From the IMG/VR virus record IMGVR_UViG_3300020432_000001, positions 1 through 58,008 of that record: a stretch of DNA of 58,008 nucleotides; one strand, given 5' to 3'. Shown one piece after another: positions 1 through 58,008 of the stretch. Made by a program: the position numbers and the translations under genes. The notes under the pieces are model-generated. The model did not search any database. It had not been told where the DNA came from and was given only the letters and a program-made list of their open reading frames with translations. This stretch comes from a virus. Taxonomy: Duplodnaviria > Caudoviricetes. The first letter of the stretch is position 1. Each line of letters opens with the position of its first letter.

Positions 1-77
1 CAGAAGTATTTATGGGAATGGGTACTGATGATGGTACTATCATGAGTAATATGGAAGAAGTTTCAAATAAAAAGAAA
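1..77 (+). repeat. 77-bp terminal overlap identical to 57932..58008 (circular assembly overlap)
   Basis: cagaagtatttatggg...tcaaataaaaagaaa occurs at both ends. It lies inside a reading frame that continues across the junction, and 77 is a common assembler k-mer size. Confidence 0.95.
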
Positions 78-1754
78 GCAAACTTAGATACTTCAATGGA
101 TACTTTAATGGGGGCTTTAGATGGTGGTGATGAATTTCTTATTAGCTCTGCAGCTAAGGCTGTAGAAAATGCTACTGAAAACTTAGCAACTAGTAATATA
201 TCAGGAGCTACTCAAAATACAAATGATAAATCTTGGAAGCATAAGTATGCAGTAGATGAACATAAACAAATTAAAAAGAAAGTAGAGAATTTAGAAAACT
301 TAAAGAACAATGCATTAGAAAATGGTAATACTGCTTTAGCTGCTGTATATAACCAGGGTATAGATGCTGCACAAGCAGAATTAGATGCTTCTCAAGAAAA
401 GGTAGATAGTACTGCTAGCGCTTTAACTGATGCTCAAACAAATGAAAAAGAAGTTATTGAAAACAATATATCACCAGAGGCAGCTGCAGTTGTAAACGAA
501 GCTACAGGTTCTAATATTGTTCCAGGTGGTTCTGATAATAATAAAATAACAGCAGCTGCTAATAAGATTACTGATAAAACAGAAAGTGATATATCTGCTG
601 CGTTAAGTTCTAAAACAGGTCAAGCTGCATTAACTAATAATACAGAAGATAAAGAACCAGGTAAATGGAATAAAGCTAAAGGGGTGCTTGGCTTTTTATT
701 TGGAGATGTATTTGATAAAAGAGAACTTGGAAGAGCTATTGCTGTATACTTAGGTTCAAGAGCTATGGGATATTCACATGCTGATACAATTGGTTATGTA
801 GCTAAAAATTATCTTAAAAGAGTTGATAGTAAGAATGCTAAGATGGATGCATTTATTAAAGCAAATATTGGTAAGTATGAAAAAGATTCTCTTGAATTAT
901 ATAGACAGACCGGGGATCCTTCTGTACTTATACCAGTAGGTTCAATAGCTAGACCTCAAGGTGATGATCCTAAAATGTATTACTCAAAACAATTTCCAAA
1001 AGGTAGACTAGCTTATAAGTTTAAGAAGAAGTTACCTAGTGGGGATGATATAGTTTATTGGTCTTACGATCAAGCTGGTAAAAGTAGAGTAGGAGCAGGA
1101 CATCATACAGATGCAAAGCGTGTACCAGGTACTATTGAATATCGAAAAAGAGTACAAGATAATGCTAAAATAGTTGAAGGTATATTAGAAGGTCAGATAA
1201 AGCAGTCAGGAGATAGACATAAAGAACAAAGAGTTAACGGTGTATTACAATGGGAAAGATACACTAATCTTGATCCAGCTACTGCCGCTCAAGATATAGC
1301 GGCTTGGGCTGAAGAAAATAATTATGATATGACTAGAATGGGAAGTGGTATTCAAACAGCTTTCGCTATGATGGTAGCTGATGCTAAAGAAACTGGTAAG
1401 AAGCCTACAAATCTTATTCCATATTTAGAAGAAGCAACTATTAAAGAAAGATTGCTAGATCAAGCAGCTGAATTAACTCAAGCTAAAGTAGGTGATAAGA
1501 TAGTTTCAATGGACCCTAAAGTACTTACGGATCTTAACAAACAAGTAATGGCAGTATCAGAATCTTTAGGTATGCATCAAGATACATTTTGGAATAATGC
1601 AGTAAAATTATGGACTGATAGAGAGAATGATAATTTTAAATCAACTGGAAAAACTTGGAGAGAAGTATACCAAGAAGAAGCTAAGAAACCAGAGAATGAA
1701 GGTTATACACCGTTCGCATTATTTACTATGAGAATATTAACCTTAAAACAATAG
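12..1754 (+). CDS. C-terminal part of the ~1150-aa ejection/internal virion protein that starts at 56233
   Basis: Position 12 equals 57943, which is in frame with the open frame from ATG 56233. Ala/Asn/Lys-rich helical sequence within the ejection-gene block. Confidence 0.85.
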   Translation: MGMGTDDGTIMSNMEEVSNKKKANLDTSMDTLMGALDGGDEFLISSAAKAVENATENLATSNISGATQNTNDKSWKHKYAVDEHKQIKKKVENLENLKNNALENGNTALAAVYNQGIDAAQAELDASQEKVDSTASALTDAQTNEKEVIENNISPEAAAVVNEATGSNIVPGGSDNNKITAAANKITDKTESDISAALSSKTGQAALTNNTEDKEPGKWNKAKGVLGFLFGDVFDKRELGRAIAVYLGSRAMGYSHADTIGYVAKNYLKRVDSKNAKMDAFIKANIGKYEKDSLELYRQTGDPSVLIPVGSIARPQGDDPKMYYSKQFPKGRLAYKFKKKLPSGDDIVYWSYDQAGKSRVGAGHHTDAKRVPGTIEYRKRVQDNAKIVEGILEGQIKQSGDRHKEQRVNGVLQWERYTNLDPATAAQDIAAWAEENNYDMTRMGSGIQTAFAMMVADAKETGKKPTNLIPYLEEATIKERLLDQAAELTQAKVGDKIVSMDPKVLTDLNKQVMAVSESLGMHQDTFWNNAVKLWTDRENDNFKSTGKTWREVYQEEAKKPENEGYTPFALFTMRILTLKQ

Positions 1755-1762
1755 GAGTTATT

Positions 1763-4700
1763 ATGGATAATAATATGATTGATGTTTCTAATTTTGAAGC
1801 ACGATCTGATTTTACTACTGATGCCCCTTATAAGTTTCTTGATGCTGACACAATAAGAAATGATGAGGGAGAACTCTTTAGATTAGAAGGGCTTAGCATG
1901 CCTGAAATTGTACATGGTAATGCTGATGGTCTTATACCTGGAGGACCTGGTGGTTGGGAAGCTACAAACCAAATAGATAAGCTTGCTAAAGAAATGGGCT
2001 TTACTAATGTACATCGTCTTACTAATCCAGATGGTTCTCCTAAAATGGATGCAACAGGTAAACGACAGTTAGTTAGAATAAGTGATGAAAATGGTAGAGA
2101 CTTTGTACAAGCTCTTACTAGTTATGGTATAAATAGATTAGGTAAATACAGTTCTCAAGAAGAAATAGATGCTTATAGTTGGGGCAAAGCTAAGAAAACT
2201 ATGACGCCATTTCAAGAGGATAAACCTTTAAATGAGTTTGAAAAAGCTAAACTTATTATTGATGATGCTACTGAAGCTGAAAGTTATAGAGCAAGCCGAT
2301 TTAAAAAGGTTGCGTTAGATGAAGCAGAACTTTCAAGATTAAAAGGACCTAGGCAACCTGGAGAATCTATTGAACAATACGCTGTAAGACTACAGCAAGC
2401 TCAAGATTATACAGATGCTAGAGTACTTGGAAGACATCAAGATAGAACTCTTCAAAACAAAGCACTTCATCCTTGGTCTGAAAGCTGGGATATAGGTTGG
2501 ACAGGAGTTATAGAAGGATTATATGGTGCTGCTCAAATGATTGGAGAGCGTACTGGTTTTAATTGGTTAGAAGCATTAGGTGATGAAGGTGTAAAAAGAC
2601 AGCATGAGTATTTAAAAAATAAACCTGAATTAAAAATGAATATACTTAAACCTGTTTTAGATGAAGCTGGAAATGTTATAGATAATGAATGGGATGTAAA
2701 TGGTTTAAGTGGTTTCTTTGAATATATAGGAAACATGGGTGCTATGGCTATACCTTATATGGGTGTAACAGCAGGTGCTACATTAGCTGCGCCTATGACT
2801 TATGGTGCTTCAATGTCTATACCAGTTGTTATGTATACTGGACAAACCTGGAATGAAATGGAAGGAGAGGATAAGAGTGCAACATTAGCAGCAGCTGCTG
2901 GTGTAACTATGACAGTATTAGATCGTTTAGGTATTCAAGGTTTAATGGGTGGAGTTAAAGGAGTTAACTTATTATCCAAAGATTCTCGAGATAAAATGAT
3001 CGATGCATGGATTAAGAAAAATAAAAAAGGTATTGTAAATGATACTAATAAAGCAGCCGCTCGAAATGCTATTGATAAAATGACAAGACTAGAGTCTGCT
3101 AAATTAGTTAAGCATGCCGCTGAAATTGCTAAGGATCAGTTAAAGTATGGAAATATTTTAAGATCTTTTGCTGCTAGATCTGCTCAAGGTTTTGGTGTGG
3201 AATCAACTACAGAAGTAGGACAAGAGCTTGCAGGTTATACAGCAGCAGTTATAGGTAGTGATAAAAACTTTGATTCAGTTGAGTTACATAATAGATTATT
3301 AAATGCTTTTATTGCAGGTGGTACTTTAGGTGCAGGCTTTGGTGTACCAGGAACTATATATGATGCTGGTGCATGGGCAGATGTAGCCGTAAGAACAGGT
3401 CCTAAAGAAGATAAACGATTATCAGATGAAGGTAGATGGGCAGAAGAAGAAGCTAGGAGAGGTACAGTCTATGCTACTGATAATGCAGGTAATATTTTAT
3501 TAGATGAGTATGGTCAGCAAATAATTAAAACACAAGGTTCACCTAGAACTATTTCGGATATAGCAGATGCTGCAGCAAAGAAAGCAAAAAAGCGTATACT
3601 AAATCCTAACGATAAAGACTTTCATCAAAAAGCTGAAGCACATGATAGAGCACAAAAATCAAAAGATGCTTTTACAAAAATAAAAGAAGCTGCTGGAAAT
3701 TTTCCTATGTTGTATCAAGGGTCTATGAGATTCTTAATTAATCCTTTTACTAATAATCAAAAGGTTAGAGATATAGGTGTGCTTGTAAATGGCTTCTTAC
3801 ATAAGATAAATCCTGGAGAATCATTCGAAGAATATAAACAAATGCAAGCAGCATTCTTTAGAAATTTAATTAAGAGTCCTGCTATGCTTTCAAAGGATGC
3901 TAAGTTTAAAAGAATTAATCAATTAGAGTTATCTAAAATTACAAATGCTTTTGGTCAATGGGTTGATAAAAGAAACTTATCAACTCTTGATTGGAACAGT
4001 TTACCTGATGGTAGTATTACTGATGCTAAAGATCCTAACTTTACTAATGGAGTAGATCTTAGAAAACATAAAGATTGGTTAAAAGATTTTTCTCTTGAGA
4101 TGAATACTTTAGGTGATGCGCTTTATAATAAACAAAAAGAAATGCGTACTAGATTAAATGATGGTAGTGATACTGATAAAACTTTTGATGTTGATTATTT
4201 AAATAATTATTTACTAAGATATAAATCACTTAATAAAGCGGCTATTGAAAAAAATAAAAATGCATTTATTAAAGCATTAATGAAAGATGAATTTGCTAAA
4301 GGCGTTCCAGGATTTGGTTCATATACAGGACCTGATGGTAAGTTAGTAAAGAGAGGTCTTACATTAGATGCGGCTACTGACTTAGCTAATGAGATATTAA
4401 ATAACGGTGATATGATTGATGGCCGTAGTATATTTGAAGTAGGTAGAGGAAGACATATACCTGCTGCTCATAAGAAAAGAGTATTTGGATTATCTGACAT
4501 CAGTGACTTTAATGAATTTATGGAACAAGATGTTTTTGTAAATATAAATAATGCAATTAAATCTGCAACAAGATATATGGCTTATCAAAAATATGTTGGA
4601 GATAATAATGAAATATTAAATCAAATGTTAGATGATGCTGTAGCAAATGGTTTAGCCGAAGAAGATGCTAACTATTTAGCAGCAGGTTTAAGAGATTACT

Positions 4701-5986
4701 TACAAGCTGAATCAGGAAACTATAAGCGTATACAAAATCAAACTCTTAATAGTATACAAAAGAATATATTAGTATGGACTACTATGGCTGGTTTGCCTAT
4801 GGCAACTATATCTTCTATGGTAGAATATATGATGACGCTTAGAGCATTAACACCTGCACAAATAAATACTACTATAAAAAATTCAGCTAAAGAATTTGCT
4901 CAAGCAATGTGGGATACTATAACAAATCCTGGTTTACAAAATACAGAAGCACGTCTTAGAAAAGAACAGAGGCAAGCTAACCTACAAAAGTTAGGATTCT
5001 TTGATTGGGATGTAGGTGCTGCACAAACTACAGGTGCTACAGAAAATACTTATGCTTCAAGATATTTATTAGATAAGTATTTTAGAATAATCGGGTTGCA
5101 GCAATGGACAGACTACACACGTAATATTCGAGCATCTATTGCAGATGATTTTATTATGGATCATCTTAATACTATTAACAGACAACGAAGAGATGGTGGA
5201 TTATATACTAACGAAGTTCAAGAAGCTGAAGAGCAATTAAGAAACTTAGGTTTAGATGTAAATAAACTTTTAGCTTTAGCAAATCAAACTTTAGGCTTAC
5301 CTTTATTTGATAGAGTTAAACCACCAATAGCAGATACATTACAACAAATGAGAGAAACTAATGCTGAGTTAGATAGAATGTTTTCACTAGCGCAGTATAA
5401 TTTTATTAATGAAGCTATTGCATTACCAGGTACAGCTAATAGACCATTGTTTTATCAGAACCCTCACATAGCTTTATTCACACAGTTTCAAGGTTTTATT
5501 GCAACCTTTACAGCTAATCATATTCCTAGAATGTGGGGTGATTATGTTAAACGTGGTACACCTGCAATGAAGTATAATGCTTTTGCTATTATGACATTAA
5601 TGATTGCATTAGGTTTTGTATCGCAGTATTTAAAAGATCTTTTAAAATACGGTAGAGCTACACCTTATTTAGATAGAGCCGAAGTAATTCAAAGAGGTGT
5701 AGGTGCATCAGGATTAATTGGTGTAGCGGAAAGACCATTAAACTTTTTCTTTCCTATCTATGAAACATCATCAAGTAATATGGTTGAAGAATTATTTCAA
5801 ACAGTATCAGGTGAAGCGGCTGCATTATCTAACGTAACAAGAGCAGCTACAGGAGCGGTTCAAATAGCTGAAGGTAATTTAGAACCTGGTGTATATAAGG
5901 TACTCAAAACCACACCAATAACAGGTCCATTTAATCAATTAAATAGGGCAGTTGCTGGTGGTATTAATGATTTATTCGGTGGCTAA
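1763..5986 (+). CDS. Large internal virion/ejection protein with N-terminal SNase (thermonuclease)-like region and hydrophobic segments
   Basis: 1407 aa, SD aggag. FLDADTI..FRLEGLSMPE..DATGKRQL resembles SNase DGDT..RL.GIDAPE..D.YGR.L. Gly/Ala-rich membrane-like stretches. Lies between the lysozyme-bearing protein and the vRNAP-like gene. Confidence 0.65.
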   Translation: MDNNMIDVSNFEARSDFTTDAPYKFLDADTIRNDEGELFRLEGLSMPEIVHGNADGLIPGGPGGWEATNQIDKLAKEMGFTNVHRLTNPDGSPKMDATGKRQLVRISDENGRDFVQALTSYGINRLGKYSSQEEIDAYSWGKAKKTMTPFQEDKPLNEFEKAKLIIDDATEAESYRASRFKKVALDEAELSRLKGPRQPGESIEQYAVRLQQAQDYTDARVLGRHQDRTLQNKALHPWSESWDIGWTGVIEGLYGAAQMIGERTGFNWLEALGDEGVKRQHEYLKNKPELKMNILKPVLDEAGNVIDNEWDVNGLSGFFEYIGNMGAMAIPYMGVTAGATLAAPMTYGASMSIPVVMYTGQTWNEMEGEDKSATLAAAAGVTMTVLDRLGIQGLMGGVKGVNLLSKDSRDKMIDAWIKKNKKGIVNDTNKAAARNAIDKMTRLESAKLVKHAAEIAKDQLKYGNILRSFAARSAQGFGVESTTEVGQELAGYTAAVIGSDKNFDSVELHNRLLNAFIAGGTLGAGFGVPGTIYDAGAWADVAVRTGPKEDKRLSDEGRWAEEEARRGTVYATDNAGNILLDEYGQQIIKTQGSPRTISDIADAAAKKAKKRILNPNDKDFHQKAEAHDRAQKSKDAFTKIKEAAGNFPMLYQGSMRFLINPFTNNQKVRDIGVLVNGFLHKINPGESFEEYKQMQAAFFRNLIKSPAMLSKDAKFKRINQLELSKITNAFGQWVDKRNLSTLDWNSLPDGSITDAKDPNFTNGVDLRKHKDWLKDFSLEMNTLGDALYNKQKEMRTRLNDGSDTDKTFDVDYLNNYLLRYKSLNKAAIEKNKNAFIKALMKDEFAKGVPGFGSYTGPDGKLVKRGLTLDAATDLANEILNNGDMIDGRSIFEVGRGRHIPAAHKKRVFGLSDISDFNEFMEQDVFVNINNAIKSATRYMAYQKYVGDNNEILNQMLDDAVANGLAEEDANYLAAGLRDYLQAESGNYKRIQNQTLNSIQKNILVWTTMAGLPMATISSMVEYMMTLRALTPAQINTTIKNSAKEFAQAMWDTITNPGLQNTEARLRKEQRQANLQKLGFFDWDVGAAQTTGATENTYASRYLLDKYFRIIGLQQWTDYTRNIRASIADDFIMDHLNTINRQRRDGGLYTNEVQEAEEQLRNLGLDVNKLLALANQTLGLPLFDRVKPPIADTLQQMRETNAELDRMFSLAQYNFINEAIALPGTANRPLFYQNPHIALFTQFQGFIATFTANHIPRMWGDYVKRGTPAMKYNAFAIMTLMIALGFVSQYLKDLLKYGRATPYLDRAEVIQRGVGASGLIGVAERPLNFFFPIYETSSSNMVEELFQTVSGEAAALSNVTRAATGAVQIAEGNLEPGVYKVLKTTPITGPFNQLNRAVAGGINDLFGG

Positions 5987-5999
5987 GGAGATAATATAA

Positions 6000-8900
6000 A
6001 TGAGAATACAAACACAACAGCCCAGTACAATAGCAAAAACTGCTTTGGAAAAGGCAGGCAGCACAGATACTAATAACCCTATATTAAATTTGCCTATTCC
6101 TGGTGAAAGTATGATGACCGTTGAGCAATCAAATATAATTAGTCAAAAAGATTTTGATGAAGCTCAAGCACGTGCCGCAACTACTCAAGAGCCACCTGCT
6201 CCAATATCTGAGGATGACTATGGCGGTTTTGAAAATGTAACAGATTATATAGCTGATATGAGACAACAAGCGGGTGGTGAAGAATCTTTTATAACTGGAG
6301 AGACTTATGATACACCTGAACCAGTACTTGCAAATGCAGTGCTAAGAGGTATACAAGCGGATGAGTCTGTGGAAGAAGAGCAGAGAGAGCGTGAAAGAAT
6401 TAAATCTATACCTGAAATGTGGGGAGTAAGAACCTTAGCTGGCATACAAGCAACAACAAATGATCCAGATAATTTAATGTATGGGCCTATGTATAGAGCT
6501 ACTAGGATGGGTAATATAGATACAGCTAAAATGTTAGGTAAAGAATTAACAGAATGGATGGGAACTGGAAGTGCTGAGTCTGCTTTTACTATAAGAAAAA
6601 GAGATAAAAATAAAGATTGGAAAGCAAAATTTCCAGCAGTAAGAGGTTCATTAACAGAAACAGATCAATCTAATATTTTATATAATCCTGAATTATTAGA
6701 TGCAGGTTTATGGGATCCTAACTTAAGAGATGGACAAGGTGGTATTGTATTAGATAATGACTTCTTACAAACTTTATCTTTAGTTACTGAGCAGCATTAT
6801 GTTCAAGCTTTACATACACGAGCTGAAGAAGATTTTGAAACAGTAGCTGATATGAATGATCCTGAATCTACACCTTTAAATGTAGCTACCTTTACAAAAG
6901 CTGAAGGAAGAAAACAATTAGGTAAAGATATATTTCAGCAATGGAAAAGAGTACAAGCAACAAAGAGAGGAATACCTACAGATACTTATGCCGCTGATTT
7001 TAAATTAATTAATGATGAAGTGTTTGAACAAATAGGTGACTTCGCAAAAGAAGCATACTATATAGTTAATCCAGATTTAATGACAAGAAAAATTCTTAGT
7101 GATAATCAAGTAAGGTTTACTTTAAAACCTGAAGGAGATAAGTTATTTAGAGATACTTACTATATGTATAGTGCAATGTTTGGTGCAAATGAGGTTGCGC
7201 CTATGGCTGCACCTTCTGAAGATGGTCAAATGGTTTTTGAAGGACAGACATATACTAGACGTGTTACTACTCAGATTGGAGAGCTAGGAAATACAACACA
7301 TTTATTTCAAGCAATGGCTAACATGAATAAAGTTGTAATAAGAAATGATCCTCAAAGAGAGCGTGCAGCTTTTATGTATGCAGGGGCTGCTATAAGTACA
7401 GCTGAAAATCCTGTAATAGTACCTAATCAAATAGCTAATGATTATAATGAGCGTGAATTAACAGCTACTTATTTTGGAGACAGTGAGTACGAAAAAAGAT
7501 TAATAGACTTAGAGATACCTAATACAGATCCTCAATGGTCATACGAACCTGCTGATGTAAACTACGCTAATATATTTGGAATAGGTAAAGCAAAGTTCGA
7601 TTCTTTATTACAAGAAAAAGCTAGATTATATGCGGCTGCTTTTGATATGGAACAAAAAGGTTTAGCTATGAATCAAAAAGGTTGGGGATTTGATATGTAC
7701 ATTTCTGCTAAAATGTATAATCCTAAAACCATATTAGATAAAGAAAGAGAAAAGCTAATAAGTATTTTAGATGGTGCAAATAGATACTCTGGTAAAAATA
7801 ATTATTTAACGTTTGCTATGCAAGCATTAACAGGTAGAATGCATTCACAACAAACACTTTATAATCCGCAAGCTCATAAAGTTTTAAGATATATAGTGGG
7901 TGGTGGTAATACATATCAATGGACTCCAGGATCTGGTAACTTAGATTTTGTTTTTAAAGAAGCACTATCTGCGCACCTATTTGAAAATCCAAAGTTAGCT
8001 GGTGAAGAAAACTTTAAAAAGAAATTTGGTGTTGCAAGAACACCTAAAGAAAGAATAAAAGTATTTAATGAAGAAGAAGCGAATGCTAATAATCCTGATA
8101 GTTTATTTATGAAGTATGTTAGATGGGGAGAAGAGCTAGAAAAATTATTAGATCCTTTCAATGCAAAAGATGCGGGTAACTTATTTACTCAATTTAGAAA
8201 TGCATCAGGAGATCCAAGAGCAAGGGGTCAGGTTATAACACAGCTTCAAAGAGGGTTTAATAATGATCCACTTAGTCCTGATTTAAAAGCATACTTATCA
8301 AAGTATGAACAAGAAGCTATTCTTCAGTCAGATTATTTAATAAACTTAGCTAAATATTATAGAGTAAAACAACACAATAAACAAAATCCAAATCAAAAGC
8401 AAGTGTTTAGATCTAGTATTGTTTTAGAAATAGATGGACAAACACATGGTCCTGCTACTATGGCAACGCTATTAGGTAGTGAAAGAATGGCTAAGCGTTC
8501 TGGTATAATAATGAAACAAGATTTTCAGGAAATGCTAGAAGGAGATTATAAAGATCTTAGAGATGCTATGATGGATTCAATGGCAACTAACTTCGATCAA
8601 ATATCAGGCGGGATTTCTTTTATAAAAGAAGATAAAAGAGATTATTTTAAAGCAATATTATATGCAGCTTTTGAAGATAGAGAAAACTTTTTAAAGAAAT
8701 CTCCTATGACTATGGGGTATGGTCAGGAAATAGAATCATTAAGACAGCATGTTGATACTACTGTATTTCAAAGTAAAGAAATAAATAATATTATGGCTGA
8801 ACAAAACATACCACCTGCAGATGTTATAGACTTTCTACATACAATGCTAGTAGGTTCTATCTATGATACTATGGACCAAGATACTATTCGTTCGGCTAAA

Positions 8901-9977
8901 CTAATTAAAACTGCAGGTTACTTATCTGCTTTAACTGGTGTACTGTTTCAATTACCACAGCCTACAGGTTTATTAAGTACTATAGCTGGAAGAGACTCTA
9001 GACAAACAGGACAATCATCATATACATTATCTTATACAGATCCTCTTACAGGTGACGTAACAAGAACAACACAAGATGGTCAGATGAATGTTCAACAGTA
9101 CGAATCAGTAACTAGCCCAGCGGCTATGAGAAAAATGTTTGGTCAAACTGTATTAGGCGGTTATGCTACAGGTAGATTGCTTCCTGCACTTATACAAGCA
9201 TTTGATGCTAACATGGTAACAGGTGTATTCACTGATGAAAGAGTAGGACCTATAGTAGGTAAAGATAAAAATGGAAATCCTATTTATGGTAAGTCTATAA
9301 GAACAGGTAACTGGTCTAGAATTCAAGAAGCAGCTAAAGCTAATGGTGCTGAGAATGTTTTTGTATTACCAATCTTTGATGCCTTCTTAACAGACTTAGG
9401 AACTAACGTAGCTGTTAGAGAAGTTGCAAATAAAGTTTATCAAAACTCTTTAGTAAATGATCTTATGATGGAAAAGGTTATAGACTATTATGAAAATACT
9501 TTAATACCTTCAATGAAAGAACTTAAGGGAGATAAAGGTTTAGATTGGACAGATCCTATATCACCTTTCTATATGTTGCGAGATGTTTTCCATGAGTCAG
9601 CAGATAAAAAACCATCTAAAACTTTAATAAAAGCTATTCAAAAATTATCATGGGATGAAGAAATGAAATGGTTAGAGGGGCAGGAAACTTTAAAAGAATG
9701 GGCAGGCCGTACTAAAAACTTAGCTAAGAAAAGAGCTAATCTAATACTAGCTAGATTACCTGAAAGATTAGGTATAACTAAGATGCAAATGTATCAGTTA
9801 CTTCAAGGAGATAAAATAACCGCTAATCAAGCTAGAATATTGTTAGGAGAAATCTTTGCAATGCTACAAGTACCTAGTAATATGAAGTGGGCTAAGTCAA
9901 CTATCCCTGCAAATCGTGCTAAGATTAAAGATGCAATAGCTAATGGAAGAGTTGCTAATATAAATCAAGCAATTTAA
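6000..9977 (+). CDS. Virion-packaged single-subunit RNA polymerase (N4 vRNAP-like)
   Basis: 1325 aa with ordered motifs QALTGRMH (T/DxxGR), LEIDGQTHGP (motif A), RENFLKKSPMTMGYG (motif B) and LPIFDAF (motif C with FD, as in N4 vRNAP). Last gene of the ejection block. Confidence 0.8.
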   Translation: MRIQTQQPSTIAKTALEKAGSTDTNNPILNLPIPGESMMTVEQSNIISQKDFDEAQARAATTQEPPAPISEDDYGGFENVTDYIADMRQQAGGEESFITGETYDTPEPVLANAVLRGIQADESVEEEQRERERIKSIPEMWGVRTLAGIQATTNDPDNLMYGPMYRATRMGNIDTAKMLGKELTEWMGTGSAESAFTIRKRDKNKDWKAKFPAVRGSLTETDQSNILYNPELLDAGLWDPNLRDGQGGIVLDNDFLQTLSLVTEQHYVQALHTRAEEDFETVADMNDPESTPLNVATFTKAEGRKQLGKDIFQQWKRVQATKRGIPTDTYAADFKLINDEVFEQIGDFAKEAYYIVNPDLMTRKILSDNQVRFTLKPEGDKLFRDTYYMYSAMFGANEVAPMAAPSEDGQMVFEGQTYTRRVTTQIGELGNTTHLFQAMANMNKVVIRNDPQRERAAFMYAGAAISTAENPVIVPNQIANDYNERELTATYFGDSEYEKRLIDLEIPNTDPQWSYEPADVNYANIFGIGKAKFDSLLQEKARLYAAAFDMEQKGLAMNQKGWGFDMYISAKMYNPKTILDKEREKLISILDGANRYSGKNNYLTFAMQALTGRMHSQQTLYNPQAHKVLRYIVGGGNTYQWTPGSGNLDFVFKEALSAHLFENPKLAGEENFKKKFGVARTPKERIKVFNEEEANANNPDSLFMKYVRWGEELEKLLDPFNAKDAGNLFTQFRNASGDPRARGQVITQLQRGFNNDPLSPDLKAYLSKYEQEAILQSDYLINLAKYYRVKQHNKQNPNQKQVFRSSIVLEIDGQTHGPATMATLLGSERMAKRSGIIMKQDFQEMLEGDYKDLRDAMMDSMATNFDQISGGISFIKEDKRDYFKAILYAAFEDRENFLKKSPMTMGYGQEIESLRQHVDTTVFQSKEINNIMAEQNIPPADVIDFLHTMLVGSIYDTMDQDTIRSAKLIKTAGYLSALTGVLFQLPQPTGLLSTIAGRDSRQTGQSSYTLSYTDPLTGDVTRTTQDGQMNVQQYESVTSPAAMRKMFGQTVLGGYATGRLLPALIQAFDANMVTGVFTDERVGPIVGKDKNGNPIYGKSIRTGNWSRIQEAAKANGAENVFVLPIFDAFLTDLGTNVAVREVANKVYQNSLVNDLMMEKVIDYYENTLIPSMKELKGDKGLDWTDPISPFYMLRDVFHESADKKPSKTLIKAIQKLSWDEEMKWLEGQETLKEWAGRTKNLAKKRANLILARLPERLGITKMQMYQLLQGDKITANQARILLGEIFAMLQVPSNMKWAKSTIPANRAKIKDAIANGRVANINQAI

Positions 9978-9980
9978 CAA

Positions 9981-9998
9981 TCGTAATAAAAACGTAAT
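9981..9998 (+). promoter_or_regulatory. Candidate Pho box upstream of pstS
   Basis: tcgtaat-aaaa-acgtaat: two GTAAT half-sites with 11-bp periodicity and an A-rich spacer, resembling CTGTCAT-A(T/A)A(T/A)-CTGT(C/A)A(C/T). Confidence 0.5.
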
Positions 9999-10010
9999 GT
10001 GTCTCCTTAA
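9994..10010 (+). promoter_or_regulatory. T7-like phage RNAP promoter (pstS)
   Basis: gtaatgtgtctccttaa|aga matches the family core YGTCYCCTWWA|A seen at four other intergenic sites. Confidence 0.6.
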
Positions 10011-10033
10011 AGATAACTAAACGGGAGACATAT

Positions 10034-11062
10034 ATGTTTAAAAAAATTATTTTAAGTTTATCTTTAATTGCAGTAGCAACAACTGTATATGCTAGAGAAC
10101 AGATTAGTATTGTAGGTTCATCTACAGTATATCCGTTTTCAACTATTGTTGCAGAAAAGTTTGCACAAGAAGGAAATGCAGCACCTATTGTAGAATCAAC
10201 TGGTTCAGGTGGTGGTATGAAATTGTTTTGTGCTGGCATTGGTCTGGAACATCCAGATATTACTAACGCTTCAAGAGCTATTAAGTCTAAAGAAGCAGCG
10301 ACTTGCAAAAAAAATGGTGTAGAATTTATAGAATTTGTTGTAGGTAATGATGGACTTGCATTTTCAAATTCATTAAATGGTAAGCAGTTTAATATTTCAA
10401 TAGCACATATTGCTGCAGCATTAGCTAAAGAATTACCAGGTGGTGGATTATATCCTGTATCTAATATGTCTGATAACTTATTAGTAACATGGGATCAAGT
10501 AGATTATTATGTACACAAACAAATAGGTCATCCTATAATGGGGTTACCTAATCAAGAGATAACTATCATGGTACCACCACCTACATCAGGTACTCGTGAT
10601 GCAATGGGATCTCTGTTTATGAAAAATGGATGGAAAAAATTAGGTCTTTATAAAGGCGATTCAAAAAACGGATATAAAGTTTTAAGAGAAGACGGTAGAG
10701 CTATTGAGATGGGTGAGAACGATAATCTTATAGTTGAAAAGTTGGTTGCTGATGATGATATGTTTGGTATATTTGGTTATTCATTTTATGATACAAACAG
10801 AGATAAGATTCAAGCATCTATAGTTGATGGTGTGGAATTATCTTTTGATAGTATATCTTCTTATAAATATCCAGGAGCTAGACCATTATTCTTTTATTTA
10901 AAGAGTATGCATTTAGATGTTATACCTGGACTAAGAAAGTATGTGAGTGAATTTATTTCAGAAAAAGCTATGAGTATAGATGGCTATTTATTTCCTGCAG
11001 GTCTTGTACCTTTATCTGATAGTGACTTTGCAAAACAAAAATCTAAATTAAATAATCTTTAA
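10034..11062 (+). CDS. pstS: Phosphate ABC transporter substrate-binding protein PstS (auxiliary metabolic gene)
   Basis: Signal peptide followed by IVGSSTVYPF, ESTGSGGG.KLFC, DITNASR, PPPTSGTRD, GIFGYSF and YPGARPLFFY. Confidence 0.93.
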   Translation: MFKKIILSLSLIAVATTVYAREQISIVGSSTVYPFSTIVAEKFAQEGNAAPIVESTGSGGGMKLFCAGIGLEHPDITNASRAIKSKEAATCKKNGVEFIEFVVGNDGLAFSNSLNGKQFNISIAHIAAALAKELPGGGLYPVSNMSDNLLVTWDQVDYYVHKQIGHPIMGLPNQEITIMVPPPTSGTRDAMGSLFMKNGWKKLGLYKGDSKNGYKVLREDGRAIEMGENDNLIVEKLVADDDMFGIFGYSFYDTNRDKIQASIVDGVELSFDSISSYKYPGARPLFFYLKSMHLDVIPGLRKYVSEFISEKAMSIDGYLFPAGLVPLSDSDFAKQKSKLNNL

Positions 11063-11165
11063 TATAAGGACTGTATAATGATAAGTAAATTTTTTAGGAG
11101 AAGATTTTTAGATTTTAATTATGACTATGTAGATTTTTCAAAATTGTTTAGCCGATATTAAATAT

Positions 11166-11214
11166 AAAAAAAATACCCCTAAGAGTATCATAAGATATTC
11201 TTAGGGGAGTTTTT
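11166..11214. terminator. Bidirectional intrinsic terminator between the converging plus and minus transcription units
   Basis: A-tract, then cccctaagagtatc-ataa-gatattcttagggg, then T-tract. Confidence 0.8.
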
Positions 11215-11476
11215 ATTTAGTTTCTTTACATTTTTGTAGAGCTTCACGTTTCCATTGACCCATATTCTTTAAGCCTTCTGGTTCTCTATTCTCACTTCTA
11301 TACCATTGAAGTCCTCTTTGGTATTCGTTTTCGATTATTAATTCATCCAACTCTTGAGCGCTCATTTGATTGTCAAGATCTGGATCCATTCCAAGACCTT
11401 TTAATGCCGTCTTTGTATCAGGTTCCAAACCTAATCTTACTGGAAGTATTCCTTTCTTATGCGAAGAAGTAGTCAC
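11213..11476 (-). CDS. Hypothetical protein downstream of the T7-like RNAP
   Basis: 87-aa ORF overlapping the RNAP stop and ending at the terminator. Confidence 0.65.
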   Translation of the reverse strand: MTTSSHKKGILPVRLGLEPDTKTALKGLGMDPDLDNQMSAQELDELIIENEYQRGLQWYRSENREPEGLKNMGQWKREALQKCKETK

Positions 11477-13646
11477 TGTTCTTTACCTCTCTAATATCTA
11501 AGCTGCCTAGCTTAGGTTGTTGATAGTTAAAATTATCTGGGTTTGTTACAATCATTCTTTCAATGACTTCAAAGAAGTTAGAATAGCTATACATTGTAAT
11601 GAATTCTTCTTTAATAAGATTTAGTAATTCATCTACATCACATGCATGTACACTATATGAATCATGAACTGCGCCAAAATCCCCTCCCCATTTAGCAATC
11701 ACTTTAGCCATATGTGCAGCATCCATAGAGTGCACAAAGTTAGGTGAGATACCAGACATAAAAGATCTTATCTTTGGTTTGTCTGTAGGTTCTTTACCGA
11801 CATGTTGTATTCTTATAGTATCAGTTTCTTCTTTGCTACCATCCTCTTTAGTTAAAATAGGTTTAACCTTTCTTTTACTACAGCTGATAATAGCTTTCTC
11901 TTTAAATTCATTCTCAACGAATGCTTCGTATATAACTGGAAACCCAGAAGGTGTAGTCCATCTTATAGACTTTTGTTTGATGTTCTTAGAATACTCTGAT
12001 GCTATCTCAGCTTCAGCAATCTTTTGTAAGAACTTCATTGTTTGTAGTGGACCTGCACAAACTTTATCTATTGCTTTAATTAAATGCTTAGCAAGTAATT
12101 CACAGTCCTCTTCAGTTATATTATACTTATTTAAATACCCTTCAACATGACAGTCAAGATACATATTTTCTGCAATCTTTTGTGCTCCAGCACTGTATGC
12201 TCGAGTCATTGAACCGCGTTTAGCTATACCTTTACGTATATGTTTCATTGGCATTTGTCTTTCTTCAAACCAATCAGGAACTCTTTTAATTAAATCTTTA
12301 GCACATTGTACATAAAAATCTTTTTGTATATCCTGTGGTACAATTCCAACTAACTCTCCTGCTTCTTTGTCTTTAGACATAGCACATAAATGCTGCCATC
12401 CATTATTAGAACCGTCAATTGGTATTGGAAGATAAGTAATATATTCTTCCTGATCTAGTGCATCTTTAATTTCTAATACACTAGCTAGCAAGCTAATAGG
12501 TTTCTCTGCATTAGGATCTATAATTTCTTTGTTAGCTATTTCTAATAGCCTATCAATATTATTATCGGTCCATGCTTCACGATCTTCTAACGTCATCTTA
12601 TCTACAGATATATCATCTAACTCTTCGTCTTTTAAGTAAGGTTTATAATCTGTTGTTAACCAGTTAGGTAAACTATCTTTATGATAAGTTTCATTATAGC
12701 ATACAGCTATATGAATCTTTAATCTTCTTAATCCTGCATCAGTCATAGGTTTACCTCTAGCAAAAAGCATTTGGCCTCTTGCTATATCGTTACCTTGAAA
12801 GTTTAGGAATGGTGTAGTATAATATATTCTACCACGATAATCTGCTTCAACATATTGATAAAATGTTTTGTTACCTATTAGTTTAGATCGTGCCATAGTT
12901 AAATCAAATTCTATTATCTTTGATTTATATTTCTTAGGAAAGTCTTTGTATTGATCTAGTATTTTATTTCGATTACGATTTAAAATATTACGAACTTTAT
13001 CATTAACTTTCCATTCAGTTTGCTGTAATACATTCATGCTTTTAATAAAGCTATTAGCTAGGTAAGGTTTAAACTCTTTGCTTCTATCATGTGTCCATCC
13101 TTTTATTACAGGTCGTTCAGTAGGTTGCATTAAAGAATTAATAGGTTCTGGCTTTTCAAATACAGTTCCTTTTAATAAATCCATACTACCTTCTGGCACA
13201 AGTAAATCCCACTTCTCTGGTATTACTATATAATGTGCGCGGCTTCTCTTTAAACTACGGTCTAAAGATTCTACTGGAATAAATGTGTTATCCCTGGTTT
13301 TACCTATATTAATTTGATGTGTTTGATAAAAAGGCTCTAAGAATAAATCCCCCATCATAACTCGAAGTTTAAACCAATCCCAAGGTGCATTATCTTTATT
13401 AGAATATTTTATTTCTGTTAAGATATGAGTGCCAATTGCTACACTTAAATGTGTAAGGTTAGCTTCACCTTGGTATGATTTGTTTCCTCTCATACTATTA
13501 CGAGCAAAGTGTTGTTGGATAGTGTCCATAGTAAATACTAAGTACGCTTTTAAATCTTCTAACGAAGTTTCTTTCAAAAGATTACAAGCAATATGTGCTT
13601 TAGATTTAGTAATCTTTTTCTTTAAGTATCCAAGTTGTTCCTCCAT
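11457..13646 (-). CDS. T7-like single-subunit DNA-dependent RNA polymerase (short, 729 aa)
   Basis: ADYRGRIY, PIDGSNNGWQHL (motif A), RKGIAKRGSMTRAYS (motif B), WTTPSGFPV, PNFVHSMDAAH and AVHDSY (motif C). Confidence 0.95.
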   Translation of the reverse strand: MEEQLGYLKKKITKSKAHIACNLLKETSLEDLKAYLVFTMDTIQQHFARNSMRGNKSYQGEANLTHLSVAIGTHILTEIKYSNKDNAPWDWFKLRVMMGDLFLEPFYQTHQINIGKTRDNTFIPVESLDRSLKRSRAHYIVIPEKWDLLVPEGSMDLLKGTVFEKPEPINSLMQPTERPVIKGWTHDRSKEFKPYLANSFIKSMNVLQQTEWKVNDKVRNILNRNRNKILDQYKDFPKKYKSKIIEFDLTMARSKLIGNKTFYQYVEADYRGRIYYTTPFLNFQGNDIARGQMLFARGKPMTDAGLRRLKIHIAVCYNETYHKDSLPNWLTTDYKPYLKDEELDDISVDKMTLEDREAWTDNNIDRLLEIANKEIIDPNAEKPISLLASVLEIKDALDQEEYITYLPIPIDGSNNGWQHLCAMSKDKEAGELVGIVPQDIQKDFYVQCAKDLIKRVPDWFEERQMPMKHIRKGIAKRGSMTRAYSAGAQKIAENMYLDCHVEGYLNKYNITEEDCELLAKHLIKAIDKVCAGPLQTMKFLQKIAEAEIASEYSKNIKQKSIRWTTPSGFPVIYEAFVENEFKEKAIISCSKRKVKPILTKEDGSKEETDTIRIQHVGKEPTDKPKIRSFMSGISPNFVHSMDAAHMAKVIAKWGGDFGAVHDSYSVHACDVDELLNLIKEEFITMYSYSNFFEVIERMIVTNPDNFNYQQPKLGSLDIREVKNSDYFFA

Positions 13647-14077
13647 TTATTGCCCTTTACTTTTATGTTATTATTTAATAGTAATAATATACCTGCTTCA
13701 TCAGTATATGTTTCACTGAAAAGAACTCTTGTTATACCTGCTTGCATTATAAGTTTAGCGCATTCAATACAAGGTGAGAGAGTGCTATATAATGTAGCAC
13801 CCTCTGAACTTACTGTCCCCTTTGCTAACTTACATAATGCATTAGCTTCTGCATGTATAACTTCTTTTCTTGTAGAGCCATTAGCATTTTTACATTCATT
13901 ATCCATACCCGCAGGCATACCATTAAATCCGAATGCAAGTATATTATTATCTTTAACAACTACGACACCAACTTTATTGTCGGTATCGTGTGACATGTTA
14001 CTTACTTCCTTAGCAATATTTAAATACAAGTTATCATATCTAGCTTGTTTAGTTATTGCATTTGTGTAGTTACTCAT
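13622..14077 (-). CDS. dCMP deaminase
   Basis: KVGVVVV, GFNG, IHAEANAL and TLSPCIECAK zinc motifs. Confidence 0.92.
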   Translation of the reverse strand: MSNYTNAITKQARYDNLYLNIAKEVSNMSHDTDNKVGVVVVKDNNILAFGFNGMPAGMDNECKNANGSTRKEVIHAEANALCKLAKGTVSSEGATLYSTLSPCIECAKLIMQAGITRVLFSETYTDEAGILLLLNNNIKVKGNKWRNNLDT

Positions 14078-15717
14078 TAGATCTCCATAAATACATTATC
14101 AGTAGATGTTAGTCTACCAGTTTTAGTATTATATATAGCTGCACCTGCTGAACCAGTAAGACCTGTAAATCTAGATTTCAATACTCTAAACTTAATTGTA
14201 TTACGTTCAGTTGCATTATCAGCTACTAGGTTTCTAGCGAATGCTACTATATCAAATGATATTTGTTTGATAGAACCACTACCTTTAATATCATCTATAG
14301 AAGCTAGCTTACCTTCCTCGAATGAAGCACCACCACCTGGAGCTTTTCTTAAGTGTGAGATTAAACATAACCATACATTATGTTTCTTAACAATCTTAAG
14401 TAAGTCACTCATTACTTTATCGATTGCTTCGTTACCAGATAAACCTTCAGCGCCTTCTGATACCGCTATAGTTATATGGTCTAGCACTAGGTATTTACAA
14501 CCCATTAAACACATATACTCTATCTTATCTGTTAGTGTTGAGTCACCAACAGAACCTTGATGATCTAGTAATATTAATCGTTCATCACCAAATACTTTTT
14601 CAAAACCTTGTCGTAAATCAAGATCTGAAAGATTGTTAGTTTCATGATCTAGCTTTTGATTTAATGACATTTCAATAAACTTTTCAGCTGTATCACCTAC
14701 ACTTTCTTCAAGTGATATTAAGCCAACTTTGTTTTCTTCTATAACACCATCTGCATCTGGTTTATCATCAAGCAAATCAAGTATAATCTCTTTAACTATT
14801 GTTGATTTACCAGAGCCAGTGCCACTAGTAAACAAAGTAATTTCACCTTGTCTTATGCCTTTAAGTTTATCATTTAAACCTGTTAAGCATTTAGGATAAG
14901 GTCTAGACTTTGTTCTTTGTCTTTGCTGGAACTGATCCCATATAGATTCACCCATTACTAAACCAGCGGGTGACCAGGTTTCTGCATCCCAGTAGCTTTG
15001 TAATAAACTTTGAGGCCCATGTTTTAGTAGTTGTTCACATGGATCTTTTTCTAATAGCTTAGCTACTTTAACTTTACCAGCACCGATTATTTTAGCAACT
15101 TTCTGTATTGCTGCTTGACCAGCTTCATCTTTATCAAAGAATAATATTACTGATTCAAATCGTCTGATCCAATCTCGTTGTGCTAGTACTGTTTTACAAC
15201 CTGTAGCACTAGGCATAGATACTACTGGAAATATTCTTTTATATTTATGTAGAAATGCCTGAGCTACTGCGCAAGCATCTAGTTCGCCTTCAGTTATTAC
15301 AAGTGTTTTACCACCACTAGCAACTGATTGGCCAAATAATTCTACATTAACAAAGCTACCGTGTGTTACAAAACTTTTAGGTAACTTACGTTCTTTGTAG
15401 GCTTCTATCTTACCTTCATAAGTATAAGGATAAAAGTGTGAACCACCAGAACCGTCAGGATTTACAGCCATCTTAATTCCGAAATGATCTACTACTTGTT
15501 TTGATATACCACGACTATTAATAGGAAAACTATTTAAGTCATGAATTTCATCGAGTGTTATGTTACTATTAGGTTTAGCAACAGGTTCTAAATCATTCAT
15601 AATATTTACTTTCTTTGTTGTATATTGACATGAAAAACAGTATGCTCCATCTTCGTATATTGTAAATGCATCAGATGAATCACACTTTGGGCAGGCAGTT
15701 TGTTTATACCTTGACAC
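14077..15717 (-). CDS. T7 gp4-like primase-helicase
   Basis: N-terminal Zn finger CPKC..CFSC, TOPRIM ITEGELDA and FDKDEAG, Walker A SGTGSGKST, LDHI, and KGSGSIKQ. Confidence 0.95.
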   Translation of the reverse strand: MSRYKQTACPKCDSSDAFTIYEDGAYCFSCQYTTKKVNIMNDLEPVAKPNSNITLDEIHDLNSFPINSRGISKQVVDHFGIKMAVNPDGSGGSHFYPYTYEGKIEAYKERKLPKSFVTHGSFVNVELFGQSVASGGKTLVITEGELDACAVAQAFLHKYKRIFPVVSMPSATGCKTVLAQRDWIRRFESVILFFDKDEAGQAAIQKVAKIIGAGKVKVAKLLEKDPCEQLLKHGPQSLLQSYWDAETWSPAGLVMGESIWDQFQQRQRTKSRPYPKCLTGLNDKLKGIRQGEITLFTSGTGSGKSTIVKEIILDLLDDKPDADGVIEENKVGLISLEESVGDTAEKFIEMSLNQKLDHETNNLSDLDLRQGFEKVFGDERLILLDHQGSVGDSTLTDKIEYMCLMGCKYLVLDHITIAVSEGAEGLSGNEAIDKVMSDLLKIVKKHNVWLCLISHLRKAPGGGASFEEGKLASIDDIKGSGSIKQISFDIVAFARNLVADNATERNTIKFRVLKSRFTGLTGSAGAAIYNTKTGRLTSTDNVFMEI

Positions 15718-16132
15718 TGAGTACCGTCCTTTCTAACAACTCTTCGTCGTTTACTATTTCTAAAGGTATTTGTTCAGGCCATCGTTCGACTTTAACAAAT
15801 AAATATTCATTACCTTTAGCTACTATTTGTTTATCTAATGTTATGTGATAAACTTTATTGTCATTAAATTCTTCAAAGATACCTTGGTATGTATCTAATA
15901 GTGGCTTAACTACATTATCTAGGTCTGCCATTTTATTAGATACACCCGCAATAATAACAAATTCTAATTGATCAGATTTTTCAAAGGGCCATTCGACCCC
16001 TTGAAGTTCATCTCTTAATTCGTTTTGATAATCAATGTACTTAGCCGACTTTATCGACTTGTTCCTGTATGTCATTTGATTTGCGGATAGTGGCTTTACT
16101 TTGAATGTGTGCTTTAATATCTTCATATTCAC
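15704..16132 (-). CDS. rusA: RusA-like Holliday junction resolvase
   Basis: KPLSAN and DLDNVVKPLLD..FNDNKV RusA-type motifs. Confidence 0.8.
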   Translation of the reverse strand: MNMKILKHTFKVKPLSANQMTYRNKSIKSAKYIDYQNELRDELQGVEWPFEKSDQLEFVIIAGVSNKMADLDNVVKPLLDTYQGIFEEFNDNKVYHITLDKQIVAKGNEYLFVKVERWPEQIPLEIVNDEELLERTVLSVKV

Positions 16133-16829
16133 TCCACGATTTAAGCATAGCTAATAACCTATGACTTAGCTTAAGTTCTTTTTCAGATCTTTCATGCTCT
16201 TTCCAGGTTGCTTTAACCTTATTCCATTGCCTCGATAGTGGTACGCCAGCTAATATCTTTTCAGCTTTCTTTGGTCCAATACCTTTAAGCCCTGGTATAT
16301 TATCTATATTATCACCAGTTAAACATTGAATATAAAAGTTATGCAATGCTTCTTCTTCATTAACTAGTTGCCAAGTATCTTTACCATAGTTATAATGTTG
16401 ACCAGGTATTTGAAGTAAGTCTTTATCAATACCACAGATTACATATTCTTCATTGTTATCTATAGCTTCATAAGCCCATATAGAAACTAAGTCATCAGCT
16501 TCCATACCGTCTGCTTGAATAGCACCTTTAGATACAGCATACTTATGTAAATAGTTTAAGCTGTCTCTTATTTTCTTATCAAGTTCAGGACGATTAGATT
16601 TATAATCAGGACTTATATCTTTTCTAAAATTACCTTTACCTTTAACGGCATATAAAATATTTAGTTGCTCGTTATCATTAAATAGATTAGTAATTTTATT
16701 CTTGACTTCTAATTCCATGTTTCTACAGAATGCATTATAACTTCGTCTTAGTTGAGCTTGAGACTTAGCTTTGTATGCTATCTTAAAGAATATAGAATCA
16801 GTATCTACAAACATGTGTTTAGTTTCCAT
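16041..16829 (-). CDS. 5'-3' exonuclease (T7 gp6 / PIN-FEN family)
   Basis: VDTDS, NFRK..YKSNR, EADD, DKDLLQIPG and GDNIDNIPGLKGIGPKKA (H3TH). Confidence 0.92.
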   Translation of the reverse strand: METKHMFVDTDSIFFKIAYKAKSQAQLRRSYNAFCRNMELEVKNKITNLFNDNEQLNILYAVKGKGNFRKDISPDYKSNRPELDKKIRDSLNYLHKYAVSKGAIQADGMEADDLVSIWAYEAIDNNEEYVICGIDKDLLQIPGQHYNYGKDTWQLVNEEEALHNFYIQCLTGDNIDNIPGLKGIGPKKAEKILAGVPLSRQWNKVKATWKEHERSEKELKLSHRLLAMLKSWSEYEDIKAHIQSKATIRKSNDIQEQVDKVG

Positions 16830-17295
16830 GTACTTCCTTTCTTTTTAAATGCTTACGAATATCTGCATAAAAACCGTTATATTTAGAAGGTTTAATTATA
16901 TCCATTAGTTCCCAGTATTCTAGTATACCAAGCGTATTAACTTTAACCATATCACCTGCAACTAATAATCTTTCAGGTCTATTATTCCATTCGCAAAAGA
17001 AAAAGTTATCTGTTAGTTCTCTTTGCTTTAATAAATAAACCATTTTATTGCATGGAATATTATACCAGGTTTTAATAAATTTAACATCGACATTACCATA
17101 TATTTGATCGACGCCATCAACTTGCCAATCAATATGATCTTGCCAAGTACCTTTATCAATCATCCACCACTCAAATATTTCACATTCAATATCAAGTTTT
17201 AATCGTTCGAATGATCTACCTCTTGGATTATATATTTCAGCGCGAGCATCACGTTGATTAATAAAATCTTTTGTTACATTAATATCTACAATCAT
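16819..17295 (-). CDS. Hypothetical protein, possible PD-(D/E)xK nuclease
   Basis: 158 aa, translationally coupled between polA and the exonuclease. E..E...VDG....VDVK spacing. Confidence 0.5.
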   Translation of the reverse strand: MIVDINVTKDFINQRDARAEIYNPRGRSFERLKLDIECEIFEWWMIDKGTWQDHIDWQVDGVDQIYGNVDVKFIKTWYNIPCNKMVYLLKQRELTDNFFFCEWNNRPERLLVAGDMVKVNTLGILEYWELMDIIKPSKYNGFYADIRKHLKRKEVHGN

Positions 17296-19130
17296 TAGTG
17301 TACCTCCGCATAGTTATTACCAATTGTACCTTCACCTGCCATAATATCTACGCCCATTTCTTTAGGACCTTCAGCAAATGATTCTGTAAGTATTTCTAAT
17401 ACTCTATCAGCATCTTCTTCTGCTACTGACCATGCTACTTCATCGTGATAATAAAGTCTAGGTTCAGCATCAAGATTTTCTGATTTAATTTTATTCATTT
17501 GATAATGTAATGCAGCTTTTGTAGTTATAGCTTCACAACTTTGTAACAAATAATTAAGTGTTTGATAGTCTTGTGGTACATAAACTTTACGGCCATCAAG
17601 ACCAGGAACATAACCTTCAACAGTAGAACTATGACAATCTGTTACACTCCACATTGAAACTAATTTATCTTTTAATGCTTTCAAACCAGGTATAGCATTA
17701 CCATACTTTTCTATAGATTGTTTACCTGCATTTAGATTACCCTTACCTGTAAGCACTTTACCAAGTTTAGTTGCACCAGCACCAAATAGAAATGCATAGA
17801 TCCAGGTTTTTGCAGTACGTCTATCAGTATCAATAATGTCTGCATTATACTGATGTATATCCCCACTAAGTATTTGATTTGTAAGGTTTTTATCTTTAAC
17901 ATAATGCGCAAGAGATCTGAATTGATTACCACTAGAGTCAGCACCTACTATTTTTCTTCCAGGTTCTGCTGTTAGTAATTCTCTAATTGATTTACCAAGT
18001 TTAGCATTAGCTGCTGGAAGATTAGCAATAACTTCATGACGACATCTGAATGTAGGTGTACCTATTATCCATAGTTTACCATGTAATCTATTATTCTTTA
18101 AGTTATTAAGCCAGCCTTCAACAACGCCTCTACGTGATCTAAGTGTAGTCCATTCATCAATCATTTTACCTTTATCACCAAGCTTTTCTAATGAAGTTGA
18201 TGTAAGTTTAGGTGTTTTCTTAATGAACTCTCTACCTAATCTTTCCATTTTCCAATCATCAGGTTCCCATCCAATTGAATATAAGTATTCTTTAACTTGT
18301 GCAAGATTACCCATGTTAGCTTTCTTAGTTTCTTTTCTTTGAAACTCTCTACCAGCTGCCCATTTAAATGTATGATTAGGTTTAACTTCTTGATTAAGAA
18401 ATTCACTTAGCATACGTGCAGTAGCTGCAGTATATTCACCTTTCTTAGTAAACTTAGGTGTCTTAGGTTTCTTATCAATTAATCTAATAACTGGTGGTAG
18501 CTCAGGTTCAATTACTTTTTCGATAGCATTCATGTTGTTTTCAATATCATCTAATAATAAATTAGCTTTATCTTTATTGAAAGCCCAACCATAGTATTGA
18601 CAATATGCATCAAACTTAGCAGCAGTCATTTCATTTCGTAAACCTTTACGTATTAAATGATTTTTCTGTGATATTCTATTTAATTCTGATATAAGATGAC
18701 CATATATTACAGAGTTTAATTTAACATCTCTTACGCAATACTCCATCATTCTATCAGAAAAATGTGACCAATCATCATAGCTACCTTTATGATATTTAAG
18801 ATGCTCACCCCATCCAGCTAACCCATGTTTATGTGGTCGTCTGTAATTTAATACTTGAGATGCTATCCATGTATCAAAGAATTTATTACCTTGATACAAA
18901 TCAATATTATATAATCTTTTAATTACTAATGCATCAAAACCAATACCATTATGCGCTATTAATAAGTTTGCATTTTGTAATAGTGATAGGCCCATTTCAA
19001 TAGGCCCATCATATTTATCGGATTCATTAGTATATTTCATGATACGACCTGTATCTATGTTTTGTATTACTAAACACCATATCTTAGTCGCATCTAGACC
19101 GTCAGTTTCTATATCAAACGTTAGCCTCAT
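17295..19130 (-). CDS. polA: Family A DNA polymerase (T7 gp5-like) with 3'-5' exonuclease; likely start MRLTFDIETDG at 19130
   Basis: Exo motifs DIETDG, HNGIGFD and YCVRDV. Motif A DSSGNQFR, motif B RRTAKTWIYAFLFG, motif C YHDEV. Confidence 0.95.
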   Translation of the reverse strand: MRLTFDIETDGLDATKIWCLVIQNIDTGRIMKYTNESDKYDGPIEMGLSLLQNANLLIAHNGIGFDALVIKRLYNIDLYQGNKFFDTWIASQVLNYRRPHKHGLAGWGEHLKYHKGSYDDWSHFSDRMMEYCVRDVKLNSVIYGHLISELNRISQKNHLIRKGLRNEMTAAKFDAYCQYYGWAFNKDKANLLLDDIENNMNAIEKVIEPELPPVIRLIDKKPKTPKFTKKGEYTAATARMLSEFLNQEVKPNHTFKWAAGREFQRKETKKANMGNLAQVKEYLYSIGWEPDDWKMERLGREFIKKTPKLTSTSLEKLGDKGKMIDEWTTLRSRRGVVEGWLNNLKNNRLHGKLWIIGTPTFRCRHEVIANLPAANAKLGKSIRELLTAEPGRKIVGADSSGNQFRSLAHYVKDKNLTNQILSGDIHQYNADIIDTDRRTAKTWIYAFLFGAGATKLGKVLTGKGNLNAGKQSIEKYGNAIPGLKALKDKLVSMWSVTDCHSSTVEGYVPGLDGRKVYVPQDYQTLNYLLQSCEAITTKAALHYQMNKIKSENLDAEPRLYYHDEVAWSVAEEDADRVLEILTESFAEGPKEMGVDIMAGEGTIGNNYAEVH

Positions 19131-19308
19131 TATTAGCCTTTCTGCTAGCTTCAAGCTCAGCTTTAAGTTGTTGATTTTCTTGCATTAAATTATTGAATAC
19201 ATTTAATAACAAGAATTTATTTTCGTCACCTATTATTGCTTTTCTAACATCATCAACCGTTACAGGTTTGCTATCAGCAACATTAGTTTTTTGTAAATCG
19301 TCACTCAT
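19114..19308 (-). CDS. Small coiled-coil hypothetical protein
   Basis: 64 aa with a clear AAGGAG SD. Confidence 0.7.
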   Translation of the reverse strand: MSDDLQKTNVADSKPVTVDDVRKAIIGDENKFLLLNVFNNLMQENQQLKAELEASRKANNEANV

Positions 19309-19318
19309 ATATTACTCC

Positions 19319-19852
19319 TTATTCATATTGTGAGTTTGCTACTTGACCTTTAAATTCATTTTCAAGATCGCGTTTTTCTCTTAACATTTGAAGTCTTTCT
19401 TTTTCTGATTCAAATATATCTGATAGTATTCCGCAATCATATTTAGTTATTTCAGGTCCTTTCCAACCTTCTGGTTTAACCATATCTGGTAAACCAAATG
19501 GATTCTTCCTGGATTTATTTGCTCCAGGTTCTTTAGCCATATTAGATTTATGTACTTCTTTCCATACTTTATCAGCATCACAATTAAATAATTCTAATGT
19601 ACCTATTGCAATAACAATAAGATCAATTAAACCATCAACTACTTCTTTGTGATCTTTATTTAAGAAAGCTGCTTGAGTTTCTTCAAACTCTTCTTCTAAG
19701 AAGTCTAATCTAAATGCTAAGAAATCATTTAATAATTTAAAATTTCTTGCTTCGAATTGGCGTCTAACCCATTCTTTAGCACCGAATTTATCATGCATGA
19801 TTCTAATATCATCATACCATTCTGAATAATTTTCGTTACGTTTTAAGCTCAT
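19319..19852 (-). CDS. MazG-like all-alpha (d)NTP pyrophosphohydrolase
   Basis: FLEEEFEET..EVVDGLIDLIVIAIG..EVHKSNMAK..KPEGWKGP, typical of phage MazG/PRA-PH-like NTP-PPases. Confidence 0.85.
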   Translation of the reverse strand: MSLKRNENYSEWYDDIRIMHDKFGAKEWVRRQFEARNFKLLNDFLAFRLDFLEEEFEETQAAFLNKDHKEVVDGLIDLIVIAIGTLELFNCDADKVWKEVHKSNMAKEPGANKSRKNPFGLPDMVKPEGWKGPEITKYDCGILSDIFESEKERLQMLREKRDLENEFKGQVANSQYE

Positions 19853-20648
19853 ACTTTATATTTCCTTTATGTTCATAGTTATATATTTCCATATGCTTTG
19901 GTTCAAAGTCATCTACGCTTAACTGTGGTTGCAAATGATAGTTAGCATCATAATGTACATAACCATTTTCTATTTGTGACCAAGCTGTACTAAAATGATC
20001 TGAATAAATATGTGCATCAGCTACCATTAGTTTTAGTGTACCTGACTTAGCACCAATTAAGTTAGACCAACATGCTAGCATAGTAGCACCAAATACCATA
20101 TCACTTGGTATACCTACCATCCAATCACCTGATCTTGAATACATTAACATAGATAAAGTTTTCTCATTATCATATTTATCTTCATCAACATAAAATTGAT
20201 ATAAGAAATGGCATGGTGGTAAGCTTAGATCTTCCATACCTTTAGGATTCCATGCGCTAATAATATGTCTTCTATCATATGGATTAGATCTAAGATTATT
20301 TAATACATTTCTTACTTGATTAACACCATTAAAATTATACCAACTATTACCGTAACTAAGACGTAACTCGCCAGTATCAGGATCTCCGAACTCATTCCAG
20401 TAATTACACCCCCATTTCTGAAAGTCTTTAACATTTTTAGGCTGTCTAATTATAGCAGCATATTCACCTAGTACACCTTCATAGTGTATCTTACGTGATG
20501 TTAGTAACGGGAAGTAATGATTACGCATATCAAATTCTAGTTCTTTAAATGGCAAAGATCTAGTATAACCATTACGACCTTCTTTCTGACGACCATATCT
20601 TAGTATGTCTTCAGCTATATTTAAATACTTTTGATTATATATTTGCAT
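19836..20648 (-). CDS. thyA: Thymidylate synthase (ThyA)-family protein with Asp at the dUMP-specificity Asn; candidate dCMP methylase/hydroxymethylase
   Basis: FPLLTSRK, RRHIISAWNP, LPPCH and DAHIY. RSGDWMVGIPSD aligns with E. coli RSCDVFLGLPFN, giving N177->D. Confidence 0.85.
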   Translation of the reverse strand: MQIYNQKYLNIAEDILRYGRQKEGRNGYTRSLPFKELEFDMRNHYFPLLTSRKIHYEGVLGEYAAIIRQPKNVKDFQKWGCNYWNEFGDPDTGELRLSYGNSWYNFNGVNQVRNVLNNLRSNPYDRRHIISAWNPKGMEDLSLPPCHFLYQFYVDEDKYDNEKTLSMLMYSRSGDWMVGIPSDMVFGATMLACWSNLIGAKSGTLKLMVADAHIYSDHFSTAWSQIENGYVHYDANYHLQPQLSVDDFEPKHMEIYNYEHKGNIKYELKT

Positions 20649-20650
20649 GT

Positions 20651-20872
20651 TTATTCACTTTTGAATATATCTGTTAAGTCACCTTCAACATAAAGTCTGG
20701 TACCTGATTTCATATATACACATAAAGAACCAGCGTTCCATTCTTCAATTGATTCAATTTCATCTAATTTTATTGCAATATTCTTTTCAGAGTATTGTTG
20801 TTTACATAGTAATACATTATATTTAATAGCATCACCATATTTACCATGATTAAATAGATTTTTAAATTGCAT
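20651..20872 (-). CDS. Hypothetical protein
   Basis: 73-aa ORF tightly packed in the operon. Confidence 0.65.
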   Translation of the reverse strand: MQFKNLFNHGKYGDAIKYNVLLCKQQYSEKNIAIKLDEIESIEEWNAGSLCVYMKSGTRLYVEGDLTDIFKSE

Positions 20873-21196
20873 TTATATTCCTTTCTCAGAATTAATTTTA
20901 TCAATAACATCTGCTTCTTTCATATGTTCATTCTGTAAATACGCAGAAAACATTGCACAGTAAACTGCCATATCTGTTAGTGAATCTTCAAGTGATTCAA
21001 AGTTACTTTTCTTATCTGCTTTTTGTGCTAAGTTCATAATTCTTAAATATTTAGTATGAATCATGTGCAAGTATGATAAGTTACCAAATGGAAAATAATC
21101 TTCTTCAGTATATCTATCACCTTGGTAATCAGCTTGTTTCTTTTCTTTAAGCTCAGCTGCTTCTTTTAAGATTGTTGAGGCTGTTACTTTTGCCAT
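20873..21196 (-). CDS. DUF1599 / nucleotide-modification-associated domain 1 (Nmad1)-like protein
   Basis: KKQADY..TKYLRI..FESLEDSLTDMAVY pattern. Close to the TS homolog. Confidence 0.65.
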   Translation of the reverse strand: MAKVTASTILKEAAELKEKKQADYQGDRYTEEDYFPFGNLSYLHMIHTKYLRIMNLAQKADKKSNFESLEDSLTDMAVYCAMFSAYLQNEHMKEADVIDKINSEKGI

Positions 21197-21330
21197 TGAT
21201 CTTTCCTTTCTTTTTTTCGGTTATATTTCTTTTTATTTTTAACAACTTTTTGACGATACTTAGGATCTTCAAGTGTTTTAGCAATAGGATTTACTTTAAT
21301 TAGTAAAGGATTAGTTATATGTATTTTCAT
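21184..21330 (-). CDS. Small basic hypothetical protein (likely start ATG 21330, MKIHITNP...)
   Basis: GGAG SD upstream of ATG 21330. NPIAK.L..PKYRQKVVKNKKKYNRK. Confidence 0.6.
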   Translation of the reverse strand: MKIHITNPLLIKVNPIAKTLEDPKYRQKVVKNKKKYNRKKERKDQWQK

Positions 21331-21371
21331 GACCGCATACTCCGGATGTGGGTTATAAAAAATTATGTATT

Positions 21372-21394
21372 GAAAAATTTGCGATAGCAAATTT
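21372..21394 (-). promoter_or_regulatory. Hairpin promoter H1 (putative vRNAP promoter; hairpin on the plus/template strand, driving the replication operon)
   Basis: gaa-aaatttgc-gata-gcaaattt; one of five covarying copies. Confidence 0.75.
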
Positions 21395-21400
21395 AAAAAG

Positions 21401-21417
21401 ATTAAATGTCTCCTAAA
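21401..21417 (+). promoter_or_regulatory. T7-like phage RNAP promoter (terS)
   Basis: attaaatgtctcctaaa|aga, 20 nt before the terS ATG. Confidence 0.7.
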
Positions 21418-21437
21418 AGATATTTAAGGAGGTAATT

Positions 21438-21839
21438 ATGGGTTATGAAAATAATGGTAAACATCCTAACTCACTGGCACAGCTAAGGCCAGTTATAGAT
21501 TCTGATACTGCTCGTGAGATGCAAGCTAAAGGTGCAGAAAAACGTAGGCAAAATAAAGCGCTCCGAGAAGCTATGAGACTATCAGCCTCCGAGTTTAAAA
21601 AAATTCGCGATGAGGTTGTTAGTGAAATGCCATCTGCTGTTGATATATTGAAAGTACAGTTAGCCAAAGCGATAGAGATAGAAGACCAGGAAACTATAGA
21701 AAGGTTAGCTATAGCTCTTGCAGAATATGAGCAGCCTAAGTTGCAACGTATAGATCAAACAAATTTAGAATTAGATACTTCGGAATTATCAGAGGAAGAT
21801 TTGCAAAAGAAAATTGCGGAACTGCAGACTGTTAGTTAA
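21438..21839 (+). CDS. terS: Probable terminase small subunit
   Basis: HPNSLAQLRP..AREMQAKG N-terminus and YEQPKLQRID..ELSEEDL C-terminus typical of TerS. Shares its promoter motif with terL. Strong SD. Confidence 0.65.
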   Translation: MGYENNGKHPNSLAQLRPVIDSDTAREMQAKGAEKRRQNKALREAMRLSASEFKKIRDEVVSEMPSAVDILKVQLAKAIEIEDQETIERLAIALAEYEQPKLQRIDQTNLELDTSELSEEDLQKKIAELQTVS

Positions 21840-21875
21840 ACGGATGTGGGTTCGGATGTTGGTTAGGTTTTAAAC

Positions 21876-21921
21876 AAGCCTAGAGGCACTACTTGATTGT
21901 AGGCGCTCTAGGCTTATTTTT
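21876..21921. terminator. Intrinsic terminator between terS and the converging tRNA unit
   Basis: aagcctagag...ctctaggctt followed by attttt. Confidence 0.7.
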
Positions 21922-22025
21922 GCGATCTTACCAGGCCGAGTAAGCTCAAGGAACCTGTCAAGAGAAGTTGCGTGGTTATTTAATGTCGTCGCTACCGACT
22001 AGGAGGCCTTAACTCTTATCGCAAA
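21919..22025 (-). ncRNA. Candidate structured ncRNA immediately 3' of tRNA-His
   Basis: GC-rich non-coding segment closed by TTTGCGAT/ATCGCAAA, with internal stems AAGAG/CTCTT, GTCG/CGAC and CTTAC/GTAAG. Confidence 0.45.
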
Positions 22026-22026
22026 C

Positions 22027-22101
22027 TGGGGTAACTATTGAGACTTGAACTCAAACTAACAGAATCACAAACTGTCGTGCAACCGTTACACTATAGTTAC
22101 C
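22027..22101 (-). tRNA. tRNA-His(GTG) with encoded G-1, C73 and CCA
   Basis: Minus strand reads GGTAACTA-TAGTGTAACGGTTGCAC-G-ACAGT-TTGTGAT-TCTGT-TAGT-TTGAG-TTCAAGT-CTCAA-TAGTTACC-CCA: a full cloverleaf with one T-T mismatch at the base of the anticodon stem. Confidence 0.9.
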
Positions 22102-22327
22102 GTAATGTTTTTTGTTCGTCACGAAGTATTTGAATATAATCGTATGCATCTTTCTTATTCTTGAACGAACCTAATGGAACCCAGTGAGTTCCGTTAATCT
22201 TTTGTTTAGCTTTGATTTGATCTTTAGTTACTAAGCCGAGATCAAGAGCTGTAGCTTTAGCAAATGCTCGAACTCGATTATCAACTTTAGATCTTTCAGA
22301 AACATCGAAGTGGAATAGCTTAATCAT
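22097..22327 (-). CDS. Early hypothetical protein
   Basis: 76 aa; ATGA overlap with the upstream ORF; its stop overlaps the tRNA 5' end. Confidence 0.65.
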   Translation of the reverse strand: MIKLFHFDVSERSKVDNRVRAFAKATALDLGLVTKDQIKAKQKINGTHWVPLGSFKNKKDAYDYIQILRDEQKTLR

Positions 22328-22563
22328 AGTATAACTTCAACGTGTTTGTCGAACCATTCTTTGTTAACACCTTTCATAGCCATACGTTGAGCTAGTTTAA
22401 GCTTAGCAACTCTATTATGAAATCTGTTAGAATCAAAGTTAGGATTTCGAGATTTACAGAATGATGCTAGTAAATCAATAGTAGCATCGCAAAGTAATTC
22501 TTTGTGAGTTTCGTCAGCACACATATGTGCAAGTGCTTCGAAGTCTTGTCTTGTCATACTCAT
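22324..22563 (-). CDS. Early hypothetical protein
   Basis: 79 aa with the MTRQDFEALA..NPNFDSNRF pattern seen in small phage proteins. Confidence 0.7.
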   Translation of the reverse strand: MSMTRQDFEALAHMCADETHKELLCDATIDLLASFCKSRNPNFDSNRFHNRVAKLKLAQRMAMKGVNKEWFDKHVEVIL

Positions 22564-22642
22564 ATTATTACAACCTTTACATTTTCAATGATTAAAATTA
22601 AAGTAATACCTAAAGCTATGCCGAGCATAAATCTTGTAATAG

Positions 22643-22831
22643 TCATATTAATCTGTCTCCTATCTTATTAAGCATATTTAATTCTGAACATGCATCTTTA
22701 TAACCTTTACGATCTTTAGTATTATACTTTTCATCAATTTTAGAATTAATTAAGAATACTCGGTGTTCGATAAGATCAAGAAGCAAATCGCGTTCTTTCT
22801 CATCGAGTAATATTTTATATTCGACTACCAT
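22643..22831 (-). CDS. Early hypothetical protein
   Basis: 62-aa ORF packed against the upstream ORF. Confidence 0.6.
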   Translation of the reverse strand: MVVEYKILLDEKERDLLLDLIEHRVFLINSKIDEKYNTKDRKGYKDACSELNMLNKIGDRLI

Positions 22832-22833
22832 AA

Positions 22834-23115
22834 TTAGAAATTACAGAATGTTGAAGTCATAACATTTCGTATTTCATGATTTTCGATGTCTTCGAGATCT
22901 TTATATTCATCGGAAGTACGAGAGCCTGCAATAATAATTTCTATGTCTTCATCGGTAAAATTATTGTTAGCTGCTAATTGAGTTATATTTTCACGGAACT
23001 CTAGAACAGTTTCTTCAATAAAATCATTTACGATAGATTCGAGCTCAGCACATCTGGCTTCGTGTACTGATTGAGCAGTGCTAATAATATCTTTATATAC
23101 TTGAAATAGTGGCAT
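22834..23115 (-). CDS. Acidic early hypothetical protein
   Basis: 93 aa, Glu/Asp-rich, preceded by pseudoknot PK2. Confidence 0.65.
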   Translation of the reverse strand: MPLFQVYKDIISTAQSVHEARCAELESIVNDFIEETVLEFRENITQLAANNNFTDEDIEIIIAGSRTSDEYKDLEDIENHEIRNVMTSTFCNF

Positions 23116-23145
23116 AATAATATACTCTTTAGTTGTTAAAAGGAA

Positions 23146-23173
23146 TGAATAGTTTTAAATCATATTCAGGATT
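23146..23173 (-). promoter_or_regulatory. H-type RNA pseudoknot PK2 in a 5' leader
   Basis: AATC-CTGAATAT-GATT-TAAAAC-TATTCA; covaries with PK1. Confidence 0.6.
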
Positions 23174-23268
23174 ATTTGTAGTACAATAGATATAGGATCG
23201 CTCTGATAATTACCAGAAGACCAACAGCTATACCAGCCATTTCCCAAAATGGGTTAGGTTCAAGGTTA

Positions 23269-23766
23269 CTACGCATATTTAGTTTGCTTTGCATTATATT
23301 CTAAACGCCATATTTTATTTTTAAGTTTTTCGATTTGACGTTGAACACCAGGAGTTTGACCGGTTTCGATTTCGTGTTTAAGTTTATCAAGGCTTTGTCG
23401 ATCGTGATGTACATATACATCGAACTCTTCAGCAAACTTATGATTAAGATTAGAATCGGCATTGCCATGTAATAGCTTTTGAGTTTGTGGAATGCCATAA
23501 GCACCTTTGAAGTATCGAACTAGAGGAGCTTTGTATTTGGTATGCCATCTTCGTGGGCCACGCGCCATAAGGCGCACTGTATAAAGCATATCATATTCTG
23601 TAACCATATTATAAGTTCTTGCATGCTTTCTTACGTTAGCATTTTGTTTAGTAATAGTATTTTTAAGATCGATAAGACTTTTATCATCTTTAGATGCAAC
23701 AGTAAACTTATATGACTTAGATCGCCATGATGTTTTACTGTTACGAGGTTTACGATATACAGCCAT
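23269..23766 (-). CDS. Basic early hypothetical protein
   Basis: 165 aa with an AAGGAG SD. Confidence 0.75.
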   Translation of the reverse strand: MAVYRKPRNSKTSWRSKSYKFTVASKDDKSLIDLKNTITKQNANVRKHARTYNMVTEYDMLYTVRLMARGPRRWHTKYKAPLVRYFKGAYGIPQTQKLLHGNADSNLNHKFAEEFDVYVHHDRQSLDKLKHEIETGQTPGVQRQIEKLKNKIWRLEYNAKQTKYA

Positions 23767-23771
23767 AACAA

Positions 23772-23960
23772 TTACTCCTTACAATATTCTTTAGATGCAC
23801 GAAGTTTTTCATCTCTGTCATGGATCCAGACGTAACTCCAATGACCGCTAGTAGTACACTTTTTACCGAGCGTAGATACTGCAGGATTATTTAACGGTTT
23901 AGGTAGAAATGAACATGCAGTTAGAGTGCATGCGGTTAATATAACAATAAGATATTTCAT
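23772..23960 (-). CDS. Small early lipoprotein
   Basis: MKYLIVILTACTLTAC lipobox signal peptide; two further Cys. Confidence 0.65.
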   Translation of the reverse strand: MKYLIVILTACTLTACSFLPKPLNNPAVSTLGKKCTTSGHWSYVWIHDRDEKLRASKEYCKE

Positions 23961-24040
23961 ATAGATTTCCTCGCGGATGATGGTTGAACTAAATAATACT
24001 GGAAGACATGCGTTAGCACATCTTCCAGAATCAATATTAA

Positions 24041-24535
24041 CTAAAATGGCATTTCAGAACTATTGCTAGTATCACTACCTTCACTTACAACAGGTTCGAA
24101 ATCAACAGGTGCTGTATATTCTTTAAAGTCTATAACTTGTACAGCAGTTAATGAATTAGCGATACCTTCACGACCGGCTTGTTTGTAAGGATATTGATAA
24201 ACAATAACATTACCTGTTGAGCCGTTACCGATTTGCGAAATCTTTTCGTGAGGTAAAGCAACAGCACTTGAATCAACAACTCTTACAGCAGAGTTAGCAT
24301 CACCATTAGCTTTTACAGCTTTACGCTTTAAGCTAACAGTAAACTTGGTTGAGTCCATTTTATCTTGTTTAACATTAAGATGATTAGAAGACCAAGTATC
24401 AGCTATAGCTTTGTCTGTAGTTGCTATTTGTAGTTCCCATTGTTCAGTGCCAAATGGATTTACAGGCTTTGATAGCTTAGCCCAATTTAATTCAACATTA
24501 TCTATACGATAATTTCTTGCTTCAAATTCTTGCAT
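24041..24535 (-). CDS. ssb: Single-stranded DNA-binding protein (T7 gp2.5-like OB fold)
   Basis: LNWAKL..P, IGNGSTGNV and LTAVQVIDF, with an acidic tail ending MPF. Confidence 0.8.
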   Translation of the reverse strand: MQEFEARNYRIDNVELNWAKLSKPVNPFGTEQWELQIATTDKAIADTWSSNHLNVKQDKMDSTKFTVSLKRKAVKANGDANSAVRVVDSSAVALPHEKISQIGNGSTGNVIVYQYPYKQAGREGIANSLTAVQVIDFKEYTAPVDFEPVVSEGSDTSNSSEMPF

Positions 24536-24573
24536 GAATAGTACCTTTCCTATGCTAGAGTTAATATTTATAT

Positions 24574-24602
24574 TGAGCAGTTTTTCAGACTTACTCAGGT
24601 CT
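24574..24602 (-). promoter_or_regulatory. H-type RNA pseudoknot PK1 in the ssb leader
   Basis: AGAC-CTGAGTAA-GTCT-GAAAAAC-TGCTCA. Confidence 0.6.
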
Positions 24603-24671
24603 ACTCACTTCTCAATTGATATATGTATACCATGTATCTTAAAAAGATATTTAGTTAGAGAAGATGGTGAG

Positions 24672-24694
24672 GAAAAATTTGCGTTAGCAAATTT
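24672..24694 (-). promoter_or_regulatory. Hairpin promoter H2 (upstream of ssb)
   Basis: gaa-aaatttgc-gtta-gcaaattt. Confidence 0.75.
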
Positions 24695-24712
24695 AAAAGG
24701 TTAAGAAAGAGA

Positions 24713-24919
24713 TTATTGAGATTCTTGTTCCATAGCTTTAGCTTGGTTACGCCAAGAGTACATCATATCAATTTCTGATTGAGATAAAAGATCTTCAGCT
24801 TTAGGCTCAAGATGCTTTAAGATAAGATCAAGTTTCTTATTGATCTTTTCGAATTTCATAAAGATTAATAAGAACTCAGCTTCGAGATCTTTATCGGATA
24901 ACGGTTGTACTGGTCGCAT
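24713..24919 (-). CDS. Early hypothetical protein
   Basis: 68 aa with an AGGAG SD. Confidence 0.7.
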   Translation of the reverse strand: MRPVQPLSDKDLEAEFLLIFMKFEKINKKLDLILKHLEPKAEDLLSQSEIDMMYSWRNQAKAMEQESQ

Positions 24920-25013
24920 GTGCGATTCTCCTGTTGTGGGTTGACGGATGACAAGTATTTTTTAGAGAACACCAGAGCAACTATAACAAAACTCTGGTGT
25001 TCTCACTCTCTCT

Positions 25014-25277
25014 TTATATTTGATGGTGACAGTAGCCACATACACGTACATGGTCGTATTTTATTTCGCATGTATAGTGATTAAAGTCTTCTTCATGATA
25101 ACAATTATCGCATTTATATGAATCAGAATATATAGAATACTGATATTCATCATGATAATTATGAGTAGCAACAGGTTCTTTGGAATCTCTGAGAGCTGCT
25201 GCTTCTTCATAAGATATATTTTTAATTACAAATTTATTTTCATAGTTATCGAATAAGCTAAATGTTTCTATAGCCAT
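25014..25277 (-). CDS. Early hypothetical protein with a C-terminal zinc-ribbon-like motif
   Basis: CDNC...CGYC; GGAG SD; directly downstream of hairpin H3. Confidence 0.7.
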   Translation of the reverse strand: MAIETFSLFDNYENKFVIKNISYEEAAALRDSKEPVATHNYHDEYQYSIYSDSYKCDNCYHEEDFNHYTCEIKYDHVRVCGYCHHQI

Positions 25278-25315
25278 GGTTTTTATCTCCGAATTTGTTA
25301 AAAGAAAAGAGTATT

Positions 25316-25338
25316 GAAAAATTTACGTTAGTAAATTT
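25316..25338 (-). promoter_or_regulatory. Hairpin promoter H3
   Basis: gaa-aaatttac-gtta-gtaaattt (compensated stem). Confidence 0.75.
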
Positions 25339-25613
25339 AAGAGAAGATGTAAAGGAGGTGTTACAAACAATGCGTAATCACATAGGACGCGGGGTATATT
25401 GTCAGTATTCTGACAGAATAACTTCAAGTAAACTCCATTGTTAAAAATCTGACAGCACTATAAGCACTTATAGCCCCCTATACGGATGTCGGTACCAAAA
25501 AATTTTTTATAAAGATAAGATTATAATAATAATTATAAATATATAATAGTGATATTTTGATATGATTATATATATATTATATTTAGATATAATTATTATT
25601 ATAAAATAGTAAA

Positions 25614-25636
25614 GAAAAATTTATGATAATAAATTT
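25614..25636 (-). promoter_or_regulatory. Hairpin promoter H4 (C-free variant)
   Basis: gaa-aaatttat-gata-ataaattt; overlaps the stop codon of the G-less gene. Confidence 0.7.
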
Positions 25637-26147
25637 AAGAATTATTAGGAATATTATTATTTAATAATTGATTAAAGTTATTATGAGAGTTATTTTGTTG
25701 ATTATTAATATTATTTAAATTATTTTGAGTATATGTATTTAAAGATTTATTAATAATTTTATGAAATTGATTATATATTTGTAATGTAGAAGGATTATAA
25801 ATTATATAATAAATTATAAGTTGTTGATTATTTAATTGTTGAATAATAGTAGGTGAATTTATATATTGATGTAAATTATTTATTTGTTTAATAGTAGTAA
25901 TTAAAGAATAAATATTATTATTATATAAATGTATAGTATTATTATTTGAATTAAATAAAAAGAATTGTAAATTTAATTGGTTAGATTTAATAAGATTAGT
26001 TATATTAGGTTGATTAATATAAGTAAAAAGATTATTAAATTGTTGATGATTATATAGAGGATTATAATATAATTGTAAAGGATTTTTAGAATTATATTGT
26101 TGATAATTATTTTGTTGATAATTATTTTGGTAATTAAATGTGGACAT
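25635..26147 (-). CDS. 170-aa Asn/Gln/Tyr-rich protein encoded entirely by G-free codons; probable first early gene
   Basis: AGGAG-TGGGT-ATG start. Uses only F, L, I, S, P, T, Y, H, Q, N and K after Met. Stays open for 170 codons in a TAA-prone composition. Hairpin H5 lies upstream. Confidence 0.75.
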   Translation of the reverse strand: MSTFNYQNNYQQNNYQQYNSKNPLQLYYNPLYNHQQFNNLFTYINQPNITNLIKSNQLNLQFFLFNSNNNTIHLYNNNIYSLITTIKQINNLHQYINSPTIIQQLNNQQLIIYYIIYNPSTLQIYNQFHKIINKSLNTYTQNNLNNINNQQNNSHNNFNQLLNNNIPNNS

Positions 26148-26188
26148 ACCCACTCCTGTATAATTGTTATAGTTTAAATTTAAGTATA

Positions 26189-26212
26189 GAAAAATTTATG
26201 TTAATAAATTTT
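26189..26212 (-). promoter_or_regulatory. Hairpin promoter H5 (C-free variant) upstream of the G-less gene
   Basis: gaa-aaatttat-gtta-ataaattt. Confidence 0.75.
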
Positions 26213-26360
26213 ATTAGTATAGGGAGAGAGTAAGTATTAAAAGAATAGTAAGAGAAAGGTTATATAATTAGTAGGGGGTGTAAAAATATATTGGGGTATA
26301 TATAAAAATTAGATTAAATTTAGTTTATTCTTAAGATAGTATATATTATATCTCCCCCCT

Positions 26361-26377
26361 TATAGGAGACGTTTAAA
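26361..26377 (-). promoter_or_regulatory. Leftward T7-like promoter firing into the C-free tract
   Basis: Minus strand reads TTTAAACGTCTCCTATA|AGG. Confidence 0.6.
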
Positions 26378-26394
26378 TTTAAATGTCCCCTAAA
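26378..26394 (+). promoter_or_regulatory. T7-like promoter for terL and the late operon
   Basis: tttaaatgtcccctaaa|aga. Confidence 0.7.
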
Positions 26395-26416
26395 AGACAA
26401 TCTGAGGAGAAGTTTT

Positions 26417-28084
26417 ATGAATAAGAAGAAAGAACTATTAAGACTTCTCGAAGAAAAGAATAAAAGAAATAAATTAAAAGATTATGAAAATAACTTTACT
26501 TCCTTTGCATCTGACAATATAAAGATCATTACTAAGGATGCAAGGAGGGGCTTCATTAATTTTTCTTTTAATAGCTGCCAAAAAAAAATTACGGAACTTT
26601 TAGAAAAACAGTTAGAGGATACTGGTAAGGTCCGTGCGATTATTTTAAAAGCTAGGCAGCAAGGTATTAGTACATATTGTGCTGGGCGTGTATTTTGGAA
26701 AACTTATTTTACTCCTCATGCTCGTTCAGTTGTTATGGCACATGATAGTGCAACATCTGACGCACTATTTAATTTATCTAAAAATATTATTAGAAATATG
26801 AGTACTACATATAAGCCAAATGAAATTAAATCGAATGCTAAAGAGATTGTTATTTCATCACCTCACTTTAAAAAAGAAGGCGGAGATAAGCCTATATCGT
26901 CTTATAGATTATATACTGCGGGATCACCTGAAGCAGGTCGTGGTACAACACCAACCATAGCACATCTATCAGAAGTTGCTTTCTGGCAACATGATGAAAA
27001 GATATTAGCTGGTTTGTTTCAGGGTATATCTGAAGCTCCGGGTACTGAAGTTATACTTGAGTCAACAGCTAACGGTGCGCAAGGTGAATTCTATAGATTA
27101 TGGAAAGGTGCATTAGAAGGCGAAAATGAGTACTTACCGATATTCCTTCCATGGTTTTCTACAGATGAATACTATAGAAAACCTCCCGAAGGTTTCGAAC
27201 GTTCCTCTGATGAGGAGCTACTAGTAGAGCAGCACAACCTAAACAACGGACAACTCTACTGGCGTCGGTTGAAGATTGCTGAAGGTGGGGAACTAAAGTT
27301 CCGCCAGGAATACCCAGCAACTCCCGATGAAGCTTTTATTACAGCAGGTAAATCTGTTTTTGCAATGGAAAAAGTAAACAACTTAATACCTGTTACTCCA
27401 GATAAAAAAATGCTATTTGATTTTGATTCACTTACATGGGAGACATCTAAAGATGGGAATTTGGATATATGGGAGTATCCTGACTGGGATAGCAATTATA
27501 TTCTTGCTGCCGATGTTGCATTAGGCGTAGGCCAAGATTATTCAGCAGCAGTTGTTATGGATACAGATAGAAAAGTAATTGCTTTGTATCGTGACAGCTA
27601 TATTGATCCAAGTAAGTTTGGTGATTTGTTGTTTTACCTTGGTAGGTATTATAATAATGCATTGCTAACTGTTGAAAGTAATTCAATGGGGGTTGCAACA
27701 TTATCTCGGCTTGCACAGATGAATTATATAAATTTATATAAACAAACAAAAATTTCAGCTATATCAAAAGAGGAAGGTACAACACCTGGCTTTAGAACAA
27801 CTCAGGTAACAAAACCACATATAATAGGTAATCTTAAAAATGCTGTAGAAAATGATGATATATGGATAGCATCTAAAACAATTATACAGGAATTAAAAGA
27901 TTATGTTAGTACCGACTCCGGAAGAACTGAGGCTGCTCCTGGTTGTCATGATGACACTATTATGGCTACAGCTATTGCCTTAGAAACATTAAGAACACAT
28001 TACGACAAGTTAACTATGAATAAAGTACCGTGGTCGCAAAAAGCAGATAATTTTTTGTTTGATGATGATACACAGTGGCTTTAA
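26417..28084 (+). CDS. terL: Terminase large subunit
   Basis: ILKARQQGIST (Walker A), HLSEVAFW (Walker B), ESTANG, ADVALGVGQDYS and HDDTIMA nuclease motifs. Confidence 0.95.
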   Translation: MNKKKELLRLLEEKNKRNKLKDYENNFTSFASDNIKIITKDARRGFINFSFNSCQKKITELLEKQLEDTGKVRAIILKARQQGISTYCAGRVFWKTYFTPHARSVVMAHDSATSDALFNLSKNIIRNMSTTYKPNEIKSNAKEIVISSPHFKKEGGDKPISSYRLYTAGSPEAGRGTTPTIAHLSEVAFWQHDEKILAGLFQGISEAPGTEVILESTANGAQGEFYRLWKGALEGENEYLPIFLPWFSTDEYYRKPPEGFERSSDEELLVEQHNLNNGQLYWRRLKIAEGGELKFRQEYPATPDEAFITAGKSVFAMEKVNNLIPVTPDKKMLFDFDSLTWETSKDGNLDIWEYPDWDSNYILAADVALGVGQDYSAAVVMDTDRKVIALYRDSYIDPSKFGDLLFYLGRYYNNALLTVESNSMGVATLSRLAQMNYINLYKQTKISAISKEEGTTPGFRTTQVTKPHIIGNLKNAVENDDIWIASKTIIQELKDYVSTDSGRTEAAPGCHDDTIMATAIALETLRTHYDKLTMNKVPWSQKADNFLFDDDTQWL

Positions 28085-28150
28085 GAGTTCCCATTGTCCT
28101 CGCTGCTCCGGCGGAAGCAGGGGATAAATCCGCCACCTAAGGAGGTATAT

Positions 28151-28267
28151 ATGAAAGAAAAATTAAAAAATTTTAGTAAAAAATTCGGTGAAGGCACAGC
28201 CTGGGATTTAGATTATGGTAAGCTATTAATAATTGGTTTGTTAGTTTATCATATCTTTATACAATGA
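28151..28267 (+). CDS. Small membrane peptide (38 aa, not in ORF track)
   Basis: AAGGAGGT SD; MKEKLKNFSKKFGEGTAWDLDYGKLLIIGLLVYHIFIQ; ATGA overlap with the next gene. Confidence 0.6.
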   Translation: MKEKLKNFSKKFGEGTAWDLDYGKLLIIGLLVYHIFIQ

Positions 28268-28551
28268 AAGCTAGATGCATAAATACAAAGATCATAACTT
28301 TAGTTGACGAAATATCACCTGAAGAATCTATAGCTATAATAGCACTAGCGAAAGCAGTAGGTATTAAACTTACAATAACTAAATCATGTAAAATATTAAT
28401 ATTTAAATGTGATACATTAGAAGCTCCATTACAGTTGTTAGCTGAAATGGGCTTATCTGAATATATAGGTGCAATGAAAGAAATTATAGAATGGGAGCTA
28501 GTTGAAGATAACACTTCAGCACAAGTAATAGATTTTATGGGAGAAAAGTAA
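28264..28551 (+). CDS. Hypothetical protein
   Basis: 95 aa, coupled to neighbours on both sides. Confidence 0.65.
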   Translation: MKARCINTKIITLVDEISPEESIAIIALAKAVGIKLTITKSCKILIFKCDTLEAPLQLLAEMGLSEYIGAMKEIIEWELVEDNTSAQVIDFMGEK

Positions 28552-28844
28552 TGACTTTGAAAAAACATCAAAATCCTAAGGGAGGATTAAACGCAGCGGG
28601 CAGGGCATATTATAATAGAAAAGATGGTGGTAATTTAAAAGCGCCTGTTAAGAAAACACCATCTAAAAAAAGTAAAGATTTTAAAAGGAAGGTAAGTTTT
28701 GCTGCACGATTTGCAGGAATGAAGGGACCTATGAAAGATGAAAAAGGTAGACCAACTAGGAAAGCCTTAGCATTAAAAGCATGGGGATTTGGCAGTGTAG
28801 AAGCTGCAAGAAATTTTGCAAATAGACATAAAGCTAAAAAGTAA
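28551..28844 (+). CDS. Highly basic small protein
   Basis: NPKGGLNAAGRAYY..SFAARF..RKALALKAWG, a K/R-rich type common in marine podoviruses. Confidence 0.75.
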   Translation: MTLKKHQNPKGGLNAAGRAYYNRKDGGNLKAPVKKTPSKKSKDFKRKVSFAARFAGMKGPMKDEKGRPTRKALALKAWGFGSVEAARNFANRHKAKK

Positions 28845-28859
28845 TAAGGAGTTTTTATT

Positions 28860-29033
28860 ATGGCTAAAAGTACAGTAAATAAAGCAGGTAATTATACTAA
28901 ACCAACTATGCGTAAAAATTTATTTAATAGAATAAAAGCTGGTGGTAAAGGTGGTAGACCAGGACAATGGTCTGCACGTAAAGCTCAGATGTTAGCTAAA
29001 CAATATAAAGCTAAAGGTGGGGGCTATAGATAA
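28860..29033 (+). CDS. Highly basic small protein (57 aa, not in ORF track)
   Basis: TAAGGAG SD; MAKSTVNKAGNYTKPTMRK..GGKGGRPGQWSARKAQMLAKQYKAKGGGYR. Confidence 0.75.
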   Translation: MAKSTVNKAGNYTKPTMRKNLFNRIKAGGKGGRPGQWSARKAQMLAKQYKAKGGGYR

Positions 29034-29284
29034 TGGCTTTAAGTAAAGGCCAGAAAAGTCTAAAGAAGTGGGGTAAAGAAAAGTGGCGAACTAAGAGTGG
29101 TAAAAATTCTACTGTAGGTCCAAAAGCTACAGGTGAAAGATATATGCCATCGTCAGCTATAAAATCTTTAACTGCCGCTGAGTATGCTGCAACAACTAGG
29201 AAGAAAAGAAAAGATACTAAAGCTGGTAAGCAGCACTCTAAACAACCAAAACGAATTGCAAAGAAAGTAGCGAGGCACAGATGA
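29033..29284 (+). CDS. Highly basic small protein
   Basis: QKSLKKWGKEKWRTKSGK..TGERYMP; TAATG coupling to the previous ORF. Confidence 0.75.
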   Translation: MALSKGQKSLKKWGKEKWRTKSGKNSTVGPKATGERYMPSSAIKSLTAAEYAATTRKKRKDTKAGKQHSKQPKRIAKKVARHR

Positions 29285-29421
29285 TATTTTTATTTCAACA
29301 AATGTTATGGTTAATAGGAAACAGAAATAAAATATTATTAGATAAGTTACTTGATAAAAGCAAACATAGAATACATTCAACAAAGTTTGATGATCTATGT
29401 AAATAATAAGGAGATGAGGAC

Positions 29422-29676
29422 ATGTTTGAAGCATTCATAATGGTATGCTCAGTTTATAATTTTATGGATTGCCGTACATTTAAAGATCTAAATGGTCCAT
29501 ATGTAGAAATGGAAAAATGCGAAGTAAGAATAGAAGAAATGAAATTTGATATAATAAATAATAAATTACCATTTGTAGTTATTAAACAAAAATGTACGGA
29601 TCAGTTTACAAACCCGGAAAAGTACAATGGTAATGAAAGCAATACAGAAAAACTTAGAGAAAAACTCAAGATTTAA
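29422..29676 (+). CDS. Hypothetical protein (four Cys)
   Basis: 84 aa with SD. Confidence 0.6.
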   Translation: MFEAFIMVCSVYNFMDCRTFKDLNGPYVEMEKCEVRIEEMKFDIINNKLPFVVIKQKCTDQFTNPEKYNGNESNTEKLREKLKI

Positions 29677-29962
29677 TGAGTATGATGAGGATGGTGACGG
29701 CGTAGTTTCTGATGAAGAACTATTGCATTTAAAAGAAATAAAAGAAACAGAAGCTGCGCTGCGTAAGCAGTTAGGCCAACTTAGAATGGCTAGATATACT
29801 TTAATAGGTATGGGTGTGTTTACAGTAGCAATGTTTTTACCGTGGGTACCATTAGAAAGAGTTGAAGCTCTATCAGATGTAAGTAACTTATTTTATATAT
29901 CAGGTGCTGGTATAGTAGGTGCATACATGGGTACATCAGCATGGATGAGTAAAAGAGGATGA
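29627..29962 (+). CDS. Membrane protein with an EF-hand-like loop; possible holin
   Basis: DEDGDGVVSDEE loop followed by two hydrophobic helices. Confidence 0.55.
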   Translation: MVMKAIQKNLEKNSRFNEYDEDGDGVVSDEELLHLKEIKETEAALRKQLGQLRMARYTLIGMGVFTVAMFLPWVPLERVEALSDVSNLFYISGAGIVGAYMGTSAWMSKRG

Positions 29963-29963
29963 T

Positions 29964-30164
29964 ATGGTTATCAATGGACAAGGATGGCAAAACCATGAAG
30001 AAAGTTTTGAAGAAACATTAAGAAGAGAAATGTTATCTGCAAGGCAAGCTTTATGGTTAGTTAAAATGGATTTGAAAGAATTACAAAAAGCGCATTACAA
30101 ATTGCTACAAAGAAATAAAGAATTATTAGCAGAGCTAGCAAACAAAAAAGAATGTACATGTTAA
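29964..30164 (+). CDS. Coiled-coil hypothetical protein
   Basis: 66 aa with a GAGG SD. Confidence 0.6.
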   Translation: MVINGQGWQNHEESFEETLRREMLSARQALWLVKMDLKELQKAHYKLLQRNKELLAELANKKECTC

Positions 30165-30322
30165 AAATCCCAGGAGCGGAATATGTCAAGATATATACAA
30201 GAACCACGTAGTAAAGAAAAGAAAAAGGAAAAACCTAGAACTCTTCCTAAACCTGGTTCATATGCAGTTTCAGATTTACAGGACTTAAAAAAGAAAGTTC
30301 TTATGCATCAAGGAGGTAAGAG

Positions 30323-32473
30323 ATGACCGAACCTTATGGATATAAAGAACCTGTAACTGATGATGAGTTAGTTGAGCTTATTGATAGAGGTATAATGAAT
30401 TCTAGCGGTGATTGGCTAGATTCAGCAGATCTATCAAGAGAAAGATTAAAAGCTACATATGAATATGCGGGTGTACCTGAAAGTCATTTATCACCACAAG
30501 GCGTAAGTGCCATTGTTGATACATCTACAACAGAAGTTGTTGAAGCATATACTGCAATTATATCAGATTTATTTTTAAGTAATCATAAGTTAGCACGATT
30601 TGTACCTTATGATGACTCACCAGGCAGCTTTGCTGCGGCCAAAGATGCTTCAGCTATAGTAAATTATTGTTTGTTTAAAAAGAATAACGGCTGGGAGCTT
30701 ATGTCTCAGTGGATTAAATCTGCATTACTATGGAAAAATTCTGTATGTCGTTGGACATATATAGAAGATTTTGACCATAAGTTTGAAGAATACGAACAAA
30801 TATCCCAAGCAAAGCTTGATGAGCTGTTATCAGATGAAAATATAGAAATTGTTGGAGACTTACAGTCTGCAAATGTTTTTGCAGAGCAAGATCCTTTGCA
30901 AGGACAACAGCCACAAGCTGAAGTAGTGTACATGAATGTACGATTAAAAAGAGCAATTGACAAATCTCGTGTAAAATTAGAGTTAGTACCACCAGAAAAT
31001 TTTAGAATATCACGTGAAGCTACGTCAATTGATGAATCATCTTTTGTTGGTATACAAACAGAGATGACAAGATCAGAATTACGTAAGCATTATCCCGAAG
31101 AAACTGCAAATATTACAGAATGGGACGAATTAGGTGACACAGCTTACGCAGGTAGTCTAAGATATTCGCAAGAAGTTGCTGCAAGAAAAGAAATTACAGG
31201 ACAAGAATACATATCAGGCAGCATGGTAGAAAATGATGCGCCATTAGAAGCTAATAAACCGGTAACAGTTACAGAATCGTGGCTAAATGTGGACAGAGAT
31301 GGCGATGGTATTGCAGAGTTAAAGCATATAATAACTGTTGGCGACTATATAATGTATGAAGAAGACATTGATAGTATACCATTAGCGTGTCTTACACCTA
31401 TAGACATACCATTTGAGTTTTATGGTTTGTCAATGGCAGACTTTACACGTAGTTCTACACTAGCATCTACTGCTATACTACGTGGATTTGTAGAGAATAC
31501 TTACTTAACTAACTATTCACCTAAACTTGCAGATCCTAATGTAGTTGATTTTAGTGCATTACAAAATATGAAGCCTAAACAGATTATACCAACTAACGGT
31601 AGTCCGGTAAATGCAGTACAACAAATGCAACCTGAAACAATATCACCAGGTACTGTACCAGTATTAGAATACTTACAGCTAATAAAGGAGCAAGCAACGG
31701 GCATGTCAAAGGCCGCACAAGGCCTTAATGATACTTTGTATATATCAGGTAACTCAGAACAAAAGCTAGCTGCTGTGCAGTCTGCAGCACAGAAAAGAAT
31801 ACAACATATTGCACGTAGGTTTGCTGAGACGGGTTTTAAAAAGCTAGTAGCTGGTATATATGAAACTATGCATAAAAATATGAAAGGTAAAATGTCATAT
31901 AATTTAGATGGTGTATATGGTACTGTTAATATAGATAATTTACCTTCTAATATGGATGTAGAAATTTTATTAGATATTGGTGAAAACTCTAATGCTAATC
32001 AAATTCAAAAGCTATCTAAGATAGGTGGTGAAATATTACCAGCATTAAATACTGCTGGTGCAGGTATAGTAGTTAAACCTGAAGCACCTGCTATATTAGC
32101 TACCAAGTTAATTGAAGCAATGAACTTAGATAGTAATGATTTCTTAGAAGATTATACTACTGATGAGTTTAAACAAAAAGCTGCTCAAACAATTCAAAAG
32201 CAATCGCAAGATGCTGAACAAAAATTACAAATAGAGCAAAAGAAAGCTATGGCTGATTCCGCTTTAGCGGAGGCTAATGTTGGCTATACTCAAGCTCAAA
32301 CTAAAAATACTGAAGATGATAATGCAAAACAATTAGCTGTAGCTATAGATAAACATTATCAAGAATGGGCTGACCTTACTATTAAAGCAACTAAAGAAGG
32401 TGCCCCAATAGCTGAGCATCCTAACTATGCTCAGATAATAATGATGGCCAAACAAATCTTAAAGGGAGAATAA
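30323..32473 (+). CDS. Portal protein (P22-like)
   Basis: 716 aa between terL and scaffold/MCP. VPPENFRI and DRDGDGIAE motifs; Gln-rich C-terminal helix. Confidence 0.88.
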   Translation: MTEPYGYKEPVTDDELVELIDRGIMNSSGDWLDSADLSRERLKATYEYAGVPESHLSPQGVSAIVDTSTTEVVEAYTAIISDLFLSNHKLARFVPYDDSPGSFAAAKDASAIVNYCLFKKNNGWELMSQWIKSALLWKNSVCRWTYIEDFDHKFEEYEQISQAKLDELLSDENIEIVGDLQSANVFAEQDPLQGQQPQAEVVYMNVRLKRAIDKSRVKLELVPPENFRISREATSIDESSFVGIQTEMTRSELRKHYPEETANITEWDELGDTAYAGSLRYSQEVAARKEITGQEYISGSMVENDAPLEANKPVTVTESWLNVDRDGDGIAELKHIITVGDYIMYEEDIDSIPLACLTPIDIPFEFYGLSMADFTRSSTLASTAILRGFVENTYLTNYSPKLADPNVVDFSALQNMKPKQIIPTNGSPVNAVQQMQPETISPGTVPVLEYLQLIKEQATGMSKAAQGLNDTLYISGNSEQKLAAVQSAAQKRIQHIARRFAETGFKKLVAGIYETMHKNMKGKMSYNLDGVYGTVNIDNLPSNMDVEILLDIGENSNANQIQKLSKIGGEILPALNTAGAGIVVKPEAPAILATKLIEAMNLDSNDFLEDYTTDEFKQKAAQTIQKQSQDAEQKLQIEQKKAMADSALAEANVGYTQAQTKNTEDDNAKQLAVAIDKHYQEWADLTIKATKEGAPIAEHPNYAQIIMMAKQILKGE

Positions 32474-32475
32474 TT

Positions 32476-32760
32476 ATGGCGACAGTTACAATTAATGCAT
32501 CAGGTGTTGGTGCAGCACAATCAGGAGGAGCCGTATCAGGAACTAGTATATTAATTGTTAATGATACTGATGCTGCTGTTACATTTGACGTAACAACTGG
32601 AGGATCAACAGTAGAGCAATCTGGTATAACTATACAGAAAAAAGATTTTACAATATTATCAGGTCTTGCTAATGCTGCTAAGACATTAACAAGCGTTAAA
32701 ACTGCTCATGGAACAGTTGCGCAAAAAGATGAAAAATTATATATTCATTTAGCATCTTAA
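32476..32760 (+). CDS. Small beta-rich virion protein (hypothetical)
   Basis: 94 aa, Thr/Ala/Gly/Val-rich. Confidence 0.6.
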   Translation: MATVTINASGVGAAQSGGAVSGTSILIVNDTDAAVTFDVTTGGSTVEQSGITIQKKDFTILSGLANAAKTLTSVKTAHGTVAQKDEKLYIHLAS

Positions 32761-32772
32761 ATAATTAATAAA

Positions 32773-32823
32773 TAGTAACGCCTAATGGGTTACTAATAAT
32801 CTTGCTTAAAAAGGAGAATACTT
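32773..32823 (+). promoter_or_regulatory. ROSE-like RNA thermometer in the hsp20 leader
   Basis: TCTTGCTT (32800-32807) pairs with the AAGGAGA SD (32811-32817) with a bulged G; upstream hairpin tagtaac..gttacta. Confidence 0.6.
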
Positions 32824-33246
32824 ATGAATCAAGCATTAACTTTATTAGATCACTTAAATACGTTTACACCTTACGCTGTAGGGTTTGATAGGCTATTTGA
32901 CCAATTAGCTAGTAGCTCTAGGACGACTAGCTCATACCCACCATATAATATTATAAGAGAAAACGATTACGATTTTAAAATTGAAATGGCTCTTGCAGGT
33001 TTTAGTAAAGAAGATATTGAAGTGGTGGTAGCTAATGATGTATTAACTATAAAATCTGTAAAAGAAAATAATCAAGATAGTAAAAATATTTACAAAGGTA
33101 TTTCATATAGAAAGTTTACAAGAGAATTTGCTTTAGCAGAAGATATAAGAGTTGAAGATGCAAAATTAGAAAACGGTCTTTTGACTGTTAATTTGATTAG
33201 GGTAATACCCGAAGCAAAGAAACCAAAAACAATTAAAATTAAATAG
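32824..33246 (+). CDS. Small heat-shock protein Hsp20 (IbpA-like)
   Basis: VGFDRLF, SYPPYNI, IEMALAGF, KGISYRKFTREFALA and AKLENGLLTV. Confidence 0.93.
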   Translation: MNQALTLLDHLNTFTPYAVGFDRLFDQLASSSRTTSSYPPYNIIRENDYDFKIEMALAGFSKEDIEVVVANDVLTIKSVKENNQDSKNIYKGISYRKFTREFALAEDIRVEDAKLENGLLTVNLIRVIPEAKKPKTIKIK

Positions 33247-33370
33247 GAGGACATTATGGATCCGATTACATTTTCAGGCGTAGTTAGTTTTGGAATTAAA
33301 TTAGTACTAGCTCTTGGCCTAACAAAAGAAGTTGTAACTCCACTATTAGTATCTGCATTTGGCGGCTAAT

Positions 33371-33712
33371 ATGGATAAGTATCGGGAGACAGCCGAGAAG
33401 AGGCTGGGTAATAATAAGTCATATGGTAAACATAAAATACATCCCGAAGAATTAGCGCGGCGTGCCCATGTTAAAGGGCACTTCGCATCTAGAGAACGAG
33501 ATGAATTTTTTGATGAAGTATATGGCGAAGTCTTAATTGACTTATTTGTGGAATGGTTAAAGACTGAACCACATGAAACTAAATCTCGAGAGTTCCTCTA
33601 CTCTTCAGCTATGGCACTTGGTAGTGTTAAAGAAAGAATGATAAACTTCGAGACATATGGAAAAAATATTCCATACCTAAAGGAGGACAATGATGACGAA
33701 TCGAGAAATTGA
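33371..33712 (+). CDS. Hypothetical protein of the head module
   Basis: ORF from ATG 33371 (MDKYRE...), located between portal and scaffold. Confidence 0.7.
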   Translation: MDKYRETAEKRLGNNKSYGKHKIHPEELARRAHVKGHFASRERDEFFDEVYGEVLIDLFVEWLKTEPHETKSREFLYSSAMALGSVKERMINFETYGKNIPYLKEDNDDESRN

Positions 33713-33884
33713 TTACAATAAGTTATTAGAAAATATTAATGAAATGATTAATACATTAGAATATGATTCAAGTAGAAGTGGTGGTAAAACTAAACTTAAC
33801 TGTGATAAATTATATTTTTTGTATCAATTACAACAAAGATACCATTCACTATTAAAACCTAAAAAAGAGGTAACTAAGAAATGA
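33690..33884 (+). CDS. Hypothetical protein
   Basis: 64 aa with an AGGAGG SD. Confidence 0.65.
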   Translation: MMTNREIDYNKLLENINEMINTLEYDSSRSGGKTKLNCDKLYFLYQLQQRYHSLLKPKKEVTKK

Positions 33885-35002
33885 GTGAGCAAATACCCGA
33901 AGCACAAGTAGACTCTACCCCAACAAAGGATGACTCTATTGCACCGGATGGTCGAACACAAGAACAATTGCTGGCTGACATTGTTTCTAATTCGGACTTT
34001 GTACCGAAAGAAGAATCTCTACCCGAAGAGCAAGTACCTGAAGTAGACCCAGGCGAATCAGAAGAAATAGAAGACCCAAAAGAAACTGATGAACCTGTAA
34101 AAGAAGAAGTTGAAGAAGAAGCTGAAACCGAAGAAGTTGAAGAAGTGGTTGAGGATGCCGATGAACAATCCGCTACCCAAGACACTACATTATTTACTCC
34201 TGAAGAATTAGACTTAGAAGCAAAAGTATCTATTAAGATCGATGGGCAAGATACTGAAGTTTCTTTTAATGATCTTATTAAAGGTTATTCTACTGAACAA
34301 TCTCTATCTAAAAAGGGTCGTGAACTTGGTGACGCAAGGAAAGACTTTGAAAAAGAGTATCAAGATAAGTTAGCTGAAGTAAAAGAAATGTCAGATACTT
34401 CAATTGCTATTTTATATAAATCTGAACAAGAGCATGCTAAAGAGTTTCATGCTGTTGAAGAAAAAATTGATAAAGCTCGAAGCGAAAATAATACATATGA
34501 TCTTAGTGATCTTAAAGATCAAAGAGAACAAATTCAAAAAAAATATTGGACAGCAAGAAAAGAGCGAGAAGGTTTACAAAAAACTGTTGCTGAAAAATCT
34601 AAGGAACAAATGCAAAAAGTATGGGATGAACAGTTAAAAGTATTTGACGAAACTATTCCAACTTTAATTCCTGGGTTTAATGAAAATGTTGCTAAAGATA
34701 TTCGTGAATTTGCAATCAAAGAAGGAATTGATGAAAAAGTATTAGATACTATTATTGATCCTAATATTGTTAAGTTTGTTAATGATTATAGAGTATTAAA
34801 GCAAGGATTAAATAAAGGAGTTGCTAAACGTAAAACAGCTCCGACTAAAACAATTCCTGTTAAAAAATCTAAACCTGTAAAGCAAAAACAAATAGATGCT
34901 GCGCAGGCTTTAAGACAAAGAGCTTTGAGTAAAGATTCAACTAAAGAAGATCAAAATGCATTTTTAAGAAGTTTAGCTGAGCGGTCACTATCTAATATTT
35001 AA
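33881..35002 (+). CDS. Capsid scaffolding protein
   Basis: Very acidic N-half, KIDGQDTEVSFNDLIKGY motif, coiled coil and basic C-terminus; directly upstream of MCP. Confidence 0.85.
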   Translation: MSEQIPEAQVDSTPTKDDSIAPDGRTQEQLLADIVSNSDFVPKEESLPEEQVPEVDPGESEEIEDPKETDEPVKEEVEEEAETEEVEEVVEDADEQSATQDTTLFTPEELDLEAKVSIKIDGQDTEVSFNDLIKGYSTEQSLSKKGRELGDARKDFEKEYQDKLAEVKEMSDTSIAILYKSEQEHAKEFHAVEEKIDKARSENNTYDLSDLKDQREQIQKKYWTARKEREGLQKTVAEKSKEQMQKVWDEQLKVFDETIPTLIPGFNENVAKDIREFAIKEGIDEKVLDTIIDPNIVKFVNDYRVLKQGLNKGVAKRKTAPTKTIPVKKSKPVKQKQIDAAQALRQRALSKDSTKEDQNAFLRSLAERSLSNI

Positions 35003-35020
35003 TCTTAGGAGAATTAAGAT

Positions 35021-36169
35021 ATGACTAACTTATTAGCTGTTCGCGCCACAGGAGGTCCGGCAGGTCCAGCGCGAGCATCAAATGCTAACGTCTCACAAAG
35101 AGAAGACTTAGCTGATTTTATAACAATGATTACTAGAGATGAGACTCCGTTCACATCAGACATTGGTAAATCATCAGCATCCGCTATTTATCATGAATGG
35201 CAGACAGACACACTCGAAGCTCCAGGTAATTCAAGAATTCCTGAAGGTCAAGACTTTTTAGCTCCAGCTTCTGGCGGTGCTTCTGCAACACCTACTGTTG
35301 GTAATAAGTTTGCAGAGTCAGGTCCTCAAAGAACCAGACTAGGTAACTACACACAGATTAATGGTAAAACTATTGCTGTGTCAGGAACAAGACGAGCTGT
35401 TGATCAAGCGGGTGTTGCAGACGAGTATGCATACCAACTTAAGAAGCGTGGTACAGAACTACGAAGAGATGTTGAATTTGATATGATTCACTCTTATAAT
35501 GTATCTGCTGCTGTTGGCGCACAGAACGGTGATGCAAGATCTGCAGGTGGTTATCAATCATTTATTCAATCAACTGACACTTGTGTTTATTTAGGAGAGT
35601 GGGCATCACCTGCGGCTGGTGTTGCAACTCTAAATGCAGGTACTACTGCAATTAGATCCTCATTAAGTAACACTAACGTTCCAGCTGTAGGATCTTTAGC
35701 TCTTACTGATATTGATTCTGTTATGCAGAAAATTTATGAGCAAGGTGGTAAAGCTACTAAAGTAATGGTTTCACCAAAACTACGAAGAGACTTTTCTGAT
35801 CTTATGGTTAGTGATACTGGTGTAGTTAGAAATATTGATGCAGGCGGTCAATTAAGACAATCTGTTGATGTGTATATGTCAGACTTCGGTGAGATTATGG
35901 TTATGCCTAATTATATCATGGGTCTATCAAATACTGTGCAATTCAAAAACTCTGCAGGTTCACCAGCAAATATTTCTGCGGTAACTCAAGTTGCAGATTT
36001 TGCAGCATTGATTTATGATCCAATGTGGTTTGCTACAGCTTACCTAAGAAACCTACAAGAGGTTGACGTAGGTCAGCAAGGTGACTCAACCAAAGGTATG
36101 ATGGTTGAAGAATGTACTCTTGAAGTACGTAATCCATTAGGTTGTGGAGCAATCTACGGACTTAACTAA
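35021..36169 (+). CDS. Major capsid protein (HK97 fold, DUF5309-like)
   Basis: REDLADFI..ETPF, HEWQTDTL, RLGNYTQI, ELRRDVE, YMSDFG and ECTLEVRN. Confidence 0.92.
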   Translation: MTNLLAVRATGGPAGPARASNANVSQREDLADFITMITRDETPFTSDIGKSSASAIYHEWQTDTLEAPGNSRIPEGQDFLAPASGGASATPTVGNKFAESGPQRTRLGNYTQINGKTIAVSGTRRAVDQAGVADEYAYQLKKRGTELRRDVEFDMIHSYNVSAAVGAQNGDARSAGGYQSFIQSTDTCVYLGEWASPAAGVATLNAGTTAIRSSLSNTNVPAVGSLALTDIDSVMQKIYEQGGKATKVMVSPKLRRDFSDLMVSDTGVVRNIDAGGQLRQSVDVYMSDFGEIMVMPNYIMGLSNTVQFKNSAGSPANISAVTQVADFAALIYDPMWFATAYLRNLQEVDVGQQGDSTKGMMVEECTLEVRNPLGCGAIYGLN

Positions 36170-36176
36170 AACTTTT

Positions 36177-36206
36177 AGGAGAGGCTTTAATTAGTCTCTC
36201 CTTTTT
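36177..36206 (+). terminator. Intrinsic terminator after MCP
   Basis: aggagaggct-ttaatt-agtctctcct-tttt. Confidence 0.85.
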
Positions 36207-36220
36207 ATTGGAGAATAAAT

Positions 36221-36430
36221 ATGACAAAAAAGGGCGGAACAGTAGGTCCTATTTGTCCACCAGGACAAATGTATGATCCACTTGCAGGTAAGTGTATGCC
36301 AAAACCAAATGCACCTGAAGGTTACTTTCCAAAGAAAAAGAAAAAGTTATTTAAGGGAGCAGGAAAAGAAATTATGCAGCCTGCTAAAAGATATAAAGAA
36401 GGCGGTTACGTTATTACAGGGAGAGATTAA
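36221..36430 (+). CDS. Small basic protein
   Basis: 69 aa; CPPGQMYDPLAGKC and YKEGG motifs. Confidence 0.65.
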   Translation: MTKKGGTVGPICPPGQMYDPLAGKCMPKPNAPEGYFPKKKKKLFKGAGKEIMQPAKRYKEGGYVITGRD

Positions 36431-36786
36431 TGGACTATTCTAAAGTTAGTAAGAAAAGTCAGAAGAGAGGTTTACAAGTAATTAATAATAGACCTTTAAA
36501 AAAGAAAAAAAGTTTAAGTGAGATAAAAAAGTTTATTCAAGATCAAATGCCGCCAGGTACAGCTTCTTATAGAAAGAGTGATTATGACGACGGTAAGAGA
36601 GTAGTCAATACTTCTAAGGGTCCAATTATAACTAATTTAAAAACTAAAGACAAAGCTACTTATAAAGCTATGGGTGGTGTGGCTAAGTACTACAAAGGTG
36701 GTGGTGAGGTATTAACTGGTCGCCAACATAATTTACCAGATCATTTAAAAAAGAAAATAATAGCTGCTAAGAAAAAGAAAAACTAA
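36430..36786 (+). CDS. Lys-rich small protein
   Basis: 118 aa; YKAMGG and YYKGGG motifs. Confidence 0.65.
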   Translation: MDYSKVSKKSQKRGLQVINNRPLKKKKSLSEIKKFIQDQMPPGTASYRKSDYDDGKRVVNTSKGPIITNLKTKDKATYKAMGGVAKYYKGGGEVLTGRQHNLPDHLKKKIIAAKKKKN

Positions 36787-36806
36787 TTAACATAACGGAG
36801 GGAACT

Positions 36807-37040
36807 ATGTACGTTATTAAAACAAATGCAGGAAATATATACCCAGTAGAAAAGTGTGTATACAGAATAGGCGCAGCTACAGGTGGAGGATATAAGTTAA
36901 CACATTTAGATCTTATAAATGTAAGTAGTACACCAGCACCAGCTTTACAAGCATCGCTTACAGCAGCAACAGCTGGAGATTTATTAGGTTACATTGGTAA
37001 GTCAGGTAGGTTTATAGCTATTACAGAACCGGCTACTTAA
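36807..37040 (+). CDS. Hypothetical virion protein
   Basis: 77 aa with a GGAGG SD. Confidence 0.65.
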   Translation: MYVIKTNAGNIYPVEKCVYRIGAATGGGYKLTHLDLINVSSTPAPALQASLTAATAGDLLGYIGKSGRFIAITEPAT

Positions 37041-37052
37041 TAGGAGAAGAGG

Positions 37053-37397
37053 ATGGCAAAAGAAAATGAATTTACATTTGGTAGTGCTACAGTAAATCCA
37101 AAGCAAGGTATTAAAGCAGGCTTTGATTTATCTTCTGGAGATTGGGAAGCTAAGCAAGATATTAGTCAATACTTAAATAACGCTAAGCTGGATAGAGATA
37201 GAGAGGCTTATTTCGGAAAACAAAATAAAAGTGGTTTTAGAAAAATGGCCACTATACCAGATATTGTAGCTATTAAAATTAATGAAGATCATGGAATAAA
37301 TTTACACGATGGTACGTTTATGCATGATAGAGATAAAATGAAAAAGTTAAAGTATATATTACAAACGGAATATAAACATTTGCTTGTAAATACTTAG
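37053..37397 (+). CDS. Conserved podovirus hypothetical protein
   Basis: 114 aa; RKMATIPDIV motif, a type often found downstream of MCP. Confidence 0.7.
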   Translation: MAKENEFTFGSATVNPKQGIKAGFDLSSGDWEAKQDISQYLNNAKLDRDREAYFGKQNKSGFRKMATIPDIVAIKINEDHGINLHDGTFMHDRDKMKKLKYILQTEYKHLLVNT

Positions 37398-37407
37398 GGA
37401 GAATAGT

Positions 37408-38289
37408 ATGAGTACGCCTAAATTTGACGCTTTAAGAACTATAATTAGAGACTGGTCTAATAGGCAAGATGAAAGCGTTTTACCTAATGACAGAATACAA
37501 GAAGCTATGAAGTATGCCGCTGATAAAGCCTATAGAAAGCTTAGAGTAGCGGCATTAGAAAATACTATAACATATAACTCCACAGCTTTAACTGCGGCTA
37601 CTACAGCGGCTAATACTTTTTTACCAAGTCAAACCGATTTAACTTTACCAACAGACTTAATAGAATTTATACAAATAAGAGAAATTGATTCAGCTGGTAG
37701 AACATGTAGAGTATTTAATGAAAAAACAGATTTAAGAACATTTAATGATTGGTCATCTATTAAAACTAGTTATATAGGTTATTTTTCAAGACAAGGTAAT
37801 ACTTTGTTATTAGCACCAGGATTTGGTCAAGCTAATAGTATAAGTACTGCAGACAAAGTTGAATTACATTATTATAGAAGACTACCTGCATTAAATGCAT
37901 TATATGATGTAACACCAGCTAACTATGCTGCGGGATTTTTAACACAAGATAATACAGCTGCTGTAAGTCTTTTCTTTGTTAATAATGATACTAGTACAGC
38001 TTATGCTACACAGTCAGAAGCAACAGCAGCAGATACTGGAGGTGTAGGAACAAATAATGCTAAGTACAGAGGTAATGAAGCGGCTAATTGGTTACGAGAT
38101 GAAAATGAAAGAGTTATTATGATGGGTGCTTTAGCAGAAATATTTTATTATTTGCAAGATGATGATCAAGCTATAAAATATAAAAAGTTATTTGAAGAGG
38201 AAATATTTGAATTAAATGATGAGGATACTAAACGTAATGCGGCGGGAGGAAACGTGCAAGTAAACTTTAATGGAAGAGGGTTAATCTAA
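37408..38289 (+). CDS. Head-tail adaptor / tail tubular protein A-like
   Basis: 293 aa; LPTDLIE..LLLAP..ELHYYRRLPAL..NWL..GALAE pattern; first gene of the tail module. Confidence 0.7.
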   Translation: MSTPKFDALRTIIRDWSNRQDESVLPNDRIQEAMKYAADKAYRKLRVAALENTITYNSTALTAATTAANTFLPSQTDLTLPTDLIEFIQIREIDSAGRTCRVFNEKTDLRTFNDWSSIKTSYIGYFSRQGNTLLLAPGFGQANSISTADKVELHYYRRLPALNALYDVTPANYAAGFLTQDNTAAVSLFFVNNDTSTAYATQSEATAADTGGVGTNNAKYRGNEAANWLRDENERVIMMGALAEIFYYLQDDDQAIKYKKLFEEEIFELNDEDTKRNAAGGNVQVNFNGRGLI

Positions 38290-41200
38290 TGACAACACCA
38301 GCAGCACCAGATACAGTTAATTCAGTTGGAGCAACTGATGATGCCTCAAAAGGAGGATTGTTTAATAGTTTAAATAATACAACTCTTAATACACTTGAAC
38401 AAGCAATAGCAACTAGAGCTACTGCCGCAGCAACCTCAGCTACTAATGCAAAAACTAGTGAGACTAATGCCGCAGCTTCAGCTACGAGCGCAGCTAATAC
38501 TTTAGATGCATTTGATGATAGATATTTAGGAAATAAAACTAGTGACCCTACTGTTGATAATGATGGTAATGCATTATTAACTGGAGCTTTGTATTTTAAT
38601 ACTAATGATAATGTTATAAAAGCATATACAGGTTCAGCTTGGTCACGAATAAAACCAACAACTTCCCATCAAACTAGTATTGATGCAGTAAATACTGATC
38701 CATTTAAAACTAATATAAATAATGTATCAGGTAATGCAAATAATATAAATACAGTAGCTGGAGATACTGCAGAAATTAATGCTCTTAATGGAAGCGGAGT
38801 ACTTGCAAATATTGGTATAGTAGCTGGTCAAATATCTCCAACAAATAATATAGCAACTGTTGCTGGCGCTAATTCAAATATCTCGACTATAACTGCTGGT
38901 AGTGTAATAGCAGATATTGGTACTGTAGCTAATATAGATACTGCAGTTAGTAATGTATCTACTATATCTAATGCTGTAACTTCTGTTAATAATAATAAAA
39001 CAAATATAAATACAATAGCTACAGGACAAACAGGAGGAAATTCTAACCTCGCTAATTTAAATACAATTGCTACTGGTACAACCGGTGGTAATGCAAACTT
39101 AGCTCAAATAAATACAGTTGCTGTAAACACAAATAATATTAATACTGTTGCTCAGGCTGATTCAAATATAACTGCTCTTAATGGAAGTGGAGTAATAGGT
39201 AATATAGGGACTGTTGCTGGAATACATAGCGACGTTACAACAGTAGCTGGTATAGAAAGTGAAATACAAGCAGTAGCTGCAGATGCTACAGATATTGGTG
39301 CAGTAGCTGCAAAAGCTACAGAAATAGGAAGACTAGGTACAGCTGATGCAGTAGCAGATATGAATAAACTTGGTACTGATGCTATTGTAGAAGATATGGA
39401 TAAGCTTGGTACTGATGCTAATGTTATAGCTATGGGCCATTTAGGTAATACTACTGTTGTAGGTAATATGGCTACTTTAACAGCAGGTAATGTTTTATCT
39501 GAAATTTCAACAGTTGCAGGTGTAAGTTCCGATGTTACAAGTGTAGCTACTAATATATCAAATGTAAATACAGTCGCAGCAATCTTTGAAGGTACTGCCA
39601 CATATACTGTTACAGTAGTTAATTCAGGTGGTAATAAATTTGCTATTAATACAGGATCAGGATCTACAACAGCTCCAGCGCTAATACTTGTAAAAGGTTT
39701 TACTTATACATTTGATGTTAGTGATAATACTAATAGTGGACATCCACTTGCATTTTTAGATGCATCAGGAAATGCTTATACTACAGGTGTAACTGTAACT
39801 GGTACAGCCGGTCAAGCAGGTGCTAAAGTAGTTTTTACGGTACCTACTACAGGAACACAACCAGCTAGATATTATTGTACTGCTCATGGTAATGCTATGG
39901 GTAATACTATTACTACTGAAAGCAATGATATTGCAGAAGTGCTAGCTATATCTAATGAAATTACAACAGTTTCAGGAATAGATAGTGATGTAACAGCTGT
40001 AGCAGGTAAAGCAACTGAAATAGGTTTATTAGGTGTACCAGCTGTTATTACAGATATGGATATACTTGGTACAAACCCAAATGTAACTGCGATGGGTCAT
40101 CTTGGTACACCTGCTAATGTAACTAATATGGCTGCTTTAAATGGAAGTGGTGTTATAGCTAATATTGCAACAGTTGCTACAAATATAACTAATGTAAATA
40201 CTTTTGCTAATACTTATTTTATTGGTGGCTCTGCTCCTACAGGTGGTACAGTAGGTAGTGGTGATTTATGGTATGATACTAGTAGTACACAAATGAAAGT
40301 ACATAATGGTTCTTCGTTTGTAACTTTTATATCAACTTATGATACAGATAATTTATCTGAAGGTAGCTCAAACTTATATTATACAGATACTAGAGCTGAT
40401 GCTAGAATTACAAATGCTTTTAGTAATGCTGTAAGTTTAGGTAGTACCTTAGCTGTAGGTAGTAACTTAGTTGTTTCTGGAGGTAGTAATTTTACTGGAA
40501 ATATGTTTGCTTCTGGTACGTTAAATGTTAGTAGTAATTTTAATGTTAATACTAATAAATTTAATGTTGTTGCACCTACTGGAAATACATCAATAGCTGG
40601 TACTTTAGGTGTAGCTGGAACAACTACATTAAGTGGAACAACTACATTAAATAATGATGTAACTTTTACTGGTGATAACTATAACGTAGTATGGGATAAG
40701 TCACAAAATTCATTAGAGTTTAGTGATAGTGCCAGAGCTACATTTGGTACTGGTAGAGACTTTCAGCTTCAATTTAATGGAGCTAATGGTCTTATTGAAA
40801 ATTATACTGGTGATCTGTTCATATCAAATTTTTCTAATGACCAAGATATATTTATTCGTTCTGACAATGGTAATGGTGGTTTTACAACATATATAAAGGC
40901 TGAGGGTAGCACTGGTGAAACTCAATTATATTATTATGGCAGTGAAAAATTAGCAACTAAATCTGCTGGAGTAGATATAACTGGAATGTTAACAGTTGAT
41001 AGTTTACTTATTGATGGTGGCGTTATATTCACTGGCGCTAACTATAGTACTCAATGGGATAAAGCAAATAATGCTTTACACTTTACCGATAATGCTAAAG
41101 CTACATTTGGTAGTGGTTCTGATTTAAAAATAACTCATGATGCAAGTAATAGTATCATAGCAGATGAAGGCACTGGTAGTTTATTTGTTAGAGGTAGTGC

Positions 41201-41594
41201 AATAAGAATAGATGATCCTAATAGTGATGACTATATTGTTTGTACTCAAGATGGTTCAGTTGATATATATTATGATGGCATTAAAAAGTTTGAAACAACA
41301 AGTACTGGCTCAAAAGTTACTGGTGATTTAGAAACTACAGCAGACATAGAATTAGGTCATGCTTCTGACACCACAATATCAAGAACAAGTGCTGGGGTTG
41401 TAGCAATAGAAGGTAATACAATATTAACAACTGGTAACTCAAACACACCAACAACTACATCATCTTCTAGTGATGCCGATCATGTTTTAGTTAACGATAA
41501 TGGCACAATGAAAAAGATTACTCCTGCTAATTTAGGAGTAATTTCTAATGCAGCATCACAAGGTTTTGCAGTAGCAATGGCAATAGCATTATAG
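38289..41594 (+). CDS. Tail fibre protein with long imperfect repeats
   Basis: 1101 aa; FDDRYLG..DNDGNALLTGALYFN anchor region, many INTVA-type repeats, a YYCTAH domain, and C-terminal GFAVAMAIAL. Confidence 0.8.
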   Translation: MTTPAAPDTVNSVGATDDASKGGLFNSLNNTTLNTLEQAIATRATAAATSATNAKTSETNAAASATSAANTLDAFDDRYLGNKTSDPTVDNDGNALLTGALYFNTNDNVIKAYTGSAWSRIKPTTSHQTSIDAVNTDPFKTNINNVSGNANNINTVAGDTAEINALNGSGVLANIGIVAGQISPTNNIATVAGANSNISTITAGSVIADIGTVANIDTAVSNVSTISNAVTSVNNNKTNINTIATGQTGGNSNLANLNTIATGTTGGNANLAQINTVAVNTNNINTVAQADSNITALNGSGVIGNIGTVAGIHSDVTTVAGIESEIQAVAADATDIGAVAAKATEIGRLGTADAVADMNKLGTDAIVEDMDKLGTDANVIAMGHLGNTTVVGNMATLTAGNVLSEISTVAGVSSDVTSVATNISNVNTVAAIFEGTATYTVTVVNSGGNKFAINTGSGSTTAPALILVKGFTYTFDVSDNTNSGHPLAFLDASGNAYTTGVTVTGTAGQAGAKVVFTVPTTGTQPARYYCTAHGNAMGNTITTESNDIAEVLAISNEITTVSGIDSDVTAVAGKATEIGLLGVPAVITDMDILGTNPNVTAMGHLGTPANVTNMAALNGSGVIANIATVATNITNVNTFANTYFIGGSAPTGGTVGSGDLWYDTSSTQMKVHNGSSFVTFISTYDTDNLSEGSSNLYYTDTRADARITNAFSNAVSLGSTLAVGSNLVVSGGSNFTGNMFASGTLNVSSNFNVNTNKFNVVAPTGNTSIAGTLGVAGTTTLSGTTTLNNDVTFTGDNYNVVWDKSQNSLEFSDSARATFGTGRDFQLQFNGANGLIENYTGDLFISNFSNDQDIFIRSDNGNGGFTTYIKAEGSTGETQLYYYGSEKLATKSAGVDITGMLTVDSLLIDGGVIFTGANYSTQWDKANNALHFTDNAKATFGSGSDLKITHDASNSIIADEGTGSLFVRGSAIRIDDPNSDDYIVCTQDGSVDIYYDGIKKFETTSTGSKVTGDLETTADIELGHASDTTISRTSAGVVAIEGNTILTTGNSNTPTTTSSSSDADHVLVNDNGTMKKITPANLGVISNAASQGFAVAMAIAL

Positions 41595-41604
41595 GGAGAA
41601 AATA

Positions 41605-41952
41605 ATGGCACAGAATTTTAGACAATACAAAGAAAGAAACATAGGGACAACTGCTGTTGATATGCCTAATGGTTCTGATTTTGATAGCTTTGATTGTATC
41701 GTAGGAATACGATTAGCAAATACAAGTGCACAATCAATAACAGTAGATGTATATTTACAAACAAATCCTTCAGACGCTAATACAATTTATTATCTTATTA
41801 AAAATGCACCAATACCAAGTGGATCGTCACTTGAGCTTATAGATGGTGGTGCTAAAGTAGTTGCAGTAAGTGGAGATAGATTATATATTAAATCAAGTGT
41901 AGCAACTTCATTGGATGCTATTGTATCTGTTGTTGATGCTATCAGTACATAG
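41605..41952 (+). CDS. Tail-associated small protein
   Basis: 115 aa; YLIKNAPIPSGSSLE motif, typically following genes ending in AMAIAL. Confidence 0.65.
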   Translation: MAQNFRQYKERNIGTTAVDMPNGSDFDSFDCIVGIRLANTSAQSITVDVYLQTNPSDANTIYYLIKNAPIPSGSSLELIDGGAKVVAVSGDRLYIKSSVATSLDAIVSVVDAIST

Positions 41953-41961
41953 GAGGATTAA

Positions 41962-43278
41962 ATGGCATATATAGGAAAAGAACCTTTAGCAGGTAATTTT
42001 GTAAAGTTAGATGCTATAACTACTTCTGCTACAGCAACTTATCCATTAGAACGAAACAGTGTTGCATTTAAACCTGCAAATGCAGAATCATTATTAGTAA
42101 GTTTAAATGGTGTAACACAAGCTCCCTTAGATGCTTACACAGTAAATGATACTAATATTGTATTTGCAAGTCCATTAACTTCAAGTGATACTATAGATTA
42201 TATACTTGCTCTCGGTGAAATAGGAGCAGTAACAACTCCCGCTGATAGTACAGTAGATACTCCTAAATTAACTACAGGAGCAGTCACAGAACCTAAGCTT
42301 GCAACAGATTCTGTAACAACTATAAAGATTGCTGATGATGCAGTTACTGGAGCTAAGATAGAAAACAATCCTACAATAGCAGGTAACTTAACTGTAAGTG
42401 GTACAAGTGCATTAACAGGTGATGCAACAGTAAGCAGAAATGAAGCAAATGGAACTGTTAGATTAACTTTATCAAATACTGGTGTTAATGGTTCTACTGA
42501 ATATTCAGAGTTAAAATTAAATTCCACTGCTGGTGGAACACAAACTTCTGTAGTTCAACATAGAAATAATTATGGATTAAATATAGGAACAACAACAAAC
42601 CATGCAGTTTATTTACTACAAAATAATGCAACTGCTTTAACTATAGATACAAGTAAAAATGTAAAACTTCCAAATGATGCTGGTGATTTTACATTTACAA
42701 CCAATTCATTACATATAGGTGCTAGTGCAGATATTAAGATAGGTCATACAAATAATAACAATGTTATTCTGTCTGATAATGGTATGCCCTTTAATATCTA
42801 TACTGACGTATTTAGAGTTAATAGTGCTGATAACTCTGAAAATTTATTTGGTGCAGATAAAAATGATGCTTTCTTTGCTAAATTTGACAATGTAACAAAA
42901 CTTCAAACTTATTCTCAAGGTCTACAAGTAAATGGAAATATAAGAACTGGTAATTCTGGTGATAGGGCTATTATAGGACGAGCTCCCATTACAGGCACAA
43001 CAGTTAATAATGGTTCTACTACTACTGTTGCTGGTGTAAATGGTGTTTTACATAATATTGTAATTGTAAGTGATGGTGGTGGAAGTGGTGGATGTTTTGC
43101 AATGTCATATAATACTGGTGTAACTAAATTAGCTGGTTCTGGTAATTATACAAATTCTCAAAATACGTCTTCATCAACAAACATTTATAAATCTGGTAAT
43201 AGCCATGCTGTTACTCTGCAAAACAATACTGGTTCAGATAGAAGTTATTTTATATTAGTTTTAGCTTCTTACGATTAA
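41962..43278 (+). CDS. Tail fibre/spike protein
   Basis: MAYIGKEP..LLVSLNGVTQAP N-terminus, VTxxKI/L repeats and beta-rich C-terminus. Confidence 0.7.
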   Translation: MAYIGKEPLAGNFVKLDAITTSATATYPLERNSVAFKPANAESLLVSLNGVTQAPLDAYTVNDTNIVFASPLTSSDTIDYILALGEIGAVTTPADSTVDTPKLTTGAVTEPKLATDSVTTIKIADDAVTGAKIENNPTIAGNLTVSGTSALTGDATVSRNEANGTVRLTLSNTGVNGSTEYSELKLNSTAGGTQTSVVQHRNNYGLNIGTTTNHAVYLLQNNATALTIDTSKNVKLPNDAGDFTFTTNSLHIGASADIKIGHTNNNNVILSDNGMPFNIYTDVFRVNSADNSENLFGADKNDAFFAKFDNVTKLQTYSQGLQVNGNIRTGNSGDRAIIGRAPITGTTVNNGSTTTVAGVNGVLHNIVIVSDGGGSGGCFAMSYNTGVTKLAGSGNYTNSQNTSSSTNIYKSGNSHAVTLQNNTGSDRSYFILVLASYD

Positions 43279-43290
43279 GGGAAAAAAATT

Positions 43291-43578
43291 ATGACAATAA
43301 AAAAAATTACAATAGATAAATTTGAAAATGAAAAAGTTAACAATGATAATTTACCAGATGAAAATGGTACTTTAAAAAAGAAAGTAGGTTTTAAAGTAAT
43401 AAATGATAATGATAGTGTTTATATCATTGATAGATATTTAGATATTGTTGACGGAAAAACTGACGATGAATATTCAAAAGATGCTTATGATTTAGCAAAA
43501 AATGATATTGATAATTGGTTAAAGTCTTTAGAAAATATAGGTAAAACATTTAATTTAGATACTGGAAAGCTAGAGTAA
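43291..43578 (+). CDS. Hypothetical protein, possible fibre chaperone
   Basis: 95-aa acidic ORF after a fibre gene. Confidence 0.55.
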   Translation: MTIKKITIDKFENEKVNNDNLPDENGTLKKKVGFKVINDNDSVYIIDRYLDIVDGKTDDEYSKDAYDLAKNDIDNWLKSLENIGKTFNLDTGKLE

Positions 43579-43596
43579 ATTGTAGGAGAGTATATA

Positions 43597-44409
43597 ATGG
43601 CTATAACAAAAATAAAATCTTTAGGTATAACTGATGGAACTATAGCCGCAGGTAATATTGCAGATAATTCTATTACAAATGCAAAAATAAATGCAAGTGC
43701 TGCAATTGCTAAATCTAAATTAGCGGCATTAGATATTGTAAATGCAGATATTAATTCTAGCGCAGCTATAGCTAAAAGTAAATTAGGGGCTTTAGCTATT
43801 ACAAATTCGGATATAGATAATAGTGCATCAATAGCTCAAAGTAAAATGGCAGCTTTAACTGCTGCTAATCTTCCAGCAGGATATGGAACTGATTTAGTAG
43901 GCGTTATTATATCTTATCCAAAAGATACATTACCAACTGGGTTTTTAGCTTGTGATGGATCTGCAGTAAGTAGAACAACTTATGCAGATTTATTTGCTGT
44001 AGTAGGAACTACCTATGGAACTGGAAATGGTTCAAGTACATTTAATGTACCAGATTTAAGAGCAACATTTTTAAGAGGTGCTGGCGACCAGACTTATAGT
44101 TCTAAAGCATATTCTGGTGGAACTGCAGGAACTAAAAAAATACAATCACTTCAAAACTTTCAAGCAAGAACAAGACACACATATCATAACTATTATGCTT
44201 GGTCAGATATACCAGTAGGATTTTTTCACCCACATAGTAACTGGGGTGGTTCTACTACTGGAACACAATTAAGTTCAACTAGTAATGATGTTGGTTCTTT
44301 GTCATCAACATCAAGCAATAGAACTTATGGTAATTATGAAAATTCTGATGCTGCTAATAATGAAACTAGACCATTTGGTATGGCAGTTAAATTTTGTATT
44401 AAATATTAG
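43597..44409 (+). CDS. Tail-collar domain fibre protein
   Basis: LPTGFLACDGSAVSRTTYADLFAVVGTTYG.GNGSSTFNVPDLR..FLRG and ETRP...AVKFCIKY. Confidence 0.85.
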   Translation: MAITKIKSLGITDGTIAAGNIADNSITNAKINASAAIAKSKLAALDIVNADINSSAAIAKSKLGALAITNSDIDNSASIAQSKMAALTAANLPAGYGTDLVGVIISYPKDTLPTGFLACDGSAVSRTTYADLFAVVGTTYGTGNGSSTFNVPDLRATFLRGAGDQTYSSKAYSGGTAGTKKIQSLQNFQARTRHTYHNYYAWSDIPVGFFHPHSNWGGSTTGTQLSSTSNDVGSLSSTSSNRTYGNYENSDAANNETRPFGMAVKFCIKY

Positions 44410-44417
44410 AGGTAAAT

Positions 44418-44654
44418 ATGAGTAACGATAAAACAGTTTGGAACATAAATACTGGACATCCAGAGATAGTACATGAAAGCCCATTAGAAAAAGGGGTATG
44501 GCATATGCCTCCTGATGTTTGTGAAGTTGAACCACCAAAGTTTGATGATACTAAACAAAATTGTAAATATGATGGAGGTAAATGGGTAGTTACTGATTAT
44601 AACCCTCAACAAGATTATTTAGATAGTTTACCTAAAATAGATAATCCAGAATAA
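44418..44654 (+). CDS. Probable tail fibre assembly protein
   Basis: ESPLEKGVWHMP..EVEPP..KW pattern of Tfa-like chaperones. Confidence 0.55.
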   Translation: MSNDKTVWNINTGHPEIVHESPLEKGVWHMPPDVCEVEPPKFDDTKQNCKYDGGKWVVTDYNPQQDYLDSLPKIDNPE

Positions 44655-44674
44655 AATAAAACGGAGAATAAATA

Positions 44675-46432
44675 ATGTCATATGTAGGTAATCCTCTAGC
44701 AACTGCTTTTGCACCTAGAGTAAAACAAGATCTTACAGGTCAGAGTGGAAATAGCTTTACCTTAAGCCATGCAGTATCTAGTCCAAATGATTTATCAGTT
44801 TATATAAACCATGTACGTCAGGAACCAACAACAGCTTATACAGTTGATTATACTACACTTTCAACTACAGGTACAGTTGCTAGCACAGATGATTTTTATA
44901 TTATATTTGATGAATTAGCTTTACAAAGTATTGCACATGATGAATTCACAGCACTGAAAGCTACGAGTGGAACTTTTACTGGTGCAATAACTACAACTCA
45001 ATTAGCATCTAGTGGTCCTGTATCAGGAACTACTTTATCAGCAAGTAGCACAACAACTTTAAGTGATGACGTAACTTTTACTGGTGCTAATTACAATGTC
45101 GTATGGGATAAGTCTGATAATGCGTTAGAGTTTGCAGATAATGCTAAAGCTACATTTGGTGCAGATGGTGATTTACAAATATATCATGATGGTAATCATA
45201 GTTATATTAGTGATCAAGGCACTGGTGGAATAACAATTCTTAATGATAGTTGGATGTATATTAAAAGTGCTGATGCTTCTGAAATAAAAGCAATCTTTAA
45301 AACTAATGATAGTGTAGACCTTTATTATAATAATAATAAAAAGTTTGAAACAACAAGTGCTGGTGCAACTGTAACTGGTGACTTAACAGTTAGTGGTGGA
45401 TTAATTCCTGGTAGTATTAATGCAACAACAGTAGCCAATATTTCTATGAACTCTCAAGCAAGTTATTTAGGAAATTATAGAGCAATAGGTTGGGGTGGAA
45501 CAGCTAATGGAACTACACACATATATTCACAAATAAACACAACTGACCATTTAGTTCTTCATGCTGGAACTGGTAAAGGTATTATATTTGAAACTGGTGG
45601 TTCAACTGCTGATAGAATGACATTAGATTCTGATGGTAATTTAGGATTAGGAGTTACTCCTTATGGACATCATGCTAATTGGAGTCATATGGATCTTGGT
45701 GCTAGATGTGGCATAGGGCATTATAATGCTGGTGATAGTGTATTTTCACATAATAATTATTTTGATGGTCAGTGGAAAGCTAAGACAACAGGAATTTGTA
45801 CTCAATTAAACTTTACTGCTGCTGGTCAAGCATTATTTAGATATGCTGACAGCACTAGTGCAAATGGTGTTATTAGTTGGCAAAATACTTTAGAAATAAA
45901 TACTGATGGTACTGTAAAAATTGGTGTTAAAGATACAAACCCAAATAATGCTTGGGCATTAAGATGTTTTAATACTCATGGAACTCATGCAACTATAGAA
46001 GGTTGGAATGATAATAGTGGTGGTAAAAACTTAAATCTATTTAGATATGATGATGCTTCAATATTCCAAGTAAGTAATGGTGGAGCAGTATGGGCTGCTG
46101 GTGGTTATACTTCTGATAAAGCATTTAAAAATATAATAGGTGATTGTACTGAAGGTTGGAGTAAACTTAAAGACGTTCAACCTAAATCTTACAGATATAA
46201 AAATATTCATTATGAAGAAAAAGATGGTGAAGAAGTTGAAGTATTTGGTGATGATGATTTAGATAGCAATATTCATTATGGTGTTATAGCTCAAGATTTA
46301 AAAAAGGTTTTACCTGATATTACTTATGGTGAAGAAGGTAAAATGTCAGTAGATTATCATGGTTTACTTATGGTTGCTATTAATACTATTAAAGAACTAG
46401 AAGCAAGAATAACAGTATTGGAGAATAAATAA
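44675..46432 (+). CDS. Tail fibre/spike with a C-terminal intramolecular chaperone (peptidase S74-like)
   Basis: TSDKAFKN..PKSYRY..GVIAQDL..SVDY..IKELEARI..LE. Confidence 0.8.
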   Translation: MSYVGNPLATAFAPRVKQDLTGQSGNSFTLSHAVSSPNDLSVYINHVRQEPTTAYTVDYTTLSTTGTVASTDDFYIIFDELALQSIAHDEFTALKATSGTFTGAITTTQLASSGPVSGTTLSASSTTTLSDDVTFTGANYNVVWDKSDNALEFADNAKATFGADGDLQIYHDGNHSYISDQGTGGITILNDSWMYIKSADASEIKAIFKTNDSVDLYYNNNKKFETTSAGATVTGDLTVSGGLIPGSINATTVANISMNSQASYLGNYRAIGWGGTANGTTHIYSQINTTDHLVLHAGTGKGIIFETGGSTADRMTLDSDGNLGLGVTPYGHHANWSHMDLGARCGIGHYNAGDSVFSHNNYFDGQWKAKTTGICTQLNFTAAGQALFRYADSTSANGVISWQNTLEINTDGTVKIGVKDTNPNNAWALRCFNTHGTHATIEGWNDNSGGKNLNLFRYDDASIFQVSNGGAVWAAGGYTSDKAFKNIIGDCTEGWSKLKDVQPKSYRYKNIHYEEKDGEEVEVFGDDDLDSNIHYGVIAQDLKKVLPDITYGEEGKMSVDYHGLLMVAINTIKELEARITVLENK

Positions 46433-47073
46433 TGGCATTATCAAAAATAATAACTGCAAGTTTAAATGATGACGCAGTTACAAATGCAAAAGTTGGAGAT
46501 GATGTAGCTGTTGGTAAACTTATTACTAAAATTACAGCAAGTAATGATGCAACTGTTTCGTTTGGTAGTAGTTCAATAACTGATGATTTTGATATTTATG
46601 ATGTAGTAATTGATCAATTAAAACCAGCAACTGATAGCACAATGTTGGAAGTTAGAATGGGAGTTGAAGGTACAACTGGTGTAGATACTGGAATGAGTTA
46701 TAATTACTTTTTAAAACAAAAATATATGACACATAGTGGTTCTCTTTTTGGTGCGTTATTTTATGATGTTGTAGATGACAGTATTCGTTTAAATAGTGGC
46801 AATAATTCAAATACTAGATTAGGCAATGCTTCCACTGATTACTTTAATGGTCATTATCGTTTTCACAATTTAAGAAGTACAACCTCAGTAAAAGCTATAA
46901 CAAATATAGACCAATTTATGAGAAGTGCTACAAATGCTTATGTTACTTATGGTTTAGAGATGTTTCAAGCTGGTTTTGAAAATTCTTCAGCCAAAGTTGA
47001 TGAAATACAATTCTTTATGAGTAGTGGCAATATAACATCTGGAACAATATCACTATATGGGATTAAATTATAA
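46432..47073 (+). CDS. Tail-associated protein
   Basis: 213 aa ending in FMSSGNITSGTISLYGIK. Confidence 0.7.
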   Translation: MALSKIITASLNDDAVTNAKVGDDVAVGKLITKITASNDATVSFGSSSITDDFDIYDVVIDQLKPATDSTMLEVRMGVEGTTGVDTGMSYNYFLKQKYMTHSGSLFGALFYDVVDDSIRLNSGNNSNTRLGNASTDYFNGHYRFHNLRSTTSVKAITNIDQFMRSATNAYVTYGLEMFQAGFENSSAKVDEIQFFMSSGNITSGTISLYGIKL

Positions 47074-47366
47074 TGAGCGAAGTTTTATATAAAAATGTAG
47101 ATGGCATTAGAACAAAATTAACTGATGCAGAAATTGAACAAAGAAAAAAAGATGAGCAACAAGCAATAGATGATGCTCCAAAATATAAACTTATGGAAAT
47201 ACGAAGTAACAGAGAACCACTGTTATTAGAAGCTGACCATAAAATAAATACACTATTGGATAATGGTGGCGATACAACTGCATGGCGAAAGTATAGACAA
47301 GAGCTTAGAGATATTACTAAGGCTTCTGATTTAAATAATATAACATGGCCAACTAAACCAGAATAA
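47073..47366 (+). CDS. Tail fibre assembly chaperone
   Basis: IRSNREPLLLEAD..WRKYRQELRDIT..ITWPTKPE. Confidence 0.8.
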   Translation: MSEVLYKNVDGIRTKLTDAEIEQRKKDEQQAIDDAPKYKLMEIRSNREPLLLEADHKINTLLDNGGDTTAWRKYRQELRDITKASDLNNITWPTKPE

Positions 47367-47596
47367 TGAAACTTTCAACGGAGACTAAAATGTCACAAGA
47401 ACAAAAATTAGAGATTGCTTTAGCTAGACTAGAAGAAAGAGTTGAAGCTATGCAAGAAGACATGAAAGAAATGCGGGATAGTGTTAAAGATTTAAAAGCT
47501 ACTGCTAACCGTTGGAGAGGCGCCTTCTGGTTAATGATGGGATTAGGAGGTTCAATAGGAGTACTAAGTAATTTAGCTTCAGGCTGGATGAAGTAA
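47366..47596 (+). CDS. Coiled-coil plus single-TM protein (possible holin/antiholin)
   Basis: LARLEERV heptads followed by a RWRGAFWLMMGLGG TM segment. Confidence 0.6.
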   Translation: MKLSTETKMSQEQKLEIALARLEERVEAMQEDMKEMRDSVKDLKATANRWRGAFWLMMGLGGSIGVLSNLASGWMK

Positions 47597-47785
47597 TGTT
47601 ATGGGTGCTAATTGTATTCTTAGCAAGTAAAGAACAAGAGCCCGTATATTTTAATAACTTAGACACTTGTTTAGAATATTCTAGGAAAGTTGCACAACAA
47701 AATCACAATCAAAGAATAGCAGGGGACAAAATATATGTGAAAGCATACTGTATACCGAGGAAGAAAGACTAGAGAGGTATAATAT

Positions 47786-48262
47786 ATGGATCCTGTAACA
47801 GCTCTCGCAACGGCCTCAACCGCCTTTGCGTTAATTAAGAAGGGCTTCCAAATGGGAAAAGATGTCGAGTCAATGTACGGCGACATAGGACGATGGATGG
47901 GTGCAGTCTCTGATGTAAATCAATCAGCTAAGATGGCAAGTAATCCACCGGTATTTAAAAAATTATTTGCAGGTAGTAGTGTGGAACAAGAAGCTATGGA
48001 TGCTTTTGCTGCTAAAAAGAAAGCAGAAGCTATGGAAGAAGAATTACGTAATTGGATTAATTTAACACATGGTCCAAGTGCATGGCAAGATCTTTTAAAG
48101 ATGCAAGTTAAAATACGGAAGCAAAGACAAGAAACCTTATATAAACAAGCTGAGCTGCGTAGAAACCTTCTTCAAGTAGTAGGAATCGTTTTACTTGCAA
48201 TCGTATTTGTAGGGTCTATCGTAGGGACTTTATGGATGCTAGTTCAGCGAGAGATACTTTGA
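47786..48262 (+). CDS. Hypothetical protein with a C-terminal TM helix
   Basis: MDPVTALATA..AFALIKKG N-terminus; GAGG SD. Confidence 0.7.
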   Translation: MDPVTALATASTAFALIKKGFQMGKDVESMYGDIGRWMGAVSDVNQSAKMASNPPVFKKLFAGSSVEQEAMDAFAAKKKAEAMEEELRNWINLTHGPSAWQDLLKMQVKIRKQRQETLYKQAELRRNLLQVVGIVLLAIVFVGSIVGTLWMLVQREIL

Positions 48263-48482
48263 AATATGCACATAAACAATATAAATTAGAAATAAATAAA
48301 GATCGAGGAAAATTTTATAATAATAATAAATTAATATTCCATGGATTTGCGTTTAAAGCATTGATGATGTTTATAGATAATTGTGATGATGATAATGTAA
48401 GATGGAAGTTTCAACCACAATTAACTATGAGAGAGCAATGTAAATTTAAAGAGAGGAGGAAAGATGACAAGGAGAAAACTTT

Positions 48483-48902
48483 ATGAGGTATTTAATACTG
48501 CCTATATTATTATTAGCGGGTTGCCGAACAGATTTTTCGGATATTGTTACGGGTGCTGGCGCTTCTGGCGCTGCGGCTGTTGCAAGTCTGATGACGTCAA
48601 GTCCTGCAATAGTTGCAGGTGTGACTGCGGGTGGTGCCCTGGCTGGAAGCATAGCAGTGGATGATGCGCCTATAACTGCTGCCGACTATGGTGGTGAAGA
48701 TGGACAGATAAATTCTTTTTATGAGCTAATGTCTTTCGCTATTGCAAACTTTATGCAACACATGATTGGTATTGCAGTTGTTGTTGGAGTACTATGGATA
48801 TTAGCAGGTTACTTAGGTGCCAGAAAGAAGCGTCCAGAAGAGAAAGCATTAGAAGCTCAAATAAATGTATTAGTTGATAAAATTGGTAAAATGAAAGACT
48901 AA
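48483..48902 (+). CDS. Lipoprotein with a C-terminal TM helix (unimolecular-spanin-like topology)
   Basis: LLLAGC lipobox; TM MIGIAVVVGVLWILAGYLG followed by ARKKR. Spanin role is inferred from topology only. Confidence 0.5.
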   Translation: MRYLILPILLLAGCRTDFSDIVTGAGASGAAAVASLMTSSPAIVAGVTAGGALAGSIAVDDAPITAADYGGEDGQINSFYELMSFAIANFMQHMIGIAVVVGVLWILAGYLGARKKRPEEKALEAQINVLVDKIGKMKD

Positions 48903-48918
48903 TTAAATGTCCCCTATA
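48902..48918 (+). promoter_or_regulatory. T7-like promoter (nrdJ and downstream tail/ejection genes)
   Basis: attaaatgtcccctata|aca. Confidence 0.7.
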
Positions 48919-48944
48919 ACATCGTAATTTTAGGGGGTGCAATA

Positions 48945-50714
48945 ATGCATAATACAGAATATTTAGGACCAGAATCATCTATATCAAAAGAAATAGATGA
49001 AATGAAATATAGACAAAAAGACGAAAGCTTTGATGAAAAAATTAAAAGAATATCAAGAACTTTATCAGATGATGATGAACATCGATATAAGCTAGAAGAT
49101 ATATTAGGCAATATGAGATTCTTACCAGCAGGTAGAGTACAAGCTGCTATAGGATCTAATAGAATTACAACTGCATATAACTGTTTCGTGTCAGGAGTAA
49201 TCGAGGATAACATGAACAGTATAATGGAGAAGGCCAGTGAAGCTGCTGAGACAATGCGTAGAGGGGGTGGGATTGGTTATGACTTTAGTCGCATCCGACC
49301 AAGAGGTGACAAAATTAAATCGCTCGATAGCCAGGCTAGCGGCCCTGTTTCCTTCATGGGTATCTTTGATGCTGTGTGTCAAACCATCGCTAGTTCAGGA
49401 CACAGACGTGGGGCGCAGATGGGTGTCCTCAGAGTCGACCATCCGGATATTGAAGAATTCATTATGGCTAAACGTAATTCTGATAAGCTTACTGGTTTTA
49501 ATATTAGTGTTGGTATAACTGATAAATTTATGGAGGCATTGACTAATGATTTGGATAGCAGCTTTACGTTGGAATTCCAGGGAAAGCCATACAGAACAAT
49601 ATGCGCAAGAGACCTTTGGGATAAAATCATGGATAGCACTTGGGACTGGGCTGAGCCTGGTGTTTTATTTATTGATCGCATAGGTGAAATGAATAACCTT
49701 TATTACTGTGAAGATATATTTGCTACAAATCCGTGTGGTGAACAACCACTACCACCGTATGGCGCGTGCTTACTAGGTTCATTTAATTTAACAAAATATT
49801 TAGATGAAGAACAAATTGCAGGTGGTGAAGTAGCTGAATCACATTTTGAATTTGATTTCAAAAGATTTAAATCAGATATATACGAAGTAGTAAGAGCTAT
49901 GGATAATGTTATTGATAGAACTATTTATCCATTAAAGAAACAAGCTGACGAAGCTAAAGATAAAAGAAGAATGGGTTTAGGTGTTACTGGTTTAGCAAAT
50001 GCTGGTGAATTACTTGGTAAGCCCTATGCTTCTGAAGATTTTATGACATGGGCTGAAAAAGTATTTGCATGTTTACGTGATACTACATATAAAGCATCTG
50101 CATTATTAGCAAAAGAAAAAGGTGCATTCCCATTATATAGAGAAGATTATTTAAAATCAAACTTTGTTCGAGGATTACCAGCTTCAGTTAAAAAATTAAT
50201 AAGAGAACATGGAATTCGTAATAGCCACTTAACTTCAATAGCACCAACAGGTACTATTAGTTTAGTTGCTGATAATGTTAGCGGAGGTATTGAACCTGTA
50301 TTTAGTCATTACTATGATAGAACTATACAAACTTTTGAAGGGCCTAAGACAGAGAGAGTAAAAGATTATGCTTACAATAAAGGAATCGAGGGACGTGGAG
50401 CTAATGATATAAATGTTAATGAGCATTTGGCTGTACTATTATTGGCACAAAACTATATAGATAGTGCGTGTTCAAAAACCTGTAATGTAGGTGATGAAGT
50501 TACATATGAAGATTTCAAACAAGTTTATGTTGATGCCTGGAAAGGCGGGGCGAAAGGATGTACCACGTTTAGACTTAGTGGTAAACGATTCGGAGTCCTT
50601 CAAACCGTGGAAGAAAAAGAGAAGAACACAAATGCGATTAAGACAGTTGAGGAAGAGGAGCAAGTTGAGGCTTGTTTTATAGATCCTCAAACTGGTCAAA
50701 AGGAATGTGCTTAA
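48945..50714 (+). CDS. nrdJ: Ribonucleotide reductase, probably class II (B12-dependent)
   Basis: FLPAGR, YNCFV, RRGAQM, TNPCGEQPL and IAPTGTIS motifs plus a C-terminal Cys pair. No small-subunit gene in the complete genome. Confidence 0.88.
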   Translation: MHNTEYLGPESSISKEIDEMKYRQKDESFDEKIKRISRTLSDDDEHRYKLEDILGNMRFLPAGRVQAAIGSNRITTAYNCFVSGVIEDNMNSIMEKASEAAETMRRGGGIGYDFSRIRPRGDKIKSLDSQASGPVSFMGIFDAVCQTIASSGHRRGAQMGVLRVDHPDIEEFIMAKRNSDKLTGFNISVGITDKFMEALTNDLDSSFTLEFQGKPYRTICARDLWDKIMDSTWDWAEPGVLFIDRIGEMNNLYYCEDIFATNPCGEQPLPPYGACLLGSFNLTKYLDEEQIAGGEVAESHFEFDFKRFKSDIYEVVRAMDNVIDRTIYPLKKQADEAKDKRRMGLGVTGLANAGELLGKPYASEDFMTWAEKVFACLRDTTYKASALLAKEKGAFPLYREDYLKSNFVRGLPASVKKLIREHGIRNSHLTSIAPTGTISLVADNVSGGIEPVFSHYYDRTIQTFEGPKTERVKDYAYNKGIEGRGANDINVNEHLAVLLLAQNYIDSACSKTCNVGDEVTYEDFKQVYVDAWKGGAKGCTTFRLSGKRFGVLQTVEEKEKNTNAIKTVEEEEQVEACFIDPQTGQKECA

Positions 50715-50724
50715 GGAGAATTAA

Positions 50725-52884
50725 ATGGCTGAAAAAGTTATATCAATAGATAATCTTACTCAGATAGGAGTTGTTAAAGATACTCCTACTGTAGGATTAG
50801 CACCAAATACTTTTACAGATTTAAGAAACGTTAGACTTAGAGATAACGCAGTATTTAAAATAAAAGGTGAAACAGATATAGCTAATGGTAATTTAAATCC
50901 AACGTTTACTGTTGAAAATGGTTCCAGTACAAAAGGCTTAATTAAGTTTGTAACTCATTGGGCAAACCCTAATAAAGATTATTATGTATATGTAATACAA
51001 GCAATTAATAGTAATGATAATACCACTTATAATAGAGTTATTGTTAGAGATCCTCTTACAAATACAGATGTAGATGTTACACCAGAAATTGGTGCTAGTA
51101 ATAGAGGTTTTTCAGATACAGGATATTGGCAATCAACTAATTTTGCAGGTGGTTTTTGTTTAATATTAAATAATGGAGTAGATGAACCTCATTATATTTT
51201 AGATACTGCTAACAATACTTCAGGTATTAATTCATTAATGACATTAGCTAAATTACCTGGTTGGGATTCATATAACGCAGCACAAAAAGTGTTAGAGGTT
51301 ACGTATAAAGATAAGTATGGTACAACTGCGGAAACAATTGTAAAAGATGCAGGGCTATTTGATTTAGGCGTACTTGTAGATTTTTCAACTTCTGTATTAC
51401 ATGTAAGTAAACAAACTCCAGGAGAAACAAGTACTGAAGTAGGATTAGTTACTGCAATAGGAGCTACTGGTAGTGGTACACTTGGTGCTGAAGATTTTGT
51501 ACCTGGAGCTTTACCTGACCCAGTACCAGCTAGACCTGAAGGTAGTGCTACTACATTTAGCTATTGTGTATATAATTCGAAAGCAGGTGGTAAAGGAACT
51601 ACACTAATTAATTTATCAAGAAAAACAGGTAGTAGTGCTCCATTTAACGAAGTATTTAAACCAGGAGATGTAATAACTGTAAATGTTGTTTCTAGAAATC
51701 CTGTTAAAACAACTTGTGGTGTTATAAGAAGTTTTAATAATATATTAATAGCTGGTAATTTAAAAGAACAAAATACTGTTTCAAATACTAATGTAATAAG
51801 AAAACTTACTGGAGTTGTAAGAACATCTGATGTTGCTGCACCTGGAGGCTTACCACAAAACTGGAATCCATTTGCTGGTGGCGCAAATACTGCAGATGAA
51901 TTTACTTTATCAGATACTTCTGTGATACAAGATCTTGTTCCTTTATCAGGTAACATGTATATATACACAACTGATTCTATTCATGCTGCTAGGTTGACAG
52001 GAAATCCACTAGCACCTGTTTCTTTTTCTCCTATAACAACACAATATGGTTGTCAAACCACTGACGGTGTTTTAGAGTTTGATGGCAGACATTTAGTTGT
52101 TGGTAGTAATGATATATACTTATTTTCAGGAAATCCTGGTAATATTCAATCAGTATCTGATATGAGAGTAAGAGATTACTTTTATAAAAATTATAATGCT
52201 GCTTCGATTAATTCGTTATTTATATTAAGAAATCAAGCAAATGAAGAAATATGGATTAACTATCCTAAAGGAAGTAACACTAAATGTACTGAAGCATTAA
52301 TATATAATTATAAATTAAATAACTGGACTATACGAGATTTAAATAATGTAGTCTCAGGTGTTGTTGCTCCTGTTAAAGGTAACTCAGATGATGATAGACC
52401 TTGGGCTTCTGGTGTATTAAGTCAAAGTAAACTATTTCCAGTATTTGCACAAGCTATAGCTAATAATAATAATAGAATAATAGCTGCTGATATTGGTTAT
52501 CAATTTCAAATTAACGGTAGTGCAGCTAACTATACATCGCATATTGAAAGGTTATCTTTATCAGTAACTCCTGAATTTTATACTGAGCAATTTAATAATA
52601 TTGCTTTATTAACTCAACAAGAGTCTAGTGATAATACAAATAATAATACTAGTACTTTAAAAATTAAAACTGAAGTAAGTAATTATCCTTCTGATCAACC
52701 AAATTTAAATAGTGGTGCAAGTACAATACTTGAATCTTCTTTTAAAATATTCGGATCTTATAAATCTGATTTAAGAAGACAAGGAAGATTTTTACATTAT
52801 AGAATAGATGATTCAAATAATACAAATAAAAAGTGGAGTATATCAGGAATTCAATTAGCAGTACAGGATGGAGGAACTAGATAG
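50725..52884 (+). CDS. Tail nozzle / packaged-DNA stabilisation protein (tubular B / P22 gp10-like)
   Basis: 719 aa, beta-rich; EEIWINYP..ALIYNYKLNNWTIRD and RRQGRFLHYRI motifs. Confidence 0.7.
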   Translation: MAEKVISIDNLTQIGVVKDTPTVGLAPNTFTDLRNVRLRDNAVFKIKGETDIANGNLNPTFTVENGSSTKGLIKFVTHWANPNKDYYVYVIQAINSNDNTTYNRVIVRDPLTNTDVDVTPEIGASNRGFSDTGYWQSTNFAGGFCLILNNGVDEPHYILDTANNTSGINSLMTLAKLPGWDSYNAAQKVLEVTYKDKYGTTAETIVKDAGLFDLGVLVDFSTSVLHVSKQTPGETSTEVGLVTAIGATGSGTLGAEDFVPGALPDPVPARPEGSATTFSYCVYNSKAGGKGTTLINLSRKTGSSAPFNEVFKPGDVITVNVVSRNPVKTTCGVIRSFNNILIAGNLKEQNTVSNTNVIRKLTGVVRTSDVAAPGGLPQNWNPFAGGANTADEFTLSDTSVIQDLVPLSGNMYIYTTDSIHAARLTGNPLAPVSFSPITTQYGCQTTDGVLEFDGRHLVVGSNDIYLFSGNPGNIQSVSDMRVRDYFYKNYNAASINSLFILRNQANEEIWINYPKGSNTKCTEALIYNYKLNNWTIRDLNNVVSGVVAPVKGNSDDDRPWASGVLSQSKLFPVFAQAIANNNNRIIAADIGYQFQINGSAANYTSHIERLSLSVTPEFYTEQFNNIALLTQQESSDNTNNNTSTLKIKTEVSNYPSDQPNLNSGASTILESSFKIFGSYKSDLRRQGRFLHYRIDDSNNTNKKWSISGIQLAVQDGGTR

Positions 52885-54431
52885 TGACTATTATTGAACC
52901 TTCTCAAAATCCAAATAAAACAGATGCTGATGCAGCTTGGGAAAAAGAAACAACTAATGCTATTAATGCTTTGCAAAATCAAATACAAAATCTAGGTTCT
53001 GGTGTAGTATCTGGTAATAATAGAATATTAGTTTATGCTACAGATGCAGCTGGTAGTGATATGAGTTATGAACAAAAATCTTTATCAGGATTTTCAGCTG
53101 TATTAAGTTATGCAGGAGACTTACCTACACTTCCTATATCTGGTCTTGTATTTTCACCGTTTTCAGATACTGAAGTTAATACAACTATTAAACAATATAT
53201 TAGAACAACAACAGTACAAACAAGTGCTCCACCAGCTGTAGGTACTTATAATACTAGAACTGGTGAATGGAGTAAATCTGTTGGTTGGCAGAAAACAATA
53301 CCACAAGCAGATAATGTACCAACATGGGTATGCCATGCAGTAATTTCAGGTTCTGGTAATGTTGCTATAAACTGGACTAACCCAACTTTATTTTATTCTA
53401 ATAATAGAGCTACTGGTGTAGTATATTATACTGAGCCTCAAGCAGCTACTCCATCTAAACCTACTGCTACAGACTTTAGCTTTACTACATTTGTTATGAC
53501 TTTTGGTAATATGGAAAGTGGTGCTGCTAACAAATGGCAACAGCAACCATTTTCTTATGATGTTACAGACACATTAAAGAAACAATATACTTGTGAATAC
53601 ATAGCTGAAAAACATCCAGGCTCAAATACTGCGACTGTAACGTTTAGTAGTCCAAGAGGTTATGTAGGTATTGCAGATGATTTAGAATCTAATAACTATC
53701 AAGCAGGCCAGGATGGATGGAAAATTAAAAGAGATAATGGTTTTGCAGAGTTTGGCAGTGCTGCTATTAGGGGTACTTTATCAATAGGACAAATACCTGC
53801 TGCAGCTCAAAATAGTAATGTTACTGCTGGTAGTATTGGTGCTGTAACTCCTGGTGAATTAAGTGCTAGTGGTCCAAGTGGTACTGTTATTAACGGTGAT
53901 AGAATAACTACCGGTACTTTAAGCGTAGATAGACTTGCTAATAACTCTATTGGTATGACTCAAATTGCTACGACGTTACAATCAAGTAACTATAATACAG
54001 CTAATCAAACTGGTTGGCAAATAAAACAAAATGGTGATTCAAGATTTTATGGGACTGTTATATCACGGCAAGTATTAGCAGCTTCAGGATCTTACCCTAT
54101 TCCATTAACACATACTACTGTTTTAGGTGCTTATTACCATTTATATACTTATTATGTTCCTGTTCCTGGCTTAGCCACCACTGCTTGGTTAAATACAAGT
54201 AAAACTTATGTAGCAGTTTCAGGTATTACAGGTGCTGCTGTAGGAGGAAACAACGCTCATATTCCTAATGTTGATTGGGGATGGCAAACTAATATAATAC
54301 TTAACACTACTTGGGGTGGAGGATCAGGCATTACTGCGTTTACTGGTCTATTATTAGAAGTTAAGTTTTATGGTAGAGGTGTATCTTATGTACAAGGTAC
54401 ACTTCAATGGAAAGTATTTGAGGTAACATAA
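52884..54431 (+). CDS. Tail protein with two lambda-J-like C-terminal repeats
   Basis: LESNNYQAGQDGWKIKRDNGFAEF and LQSSNYNTANQTGWQIKQNGDSRF. Confidence 0.6.
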   Translation: MTIIEPSQNPNKTDADAAWEKETTNAINALQNQIQNLGSGVVSGNNRILVYATDAAGSDMSYEQKSLSGFSAVLSYAGDLPTLPISGLVFSPFSDTEVNTTIKQYIRTTTVQTSAPPAVGTYNTRTGEWSKSVGWQKTIPQADNVPTWVCHAVISGSGNVAINWTNPTLFYSNNRATGVVYYTEPQAATPSKPTATDFSFTTFVMTFGNMESGAANKWQQQPFSYDVTDTLKKQYTCEYIAEKHPGSNTATVTFSSPRGYVGIADDLESNNYQAGQDGWKIKRDNGFAEFGSAAIRGTLSIGQIPAAAQNSNVTAGSIGAVTPGELSASGPSGTVINGDRITTGTLSVDRLANNSIGMTQIATTLQSSNYNTANQTGWQIKQNGDSRFYGTVISRQVLAASGSYPIPLTHTTVLGAYYHLYTYYVPVPGLATTAWLNTSKTYVAVSGITGAAVGGNNAHIPNVDWGWQTNIILNTTWGGGSGITAFTGLLLEVKFYGRGVSYVQGTLQWKVFEVT

Positions 54432-54628
54432 TGGATTATAAAAAAGGACAAGTAATAAGTGCAATACATAATGAGCCTAGTCTTCTTTATGATAAAGATG
54501 CTATTACTATACACACTGTTGGTGATATAACTGAAGAAAATACAGAAATATTAATTAAAACTTATCAAACTTCTGATAGTGATTATGAAGAAGGTGTTAA
54601 AATTTATAAGGAATTTCATAAATTATGA
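54431..54628 (+). CDS. Hypothetical protein
   Basis: 65 aa, coupled on both sides. Confidence 0.6.
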   Translation: MDYKKGQVISAIHNEPSLLYDKDAITIHTVGDITEENTEILIKTYQTSDSDYEEGVKIYKEFHKL

Positions 54629-55098
54629 TTAGATTAATAGAGGATAACGATACATTAGACGCTATACGTTTAATGAAAGAGTATGTTACAATTAACGGTG
54701 AGTTTCATGGTTTTGAATATAATGAAGCTGTATGGATGAGATACTTTTTAGATATAGTTGAATATCAAAAAACAAATCCGCATTACTTAGCAATAGGTTA
54801 TTACACTGAACATAACATACAAGGATTTTTAACAGCACAATCATATAATAATTACTATAATAATAAATATATAATGGATGTTAAAGATTGTATTGTAAAT
54901 TTAGAAAACAAAAATAATGCTTATGTAGTATATAAATTATTTGATGCTATGATAGAGCATACTAAAAAACATGGTGGTAAACACTGGAGGGCAGACTCAG
55001 TGAGAGGGGAAAGTGATTCATTGAGATATGGAAAACTATTAGCAAAAAGATATAATGCTAAATTAAGTACTTCGATAAGAGGTATCATAGGAGAATAA
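54625..55098 (+). CDS. GNAT-fold-like protein preceding the ejection genes
   Basis: MIRLIEDND..QGFL..KLFDAMIEHTKKHGGK GNAT-like pattern; its position is typical of podoviruses. Confidence 0.5.
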   Translation: MIRLIEDNDTLDAIRLMKEYVTINGEFHGFEYNEAVWMRYFLDIVEYQKTNPHYLAIGYYTEHNIQGFLTAQSYNNYYNNKYIMDVKDCIVNLENKNNAYVVYKLFDAMIEHTKKHGGKHWRADSVRGESDSLRYGKLLAKRYNAKLSTSIRGIIGE

Positions 55099-55101
55099 AT
55101 T

Positions 55102-55737
55102 ATGGGTGGAGGAAGAAGCGCGCCACAACAAACTGTAACTACTTCCGGTATAGATGAAGAGTTTAAGCCTTATCTTGAAGAAGTTTTAGCAGACGTAACA
55201 CAAAGATATAAAGATACTAAAGGAGATCCAGATTCTATAGTAGCCGGTATGACACAAGCACAGAAAGATGCATTAGCTGCTCAAGAATCTTTATCTAGGG
55301 AAGCAATGGCTGGTGATCCCGATAAAAAAGATATGTACCAGAGAGCTCTTGGTGGTACTGGTGAATACGATTATACTATGGCACGTAATAGAGATATGCA
55401 AAATGTTTTAGGATCTGCAGCTGGACAAGCAGCTTTAGGTGGATCATTAGGTTCTGCACGTGCTGAAAAAGCTATGCAAGGAGCGTTAGCTGATAGATCA
55501 ATGCAGTTTCAACAACAAAGACAAGCAGATGTAATGTCAGGTTTAGGAATGAAAGATCAGTATATGGCAGGAAGAGCTGCTGGTATTAAAGGTTTAGGAG
55601 ATGTTGGAAGTGCTAGACAGCAATATGCACAGCAAAGATTAGATGCTCCTGATACAGCAGCAGCTAGATACTTTGGTTATTTAGGATCTGCCCCACAAAA
55701 ACAAACACAAACCACAACTGGTGGTGGAGGTAAATAA
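55102..55737 (+). CDS. Ejection (DNA pilot) protein
   Basis: MGGG..QQTVTTS N-terminus, LGGSLGSARA, Gln/Ala/Gly-rich, ends in TTTGGGGK. Confidence 0.65.
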   Translation: MGGGRSAPQQTVTTSGIDEEFKPYLEEVLADVTQRYKDTKGDPDSIVAGMTQAQKDALAAQESLSREAMAGDPDKKDMYQRALGGTGEYDYTMARNRDMQNVLGSAAGQAALGGSLGSARAEKAMQGALADRSMQFQQQRQADVMSGLGMKDQYMAGRAAGIKGLGDVGSARQQYAQQRLDAPDTAAARYFGYLGSAPQKQTQTTTGGGGK

Positions 55738-56231
55738 TGGTTGTACAATTAGCTAGTCCTTATGACGCCGAAAGAATAAAACAAATGGCTGCTCAAAAAG
55801 CAAGATTTCAACCAAATCCTGGACCAGTAGCAGCTCAAAAACCTGGTATGTTAGAAACTGTAGGTACTACTGTAGGTAGTAATGTATTAGGTAAAGTTGG
55901 TGAGGCTGGTATGTCAAAGCTAGGTACCATGGCAAAAGCTAAAGGTACAGAAATGTTAGCAGGTTTAAATACAGCTGGTGCACCATTAGGAGCTATGCTT
56001 CCTGGAGGAGCTACAGCAGGAGCAGCTGGTGCTGGATTTATGCCAATGATGGCTGCGGCTGCACCATGGTTAGCAGGTGCTGCTGTATTAGGTAAAGCAT
56101 TTAAGCTATTTAATATGGGTGGTTTAGTTGGACCGTTAGGTAATTTATCAAAAGTAAAATATAAAACGCATGGTGGGGATGTTACACACGAGTACGAAAT
56201 AAATATGGGACCTTTATCTAAAGGAGTTTAA
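55737..56231 (+). CDS. Gly/Ala-rich ejection protein
   Basis: 164 aa with a hydrophobic AGAAGAGFMPMMAAAAPWLAGAAVLG segment. Confidence 0.6.
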   Translation: MVVQLASPYDAERIKQMAAQKARFQPNPGPVAAQKPGMLETVGTTVGSNVLGKVGEAGMSKLGTMAKAKGTEMLAGLNTAGAPLGAMLPGGATAGAAGAGFMPMMAAAAPWLAGAAVLGKAFKLFNMGGLVGPLGNLSKVKYKTHGGDVTHEYEINMGPLSKGV

Positions 56232-56232
56232 T

Positions 56233-58008
56233 ATGAAATATAAAGCCACTCAAAAAGACCGCTATGGTAATATGAAATCTCTAGAAATCACAATGGATAA
56301 TCAGCTAGAAGTTCCTCCTATGGCTTCAGCTGTACCCATGTACGATCATCCTGGAGAACCTAAAGGCACTGATACTGTACCAGCTTGGCTTACTCCTGGC
56401 GAATTTGTTGTTAATAAAGAAGCCACTGATTTATTTGGACCACAAATTAAAGAAATGAATGATATAGGTAGAGAAATTCAAAATGGTGAAATACCTATGT
56501 ATGCTATGTCAGGTAAAAAAGTACAAAGCATGCTTGACCAAATTATGAGTTCTGAAAAAGCTAAAGGTGGTGGGGATCAGTTTACTCATTATAAAGGGGA
56601 TAAGCCTACCAAATATGGAATTACTTTAGAAACATATAGAGAACATATAAATCCAAAAGCAACTATAGAAGATCTTAAAAAGCTGACAGAAAAAGGTGCT
56701 AAAGATATTTTTAAAAAATACTATTATGAAAAATATAAAATAAATCAGCTTCCTGATTATATGCAACATAATGTTTTAGATATGGCTATTAATGCAGGAC
56801 CTGGTAATGCTATTAAATTATTACAACAAGAAATAAATAGTACATTACCTGAAGGATCAAAGATAGATGTTGATAATTTTATAGGACCTCAAACACTTAA
56901 AGCTGCAAAAAATTATGCTAATAAAAATGAATTTGATAATTCATATGGAGTAGCACGATTAAACTATTATAATCAGGTAGCACAAAACAATCCTGAAAAA
57001 AGTAAATTCTTAGAAGGATGGCAAAATAGAACTAATAAATTTATAGAGCCTAGAGAAATATCTTTACCAGTTCCTAAACCAAGTAGGGATGCTGAAGGAA
57101 ATGTTATATCTCCTAATTTGGAGGTTGAGAAACCAACCGATATTCCCAAGCCTAATGAAGACTCCGGGGGATTTAGTTTGTTCAATCTTTTTAAGCGTAG
57201 CAATTCTGATGACAATGTGCCTACGATAGCAGATATGAATGAACAAGCAACTGAAAATCCTTATAAGTCATCTTTTGTAGTTGCTAAAAATAGAGGTGGT
57301 GAAATTCCACAGTACTTAGAGCCTGGAGATAAAGTAAAAGAAATAATTGAAAACTCTAGAAATTTAGAAAATATATATAGTGCTCCTCCAAATGATGATA
57401 TGTATTCAGGAGTAGGTAAAGTTTTTCATCCTGATCCTACAATTAATAAAGCACTTCAAGAAGCAACAGCGGCTGTTGCAAGAGATACAAGTCAAGAAGA
57501 TGACTTAGGTAATGTTGCATCAGCAGTTCCTACAATTCCAGAGGTTCCTGTTTATGATCCTCAAGGAATAGGAGAAGGTATGTCTGATGAAGAGTTTAAT
57601 AAAATACAAGCTCAAGGACAAGACTTAGAAACAATGACTGCTGGATATGAAGGTGCTTATTCTCCTTTACTTAAAGATGTAGACTTTGGTAGTGGTAAAC
57701 CAAAAGACTATAGAAAAATTGGTGATAAATGGTATAGAGTTAGAGATGGTAAACTAGGTAGTAGGTTTGAACCTGGTACATTAGCATCTGATTCTGTAAA
57801 ATCTCTTCAAGCAATGAATTTAGATAGAATGCTAAATCAACCACCTCCTCCTTCAGAAGAAGAAGTTAAAGCTATGGCACAATCTGCGATGGGTAATGCA
57901 GGTATAGGTAGTAAAGTTATTACACCAGCTGCAGAAGTATTTATGGGAATGGGTACTGATGATGGTACTATCATGAGTAATATGGAAGAAGTTTCAAATA
58001 AAAAGAAA
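56233..58008 (+). CDS. N-terminal half of a ~1150-aa ejection protein with GH108 lysozyme and PG-binding domains (continues through the junction to 1754; absent from ORF track)
   Basis: AAGGAG SD. Manual translation gives GTDTVPAWLTPGEFVVNK, then SSEKAKGGG..DKPTKYGIT..KKYYY..VLDMAINAGPGNAIKLLQ..VDNFIGPQT..RLNYY..FLEGWQNR. The frame matches position 12. Confidence 0.85.
   Translation, partial: MKYKATQKDRYGNMKSLEITMDNQLEVPPMASAVPMYDHPGEPKGTDTVPAWLTPGEFVVNKEATDLFGPQIKEMNDIGREIQNGEIPMYAMSGKKVQSMLDQIMSSEKAKGGGDQFTHYKGDKPTKYGITLETYREHINPKATIEDLKKLTEKGAKDIFKKYYYEKYKINQLPDYMQHNVLDMAINAGPGNAIKLLQQEINSTLPEGSKIDVDNFIGPQTLKAAKNYANKNEFDNSYGVARLNYYNQVAQNNPEKSKFLEGWQNRTNKFIEPREISLPVPKPSRDAEGNVISPNLEVEKPTDIPKPNEDSGGFSLFNLFKRSNSDDNVPTIADMNEQATENPYKSSFVVAKNRGGEIPQYLEPGDKVKEIIENSRNLENIYSAPPNDDMYSGVGKVFHPDPTINKALQEATAAVARDTSQEDDLGNVASAVPTIPEVPVYDPQGIGEGMSDEEFNKIQAQGQDLETMTAGYEGAYSPLLKDVDFGSGKPKDYRKIGDKWYRVRDGKLGSRFEPGTLASDSVKSLQAMNLDRMLNQPPPPSEEEVKAMAQSAMGNAGIGSKVITPAAEVFMGMGTDDGTIMSNMEEVSNKKK
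57932..58008 (+). repeat. 77-bp terminal overlap identical to 1..77
   Basis: Direct sequence identity. Confidence 0.95.

Follow-up and report, generated by a model that had tools for sequence, protein, structure and literature searches.

The laboratory G-less cassette for in vitro transcription, which is said to go back to Sawadogo and Roeder in 1985, is a synthetic, non-coding stretch of several hundred nucleotides that is transcribed without G and can be made without GTP. Short motifs are also removed from functional sequences: ACA-less mRNAs resist MazF, and in such motif-free mRNAs, as in restriction-site avoidance in phage genomes, an enzyme target of 3-8 nt is purged while function is kept by amino-acid or synonymous changes. 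T7 gene 0.3, encoding Ocr, and the pre-early genes on the first-step-transfer DNA of T5 are counter-defence genes that are expressed first. As for natural sequences, the available text of the methods paper PMC6526412 states that, repeats, poly(A) and some pseudogenes excepted, DNA and RNA mostly have no stretches of 20-200 nt missing one nucleotide. The tracts described here differ from the exceptions given in that text, being 650-950 nt long, non-repetitive, coding and conserved. The one in the window, by which we mean the whole 58,008-nt stretch of viral DNA analysed, resembles the laboratory cassette in length and in a predicted RNA that, the SD and ATG apart, has no G and would need almost no GTP, but it is natural, conserved and selected, and encodes a protein predicted to fold. 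Function was kept here by the same kinds of changes as in motif-free mRNAs, but a whole letter was dropped over ~830 nt, forcing an 11-letter protein. Like those of T7 and T5, the gene is the first early gene, here of a podovirus with a T7-like RNA polymerase, and it lies in a variable accessory slot. Full-text literature searches returned no description of selected protein-coding genes without one nucleotide; with nothing found in these searches, coding genes lacking one base, in two independent versions (no G; almost no A) in one slot, appear to be new.

The plus strand of the window was free of C over exactly 25497-26144 (648 nt) and 26157-26329 (173 nt), as a first-pass annotation made from the sequence alone had claimed. 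No other C-free run in the 58,008-nt window exceeded 58 nt, and runs without A, G or T reached at most 34, 48 and 29 nt, respectively. With C making up 14.9% of the plus strand (8615/58008), simple arithmetic from the counts gives P ~10^-45 for a C-free run of 648 nt. The 833-nt span 25497-26329 contained 363 T, 350 A, 113 G and only 7 C, located at 26145, 26149-26151, 26153, 26155 and 26156; these positions confirmed the further claim that the seven C are the minus-strand G of AGGAG-TGGGT-ATG, the Shine-Dalgarno (SD) sequence and start of a minus-strand gene. The minus (sense) strand of the tract is thus without G except at these seven positions, while it kept C at 13.6%; the sense-strand background of G in the early module was 18.2%. 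The number of minus-strand G per 100 nt, counted from 26416 downward, was 15, 0, 7, 0, 0, 0, 0, 0, 0, 20, 11 and so on, indicating a sharp step and no gradient. The tract was reproduced in independent metagenome contigs, nearly identical in L003 and L007 and diverged in L006 and L013, and is therefore no assembly artefact. Matches to Corynebacterium phages inside the tract were due to an A/T tandem repeat without G or C and were rejected as not homologous. In 1.29 Mb of loci together with the window, 54 runs of 100 nt or more lacked one base, and 52 of these sat at the junction between the gene for the terminase large subunit (TerL) and the first early gene.

The G-less gene (25635..26147, minus strand) consists of 170 codons and a TAA stop, and its single G is that of the ATG. 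This ATG was taken as the start, although the ORF caller begins the frame further upstream, at a GTG (26153) overlapping the SD. The other two frames across the ORF were interrupted by 11 and 40 stops. Among 20,000 mononucleotide shuffles of the tract, only 1 had a frame open over 171 codons or more (mean longest frame, 54), so that the earlier estimate of about one in a million for 170 open codons was right in calling the frame rarer than chance, but too extreme. Apart from the initiator Met, the protein was confirmed to be composed only of the 11 residues F, L, S, Y, P, H, Q, I, T, N and K; it is rich in N, Q and Y and contains no D or E anywhere. All 72 codons having a G-containing synonym used the G-free choice (log10 P = -5.3 under the window codon usage), which bears out the avoidance of G at synonymous positions. 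The frame and the SD were both kept in relatives, AGGAG or GGAG being found upstream of the ATG in L006, L007, L012 and L013. The dN/dS of 0.32-0.38 indicated purifying selection, and the coding sequences of the window, L006, L007 and L013 each contained one G despite dS values of up to ~0.6. This constraint, together with the lack of any gained G across such divergence, demonstrated that the G-less gene is a genuine gene.

The gene is part of a self-contained unit composed of a control region, leader, SD and ATG, ORF and trailer, all on the minus strand. The conserved border region (26330..26396), the presumed promoter, carries a GTCTCC-TATAA-GGGGGG hairpin/palindrome (26359-26396) followed by TATAAT (26345-26350), and the last G before the leader lies at 26330. 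Its motif was kept in the window, L006, L008, L012, L013, L015, L017, L025, L029, L052 and others, and the contigs L106, L109, L111, L127 and L129 begin inside this region. AAGGATAG was found only at the junction, and CTCCTATAAGGGGGGAGA may resemble T7-group promoters. The G-free, patchily C-rich 5' leader (26158..26329) is followed by the SD AGGAG (26153-26157) and the spacer TGGGT, which together occupy 26148..26157 and, with the ATG, hold the sole G of the tract. The leader was no more structured than shuffled sequence (z = -0.17 for 26090-26345). Sequestration of the SD by a C-rich stretch of the leader was seen in the minimum-energy fold; it was not conserved among relatives and was rejected. 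The 182-nt 5' flank had six G, each of them in the SD region, and none occurred in the 138-nt 3' trailer (25497..25634), G being confined to the SD over 311 nt of untranslated flank, so the rule does reach into non-coding sequence as first suggested.

The hairpin element AAATTTry-nnnn-ryAAATTT occurred in five copies in the window against 1.1 expected by chance, and was the only element returned by a whole-window repeat search. The three copies outside the tract have G.C pairs in their stems, and the two inside, one in the leader (26192..26211, minus strand) and one overlapping the stop codon (25617..25636, minus strand), have A.T pairs instead, confirming for both the proposed compensated recoding to C-free stems. 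The A.U hairpin of the leader was kept in four relatives. Directly beyond the 3' border of the tract is a second copy of TCCGTATAGGGGG (25473..25486, minus strand), followed by hairpins and a T run that form a candidate terminator or next promoter; this copy was not conserved in L006 or L013. On the minus strand, TATA(A)GGGGG was confined to the two borders of the tract. A scan for sigma-70-type promoters gave 15 sites against 16.0 in shuffled sequences, no excess, and Rfam covariance models gave no match at E <= 0.1 in positions 24500-27000 of the window or in L002. GC-rich intrinsic terminators were located directly 3' of the ORF in L012, L038 and L052, and G was tolerated upstream of the leader and beyond the trailer. 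The sharp borders, the terminators directly after the ORF and the tolerance of G on either side point to a transcript as the unit under selection.

The window phage is a CRP-7-type marine podovirus with a T7-like RNA polymerase. The TerL gene (26417..28084, plus strand; phrog_2, E 1.1e-32), which served as the anchor for all locus comparisons, is the divergent neighbour of the cassette, and the minus-strand genes run from 26147 down to the T7-like RNA polymerase gene at 11457..13646. The G-less gene is by this gene order the first of the early/replication module, in agreement with the earlier placement. The genome was assembled as a circle with a 77-nt overlap, so that no genome ends are visible. 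A C-free tract of at least 150 nt was present in 22 of the 46 close relatives with enough flank, and in none of the 10 more distant ones; the other 24 close relatives had other genes in the slot, or the slot was not resolved. The first-pass annotation had made its case depend on relatives not having an orthologous region of normal C content, and the outcome of this check was mixed, with the tract kept in the 22 and not in the 24. These relatives without the tract, close and distant, indicate that the pressure is dispensable or host-specific, which counts against the reading proposed below. The first slot is variable and an accessory-gene hot spot. Further ORFs of low G content (3.8-5%), unrelated to the G-less gene, fill it in L046/L048, L032/L034 and L055, and their proteins had no match in PHROGs or Pfam. 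The later early genes are of normal composition.

In a sister lineage made up of Roseobacter phage CRP-7, L096, L114 and L117, an unrelated ORF of 113-128 aa was found in the same first slot, here almost without A. Its start is the lone ATG, preceded by GTGGGG and by a leader of 107-226 nt, neither of which contains A. Of the codons offering a choice, 109/109, 101/102, 105/105 and 99/99 were A-free in this set (log10 P -25 to -28), CRP-7 itself accounting for the 109/109. The A that remain are almost only those of the ATG, the stop and GAG, GAC and AAG codons at conserved positions, and dN/dS was 0.22-0.33. The unrelated A-less gene and the other low-G ORFs in the same slot indicate, as far as their sequences tell, that the single-base rule follows the position and not the protein. 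A third variant lacking another base was not established among the relatives. The A-less protein had no match in PHROGs or Pfam. Its predicted structure has a domain at residues 38-121 with pLDDT 80-93, which gave Z 9.7 (rmsd 2.0, 73 aligned residues) against 3a54_A, Z 8.1-8.6 against OB-fold toxin B subunits, and Z 4.5-5.5 against the OB domains of SSB, PriB, RecG and RecJ. As the model shows a five-stranded barrel with a helix between strands 3 and 4, the feature that defines an OB fold, the protein is predicted to be OB-fold-like; the fold alone assigns no function. The passages of PMC6918029 that concern CRP-7 make no mention of base-free tracts. Since CRP-7 is in culture, the question is directly testable.

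The G-free choice at synonymous sites, the untranslated flanks, the compensated hairpins and the persistence across divergence demonstrated that selection at the nucleotide level, rather than plain AT-richness, keeps the sense strand of the cassette free of G and its template free of C, as had been suspected at first reading. The two three-letter genes together point to a base-specific pressure at the start of infection. By the code table, a C-less sense strand would allow 15 amino acids as well as ATG, all stop codons and an SD; what the sense strand has lost in both lineages, two independent cases, is a purine instead. We tentatively propose, aware that this reading may well be wrong, that one purine is excluded from the first early transcript since every occurrence has a cost, in transcription or as RNA. 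Each banned purine in this RNA, or its pyrimidine in the template, would carry a small independent cost, falling either during transcription or during the life of the mRNA, and the huge phage populations would purge all but the indispensable occurrences, namely the SD and ATG in the window and codons for Glu, Lys and Asp in the A-less gene. Even with a base-specific hazard at work, the transcript could then be made to its end and translated, and its product would be the first to act. Identifying such a per-nucleotide selective agent on the first phage transcript may bring to light a defence or a physiological bottleneck of abundant ocean bacteria.

Candidates for the hazard would be chain-terminating ddhGTP or ddhATP from a viperin-type defence, RNA-cutting or RNA-modifying toxins specific for a single base, and obstruction of the polymerase at modified template cytosines. 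Viperin products have been reported to act on the phage polymerase, and may be irrelevant if the host RNA polymerase makes the first early RNA. According to the available text of 10.1101/2023.09.13.557418, ddh-nucleotides terminate RNA chains, prokaryotic viperins make ddhCTP, ddhUTP and ddhGTP, some of these enzymes also producing ddhATP in vitro, and viperin protects E. coli from T7. A one-nucleotide hazard of this kind, acting at every incorporation, would impose the multiplicative cost that purges a letter; ddhATP is reported there in vitro only, and the parallel between viperin and the window phage is an analogy. Chain termination has no need of the G-free 138-nt trailer, which speaks against it. 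A mechanism shared at the level of RNA structure is opposed by the difference between the unstructured window leader and the strongly structured CRP-7 tract (z = -4.4), and an unstructured mRNA was ruled out as a common property of the two. GA targeting by CmdT-type toxins, which the first-pass annotation had mentioned and whose specificity is given in the available text of PMC11618068, is an unlikely agent: partly depleted relatives freely use GAA, their commonest tolerated G codon (16 of those tolerated), and avoidance of the GA dinucleotide was rejected on this ground. It is rather unlikely that the cassette is an antidote gene in the strict sense, with a first transcript written without the poisoned letter, hence alone in reaching full length intact, and a product that then neutralises, for the remaining genome, the nucleotide-specific attack of the host on RNA or its synthesis, such as ddhGTP or ddhATP made by a viperin or an RNA toxin specific for a single base. 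If this were true, the missing letter would report the attack type of a given host lineage.

The rule might instead protect DNA, the cassette being the leading DNA of a T7-like, transcription-coupled entry that is restriction-proof until its product acts; we consider this unlikely. A strand without one base offers no site needing both members of that pair on one strand, which excludes all palindromes containing the pair and most Type I and III sites, and either pair suffices, in keeping with G/C in the window and A/T in CRP-7. The cassette lies at the divergence point adjoining TerL, where T7-like ends could lie, the junction has conserved motifs that are unique to it and, in L053, AGGATAGG-type repeats in tandem, and arrays of short repeats are also found next to the terminal repeat of T7. 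The same first-entry logic applies to T7 Ocr and to the first-step-transfer DNA of T5, and the accessory character of the first slot agrees with it. However, the circular assembly shows no genome ends, the control region beside the tract is four-letter on both strands and leaves the shield incomplete, and dodging the particular sites of a host needs no removal of every G. A rule at the DNA level would also permit the easier C-less sense strand, whereas both lineages lost the sense-strand purine, and the tract borders coincide with transcript features such as terminators. The G-less protein, for which no sequence or fold similarity to the T7 gene 0.3 or T5 pre-early products was found, has no acidic residues, unlike Ocr, a highly acidic DNA mimic. 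If the virion DNA carried the phage's own modified cytosine, a C-free template would spare the first polymerase these bases, and C5-modified pyrimidines are classic phage hypermodifications; this, too, is improbable. The window encodes a ThyA-family protein (19836..20648, minus strand; PF00303, E 2.8e-61) that, aligned to 6auj and 3ix6, has GIPSD where thymidylate synthases have GVPFN, and the Asp replacing Asn at E. coli position 177 was kept in 12 of 12 clade homologues. The available text of PMC8670742 states that position 177 sets the preference for dUMP or dCMP and that contigs with modified cytosine mostly have Asp there. The ThyA-family gene overlaps one for a MazG/PRA-PH-like pyrophosphatase, a dCMP deaminase is also encoded, and the template of both lineages lacks one pyrimidine. 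On the other hand, the enzyme passed the NCBIfam thymidylate-synthase model (137.8 bits, cut-off 108.35), as fits an ordinary thymidylate synthase, and the Asp type occurs in all 12 homologues with or without the tract, so co-occurrence was discarded as a discriminator. The transcription of fully glucosyl-hmC T4 DNA by host RNA polymerase also counts against this explanation. The CRP-7 template lacks T, yet a modified T was rejected there because its whole record had no match to PF00303 or PF02511 (ThyA or ThyX), control genomes being positive; Pfam searches with 10 CRP-7 early proteins returned AAA, MazG, DUF2201, DUF3310, GIY-YIG and a weak Nuc_deoxyrib_tr, nothing suggestive. The modified-base problem raised by the first-pass annotation thus finds indirect support in the Asp-type enzyme of the window clade and none in CRP-7.

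Two explanations dispense with any attacker or shield. The loss of a purine might tune the first mRNA through scarce purine NTP, pause sites, internal starts or structure, in variants such as independence from purine NTP in starved oligotrophic hosts or the absence of internal start codons and SD-like sites. G-free RNA pairs by A-U only, as seen in the unstructured leader, and holds no ATG, GTG or TTG and no SD besides the real one; A-free RNA holds no AUG, canonical SD or stop codon. We nevertheless regard such tuning as distinctly improbable, since the A-free RNA of CRP-7 is highly structured and low structure is not common to both, translation needs GTP and ATP regardless, tuning needs no removal of every occurrence, 3' trailer included, and the later early genes are normal in composition. 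A mutational by-product, whether strand-specific hypermutation by deamination or oxidative damage or the drift of a low-complexity N/Q-rich protein, is disfavoured and very improbable. The region is indeed more AT-rich than the genome (GC 0.216 in 25001-26000 against ~0.33) and the protein is N/Q/Y-rich, but the SD and ATG were spared, the borders are sharp, C was retained on the strand that lost G, the protein is under purifying selection with the state persisting across dS 0.6, the hairpin changes were compensated, and the A left in the A-less gene belong almost exclusively to Glu, Lys and Asp codons whose positions are conserved. Whatever the agent, three-letter cassettes are natural tools for nucleotide-omission transcription.

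The G-less protein had no match among PHROG or Pfam families in profile searches and none in PDB or BFVD at E <= 0.001 with Foldseek, and a search of the ESM Atlas gave no usable match. AlphaFold2 predicted a folded core at about residues 28-135 with two beta-alpha-alpha-beta repeats; the pLDDT averaged 66 and was 68-91 in the core blocks, and the pTM was 0.63. In a wider structure search, the best hit of the core was a designed binder (Z 4.8, rmsd 3.2, 75 residues aligned), for a model with pLDDT 66. Seven homologues were found, and a deep profile search gave 14 proteins at E <= 0.001, all unnamed. The five database homologues examined, down to 49% identity, used only the same 11 residues and the initiator Met, and four-letter homologues (P0041, P0044 and L145, the last with 17.1% G) could be aligned over the core. 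As the family also has members of ordinary composition, the window copy looks recoded, with its residues restricted to the 11 amino acids available without G. Members range by degrees from ordinary composition to full recoding, a natural experiment with reduced amino-acid alphabets, and evidently 10-11 types of amino acid can suffice in nature for proteins predicted to fold. The window protein ends in ...NNNIPNNS and has no acidic tail of the (D/N)-x-(L/I)-P-F type resembling the C-terminal tip of SSB, which in E. coli is DDDIPF. The four-letter and intermediate homologues end in DDLPF, NIPF or NLPF, and this SSB-tip-like ending is a lead for the protein family, not for the window copy.

The base-run scan of the window reproduced the coordinates and counts of the C-free tract described in the first-pass annotation, including its seven exceptions. 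Two plus-strand stretches, 25497-26144 (648 nt) and 26157-26329 (173 nt), were devoid of C, and the seven C between both runs were the G of minus-strand AGGAG-TGGGT-ATG. The longest other C-free run in the window was 58 nt, and the chance probability of the 648-nt run, calculated from the plus-strand C content of 14.9%, was approximately 10^-45. The G-less ORF on the minus strand (25635..26147) consisted of 170 codons with one G, located in the ATG. The two alternative frames of this span contained 11 and 40 stops, and when the tract was shuffled 20,000 times, an open frame this long arose only once. The depletion was a sharp step, with sense-strand G counts per 100 nt of 15, 0, 7, 0, 0, 0, 0, 0, 0, 20, 11 and so on, and G accounted for 14-20% in all subsequent early genes. 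The original finding of the tract was confirmed and extended here.

The conservation of frame and SD was borne out in orthologues on independent metagenome contigs, as the SD, ATG and frame were kept in L007, L006 and L013, whose proteins were 98%, 86% and 69% identical to that of the window, respectively. The gene showed dN/dS of 0.32-0.38 with most changes in third codon positions, and the single G was still present in all four sequences (the window, L006, L007 and L013) at dS up to 0.6. The G-less protein had seven database homologues, and five fetched homologues, down to 49% identity, exclusively used the 11 residues with G-free codons. The same residues already constitute 57% of an ordinary protein in this genome, so amino acid composition accounted for most of the G-lessness, but it did not explain all of it. 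The G-free codon was used at 72 of the 72 codons with a G-containing synonym (log10 P = -5.3), G in the 5' flank (182 nt) was confined to the SD region, and the 3' flank (138 nt) had zero G. A hairpin element with five early-region copies had G.C pairs in the three copies outside the tract and A.T pairs in the two inside. The G-less gene is real, and its lack of G is under nucleotide-level selection; the earlier claim of selection beyond composition held, with synonymous sites, flanks and hairpin pair swaps all avoiding G. Hypermutation, artefact and plain composition were disfavoured by the run length, orthologues, dN/dS, synonymous G avoidance, G-free flanks and hairpin swaps.

The window was a complete phage genome in a circular assembly, with an identical 77-nt terminal overlap (1-77 and 57932-58008) from assembly circularisation and a true length of 57,931 nt. 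The TerL nearest to its own was that of Roseobacter phage CRP-7. The minus strand from 26147 to 11457 encoded a gp2.5-like SSB, ThyA-family enzyme, MazG-like pyrophosphatase, DNA polymerase and exonuclease, further a primase-helicase and dCMP deaminase, and last a T7-like RNA polymerase, and TerL and structural genes lay on the plus strand from 26417. The gene order on both strands therefore places the G-less gene at the head of the early/replication module. The 270 nt separating it from the divergent TerL contained a conserved hairpin/palindrome and then TATAAT, and a GC-rich intrinsic terminator was located directly 3' of the ORF in the relatives L012, L038 and L052. From this control region and these terminators, the tract corresponds to one putative transcription unit. 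The five-copy hairpin element belonged to an element of about 30 nt that read TTAAATTTrC-nnnn-GyAAATTT, then TTTTC and then (A/T)TAC on the minus strand; its copies (21375-21394, 24675-24694, 25319-25338, 25617-25636 and 26192-26211) were confined to the opening third of the early module and located upstream of genes or directly after stop codons. The element could be a promoter, a terminator, a processing site or an operator. A small hairpin, GUGGG-UAUG-UCCAC (26140-26153, minus strand), contained the start codon in its loop; it read GUGGA...UCCAC in L006 and L007, where one stem G-to-A change turned a G.U wobble into an A-U pair, and an alternative 4-bp stem (AGAC...GUCU) was possible in L013. 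The early module also carried a tRNA-His (GTG) gene (22027-22100, minus strand), and the CRP-7 paper describes a tRNA-Arg (TCT) in that phage (PMC6918029).

The close set of relatives comprised 62 loci with TerL at least 79% identical, and an upstream flank longer than 700 nt was available for 46 of them. In 22 of these 46, TerL was adjoined by a C-free run of 150 nt or longer; the group with TerL 65-68% identical had no such run in any of its 10 loci. Some tract-negative relatives carried different genes in the slot, the first early-module position divergent from TerL, such as a minus-strand gene (25% G) for a SLOG-family (YspA-related, PF10686) protein in L009 (5323-5706) and L011 (1733-2116), whose best PHROG match was labelled 'GTP-binding domain'. 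Other negatives had unrelated slot ORFs with merely 3.8-5% G (L046/L048, L032/L034 and L055). In partly depleted copies, 61 of 85 tolerated G were the first position of Glu, Ala, Val or Asp codons. Base-free runs of 100 nt or longer numbered 54 throughout the 1.29 Mb of fetched loci and the window, and 52 of them were located at the early/TerL junction.

The profile search of the G-less protein against 1.84 billion representatives (E <= 0.001) detected 14 proteins, forming a series from fully G-free-coded proteins to those with abundant R, G, D, E, V and M (P0041, P0044), with 0.72 to 1.0 of residues in the 11-letter set. A four-letter homologue in L145 (17.1% G) was encoded divergently from a TerL with 61% identity to that of the window and was flanked on both sides by terminator hairpins. 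The family alignment, with N, Q, K, S and I in place of D, E, R, G and V, indicates that the G-less protein probably belongs to an ordinary family and has been recoded. AlphaFold2 predicted that the core folds as two beta-alpha-alpha-beta repeats, with a pLDDT of 68-91 in the core blocks and a mean of 66, and no structural relative of this pLDDT 66 model was found by Foldseek against PDB and BFVD or by a wide structure search. Four-letter or intermediate homologues (P0041, P0045, P0043 and L145 5001-5339) ended in DDLPF, NIPF or NLPF; the gp2.5-like SSB of the window (24041-24535, minus strand) ended in EMPF, and the terminal F was absent from the G-less protein of the window. The tip of bacterial SSB is DDDIPF, and the resemblance of the DDLPF-like tails to it hints at a possible role in the SSB partner network.

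CRP-7 (L002; MK613349.1) had the same genome layout, and its junction contained T-free runs of 224, 168, 104 and 62 nt on the TerL-sense strand; such runs were also present in L085, L096, L114 and L117. On the early-sense strand the lone interruption, at L002:499, was an ATG; upstream of it lay GTGGGG and a leader, 107-226 nt long across CRP-7 and its relatives, both of them A-free. The conserved, selected A-less ORF (L002 113-499, minus strand), with 113-128 codons across these genomes, ended with a stop adjoining the gp01 SD. An open frame alone is no proof here, because A-free sequence has no possible stops. The case for a genuine gene, as judged from sequence, rests on dN/dS of 0.22-0.33, differences by codon position (e.g. 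[32, 19, 58]), the near confinement of A to the ATG, the stop and conserved-position GAG, GAC and AAG codons, and choice codons, those with a synonym containing the banned base. The A-free one was used in 109/109 for CRP-7 and in 101/102, 105/105 and 99/99 for the L096, L114 and L117 set (log10 P from -25 to -28). The 10 A-free-codon amino acids accounted for a median of 96.5% of residues in the 67 database clusters of the family, versus a background of 46%, and its conserved domain was predicted to be OB-fold-like (pLDDT 80-93). The A-less and G-less proteins were unrelated. The annotated CRP-7 gp72 (MK613349.1 57271-57966, corresponding to L002 141-836, plus strand), on the T-free strand where stop codons are impossible, is probably a trivial open frame opposite the A-less ORF.

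The base rule operated at the nucleotide level, was bound to the slot and not to the protein, covered a transcript-sized unit and spared indispensable positions alone. No description of natural single-nucleotide-free genes was found in the full-text literature search. That the first gene is under a base-specific pressure, as proposed in the first-pass annotation, is a reasonable reading; such a pressure would act as an independent cost per banned purine in the RNA or per partner base in the template. Under that proposal the tract would also lead the genome into the cell and might evade a defence. We favour a cause at the level of transcription or RNA over one in duplex DNA, because the tract borders track transcript features and the neighbouring control region contains all four letters, and because a DNA rule would allow a sense strand without C, a far easier solution, but what both lineages lost was a sense-strand purine. 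Chain-terminating ddhNTPs, a known hazard reported active against T7 (10.1101/2023.09.13.557418), would by analogy be a candidate of the required kind for these phages, and single-base-specific RNA toxins would be another.

Modified cytosine as the reason for a base-free template received indirect support from the window clade and zero support from the CRP-7 genome. The ThyA-family enzyme of the window (19836-20648, minus strand) has Asp (GIPSD) at the position whose residue is described as deciding dUMP versus dCMP preference (PMC8670742), and this Asp was retained in 12 of 12 clade homologues. Its gene overlaps that of a MazG/PRA-PH-like pyrophosphatase (19319-19852, minus strand), and a dCMP deaminase gene is located further along (13622-14077, minus strand). 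The window phage may incorporate modified cytosine into its own DNA.

In both lineages, the motif (A/G)AGGATA(A/G) was located directly upstream of the three-letter tract, as tandem repeats in L053 (1-300), at about 766-773 in L002 and at the 5' borders of L013, L015, L017, L029 and L037. It was not used as a general promoter within the window or CRP-7 genomes, and could be a genome-end mark or a regulator binding site. Contig ends within or beside the tract or control region were also observed in both lineages (L003, L037, L040, L106, L109, L111, L127, L129 and L132); either physical ends of the genome or problems in assembly could explain them.
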